From the NCBI GenBank assembly GCA_049999805.1, contig JBNGIO010006255.1, forward strand, positions 618,922-645,831: a stretch of 26,910 nt of DNA, read 5' to 3'. The first letter of the stretch is position 1, and the number at the start of each line of letters is the position of its first letter. Positions 1 to 26,910 of this stretch are shown here, one piece after another. The position numbers were made by a program, and so were the translations under genes. The notes under the pieces were generated by a model that was not told where the DNA came from, did no database searches, and worked only from the letters and a program-made list of their open reading frames with translations. The stretch is from Folioceros fuciformis. Its lineage: Eukaryota.

Positions 1-3000
1 GCTTGGCCTCTTGTAATGCTTCCTCTAAGGTTGGTNNNNNNNNNNNNNNNNNNNNNNNNNNNNNNNNNNNNNNNNNNNNNNNNNNNNNNNNNNNNNNNNN
101 NNNNNNNNNNNNNNNNNNNNNNNNNNNNNNNNNNNCTTCCTCTAAGGTTGGTTCAGATTTTTCCTCGATATCGGGGTTGGTGCCAAAATCCTCCATGGCA
201 AGTTGAGTATCGAAGTCCCTCTGCTCACACAAAAAAACTTTCAAGGATCAGAGAGCATGATGTGCAGAGAAGAAACTGGGCAACATGGACCAAAACAGAC
301 ACACTTACTCTGAACTTCAGATCAAGAGCTGATTTAGTAGCTTCCTCTGCATCACCTATCTCCATCTTCTTGTCTTCCTCAAACGTAAGCGCCTTGCTGA
401 CATCCGACTGCTGGCGACCTCTGCTGCTAGGGACAGTCCGTCTCCCTGCTTGTTCTCCAACACTTCTGGCTTCGCCAGAAGCTGACGGCCCGAAAGCAGC
501 TCGCTTCCTTTGAGCCACAAAACCAAATTCCAAGAAACTGTTCAGTCTACCCTTGCTGCTGCGCTCACCACTGCTGACCTTCGGCACTATATCCGTTCCT
601 AAACCCTGCCTTGCTAGATTCTGTTGAAGAATGTTCATAGCACGTTCGACGGCAGCATCTGAATTCAGCGTGACTGTTTTTGGCGATTCAACGAGTACTC
701 TCTTTCTTTCCCTGCCAGCTTCATCAAGCGCTCTGTCTTTCTCTGCTCTTTCCAACAAGATGGCACTCGCTCTTTCTGCTGCTTCCTTTGGCGAAAGTCT
801 TTGCCTCACTGGAGGAGCCTTTGGAGTGGCCGGGGTTACAGATTGAGGAGGTCGGGTGAAAGAACTGACTCTCGGGGATCTTGAAGATGGCCATTGAGCA
901 CGTTGGTCTACCTCCGTAGTTTTGGCCACTATTGCCCTCGCCCCCTCTGCTGACTCCGCTGCATCACCTGTCGCTATCCTGAGCTCCACTCCTTCCAACA
1001 CATTTGAAGTTGCACTTCCGCCTACTTCCTCTTGGGGGGGTTTCTGCCATATATGAGGGGCCGCTGTAGCTTTACCTCGCCCTCTGCCAAGTCCAGGCCT
1101 CACATCTAGGCCATGACCAAACAAAGACAAAGGAACAAATGAACTTTTTGTGCTCTCTCCACTATCAAGTGCCAACCTGGTTCCCCTCCCTCTGCCAATT
1201 CCAGGTTTACCATCAGAGCCCAATCCCAATGGAGGATGTGCCTGACCTCCACTGAGGCCACCAGCCACTTTCTGCTCTCGTGGTTGTTCACTGGGGATTG
1301 ACTCAGGCAATGCCTGCCCTCTTCCAATCCCCTTTGATACTGGCAGAGACTGGCCTCGTCCCGCACCTGAAATGTCGCCAAACTTCAAGTCAGGTAGAGA
1401 CTGACCCCGTCCAACACCTGATGTGTCAACGAGGCCCAACGCAGGCAGAGGCAGTGCCTGGCCTCGCCCCGCACCTGTTTTGTCACCAAGGCCCAACTCA
1501 GACAGTGGCAGAGCCTGGCTGCGACCAGCACCTGAGCTGTCACCAAGGCCCAGGTCAGGCGTAGGAAGAGCTTGGCCCCGTCCAGCAACTGATTGGTAGC
1601 CCAAGCTCAACTCTGGCAAATCTTTGCCTCTCCCAAAGCCAGGCTTGTCAACAGGGACCTGGCTGCTAAGTGCAGGGTCAGACATCTGAGGTGGCTCGGT
1701 AATATCAGCTGATTTGAAACCCAACGATGCGGAGTCAGAAGGTGGTTTTCCGCCGAATTCTGAGGTGAAACTGTCCGAAGCTGGTAATACCTTGCCTCCG
1801 CCCAACCCAGGTTTGCCCTGCTGTACTGAATCAGGAGTAGACTTGGAGCTGACAGGAGAGGAAGGACTTTCCGAAGCAGGGACATCATACGTAACTTCAG
1901 GTGATGCCGGTCTCGTGATAGCTGCTTGTGGAAGCTGAGCCTGCGGCTCAGCAGGTTTGACTGGATGCAACTGGGGCATGGGTCCAGGTGAGGCCGGTTT
2001 TCCAGATGTAGATTCAGCAGGTCTCAATCCAGCTAGTGGTTCCATCGACAGACTGACAGCCGGCCTCGCCTTTGATTCACCAGGCTTGACAACAGGGAAA
2101 GGTGAGACTGGCCTACTTGAAGACACCTGAGGCATCCATTCACCTGTCTCAAATGGCCTGAAGTCGGCAGGTTTGATAAGAGGCAGAGGCGAGACCTGCT
2201 GTGCTGGAGGCGCATGCGACCACTCAGCTGGCCCTGATTCAACTGCAGGCTTTGCCCAGGTGGATTGCCACTCCGACGGTCTTGACTCTGTATGATCCAC
2301 TCGAGATGGTAATCTCACGGAGTCAGTGAACACTGGACTGGGCCTGGATGCCGGGACTTGAGACAGAGACCTTGGATGTCCATCATACACAGAGTAGGGC
2401 AGGGGCGATTGCATGCTGGACGGATGCTGGTATGGACCACCAGCTGGACGCGACGAGGGAGGGGGCGAAGTAGCCTCACGTATGCCCTCAGCCCGCTGCA
2501 CAACCACTTGTCTCATTTCTTTGAACACTTGGTCAAGCTTGTCCAGTTGGCCAGTCTGAGAATATGTCTCCAGAAGCACATTATATGTTGGTACCTCAAC
2601 TGCAATCTGCATCTTCTTCATTTCATTGAAGAGTACCTCCACCTCATGCAGTCGTCCTTCTCTAAAGTTTGATTCAATTAATTGAGCAAAGTCTTTGCCA
2701 GGCTGAGCATCCTGTGATGGCCATGCCGTTCTCCCATCAGGCATGCCTGTACTCATCTTAGGGCGAAGCACATGAGAAGCAGCATGCGCTTGTTGCAGTG
2801 TACCTGGAGCTTGAGACAACAAGCTTGCTGAATTGGAAAACTGCCATTCTTGCTGCTGTGGCCCTGGAAAGGAGGTAAATCCTTGGAATGGAATGTTGTT
2901 CTGGGGAAGGGGAAGTCCTTGCAGCTGTGGAGACCCAAGATTCTGACCTTGAGAAGGCACACTGCCCTGCGCAGATGGCAACCCTGGTCCCTGTGCACCT

Positions 3001-6000
3001 GGAAATACCTGTCTATGTGCAATTGGGAAGCTTTGTCCCTGTGCAGAAGCAAAACCCAAATCCTGCACAAATCCCTGACCCTGTGCAGGCAAAAACTCGT
3101 GACCTTGCACAGGCATAAATTGCCCTTGAGAAGGCACAAATCCCTGGCCCTGTGCAGTCACAAATCCATGGTTTTGTAAAGGCAGAGGTACGAGTTGCCC
3201 TTGGACAGGTACGAATGCCTGACCTTGAGCAGAGAAATATACCTGGCCCTGTGCAGGCACAAATCCTTGGCTTTGTGCAGGTACGAATCCCTGGCCCTGT
3301 ACAGGCACGAATCCCTGGCCCTGTGCAGCCACGAATCCCTGGCCCTGTGCAGNNNNNNNNNNCACGAATCCCTGGCCCTGTGCAGCCACGAATCCCTGGC
3401 CCTGTGCAGCCACGAATCCCTGGCCCTGTGCAGCCACGAATCCCTGGCCCCGTGCAGGCACGAATCCCTGGCCCAGTGCAGGCACGAATCCCTGGCCCGG
3501 TGCAGATTCAAATCCAGGTCCCTGTGCAGGCACAAATCCCTGACCCTGCGCAGGTACGAATCCCTGACCCTGCGCCGGTACAAATCCCTGACCCTGCGTA
3601 GGTATAAATCCTTGGCCCTGTGCCAGCCCAAAACCATGGCCGTGTGCAGGCCCATGCCCCAGGCCTTGTGAAAGCCCAGCTCCCTGGCCTTGTGAAAACC
3701 CAGATCCCTGACCATGTGCAGGGACGAACCCTTGTCCCTGCGCAGACACAAAACCCTGCCCCTGTTCAGGCCCTAAACCTAGCCCCTGTGCAGATCCAGA
3801 ACTTTGCCAATGTGCAGATCCTGAGCCCTGGCCTTGTGCAGGCACAAAACCCTGCCGCTCTGCAGGCCCAAAGGACTGCCCCTGTGTAGATCCAGAGGCA
3901 TGACCCTGTGCAGGCACCAAACCTTGACCCTGCGCAGACAGGAAGCTTCCGCCCTGTTGGGATCTAAGACCCTCCGAAGAGAGAGAATTCTGACCCTTAC
4001 CTTGGGAAGACATCGAAGCCTGTCCAAAACCATCCCCTTGTGCAGGCTCAAAACCCTGACCCTGTGCAGACCCAGAAGTATGCCACTGTATAGATCCAGA
4101 GACCTGCTCTTGCGCAGGCACAAAACCCTGCCGTTGTGCAGGCACAAAACCCTGACCTTGGGCAGACGGGGAGCTTTGGCCCTGTTGGAATCCAAGACCC
4201 TGGGAAGGCACCAAATTTTGACCCTGACTCTGGGAAGACACAGGGCCCTGTCCAAACCCCTGCCCTTGTGGAGGCCCAAACCCTTGCCCCTGTGCAGCCC
4301 CTGAATTCTGCCATTGTGCAGATCCAGAGGCCTGCCCCTGTGCAGCCCCTGAATTCTGCCATTGTGCAGATCGAGAGGCCTGCCCCTGTGCAGCCCCTAA
4401 ATTCTGCCATTGTGCAGATCCAGAGGCCTGCCCCTGCGCAGACACAAATCCCTTACCCTGTGCAGAAGGGAAGCTTTGGCTCCGTTGGGATCCAAGAGCC
4501 TGTGGATGCACAAAATTCTGGCCCTGACCTTGGGTATGGGAAGACACAGAACCCTGTCCAAATCCCGCTTGAGGCACGAAGCCCTGGCTCTGTGCAGGAA
4601 CCGAGCTGTGGCTCTGCGCAGGACTGAAGCGTTGGCTCTCCACAGAACTGAAACCTTGATTGTGTGCGGGACTGAAGCCTTGACGCTGAGCGGGAAGGAA
4701 ACCTTGGCCTTGCGCAGCACCAAAGCCCTGGCCTTGAGCAGGAAGGAAACCTTGGCCCTGTGCAGAAACAAATTCTTGACCTTGCGGAGAAAGGAATGCT
4801 TGACCCTGATCAGAAACTGATTCTTGACTGCGTAGAGGGGTGAAGCCTCGACCTTGTGAAGGAACGAATCCTCCAACCTGGCCCGACGCTAATCCTTGAC
4901 GCTGTGGGGAAACGAAGCCTTGAGAAGAGACAAATCCTTGACCCTGAACAGGAAGGACGCCCTGGCCCTGACCCTCTGCAGCCAAATATCCTGATCCCTG
5001 CGCAGGGACGACAAATTGCTGAGCCCCTTGATGAACATTTTCCTGCCCGTGCGCAGGTCCAAAACCCTGGATTTGCGAAGGCCGAAGCACGTGACCTTGA
5101 GAATGCTTGAAAGGAAGGCCGGACGGATCGGACCCCTGCTGAAGTCCAGAGGGGGCAGCAGGAGCTGCCCCCATAGACTGAGCACCATCTGTCCTGGGCT
5201 GGACCTGTTGCACCCAGCCACCACCCCGGCCTCCACCCTGCCAATGCGCATCGGAAAATGTGGAAGAGTCAGGAGGCGCCGCATTCCCGTTGCTAGGGTN
5301 NNNNNNNNNNNNNNNNNNNNNNNNNNNNNNNNNNNNNNNNNNNNNNNNNNNNNNNNNNNNNNNNNNNNNNNNNNNNNNNNNNNNNNNNNNNNNNNNNNNN
5401 NNNNNNNNNNNNNNNNNNNNNNNNNNNNNNNNNNNNNNNNNNNNNNNNNNNNNNNNNNNNNNNNNNNNNNNNNNNNNNNNNNNNNNNNNNNNNNNNNNNN
5501 NNNNNNNNNNNNNNNNNNNNNNNNNNNNNNNNNNNNNNNNNNNNNNNNNNNNNNNNNNNNNNNNNNNNNNNNNNNNNNNNNNNNNNNNNNNNNNNNNNNN
5601 NNNNNNNNNNNNNNNNNNNNNNNNNNNNNNNNNNNNNNNNNNNNNNNNNNNNNNNNNNNNNNNNNNNNNNNNNNNNNNNNNNNNNNNNNNNNNNNNNNNA
5701 GCGGGTAGTACTCGATTCAAAGAACCATTCTGCCGCTGCGCCTGCGCCTGCGCCTGCGTGGCCTGGCCAAATCCCGGGGTCTGCGATCCTCCAGCAGCCC
5801 CAGGAAAGGGACCGCCGCTCTCCCAAGGCTGCCGCTCCGGTACGGAACCTCCTCTCCCGATAGAGCTAGGAGGGGCAGGAGCTCCCCGCCCTCTGCCACG
5901 ACCCACACCGCCAAGCCCATCCTGCACCTGATGCTGATGCTGCTGCAATGGCTGGAGAAAAGGAGCAGAATCGTTGAAGGGCTGGTACCCCCGCTTGGTC

Positions 6001-6062
6001 CCCAGCCCCAAAAGCTGCCGGGCAACGACCCGGCTGCCTAATGCTCCTCGCCCCCAGTGCAT
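1..6062 (-). CDS. Giant low-complexity mitochondrial-type protein (>1,900 aa, 3'-truncated): QG-rich repeats, 2 PPR motifs, GRG repeats and an At1g53645/mS84-like C-terminal segment
   Basis: First ATG at 6062 (MHWGRGALGSRVVARQLLGLGTKRGY, Arg-rich with no acidic residues). One stop-free exon 6062-309 crosses N gaps 5300-5699 and 3353-3362. A phase-0 intron 308-221 (GTAAGT...GCAG) follows. The exon from 220 reads RDFDTQLAMEDFGTNPDIEEKSEPTLEEALQEAK, resembling the '...DF.xNPDIDEKPPxxLxxxLEKxKPF' segment I recall from the At1g53645 family. Confidence 0.75.
36..135. other. Assembly gap (100 N), probably artificial
   Basis: 17 identical bp flank the gap (19-35 = 136-152). Confidence 0.85.
1300..1645 (-). 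repeat. Degenerate coding repeat of up to ~60 bp (GRGQALPxxxLGLGDxSGA)
   Basis: About six GRG[QK]xLP units, spaced 11-20 aa apart in the translation. Confidence 0.8.
2510..2693 (-). other. Two tandem PPR (pentatricopeptide) motifs within gene 1
   Basis: DFAQLIESNFREGRLHEVEVLFNEMKKMQIAVEVP-TYNVLLETYSQTGQLDKLDQVFKEMRQ fits the 35-aa PPR consensus (TYNxLIxxYxxxGxxxxAxxxFxEM). Confidence 0.85.
3130..3620 (-). repeat. Coding 24-bp tandem repeat (octapeptide AQGQGFV[P/A])
   Basis: The unit cacgaatccctggccctgtgcagc is near-perfect from about 3285-3505, with degenerate flanks. A 10-N gap at 3353-3362 leaves copy number unresolved. Confidence 0.95.
4284..4436 (-). repeat. Coding 48-bp tandem repeat x3 (AQGQASGSAQWQNSGA)
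   Basis: Three near-identical copies of gcccctgtgcagcccctgaattctgccattgtgcagatccagaggcct. Confidence 0.95.
5300..5699. other. Assembly gap (400 N) inside gene 1
   Basis: Run of N. Confidence 0.99.
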
Positions 6063-6319
6063 TGTCCGATCGACGAGCTCGATCACTCCACCGCAGTGGC
6101 TCCTCCTCAGGCCCAGACCATCATGCTGCCAAGTCGACTCAACGCGACTCGACTCGACTCCATTCCGTATCCCAACTTAGGTTAATTAAGCAGATGCCCA
6201 GCAAAGGGGTCGTACCTGCTTTACGACAACTCGCTTAGTACGCCGGATTCTCGGTCTACTACAATCCAGAATGCGCCGTCAGTTTAGCGTGAAAGACTGG
6301 AGGCAGACTAAGGAGCGTA
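6063..6319. promoter_or_regulatory. Short bidirectional promoter region between gene 1 and IMPL1
   Basis: 257 bp separate the divergent ATGs. The interval contains GGCCCA (site II-like, 6110-6115) and four CGACTC copies (6135-6160). Confidence 0.6.
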
Positions 6320-8333
6320 ATGGCATCCTCCGCCTTCGCCATTTCCCGGGTGCCCGTGCCCGGGCCCGGGCCACTCTCGGTGGAGAGGCACCTCAGACCG
6401 GGAGCCTGCGGGATCGGGCTGAGACTCAGAGCTCTTGTGAGAAGCAGGTCTTGCAGAGCTGCCGTGTCTGTGGCAGATGAGAGGAGGAGAATTGGTGCGG
6501 ACTCAACGGGCGGTATCCCCGGGGAGCAGCTGCTCAAGGGGCTACAAGCTGCAGCCAAGGATGGAGCTGAGGTGGGATTCGGGCCGGTACTCTAGTAAGG
6601 CTTGTTTCCGATGCGGTGGCGCTCAGTTTGTGGGCGGCTTGTGATGGCAGGTGGTCATGGCAGCAGTGGATAGGCCTCGTTCTATTGACTACAAGGGAGC
6701 TACGGACTTGGTGACAGAGTATGACTGATGACGATGCCATGGACTTCTGCTTTTGGTTGAGACTGGGATCGGGTTTCATGATGTTGCTGGGCGTGTATTT
6801 CAGCACTGATCGGAAGACTGAATTGGCGATACTGAAAACACTGCGAGAGTATTTTCCGGATCACTTGATTCTGGGTGAAGAAGGTGGCGTTAGCGGAGAC
6901 TCTGGTTCTGAGTACCTGTGGTGTGTGGATCCCCTTGGTATGAATGCTTTGTTACCTTGGACCGTCACATGTGGGATCGGGTCGTTGTTGGGCACATGAG
7001 CAGCTGATGAGACGGGGATTCATGTATGTGCATGTTCAGATGGAACCACAAACTTTGCTCACTCTTATCCAAGCTTCGGTGTGTCTATAGCTGTTCTGCA
7101 TAAGGGGAGGCCTGCTGCCGCAGCAGTGGTGAGTTGTCATTCAAGTTCGCCTTCGACGATGATTTTGGTCCCTACGTAAATCCCGTGGGTTGCATGGTCG
7201 GTATTGTTTGGTTCATCACGACTACTTGCTTTGGTCTGCAATGGCAGGTCGAATTTGGAGGAGGACCCTATTGTTGGGTTACTCGAACATTTACAGCTTC
7301 TGCAGGCAACTGCCAATGATTCCCATTAGTCAGCCCCCTCTCATGCTAAGAGTTCGGCGTCTGTCATTCTGTTTGCAGCAGCATGATTCGCTAGAATCAA
7401 GCCTGTAGTCTAGAAGAGCTCAACATTGACTCGGTCTCCAGCACCATCGTTGTTGAGAATCCTCACGCCGTTTCACACTGGATGGCGCAGGTGGTGGAGC
7501 CTTTTGCAATGGCCACCCGATCCACGTCAGTAAAACTGATCAGGTGAGTGGTTCTCATGGCTACAGGCGACTTGCCATGTATGACGCAGAACGACCATCT
7601 GATCACAGAGTAATCATTTTACGCAGATTGAAAGGTCTCTGCTAGTGACAGGTTTTGGGTACGAGCATGACGAAGCCTGGTCAACCAACATTGCACTGTT
7701 CAAAGAGTTCACCGACATAAGCCGGGTATGGTTACCGATCTGGAAGCATGTAAGAGGTACCGCCCATTGTCTTTCATCAAATGCTCAGCCTCACAACTTT
7801 GTTGTGGAATCTCACAGGGTGTCCGTCGGCTAGGTGCCGCTTCAGTCGACATGTGCCATGTTGCACTGGGAATCGTGGATGCATACTGGGAGTACCGGCT
7901 GAAGCCTTGGGACATGGCTGCTGGAGTCCTGGTATGAACCATATGGATCCGAGTTACTGTGCTGGCAGAAGCACTTCCTTTCCAGCTTGAAGGAAGAGGA
8001 TGACACTGGTGTGGGATGTGGGAACTTGAGTAGATTGTTGAGGAGGCTGGAGGAGTTGTCACTCGCATGGATGGTGGTAACTTTTCAGTGTTCGACCGCT
8101 CTGTACTTGTGTCAAACGGGGCCCTGCACGAAAAGGTTCATGCAATGCTACCCAGCAATCCCAAAACTTGTGTTACGCTGGGGTTTTCAACTTCACAGAA
8201 CTGTGTCTTCTGACGGAAACTTGGTTGCTTCCTGCAGCTGTTGGACAAAGTAAAAGCACCGACACTGAAGCTCATCGCTGATGGTTTGGACTTCTCGCAT
8301 TGGTGCAAACCGACCGGGTATTCTCTTCAATAG
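6320..8333 (+). CDS. IMPL1: Inositol monophosphatase-like protein 1, plastid (10 exons)
   Basis: Exons 6320-6571, 6651-6718, 6804-6937, 7040-7128, 7248-7305, 7491-7543, 7627-7725, 7818-7931, 8034-8135 and 8238-8333 join in frame. IMPase motifs: DLVTDTD, ILGEE, WCVDPLDGTTNFAH, RRLGAASVDMCHVALG, WEYRLKPWDMAAG. The N-terminus is a Ser/Arg/Ala-rich transit-like peptide. Confidence 0.95.
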
Positions 8334-8511
8334 GAGTTGTCCCATTACAACGTTTGGGGACAGAAGCCTGGAGTTCGAGTGCCATCTCCTCCACCGTCGA
8401 CAACCGATCGGTCTGGGTTTATGTGGGAGGGACGAGTTCTGGGTTTGTCTCCCAAGCTCGTTTCCTTTGTGTAGGCAAGGGGTGTGAACAGGCGTATTTA
8501 TTTTAGCCGTC

Positions 8512-8872
8512 CGTACCTCCTGGAGCTTGAAAGAACGTGCCTGCTGAATTGGAATGTACTCATTCTTGCCGCTGTGGCTCTGGAAAGGAGGAAGGGGAAT
8601 TGGAATGTTTGTTCTAAGGGCAGAGGAAAATCTTGGCTCTGCGAAGACCCTAGTTTCTGACGTTGATGAGGCAAAAAGCCCTGCGCAGACGCTAAACCTA
8701 GACGCTCCCTGTCTGACTCTGTGCAACTTGGAACCTCTATCCCTGTCCAGAAGCACAACCCAAATCCTGCACAGAGTTTTAACCCTGTCCAGACTAAAAC
8801 TCTTGACTCTCCACAGGCATAAATTACCCTGGGTAGACACAAACCCCGGGCCCTGCGCTCATGAAGCCCTGA
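8512..8872 (-). pseudogene. Decayed partial duplicate of gene 1 (copy of about 2800-3172)
   Basis: Collinear nucleotide similarity, e.g. tggagcttga...gctgaattggaa...cattcttgc.gctgtgg..ctggaaaggagg and caaatcctgcaca...acaggcataaatt. In the homologous frame there are TAG, TAA and TAG stops and small frameshifts. Confidence 0.85.
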
Positions 8873-10555
8873 CAATTCCATTGCCATCGGCTCTGCTTGA
8901 TCGGGTCTCCGAGTCATGCCTAAACTCCGCTTGAGGGAACAGTGAAGCATGCTCGAGATCCGGTCGTGCAGCACAAGTACGCTGAGCTAAAGACATTTCT
9001 GTGAAGGCAGCGATGCTGGCATAGGCCTGCACACCGCTAAGCTCCATCTTTAGAGCACTTCATCTTGACATTGCAGTTGTGGGCTTCTGTGAGCATGTAT
9101 GATGCGCAGTCCTTGCCTGATTGCCTCCAACAAACCGCTCAAGCTCTACTTGGGAGCTCCGATGCAAACACTGACAGTGAAGATGATCGTCAGCCTTCAA
9201 TTTGGGATATTACCTGGGATGAGAAGGACGACAACGCCTGCGGTGGGATCGGAGTGGACTGTAACTCCTGATCGCCACGTGCAAGGGCTGGGTTATTCTC
9301 GGGCTGGGCTCTGGTGCATATTCCTGGAGTCACTGGCTACGCATAACCCTTCAACAATGACTTATTTGGCCAGCTCCAAAGCATGCGGCGTTCTCTTGGA
9401 CACATCGTCGAACAACTAGTTCCTACATACCTGATGCGAGATCAACAGTTTGATGGGCCTGACATGGTTGGATCTGTCCGGCTGGGAACCTTCTGTAATG
9501 AGACGTTGAATGGCATCAATTTAGAGAAGTTGCGCTGTGGCTGCACAGTGGTTGCCAAGCACACTGATGAGTACCAGAGCGATCGGAAACGAAGGAAGTG
9601 CTGGATTTGACACGAAACCTCCCTGTACAATGTAACGAACCTGCCGTCACATATCCAAGAACCCGAGGACGCGTACATGCAGAGTACCCGAGGACTAGAG
9701 TTCCGATGCAGCTCTTTGCAATGGCCAATTTCGATTGCAGGCCTAGGCTGCAAGTCTTCTCCCAGTAGGACTCAGTCTGGTAACAGAGGCGCGTATGATT
9801 CAGATTCAGTTTCTGTGATGGCCAACTTCGCAGAATCCGATCGGGAGAAGTGGGTAAACAGTTTCTGTGATGAATTGAACACAAGGCCACGACGACTAAG
9901 GAAACGTGTCTTGTAACAGGAGCTGGCTGCTTCCCTGCAGCCATAGAACAGAGAGAGCAGAACGACCAACACTCAAGCTCATGGCCGATGGTTCGCGGCG
10001 GTATGAGCCCACCGCGTATACTCTTCGATAGGGGGTTGCTTAGAAAACGACAATGGGGACACGACGTCGCACGGAAGCCTGGAATTGGAGCGCCATGTCC
10101 TACCATACCCTCGTCAAGCTAGCTAGCTCGAGACGTCTTGTCTGTCTGCCATGGAATGTGACGTGTTGAAGATTACGTGAGGACCTTGACATCTTCCCCG
10201 GAAGAAAGGTGCTTTTGCATGCCGAATCTAGCATGTGCTGGATTAACCAGGTGACACATCATGCATTGGCAAGTGATCGAGGAGAAATCCAACTCGATCA
10301 CTGCGCCGGTGACAATTCGACACGGCGTCAACATGGCATTGCGTCAACCACTTTACAACGATGAGACAACAAGCCCATGAACTCCTTAAAAGGCAAACCA
10401 GATCTGGCTTCGGAATCATCGCACAAGCTGTTGGCACCTCAGCTAGACCAGGTGATCTTCAACACTCAGTCTGCTACATCAAACTGGCACTTCCTGATTG
10501 CAACATCAGATTTGGCGGCAAGGATACCTGTGTAACTGCAGCGACGAAGTTAGCC

Positions 10556-12854
10556 ATGTCTCCTGCCAAGGGTCTCGTCTTCTTGTGGCTTACGTTGTTC
10601 CTAGGCCTGCTTCTACAGCCTTCCTGCTCCAGGCTTGCTTCAGCAACTGGTAATACGTTGTAAAATTCAAGCTGTGATACGTAGCTGCAGCAGCTAGCTT
10701 GCATGCATGTGGTTAGTGCACTATTATGTGCCACTTGCGATTGGCAATACCCCCAGAGGCTTGAAATTTGTCTCATGAACACGGTTGCCTGGCTGGTATG
10801 CATGACATTGTGTGGCAGGAGGACCATGTACAGCAGTAGAGCAGGCGAAGATCGTGGATGTGCGCAGCGCCAGCGACATTCTTACTCGCACCAACTACCC
10901 CAACACCCAGACCGTGATTCTCAGGCTGCAGAACGACATTACGGTGTCCCAAAGCATCCAGTTCACTGAGAAGTACCAGTGCACCATCTTCAGATCTGCG
11001 ACTGGAAACCAAGGACTGGGATTCAACGTTTCCACGGCTAACGACTCCGTCCCAGCGATCCTGATCTGGAACACCAACAATGTGCTCATCCAGAACGTTG
11101 GGTTCCGTCTCCCTGACCAGGAAACGTATGCGAACTGCTCCACCACGCTGCCCGATGGCGACTCTGACAATGCCAACTGCCCAGCAATTTCTGTGTTCTC
11201 GTCGTGGGGAGTACAGATTGTCCAGGTACCAACGCAGTCATTCAAGCTCGCTAGGCTAAGCCGTGATCCGCATGATTAAGGTTCTGAGCCGTACCTTCCG
11301 TTCTTTGTCTCACACCCCGCTCAATGACATGCGCGCTGGATGGATATCTTGACAGGCAACTATTCATGGACGGATGGACGTCTTGAGAACCAACCAGACG
11401 CTCTTGGACTCGTTGCTCATCCTGACAAAGCTCTCCAATTTCGCTGCGGTCAGATTGAGCTACAATGGCGATGGGCCAAACCTGCAGAGATCTGACGTCG
11501 TCATCTCCAACAGCAGGATCTACGGCAGTACGGACGGCATAATTCTCTACAGGTTTGTACATGATATTCCACAAGTTAAGGCTTAGCGGCGAGTGAATCC
11601 TGTAAGCACAAACAGCTCGCTCCTGGACTCACTCAAAGCATGCAATGGTTCCATGATCGTCACAACAACAGGCAGACAGTAGGAGTGACGATCGCCAACA
11701 ACTACCTGGAGAACAACTTCTTCACAGCCATCCAGTGCGGGAAGAACGCACACAACGTAGGCGACTGCATGCTCACCAACATCGTTAACAACTACATCCA
11801 TGTCACTCCTGGCTTCAACACCACAGCGGATTCCGGCAGCATCTACTTCGACACCCATTGGGTGAACCCAGGAAACCGCCTCTCCTGCAACTACATCATC
11901 AACGGCGTCCACTGCATCTACTTCGACTGGGCTTCCTCCGGAGTGATTGTGGAGGGCGGAGCGTGCTACAACACCACCAACGGCGTGAAACTCAACACCG
12001 GCAAGAACAACCAAGTTTCCAGCCTGGTGGTGGTGGAACCTAGCTATCAGGCCGGCTGGATCAGCTGCCAGAACTACGACATCAACAACTGCGCCCTCGA
12101 CCCCGGCTCGTTCTGGGAATCCACAAGGATTGCACAGTACAACTCCGCCGCGATCCAGAAGGTTAGACCTCCGTTCCGTTCCGTCCCTTCCCTTTCCTCG
12201 CCGTTGCTTAAGTCCCCTACACTATTCCACATGATTGTCGCCAATTTGCGGCTCCATCCACTGCAGGCCTACCCCTACCTCACGAACTTCTGCGCTCGAA
12301 CCTCCATCAACGGCATCAACTGCAACCCTCCCGGCACCGAGCCCACGGCCGCTGTCACAGGAAATTGCAGGTAACTATCATATTCCGTATTCCGCGTGCC
12401 ATTGGGAACTGTTTAAAACTCTCTTGGAGAACCAAGACCAGGTAGCGAGATCGAGAAGCAGAACTGATGCTCATTTCTCGACTCTGTTGGACGATGCAGT
12501 GGGATTCCGACAGAGAACAGCTTGCGCATCACCGTGGTGGACCCGCAGCGGTACAACAAGTCCCTTCCCGCGTACTTGGCCAACTGTGACGGGCTCCAAA
12601 GCGTTCCCAACCTCAACACCATCTCCTACGACGTGTATGATGCTGAGCAAGTCCAGTTTCTGAACGAAGGCGCCTTGGACTTCGGCGTGCAACCATCTTC
12701 GGTCGTCTACGACAACGAGCCAGGGTTCAAGAGTTGCCCTCGATCGGCAGTTGGTGTGAAAGCTGTCAACTCCACCTTGTACGCCGCTCAGTTCTTCAAC
12801 TCTCCCCGAGAAGAGGGTTTCTGGGAGAACGCGAAGTTCGTTCCTGCTCTGTGA
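10556..12854 (+). CDS. Secreted right-handed parallel beta-helix (pectin lyase-like fold) protein, 548 aa, 6 exons
   Basis: Exons 10556-10649, 10819-11225, 11356-11552, 11672-12161, 12267-12370 and 12500-12854 are all GT-AG and phase-compatible. Signal peptide MSPAKGLVFLWLTLFLGLLLQPSCS. Asn-ladder repeats: NNVLIQNVGF, DVVISNSRI, GVTIANNYL, NIVNNYI, DSGSIYFD, IYFDWASSGVIVEG. Many N-x-S/T sites and Cys residues. Confidence 0.8.
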
Positions 12855-14812
12855 AACCATGGTACTGTTCCCGCTCCGTATTATAAACTTAGTTCCTGAA
12901 TCCTTTTTATATTTGACGATTTTATATTTACCCATACGGGGAGTAAATAGAAGCATGTAAAAACTGAATTAGTAGCAGTAGCTACAAACTCCTTGTACAT
13001 ATAACTTTTAGCCTGAGGGCAAATCGTTATTGAAAGTACATATTCTCTTATCCGAATTTGGGAACGTCTCGGGAAAGTTCTGGCGCCTGCGTCCCCGGTC
13101 CATATGGCGCTCCTGTGGAAGGAAGATTTTGAGACCAGAACCTTGCAGGCTGGCTGTGAGGAGCAGTCCCCCTTGTATGTATTGGGAAGCTCGGTCACTA
13201 TCTTACAAGGATATCTGCAGTGCTGCACGAGGAAACCTGATATCAGATATGAAAATTTGTAATGGCAAGAAACTTTGGAAACGGTTGCGTAGCAGAGTGG
13301 AAACATGGTGTGGAAAAGTTGAAACCGAGGCTTCGCACGTTGAGAGCGAGATGCAGACTACATCGGCTGCATCCGTGGAGTGTGAATTGGTAGCCACGGG
13401 ACAGCAGTTCCGGACCTGTCGGCTTCCACTCTCAGATGCTGAACTGAGCTCGCTAGAAGAAGGTCGGCTGTGGGAGCATGAGAGGGGCTCCCAAGCTGCA
13501 CACGGATGGGAAGGCAAGTAGATGTATCTCTGAGGTTGAGGTCCAGGATCAACTCCGTTGCCCCGGAGATTTCATTAGCAGTAGAGTAGCTGGCTCATCG
13601 TGGTTTATGCTTGGAGGAGTTGTGAAGTCGAACGTCCTCTCGCAGCAGAGCAGTTGGATTTATTCCTAGCTGTACATCGTAGTCTTCAACCTAAAACAGT
13701 GTTGCGGTAGACGCTTGGTTTCGAACTTCCCAGCGCATTGCCGGCATGACGGACGTGACCTGGATCTTTCAATGCGTTGTTGATGTTGCAGGCGGCGGAA
13801 GAGATCGACCGAATAATCAGATGGACATTTTTGTGATCGAGTCGCCTAGGAGGAATCAACATGATAGTAGGAGGTGCGCGCTTGCTTTGTGTTGATTCCA
13901 CCACTTCTGTTTAGAACGATTGTTGCCGAAATGGCTCCAGCCGTGACTGACGTAGCTGTTCCAGGAATTGAAGAACAGGACACAACTACACGGCAACAAG
14001 CAATGGAAGACGTGTGGCCTGTATGCTTCTTCCGGCCGACATACCGCACCTCTGACCAGGGCACCATGGCCTGTGGGCATCTTGTGACACAGTGATGAAT
14101 ATATGAGACGTACGACGGTGCTCTCAAGTGTCTGCGTGTTTAGCGTCAGGCAATCCTAGTCTTCACGGCTCTGGTGCTTCGACATCGACATCCCAGTTGT
14201 AAAGCTGGATCATAACTTTTGTTGAAGTCATGTCCGTCCGACAGCGAGCCGATGTAAACCAGTAGGAACTATGCAGCTGCTTTCCTAGGGCTTTCAATAC
14301 TCATCAGTATTGAAAAACCAGTCTGATGCACATGGTATGCCCATACCACCTGTACTTTTGTTTTCTTGTTGTTTATGATTGTTATTAGGTGTACGCATCG
14401 GTTTTTGTGGTTTGTTTTCTCCGAGTCCCGAACACATTTGCATTAGCCAAGGCATTTGACAGTCAGCATGGAAGAGTCCTGTGCGGAAGGCCGAGCCACA
14501 CATCTGGCAGTCTCTCATGATGAAGTGAGGGACGCCATGGCCCCACAATGCATGATACGGAGCACAGTGCCAAGTCGGGGCGCTGGGCTGAAACGCGACA
14601 ACTCCTGTAGATGATGCATGCTGCGGGTGTCCGTCAAGAGGCGACTTTAAATTCGGCGCCTAGTCGCAATCGGTGCCATAAAGATTCACCGGGCCCCTCG
14701 GAGAATTTCAGGTGGAACGAAGGGGAAGCTTCCTGGCTCTGGCAGGCAGCGAATCTGTGGAGCCTGGAGGCCCTTTCCCCTTCCCGCATCTGGCTGGGCT
14801 CACACTGTTGAG

Positions 14813-15763
14813 ATGGGCTCGGATGGCCCTCCTGCTGGCCGGCGTAAGGAGAGCTCAATTCCGCCCCACATCAAGGCCATCTCGGGGTCTCTGGGCGGCC
14901 TGGTGGAGGCAGTGTGCTTGCAGCCCATAGATGTGATCAAGACGCGACTTCAGCTGGACCGGGCGAAGCAGTACAGTGGAATTCTGGACTGCGGAGTGAA
15001 AATTGTGAGGGAGGAGGGCGTCCGGGCGCTGTGGAAGGGGCTCACTCCCTTTGCCACCCACCTCACCTTGAAGTACACCTTGCGGATGGGCACAAACGCG
15101 GTGCTGCAGAGAGCGCTGTCGGACAGCAGTGGCAGACTGAGTGAGGGGAGCAGGGTGGCAGCTGGATTCGGAGCTGGAGTGCTGGAGGCTCTGGTGATCG
15201 TGACGCCCTTCGAGGTGGTGAAGATCAGGTTGCAACAGCAGCGGGGGCTGTCTCCCGAGCTGCTGAGGTACAGAGGTCCCGTGCACTGTGCTGCCACCAT
15301 CGTGAAGCAGGAGGGGATCACAGGGCTGTGGGCTGGAGCATCCCCCACGGTTATGCGAAATGGGTGCAACCAGGCTGTCATGTTCTATGCCAAGAACAAG
15401 TTCGATGCGTTGTTGTGGAACAAGAATGACGGGGATGGCAAGGTGCTGCAGCCTTGGCAGTCCATGATTTCGGGGTTCACGGCTGGTGTGGCCGGGCCGG
15501 TGTGCACAGGCCCCTTCGACGTTGTCAAGACCCGGCTCATGGCGCAGCACAGGTTTGCAGACCACGGGGATGTGAGGTACACTGGCATGTTTCATGCAAT
15601 AGGGCACATTTACAAGGAGGAAGGGCTGCGGGCTTTGTGGAAAGGTCTGCTTCCCAGACTGATGCGAATCCCACCTGGGCAGGCTATAATGTGGGCTGTC
15701 GCTGATCAGGTCACTGGACTTTATGAGCGGAGATACATGAGCAAGAACGAGGTGGGTTTGTAG
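14813..15763 (+). CDS. SFC1: Mitochondrial succinate/fumarate carrier (SLC25), single coding exon
   Basis: 316-aa ORF with three carrier signatures (PIDVIKTRLQ, PFEVVKIRLQ, PFDVVKTRLM). Contains SFC1-typical strings ALWKGLTPFATHLTLKYTLRMG and RIPPGQAIMWAVADQ. Confidence 0.95.
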   Translation: MGSDGPPAGRRKESSIPPHIKAISGSLGGLVEAVCLQPIDVIKTRLQLDRAKQYSGILDCGVKIVREEGVRALWKGLTPFATHLTLKYTLRMGTNAVLQRALSDSSGRLSEGSRVAAGFGAGVLEALVIVTPFEVVKIRLQQQRGLSPELLRYRGPVHCAATIVKQEGITGLWAGASPTVMRNGCNQAVMFYAKNKFDALLWNKNDGDGKVLQPWQSMISGFTAGVAGPVCTGPFDVVKTRLMAQHRFADHGDVRYTGMFHAIGHIYKEEGLRALWKGLLPRLMRIPPGQAIMWAVADQVTGLYERRYMSKNEVGL

Positions 15764-16323
15764 GCAACTCCCATGCCTGTTTTTCGAAATGCTAATTCTG
15801 AGACGACGGTAGGTGCACGACGAACAAAATGTGCCGTCGTGTAGCTACATGTTCCGCAATTTTGAGATCTTCGTTGTTGAGGTACTCACTGGATAGTTTG
15901 TCACATTGTTTTTGTCGTCCTCAGCCTGTTTAACCTGAAGCTGAGAGATGAGCCGTCTTGTAGCTCGTCGAGACACTTTCATCATTCTTTCCCCAGCGAA
16001 GGGACATTTTTTTTTGTGGCGCTGAGCCAGAGTTTCCTTGTGGGTGGGCCAATGGGATTTGAAGCCTGCTTGTGCCTGTTGTAGTGTAGTACCTCGACGT
16101 TCCAGTCATTCCAAATAAATGTACAGTAACGGTGAGGGCGAGACACCGCAATCCTCTAGTCTCCTCCCCGTTCCCAGGAGGCTCATGGTACAGATAGCTT
16201 CTACTGCGCTAACTAGATCTTTCCTACCGTATTTTCACAAGCTTCGAGAAGGAACACGCTGCGCTTGCCCACTGTCAGCGACATGCATGTTTAGCCTAGG
16301 CACAACTTATGAAAGCAACCCCT

Positions 16324-19300
16324 TCAGGTCTTGTACTTCAGAGATGATTTTTCGAATCCAATCGTGGGGAATTGCTTGGCGAAGGCTTCAACCTCATGCT
16401 TCAAAGATGCTATTTCCTGTTTGACGTCCGCATTCGTCTCAACAGCGGTCTTGAAATCTTTCAGCTTCGGGCCTGCGTTCAACCGGAGAGAGTGACTGCG
16501 GAATCAGCTACCTCCACAGACGAAAACACCAGCAGGTAACAAGACTCTTTAAGTTTCACACCTGAAACAGACTTCGCTTTCACAGCGATCTGTACGGCAC
16601 GGTCAAAATATTCAGCAACTTTCTCGAAGTCCTCCTCAGTGAAGCCTCTTGATGTCAAGGCAGGGGTTCCTGGGCCACCCAAGTTCCACAAAACATCAGG
16701 CTCCTTGCTCTATCTAACACTGCCCTGAGGTACGAACTACTTCATCAGTCAGCCCAACACCAACAGAACGCCATAGTATCGTTGCTATGACAACTTGGAA
16801 GCTCACCCATACGAATGCCTCCCGGAACCATCGCAGACACATCTCCAGGAACTGTGTTCTTATTTGCTGCAATGTGGGCCAGTTCCAGTACTCGCTCTAC
16901 TCTGGATCCATCTATACCCTGCACACAAGCGGGCAACCACACACCAAAGCACCATCAGAGTGCTGCGCTGATATGTACGACACCAGTCCCTGATGCATCA
17001 AGACTGGGAGTCAAAAAAGAACATACCCTGCTTTTCAAATTCACCAGGACAAGGTGGTTGTCTGTGCCACCAGAAACGAGCTCATAACCCTTTGCCTGTA
17101 AAGTCTGCACACAAGTTCACCAAAAAAAAACCGTCTCAGTCCAGAAGCCCTCGGTCAACGTATCACAAGGCAGGACAGGCCTCTAACTATGAAAACAGGT
17201 GCGTCTGCACAATACTTTAGCAAATTGGGCGCAGTTATTGAGGACTTGCTCCTGGTATGCTTTGAATTCTGGTGTGCCAGCCTGCAAAACATCAACACCA
17301 GGAGAAACGTACTGGTGAGCAACACAGGCATTACCAATAAATAATTCTAAAACCTTCAGTGACAACAGGCTGACCTGTTTCAAAGCAACAGCAAGCCCAG
17401 CGATTGTATGGTTATGGGGGCCACCCTGAAGTCCAGGGAATACTGCAGCATTGATCTTGTCTTCAAAATCATACAGCACCTGGTCAATGCAACTCATCAT
17501 TGACTTTACTGTCGAAGGTGACTGAGTTTCTGAACGAGTGACCACATAAGCCAGAGAGAGGTAGGAAGACAATTGTGGAACGTTAAAACAGACCTCTTGG
17601 CCTTGCTTGTTCACTTCCTTCACACCCTTCCGGAAGAATATCATAGCACCCCGAGGGCCACGAAGAGATTTGTGAGTGGTGGTTGTCACAATGTCGGCAA
17701 ATTCAAACGGTGACGGGACAACACCAGCCGCCACTAGTCCACTGATGTGAGCCATGTCTGCTAGTAGGATAGCCTTGTGCTTGTCAGCCACCTGCCTTAT
17801 GAAACCACACAAGGACAGGTGCGGGAAGGCATGTCTGTAAGGACAGGTTCGCGGACACAACTTCCCCAAATATTCTGCTTTCACATTGCTTCAAACACCA
17901 TCTCTACCTTGCGCATCCGTGCATAATCGTAGTGGCGAGAATATGCACTGGCTCCAGCCACAATAAGTTTGGGTCTGAAAAGTGCTGCAGATTTCTCCAG
18001 CTGCAGGGCATCCAAGCGCAGGTTCCAGTTCAACTTGAGGTCCGCTTGCAAAGGAGACTGAGTGACAAGAGAGGTTCAGAAACCAACATGGGCATACCTG
18101 ATCATAATCAATGACGCCAGTCTCCTCATTCAATCTGTAAGGCATAGTCTCAAAGAAAATGGAAACTGCTGAGATCTTCTTGGTATCCGTCTTTTGACAC
18201 AGAGGGGACGATTACCCAATTTAGAATACAGAAACAACGAGGCCTAATGCTGACAGGTCCCCAAGAGAGACCACGTGAATGGGGTTTTCAACACTGCTGA
18301 GACGATAGCACAAAGAATGTACGAGGGACAAACCTGATATCCATGAGATAAGTGGCCTCCATGTGGCAAATCTAGAGCCATGATCCGCTCATGTGGCTTC
18401 AGCAAGGCTGTGTACACTTGAAAATTTGAAGGGGACCCTGACAAAGACTGCACATTGACTGCAGCAGAAACGAATTTCCAGAATCCATCAGTACAGTCTC
18501 TTGACAGGGCTTTACCTGGCCACGAGCGAATACGCAGCCACCAGAGATTTGCCAGAGGTGGCATTAGTTCAACATCTAACCTCCCCATTTTGCTGGGTCG
18601 AGCCTGAAGGCCTCCAGTGCCCGCTTCTGGCAGAGGCTCTCTGCCATATCAATGAACCTGCGGACACAAGCAACCAGAGCGCATGGTAAGTGACGGGTAA
18701 CATGATCAGAGAGGCTCCGGCATCCTTTAGAGCGGAGACAACATGAGGAACTTACTCATTGCCTCCATAATACCGTGCACCAGGATATCCTTCACTGTAT
18801 TTGTTTGTCATCACCGACCCTACGGCCTGCATAACTGAGGAGGAGGTGAAATTTTCCGACGGAATGAGCTCCAGTCCCTGATGCACAATCCGAACAACGA
18901 AACCCAAACACGATCAAGTGCTGGGCCAATTGTATACATTTCCGCGAGGAGTTGCACCATGAAGCTCCAATTCGTATCAAACCTTCCATTGCCGATTCTT
19001 CTCCAATTCTATAATGTCGGCCATCTCCGGATCCACCTCTTCCAAAGGAGCATTAAGCTGCTTCGGCCACTGCGCGGAAAAGCTGGTTTAAAACATGTGC
19101 ACGGCAACCGCTATGCAGTGGCCTCAAGACAAGCAACAAGAGGGGTGAGAGGCACGCACAGTCACGTGCGACCTTTCCTTGATGTTCTCGAACCGTGCGT
19201 AGTCTTCCTCGTTAGCCACCGCAGACTGGACAAGAAGACGACCGAGCCAGAACAGTCTCAGATTTGGGTCCAAAGCAACAAAATTTGATCATCGCCCATC

Positions 19301-19449
19301 ACCGCAGACAGGCAGACACGCAGGGCCTCTGACCGCAGACCCCTTACCGTGGCGTAGCGAGAGGAGGACCAGGCCAGAGGCCGCTGTTGCAGAGCCCGAT
19401 ACACCGCAGCTCGGCTGAGACGGCGTAATGCAGCCAGCGGCAAGGCCAT
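16324..19449 (-). CDS. SHM1: Serine hydroxymethyltransferase, mitochondrial type, 526 aa, 15 exons
   Basis: Exons 19449-19348, 19225-19160, 19069-18983, 18877-18756, 18657-18581, 18458-18334, 18190-18098, 18000-17908, 17791-17594, 17479-17375, 17281-17216, 17104-17027, 16918-16807, 16669-16562 and 16472-16324. Motifs: [38 protein letters not shown], the PLP-lysine motif [24 protein letters not shown]. Presequence [16 protein letters not shown]1 versus SHM2 cannot be resolved here. Confidence 0.96.
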
Positions 19450-20227
19450 CGTAGCTGCAGTAGAAGAGTAACGCACCACAAAGCACCGCAACCCAGAAGT
19501 GCAAAGGTAAGCAGGGTGCTCCAGAATTGCTCACGCCAGATACTTATCGCAGTTCTCGTTCTCGCAATCTTTGATTTGCGAGCGAGCGCTCCGGTGTCTG
19601 CTGTTGCGCCGTCGTGCCTGGCATGGCACAGACAAGTTGCCTCTGTCCTGCATCAGCCAACGTGGGCCCTCCTCCGCAACCCGAGCTCTTCCCACCTACC
19701 GATTTGGGGAAGGCCCCAGCCACATAACGTGGATTGTGTGCTTCTGTAAACAGACCTCTGAGGTGGGTTTTCGAATTGTGATTTCGTTAGCGCCATGGTT
19801 ATAGCACAGTTCGAAGAGAATCATCAGGCTGGCAAGTCGGGACAACGAGGGATATAATACATGTGGCACTGTCAGCCTTGTCAGCACATGGCTTGCTTTA
19901 TGCCTCTCATCGGGACAGGCAGATGGAGTCACCGTCGAGGTTGTCATTATTTTTGTTTCCTCTAGATTCACTCGCTAGCTACCACGGAGTAAGACTATTC
20001 CTGAGGTGAATTGAGCTCTCCCTGCCATCCATTTCACCAGAACCGGTCTCGATGAGCTTGGAGTTGTTGTGACATGAGCGGTTTGTGTTGGCTATGGCAG
20101 TCCTCACAACGGTTTGGTCCAGCAGCATGAGTAAGATGAGCCTACTGCCTGCAGCACGTACGCTCGCCGGTGGCCGGGGAGCTCAAGAGTGGAGCGCTCC
20201 AAAGCTAGATCTTGCATGATCCACTCA

Positions 20228-20746
20228 CTACTCCTTCTTGGGCCTGGGGACGGGCTTGTAATCAAAGGAATCGATGTCAAGGTTCACCTTCCTCCGCAGG
20301 GCCTGCCACCAGAAGCAACGCAAGCCATGCTTCAGCGCCACGACCCTTCAGCATGGACTTGGAACACATGGGATCAAGGGCACAGATTGAGCCACCTCCA
20401 ACTCTTGCTGCAGATCCAATTTCTTGGTAGGCTTGACATCAGGGATAGGGCCCTCCCTGGACAGAGATTTGGTTGCCTTGATCAACGCCCACTCCACGTC
20501 TTCCCTAGTCTCCTTCAACTGCTTCCTGTGCAGCAAACCCACGTCAGGCAGGCCCTAGAGCCCTGACGGAACTCCAGACAAACGGTGGCAACACCAGCAG
20601 GTAACAGGAATAGCCACCCACCTTCCCTGACCCATGTACCCGATCCCTAGCCAGCCCAACACGGTGAAGGAGACGAGCGGGACTCCAAACAACAAGGGGT
20701 TTTGCCTGCCCCGTCTCCTGAAGGTGGATGATTTGGTCCAATTCAT
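20228..20746 (-). CDS. COX16: Cytochrome c oxidase assembly factor COX16, 109 aa, 3 exons
   Basis: Exons 20746-20622, 20525-20396 and 20302-20228. Translation: ...NPLLFGVPLVSFTVLGWLGIGYMGQG (one TM helix) RKQLKETREDVEWALIKATKSLSREGP...LDLQQELEALRRKVNLDIDSFDYKPVPRP, the plant COX16 pattern. Confidence 0.9.
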
Positions 20747-21039
20747 GATCAACACAGACGGCACAAAAATACGAAGCTGACGACGCCGGTTACACACACT
20801 ATATATCCGTCTAGGTCTACAAAACCAATTTTGGCGGGTTTTACGTCCAGATATGGGCCGTGAGGCAAGGATTGCGTAGGACTCAGGTTGATCTCTTTGT
20901 GGATTGCGATGCACAAATTCTGCATTACCGGCCTGGGCGACGTGATGGTCGACTGGATGCTGCTGTAAGCGAGCAGGGTCCAGGAGAGAGGGAGGCAGGG
21001 AAGGAAGAAGGCAGGCAGGGGAGGTCTCAGAGGACGGCC
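20747..21039. promoter_or_regulatory. Short bidirectional promoter region between COX16 and DnaJ
   Basis: 293 bp separate the divergent ATGs. TATATA lies near 20800 and TGGGCC at 20854-20859. Confidence 0.55.
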
Positions 21040-24000
21040 ATGGCCACCACAATTCTAGCACCCGCAATGCCGTGGACGACTTGTGCCTGCACGCCCACGT
21101 CCTGCTCCAGCACCTGCGGCAGCCAGAGGAGAGTGACCGGTGGCAACGCCGGTGCTGTGAATTCTGTGCTGGCTTCTGGAGCCTCCCTGCACGCTGCCTC
21201 TGCCTTCGCTTTGTGTGGTCGGGATTCAGGGCACGTTTCCGTGTCGCCCCAATACGCGCCTGCGTTTGGCGGTGGCGTGCGAGGGAGGCGGCAGAGGAGG
21301 CAGCTGAATGTGCATTTTGCATGGAAGGATTCCGGGAGTGAGGTGGGTGTGGGCAAGAGGAGATCCAGGGAGATGGACATTGCTTGTCAGAGATGGAGCG
21401 CTTTGTGTGGAGGTGGCCCCAGCTTCTTGTTGGGCGATGGTTACCTGTGGACCAGTTTTTGCAGCAAGGTGCAATTTGGTTCGGGAAGGCGTGGAATTCG
21501 GTCCTCATTCAGACCACAAGTGTGTATGTCTGTCGATTACTACTCCACTCTCGGAGTATCCAAGGGTGCTAGCAAGCAAGAGATCAAATCGGCTTACCGC
21601 AGATTGGCCCGTCAGGTACCCGAGCCTCATTTCCCCGGAAAGATGTGAGGCTATGGCTGCCAGTCCCTGCCTGAACATTTCACAATGTGCACCACATTTC
21701 TTCAACAGCAGGTCCTCCACGCCCTGTTACCCAATGGTCTGTGTTTAGAAACCTGGTTGATTGTATGCAGTATCATCCAGATGTAAACAAACAACCTGGA
21801 GCGGAGGAAAAGTTCAAGGAAATCAGTAATGCCTATGAGGTATCCTTGCTACTTCGATCTTCAGCGTTTAGAACTGGCAACCATTTAGCTGCCTTTCTGT
21901 TATGCTGTTCGAAGTATGCCACGATGTGGTGTAGCCTCCCTCAGATACGAATTTGCAATTGTTTGAGGCACGACATGTGCGCGTCTGCAGGTGCTCTCAG
22001 ATGACGAGAAAAGACCTCTATATGACCAGTTTGGGGAGGCAGGAGTTAAAGCTGGCGCAACAGGACCCGGAGCTGCTGCAGCAGGAGCATATGCTGTGAG
22101 CTCACTGTAGAAGTTGCTGGCTAGAAAGATAGCCTCATCAGTCATGGAGTCCATGATTGCCAACTCTCTTCTTGTGGGATGGTCAGCCTGTTCCAAGAAG
22201 CATGATTGGAGTCTCTGACAACAGTGTTTTGTTCTCGTGCCATGCAGACAAACCCCTTCGATCTGTTTGAATCCTTTTTTGGGGGCAACATGGGAGGAAT
22301 GGGTGGCATGGGTGGCATGGGAGGCATGGGAGGAATGGGGGGGATGGGTGGTTTTGGAACAGCACGCAAGCGCTCTGCTGCTGCGCAAGGTGATGACATA
22401 AGGTATGGCATTAGCTTTATTGAAGAGGGTAGTGCAGTTTGTAGTGGACGATGGGATGGCAACCTTGTGCTCGACGGCTGTTCACAGGTTGGGTGAATTT
22501 CGGGCTTGATGCATCCATTTTCTGCACGTGCAGGTTTGACATCTCTTTGGAGTTTGCTGATGCTATTTTTGGAGCGGAAAAGGAAATCGAAGCTTCGCAT
22601 CTGGAGACCTGCCGAACATGTGATGGGAGTGGCGCCAAAGCAGGAACAAGTAGCAAAACCTGTCAAACGTGTGGAGGGATGGGACAGGTGATGCGGACAC
22701 AGGAGACGCCTTTTGGCAGGTTCTCACAGGTGTGTTTCAGGCGTTTGTTGGCAGCTGAGGGCCTCGCATGTCATACTTGCATTGCCTACTAGTATGTATA
22801 CCCCTTTGTTTTTTGTGAGTGTGATGTGCAGTAGACTGCATCTGGAGCCTCATGATCATACCCTTATTTTGCTGTTTTGACATTGAGTCTGACCGGGGCT
22901 ATCGATAAGATACTGTTATCGTGAATTCTTCTGCGGTTTAGGTTTCCACTTGTACAACCTGCGGGGGTGAAGGTGAAGTCATCTCAGACTATTGCAGAAA
23001 ATGTGGTGGAGAGGGGCGGTTGCGGGTGAAAAAAAGCATAAAAGTGAAGATCCCTCCTGGTGTTAACAGCGGGAGCACCCTCAGAGTTCGAGGTGAAGGA
23101 GATGCCGGTCCAAGGGGGTAAGTTCTTGGTGGGCAATCCAAATCGTATCATTCATACCATAGTAGTGGATGTGATGCATCATGCCAAATTGTGTGTTTCA
23201 GTCTGTCGTTTGTTGCCTACCGTGTGTGCAGGGGGGCCCCTGGAGATCTCTATGTCTTTCTGAATGTAAAGGAAGCTCCTGGCATCCAAAGGGATGGCAT
23301 GGACTTGTACTCCACGGTGGCAATTAGTGTCACTGATGCTATTCTTGGGACAGTCATTCAGGTTATTTGTGCATCGATTCTCTCCATTTTTTGCTAGTTG
23401 GAAGAGAATGGATGTTGGCATGCTTTGTGTAGACTTTCAGGAGCATTCTATTAGAATCCTCCACTGACAGGTGATCTTTGATCCATAGGTCAAAACCGTG
23501 GAAGGTGTCACTGATCTCCAGATACCCTCTGGCACACAACCAGGTGATGTCCTTGTGATCGGAAGACTTGGGGTGCCAAAATTGAATAAGCCATCGGTTA
23601 GGGGCGACCACTATTTCACAATCAAGGTCACCATTCCGACTCGCTTGAGGTGCGTACCTGTTTTATCTTCAACTTATTGCTGGGCATGGTGCAACAAGTC
23701 TTGTACTGGAATAAGACAACTAATCTGCTTTGCTGTTTAACCTCAGTGAAGCGGAGCGTGCACTTGTGGAGAGCTTGGCAAACTTGCAACATAGGGCCAA
23801 GGGTTTTCGGGGAGGTCAATGGATGAACACGAACAGCAGGCCTCAGCGTAAGAAGAGTGTGCCGTAAAGCCGCAATACCACTAGTGCTGGAAGGGGCATG
23901 TGATTACTCGAGGGAGAAAGAGCAGAAAGAGTATTGGCATCTCCCTGAGCTACCTGGGTCTAAGATAGCAAAAGTCTAGAGCTGTTACATAAAGCTTGAA

Positions 24001-24569
24001 TGCTTTACAGATTTGTCGGTATACAGTGATCTGTCGCCAGGGCAATCCATTTTGCTGAGAGGAAGATAACATTTTAAGTCGTGAGAGAACGCGTAGTCCA
24101 TGCCGAAAAAGTCTTGGTTGTGCTGTGATGTTTCATTTGATGCATTGTTCTTGACTTTTTCACAAATTTCTTTCTTTGGCGAAGCCCACGCTCAGAGAAG
24201 GAACCTTCTTACAGGTGCAAATTCTCAAGAGAGTAGCGTTAGGTCTTCATCATCACCGGCGGTAGCCGATCGCGCAGAGAAGGTGGCTGGAGGTGACAAT
24301 GAGATACGTGATTCTGGTCTTTGGGGAGCAGTCAAGAACTTTGCTGGGTAAGTGCGTATACACCTCTCCAGTAGGAATATGGAGTGCCCATTTTCGTTCA
24401 AATTGTGAGTGCTGAACCATGATGGTGGTATCAGAACTGAAAAAACCAATTTCCGCCCTAGAGACCTGTCCTTACTGCTAACAGGAATGCGACTGACGTA
24501 GGTCTTGGACATAGATCAAGGATGGGGTTGTCTAAGGTTGTCATGGGGGCTTTGCTCAGTGGAAACTGA
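21040..24569 (+). CDS. dnaJ: Type I DnaJ/Hsp40 chaperone, plastid DJA-type (last exon uncertain)
   Basis: Exons 21040-21615, 21771-21839, 21991-22095, 22248-22402, 22534-22729, 22942-23117, 23232-23361, 23489-23649, 23747-23847, 24215-24347 and tentatively 24485-24569. J domain (DYYSTLGV...YHPD), G/F region, four CxxCxGxG motifs ([32 protein letters not shown]) and a C-terminal domain (KIPPGV, GDLYV, RGDHYF). Confidence 0.92.
22290..22352 (+). repeat. (MGG)n coding microsatellite in the DnaJ G/F region
   Basis: About seven 9-bp atggg.gg. units. Confidence 0.9.
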
Positions 24570-26910
24570 AAATGCGATTCGGGGTTTTCCTGGGGTTCTC
24601 TTTGTGCTCTGATTACAGAAAGATGGCAAGTGACATGAAGCCTGTGGTGAGAAACAATGTCTATGTTGTCAGGGGGAGTCGTCTTCTGTTTCGGCTATGC
24701 TTCAGCTGTTGAACACTTGAATGAGTCGTTGTCCTGTGACAGCGTGCTGCATGACGCCTGATCCTGCAGTTGTTTAAACAGCCCTCTTCCCCCACTCTGT
24801 GATCTGTCTGTAGCAGTCTGTCTGATCCATGTTCTGAGAACGGTGTGTGCACTACTTGGGGAGACTGGGCAGATATAGAGGGCAAAGTGAAATGTGTAAA
24901 TGTGCTGGACGATGAGTTGACAAACACAGACCTTGGTGATTTGGCTGCATGGTGGCTGCATGGATGATGTGGCAATCCTCACAGGCTAAAAGGAAGGAGT
25001 GGCAAGTTCGGATCCGTCACTCTTCAGTCATCGGTGTTACAAGATCCCTCATGTTTTATGCCTGGCTCAAGTGCCCCGTCCATCGGTGTAGCAGGGGCCC
25101 TAACAATTGTCACAGTCAGCCTTGTTCTCTACCCCGTGGTCCTGAGGGCTTGCATATGGGTTCTGAACTCCTTGCGGACGAAGTAGCAGCTGGGGTGCAT
25201 GGCGATGCTCCGCTAGGGAGCCCGTGTGCCTCTCGGTAGGAGGAGAGTGTAGAAAATTGATGAACCCCCTTTTCTTCTTTTCCTTTTCTTTGTGAGTAGT
25301 GAGGCAGTTTTGAGGCATAGTGGTTAGTTGTGTCAGTGATGCGCATTCTGAAGCTTCTCCTTTTGTGTTGGACGCTCCCGCTGGTACTAGATCGGCTGCT
25401 GCTGGGGCTCTCAAGTGGTTGAGGGATACGCTGTGACTCGTGTGAGTGAGAGACCATCGCTCCTCGACACCCCGAGGCGCGGAAGCTGTGGAGACGTTGA
25501 TATCTACTACCTATTTGCTGTGGCCATTGTTGTTCAGTCGTGATCACGGCCACGCAGCCGGCTTACATACTTGCTGCAACGCTTCCAGTGCGGATGAGAA
25601 ATAAGTTCATGGTTGTTATCACAGACAGTGAGTCCTGTTGCGAGCCCTGGTCGCAGCCCTAGAGTCCAGTGTCCCTAGTACCAGTGCAGACATGCTGCAC
25701 CCCCCCCTCGTTGATGTAAGCTGGTGTTACCACATGAGATATTTTTCCTTGTAATCCACCCAGACTGTCCCACCGGCCGCGGCTAGCCTCGCCTGGACAC
25801 GAAACAAAAAAAAATGCAAGCTCCGAGACAAACCTCCGACACACGACATTCTTTAGGACGATTTGTGTGAGAGAGACGGACAAGTGAAGACGACAAACCC
25901 GAACAACCGTAGCAGAAGACAGACGCTCCTGTCTCTCCTACGAAGGCAGTCCGCCCAATCCGTGCGCTGCTCTTCCCTGGTCCTGGTGCTCTCTGGTGAC
26001 ACGGCGTCACTGATCTTGTAAATCCCTAACACGATGGTGGTGTGGCCCACGGTACGATGACCCCCCTAGACCCTGCATCACTGCTAGTCACGGCCTTGAT
26101 CAGCAGAGCGGGGCAACGGGCATGTCCTGCCTACATGTATGCGACTCGTCCTGTCTCGGGTGTAATGCAGCAAGCTGGCAGCTGGCCTGTACAGCCCTGA
26201 GTCAAGCCAGTACGACGCCCTGGCTCTGGCCCTGGCCCCGGCTCCTAACAGCATCCGAAGGCTGCAAGGCTGCAAGCGGAAGAAAAGGCCGCTTTCCCAC
26301 CAACCCGCTTTTTGGCCTGAGCCGGCTTGACGTGCTGTTCCAGAACCCGCATTAAAGGCGTCTGCTCTCCACCGGTCCGGCATCGCGCCCTCGCTCTGGC
26401 CCTTGGCCATGCGGCCAGCATGGCGCCAACGGCGGCCCCAGCAGGAATTGAATGGAGTCGCGAGTCGCGACTCGCGCCAAGATGCTGTCAGTCGCGTTTC
26501 ACGACTCAGGACTCGCCACCTAAACCCCCTTGTCGGGCGTGGTCCAGTTCGCGTGCTCGACCTAATCGCCTTCCCCCGGGTTCGAACACCACGGGGAGCG
26601 TGGTCCTCGCCTGGGACGGGCTGGGCTGGGCTGGGCCGCCACACCTCCGCTTGCCTCCCCTGCTAACTTAACAGCACGAGAGCGTTGCCGAAGATTTGCG
26701 ATAGGGTTTGTCTGGTGTGGACGCAATTACATAAACTAGTGGCGGGGCCCGCTCCGTTTGAGTTGACAATGTCGACACAGGCGGAGGCCCGCGCACTGCC
26801 ATGGTTGCTGTCCCCACCACCATCATGCTCATCATCATTCAGGCGCCTTGACATACATCCCCCCAACCCCGCATCTCCCTCCCCCTTGTTATAACCCCCT
26901 CAACAATTAC

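Follow-up and report, generated by a model that had tools for sequence, protein, structure and literature searches.

In the cauliflower mitoribosome, the C-terminal part of mS31/mS46 forms the head protuberance together with uS3m and mS35. The N-terminal stretch of the protein, about 300 residues, is unresolved and faces the solvent by the mRNA entrance. The accessible text of that report names this N-terminus as a possible player in mRNA recruitment (PMC12672651). Plant mitoribosomes recruit their mRNAs without Shine-Dalgarno signals. For human mS31, the available part of one account describes an N-terminal helix-turn-helix pair that docks LRPPRC (bioRxiv 10.1101/2022.06.20.496763). The plant subunit mS84 is listed as AT1G53645 in the accessible sections of PMC6953067. 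The locus described here lies in a window of 26,910 nucleotides from Folioceros fuciformis (contig JBNGIO010006255.1, here C6255, positions 618,922 to 645,831), in which a first-pass annotation had proposed an mS84/At1g53645-type subunit with two PPR motifs and a giant repeat arm.

Gene structure and family identity

The mS31/mS46 gene is genuine, spliced and present in a single copy. It lies on the minus strand, and its frame, starting with the ATG at 6062, has no stop codon up to the donor at 309/308 (window coordinates). The 3' end of the gene lies beyond the left window edge, with exon 2 extending to C6255:618875, exon 3 at C6255:618793-618608 and exon 4 at C6255:618518-618444. A genome search gave a single match to the gene, in an assembly that may be incomplete. 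The neighbouring carrier protein had no match in the protein collection. The features of the locus are:

5700..6062, minus strand: exon 1, 5' part, with ATG 6062, a presequence-like first ~35 residues and GRGRGRG at residue 54 as in orthologues
5300..5699, no strand: 400-N run within the presumed exon, outside transcript coverage
2883..5075, minus strand: Q/G/F low-complexity arm, residues ~330-1060, with the 10-N gap 3353-3362 inside it (TRF, composition)
2490..2699, minus strand: PPR pair, P-type, isolated, residues 1122-1191 (Pfam, predicted fold, leave-one-out profile)
1653..2489, minus strand: Pro/Ser-rich linker, residues 1192-1470 (P 19%, S 18%)
963..1652, minus strand: GRG-repeat region, holding a 57-nt (19-aa) unit repeated 3.5 times at 1392-1593
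309..962, minus strand: exon 1, 3' end, with two copies of the short helix motif of the family (797, 668); the conserved region begins here
221..308, minus strand: intron 1, 88 nt, GT..AG, skipped in the X1 contig
1..220, minus strand: exon 2, start of the mS31/mS46 anchor domain, containing an artefactual 100-N gap at 36-135 with a 17-nt duplicated flank
8519..8858, minus strand: decayed partial duplicate of exon 1 outside the gene, a copy of 2803-3155 (end of the Q/G/F arm)

The duplicate was 74.6% identical to exon 1 over 358 nt, with 9 gap openings (E 1e-57).

The first-pass annotation had joined the PPR pair to the C-terminal domain in one spliced frame, and a single RNA contig from run X1 linked the two via all three predicted introns. 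The in-frame intron at 308-221 was excised exactly in this contig, at the GT..AG boundaries that had been proposed. The contig also skipped 117 letters at the 100-N gap, the flanks of which repeat 17 nt. The gap was therefore regarded as an assembly artefact, and the exon 2 peptide that had been read through it was correct. Run X1 was the only one of three listed runs to contain the stretch, and among the listed runs none was recorded as RNA. The contig begins at window position 3179, within the 24-nt array, and farther 5' the gene model follows the genome sequence alone.

The large first exon, originally described as one exon of about 5.75 kb, has the open frame that this requires but crosses a 400-N run (5300-5699) and a 10-N run (3353-3362). 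Because these gaps interrupt exon 1, the length of about 2,050 residues is an estimate, and 138 of the 2,054 codons of the predicted protein are unknown. The reading frame was consistent over both runs, although for the 400-N run agreement by chance would occur in 1 of 3 cases. The 5' piece is probably linked to the rest of the gene across this run. We consider it very unlikely that the piece above the run belongs to another gene or follows a different splicing pattern, giving a protein shorter than about 2,050 residues. The transcript evidence stopping at 3179, inside the array, would allow such a division, as would a 50-aa HMM from 17 N-termini, which failed to single out the 5' piece or tie it to the family. 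However, the sole in-frame upstream Met codons are at 6062 and 5174, and the former is followed by the N-terminal motif of the family and by a GRGRGRG motif. The frame from 5297 to 3365 contains zero stop codons, and the same 24-nt repeat array resumes beyond the 10-N gap (TRF). A 10-residue motif derived from nine N-termini of seed-free plants ranked ATG 6062 first among 346 ATG-started window segments with a score reached by none of 2,000 shuffles, in a test devised after the match had been seen. The first 35 residues, in the piece beyond the 400-N run, contain five R/K and one acidic residue, which fits a presequence composition.

The gene almost certainly encodes the only mS31/mS46 of the mitochondrial small ribosomal subunit in this plant. 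Exon 3 alone matched PDB 9EVS_X (E 5.8e-7) and the family profile matched the same chain with an E of 4.7e-103, in agreement with the subunit type first assigned; the family is the mS31/mS46 of the cauliflower structure. The spliced C-terminus was 39% identical to a Marchantia protein over 266 residues (E 1e-43), with residues 1797-2052 aligning to Marchantia P0001 321-578 over the splice junctions. The names mS84 and mS31/mS46 probably denote one family. Fold searches used the anchor of a moss-type protein, P0008, as a stand-in for the protein of the window, and the match to mS31/mS46 in the ribosome structure ranked first both in Foldseek (E 4.8e-7) and in VIA (Z 11.9, rmsd 5.2, 127 aligned). 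The match of the anchor fold to mammalian mitoribosome chains AY/Ah/Y, which we take to be mS31, was weak (Foldseek rank 2, E 0.34; VIA Z 7.2). Searches by sequence found no algal or animal mS31, a weak negative. Among streptophyte orthologues the predicted protein formed its own deep branch without a firm placement, with 74/47 support for a position beside Selaginella; placement with liverworts, moss or Zygnematophyceae was not rejected (p-AU 0.13, 0.09 and 0.42 respectively). A search with the end of exon 1 against proteins of 1,776-5,000 residues scored 0 of 745 candidates, a weak negative for close relatives, and one with exon 3 against proteins of 110-2,000 residues gave three matches, all liverwort, among 164 candidates, also a weak negative.

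The PPR pair and its distribution

Both PPR motifs of the first-pass annotation were recovered by Pfam at 2699-2490, with PF01535 scoring 33.2 bits (cut-off 25) and PF13041 scoring 31.6 bits (cut-off 30). The model of the pair consisted of four helices in a PPR-like fold, with a pLDDT of 85-90 over residues 11-70. The best Foldseek rows were designed PPR proteins with rmsd of 0.7-2 Å, none at E 0.001, and human mS31 was not among the listed rows in these searches, a weak negative. A profile built without this sequence gave the pair 65.6 bits, compared to at most 29.3 bits for the 75 other domains that were scored in this genome, from five PPR loci. With phmmer the pair matched moss at 44 bits and ferns at 33-42 bits, against 33.3 bits or less for other PPR tracts of this genome.

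At positions 5 and 35, motif 1 carries the code residues A/E in this protein, V/S in moss and D or E/S in ferns, and Selaginella has G/T and A/S. Motif 2 varies across lineages at position 5 (N, S, D, G, Q or R); here this residue is N, with no clear position 35. Among six moss-type proteins the code positions are nearly invariant. The canonical codes are TN, TD, NS and ND, with 'DS' and 'RS' binding no base, according to the accessible text of PMC6468296. The pair has neither the array length nor the canonical 5/35 residues of a sequence-specific P-class reader, and RNA binding in the form of sequence-specific reading is doubtful because there are two motifs only and the code residues vary by lineage. 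The region containing the pair has a net charge of -3 here.

The pair was found in orthologues from Physcomitrium, Ceratodon, Selaginella and Adiantum, with weaker matches in Mesotaenium (4-7 bits) and Closterium (13 bits). A lineage-specific gain of the motifs, as first suggested, is contradicted by the orthologous pair that moss, Selaginella and fern proteins carry in their N-terminal arm. The pair was present in 8 of 8 library representatives of at least 800 residues, by a profile built from seven of those eight, compared to 0 of 31 representatives of 380-799 residues, a set made up largely of angiosperms, with Marchantia and one moss-like protein. No pair was present in the proteins examined from angiosperms and Marchantia/Riccia or in four moss-like ones, the latter being transcript-derived and thus possibly splice forms instead of losses. 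This absence points to repeated, clean loss of the pair along with about 300 flanking residues. Since several lineages survive without the pair, it is dispensable or replaceable. The pair is orthologous in moss, Selaginella and ferns and is under strong constraint. Identity of five moss-type proteins to P0006 was 87-91% in the pair, 85-87% in the anchor and 53-59% in the N-terminal arm, and the same comparison in fern-type proteins gave 53-68% against 21-36%. The module was probably already present in the land-plant ancestor, and probably earlier, with several losses in angiosperms, Marchantiales and some mosses. The first-pass annotation had allowed that the architecture might prove common and already described; the pair does occur in other seed-free plants, but no description of PPR motifs in mS31/46 or mS84 was found in the literature searched, which was largely open-access. 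Three supplement files of PMC12672651 gave no match to mS31 or At1g53645.

The Q/G/F arm

The Q/G/F repeats of several hundred residues, the Pro/Ser linker and the GRG repeats noted earlier were all confirmed by TRF and composition. The arm consists of degenerate 24-nt/8-aa units of the QGQGFVPA type (TRF), with higher-order duplications of 48, 96 and 228 nt. Its composition is 21% Q, 21% G and 8% F, the spacing between aromatic residues is exactly 8 in 35 of 69 cases, and it is nearly uncharged (charged fraction 3.4% over residues 600-1075). No Pfam family matched the arm, and in the Atlas the best score was 0.77 with no real match; the moss orthologue likewise gave nothing useful. GRG motifs were present in every orthologue arm tallied, numbering 14 here compared to 7-9 in liverworts, with arm disorder judged by composition only.

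The giant arm had been presented as special, but long arms are common in seed-free plants (proteins of 855-1,274 residues) and it is the Q/G/F expansion that is special. Among the proteins compared, the octapeptide arm of about 730 residues and the length of about 2,050 residues are the sole features peculiar to the F. fuciformis genome, and by itself the giant arm is a curiosity, possibly neutral. The arms of ferns are aromatic-rich as well (F+Y+W 8-9%). The tether between the pair and the anchor ranges from 340 to over 800 residues among orthologues. Two models were rejected as measures of arm length: Closterium P0038 (2,110 residues), which is joined to a DEAD-box helicase, probably through a fusion of gene models, and Mesotaenium P0007, which has a long exact internal duplication.

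Possible function and comparison with known systems

By analogy with human mS31, the pair may act as a docking module held on a tether close to the mRNA entrance, most likely for a protein partner, a reading that we prefer at a little under even chances. After import the C-terminal domain would anchor mS31/mS46 on the small-subunit head and the remainder would form a flexible tether, with the four-helix PPR module lying 340-800 residues away from the anchor. Since two motifs whose code residues vary cannot select a sequence, protein docking is most likely. The module would pack on the helical solenoid of an mRNA-carrying PPR protein, or on a head protein, which would help to deliver mRNA into the entry channel. 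The GRG repeats may weakly hold RNA. The Q/G/F arm would be a recent tandem expansion within an already low-complexity arm, and the regular spacing of its Phe residues could allow self-association, although the arm may be neutral.

The near-invariance of the code positions within mosses counts against docking, as it also fits direct contact with RNA. Such contact, at low sequence specificity, with mRNA near the entrance, in line with the first-pass idea, or with a head rRNA expansion segment, in the manner of known ribosomal PPR proteins, is fairly unlikely. It would suit a true PPR fold with Pfam scores above cut-off, and the available text of two reports places the arm near the mRNA entrance (PMC12672651) and has plant rPPRs mostly binding rRNA expansions (PMC6953067). 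However, two motifs would read at most two bases, the code residues vary by lineage with some combinations reported not to bind in the accessible part of PMC6468296, and the charge of the region is negative. We regard as unlikely a fixed structural or assembly piece folded back on the head protuberance (uS3m, uS10m, mS35) with the linkers looping out. In mosses the pair is conserved as much as the anchor, the anchor had a 621-residue Polytomella mitoribosome chain as one of its best fold matches, and in Polytomella a head protuberance has its core built from extensions of mS31 and uS10m, according to the accessible text of PMC9576764. A mobile module is nevertheless a better fit to the clean repeated loss of the pair with its flanks, to the variation in tether length and to the duplication of the pair in Selaginella.

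Most unlikely of all is that the arm links translation with RNA editing, or that its condensates sort edited mRNAs, with arm length tracking editing load. This genome contains at least 150 DYW domains (488 candidates), and the longest credible arms occur here and in Selaginella and ferns, which edit heavily and of which the ferns share the aromatic-rich composition; the Marchantiales have neither the pair nor editing. On the other hand, angiosperms edit hundreds of sites without the pair, Zygnematophyceae carry the PPR tract with little or no editing, and few lineages are independent.

Returning to docking, a broader scenario, which as a whole we hold to be speculative and improbable, would give the land-plant ancestor an mS31/46 with a two-PPR arm for mRNA hand-off, packing onto incoming PPR-mRNA complexes as a counterpart of human mS31-LRPPRC. 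Angiosperm loss would then explain the empty disordered arm of solved plant structures, and arms in heavy-editing seed-free plants would have independently gained repeats with aromatic stickers, clustering ribosomes with PPR-bound mRNAs. What the analysis shows is that the arm of mosses, a lycophyte, ferns and this genome contains a folded and strongly conserved PPR module, absent from angiosperms. Physcomitrium carries this module and is amenable to precise deletions, which makes the role of the arm directly testable. Proteins labelled 'uncharacterized' or 'titin-like' can also be given a probable identity on this basis.

The plant mS31/mS46 of PDB 9EVS/9EVT/9GYT (chain X, 496 residues) shares with the Folioceros protein the anchor domain, a basic presequence-like start followed by GRG, a GRG-rich disordered arm and a short conserved helix motif ahead of the anchor. 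The Folioceros protein is about four times longer and has the Q/G/F arm of ~730 residues and the PPR pair, which was absent from all 31 representatives in the size class of chain X (380-799 residues). The same architecture occurs in the uncharacterised Physcomitrium XP_024390674.1 (855 residues) and a Ceratodon orthologue (864 residues), in Selaginella moellendorffii XP_024528739.1 ('titin-like', 1,274 residues), which has two PPR pairs, and in the uncharacterised Adiantum KAI5066484.1 (1,225 residues). These seed-free streptophyte orthologues, including the Mesotaenium and Closterium models, share the presequence, low-complexity arm, PPR pair, GRG linker and anchor, but are shorter, with different repeat units that are P/Q/Y/W-rich in ferns and Selaginella; none of the names returned for them was a mitoribosomal annotation. 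Human mS31 (MRPS31), with mS39 and LRPPRC-SLIRP, likewise lies on the head near the mRNA path and has a flexible N-terminal region in which two helix-turn-helix motifs dock a PPR protein (bioRxiv 10.1101/2022.06.20.496763). The available part of that account does not describe its helices as PPR motifs and has separate proteins as PPR partners; no sequence similarity to human mS31 was found. PPR motifs near the mRNA path are also found in the mitoribosomal proteins rPPR1-10, described in the accessible sources as long PPR arrays, and in mS77, described there as a ribosome-anchoring N-terminal part with a PPR domain at the mRNA exit. The Folioceros protein differs from both in having two motifs on a disordered tether, on the entrance side.

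Gene structure, transcript and subunit identity

The window spans C6255:618922–645831. A minus-strand frame without a stop runs from 6176 to 225 of it, with its earliest methionine at 6062 in the frame scan. N runs break this frame at 5300–5699 (400), 3353–3362 (10) and 36–135 (100). The open frame would fit the one long exon proposed in the first-pass annotation, with the 400-N and 10-N runs inside it. The gene continues left of the window, where exon 2 ends and exons 3 and 4 follow, and the predicted protein has 2,054 aa, 138 of them undetermined letters. Exon 3 gave a single match in the genome search.

One of three listed sequencing runs (X1, an RNA run by the tool's guess) contained 0.96 of the sampled words from window 136–3350. 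Its transcript-like contig (5,862 letters) was compared over C6255:618200–622100, window −721 to 3179, and showed no differing letters across five main pieces. The contig omits 89, 81 and 88 nt, the three predicted GT..AG introns, which indicates an origin in spliced RNA and agrees with the in-frame splicing proposed earlier across the 88-nt intron; it also omits 117 nt, made up of the 100-N gap and a duplicated 17-nt flank. It starts inside a 24-nt array and covers the PPR pair and the C-terminal mS31/mS46 domain (the anchor) unbroken, placing both in one gene as had been claimed, on a contig that comes from one run and is not equivalent to a single molecule.

The C-terminus had been read as mS84/At1g53645-like, mS84 being listed as AT1G53645 (PMC6953067) and probably the same family as mS31/46. 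That identity was supported by the match of exon 3 to the plant mS31/mS46 chain X of PDB 9EVS (E 5.8e-7; runner-up E 0.75) and by Marchantia, where the alignment spans aa 1797 to the protein end (39% over 266 aa). Since this match begins in exon 1, that exon belongs to the mS31/46 gene by homology too. Exon 3 was 58–62% identical to Marchantia and Riccia proteins. For a modelled moss-type anchor, not the window protein, 9EVS chain X ranked first in Foldseek and VIA-align, with mammalian and Polytomella mitoribosome chains next at weak scores. The mS31/46 subunit itself is already known: in the cauliflower structure it shares the head protuberance with uS3m and mS35. There its 300 N-terminal residues, without resolved density, are directed to solvent near the mRNA entrance (PMC12672651 and its preprint).

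Distribution and age of the PPR pair

A profile from three liverwort proteins retrieved 105 representatives at E ≤0.001, of which 60 contained the anchor and 39 of these were at least 380 aa long. The pair was present in all eight anchor-bearing representatives of at least 800 aa and in none of the 31 of 380–799 aa; the pair profile was made from seven of those eight plus the window sequence, and the independent checks are therefore weightier. Pfam PPR scored over its cut-off in the moss protein. Matches below the cut-off came from Selaginella, from Mesotaenium and from three fern-type proteins, and the two Closterium models gave none. The window pair as sole query gave 44 bits with moss, 33–42 with ferns, 15–20 with each Selaginella pair, 13 with Closterium and 4–7 with Mesotaenium, the top other PPR tract of the same genome giving 33.3. 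Against a profile made without it, the window pair scored 65.6 bits and the other 75 domains at most 29.3.

Among named entries the pair is present in Physcomitrium, Ceratodon, Selaginella moellendorffii (two pairs), Adiantum, Mesotaenium and Closterium, and absent from two Marchantia, Riccia and nine angiosperm entries. The roughly 30 hits with a species name included no gymnosperm, hornwort, Chara or Klebsormidium protein. In four moss-like orthologues (P0005, P0132, P0136, P0137) the pair is missing together with about 300 residues around it, through either independent loss or alternative splicing, and these proteins serve as natural deletion controls. The lineage-specific gain claimed in the first-pass annotation is contradicted by the moss, Selaginella and fern orthologues; from these sequences, the simplest reading would be one origin in the land-plant ancestor or before, followed by repeated loss, the Zygnematophyceae share being less secure.

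Several models deserve separate comment. The S. moellendorffii protein P0011, annotated 'titin-like', is in fact an mS31/46 orthologue with tandem pairs at aa 165–233 and 248–316. A DEAD-box helicase joined to mS31/46 in Closterium (P0038) and a long exact internal duplication in Mesotaenium (P0007) both appear to be likely annotation or assembly errors.

Trees set the window protein on a separate deep branch that falls in none of the clades of mosses, liverworts, ferns or angiosperms, without placing it firmly. The genome encodes at least 150 DYW domains. LCIB, reported among land plants from hornworts only (PMC8075897), gave two matches over cut-off, in two pieces on one contig (G000:C1919:3950–4891), where contamination is possible; these matches serve solely to mark the clade. 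On these signs a hornwort is the probable source.

The PPR-bearing form was not found in the searchable literature, so that the earlier proviso of a published description found no instance there; subscription papers lie outside its reach and could possibly hold one. The word PPR is absent from the main text of a pan-eukaryotic preprint (10.64898/2026.10.06.756942), and passages from PMC8998825 and PMC12916500 contribute nothing further on such a form. Some databases tag PPR domains on moss orthologues without a ribosome link.

The Q/G/F arm and neighbouring genes

Residues ~330–1060 are 21% Q, 21% G and 8% F, nearly uncharged, and are encoded by degenerate 24-nt units with higher-order duplications; spacing between aromatics is exactly eight in half of cases. 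Pfam and Atlas searches found no protein family or look-alike for the arm. Fern arms (550–610 aa ahead of the pair) are also long and aromatic-rich but built of other repeat units, so what recurs is low complexity, not the sequence itself. Part of the arm DNA recurs nearby in decayed form, a sign of local duplication. Self-association of the arm through Phe is one possibility, and neutrality is another.

Further features of the window
8519–8858, minus strand: decayed partial exon 1 duplicate (copy of 2803–3155; 74.6% identity, 9 gap openings), ~2.5 kb upstream of the start codon
14813–15763, plus strand: intronless mitochondrial carrier gene, an ordinary neighbour
~16100–19300, minus strand: serine hydroxymethyltransferase gene, an ordinary neighbour
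~20800–23000, plus strand: DnaJ gene, an ordinary neighbour

A multi-exon plus-strand gene at ~10313–12968 encodes an Asn/Cys-rich, probably secreted protein that looks beta-helix-like by eye; three of its exons had no Pfam family at E 0.01. An F-box/phloem protein 2 (PP2) gene (L002:7488–8815, minus) lies on the same strand as the mS31/46 gene and starts less than 1 kb past its stop. The X1 contig extends ~2.2 kb beyond the left end of the compared span toward this gene, suggesting either possible transcript overlap or contig fusion.

Possible role of the pair

Among moss-type proteins the pair is 87–91% identical, compared with 85–87% for the anchor and 53–59% for the N-terminal arm; the fern-type values are 53–68% against 21–36%. 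The predicted fold has four helices and resembles designed PPRs. Base specificity is set by PPR positions 5 and 35 (PMC6468296), and in the pair these vary among lineages, are chiefly non-canonical and are nearly invariant inside mosses. By its identity values the pair is constrained; by this residue pattern it appears not to be a base reader, with two bases the maximum for two motifs. Direct contact with RNA is considered rather unlikely. A fixed structural role, for which the Polytomella mS31 extensions, ordered pieces of the head protuberance (PMC9576764), provide a precedent, is rather improbable, and a coupling to RNA editing would be very unlikely.

Docking of a protein partner by the pair is the favoured role, by analogy, at a little under an even chance. 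The disordered N-terminal region of human mS31 takes on an ordered form with two helix-turn-helix motifs; these dock the PPR protein LRPPRC and pass mRNA on to the channel (bioRxiv 10.1101/2022.06.20.496763). The pair lies 340–800 residues from the anchor, and a four-helix PPR module on an arm aimed at the mRNA entrance would suit such a task. Fold and sequence searches detected no homology to the human helices, and it is by its N-terminal helical docking module that human mS31 is the candidate counterpart.
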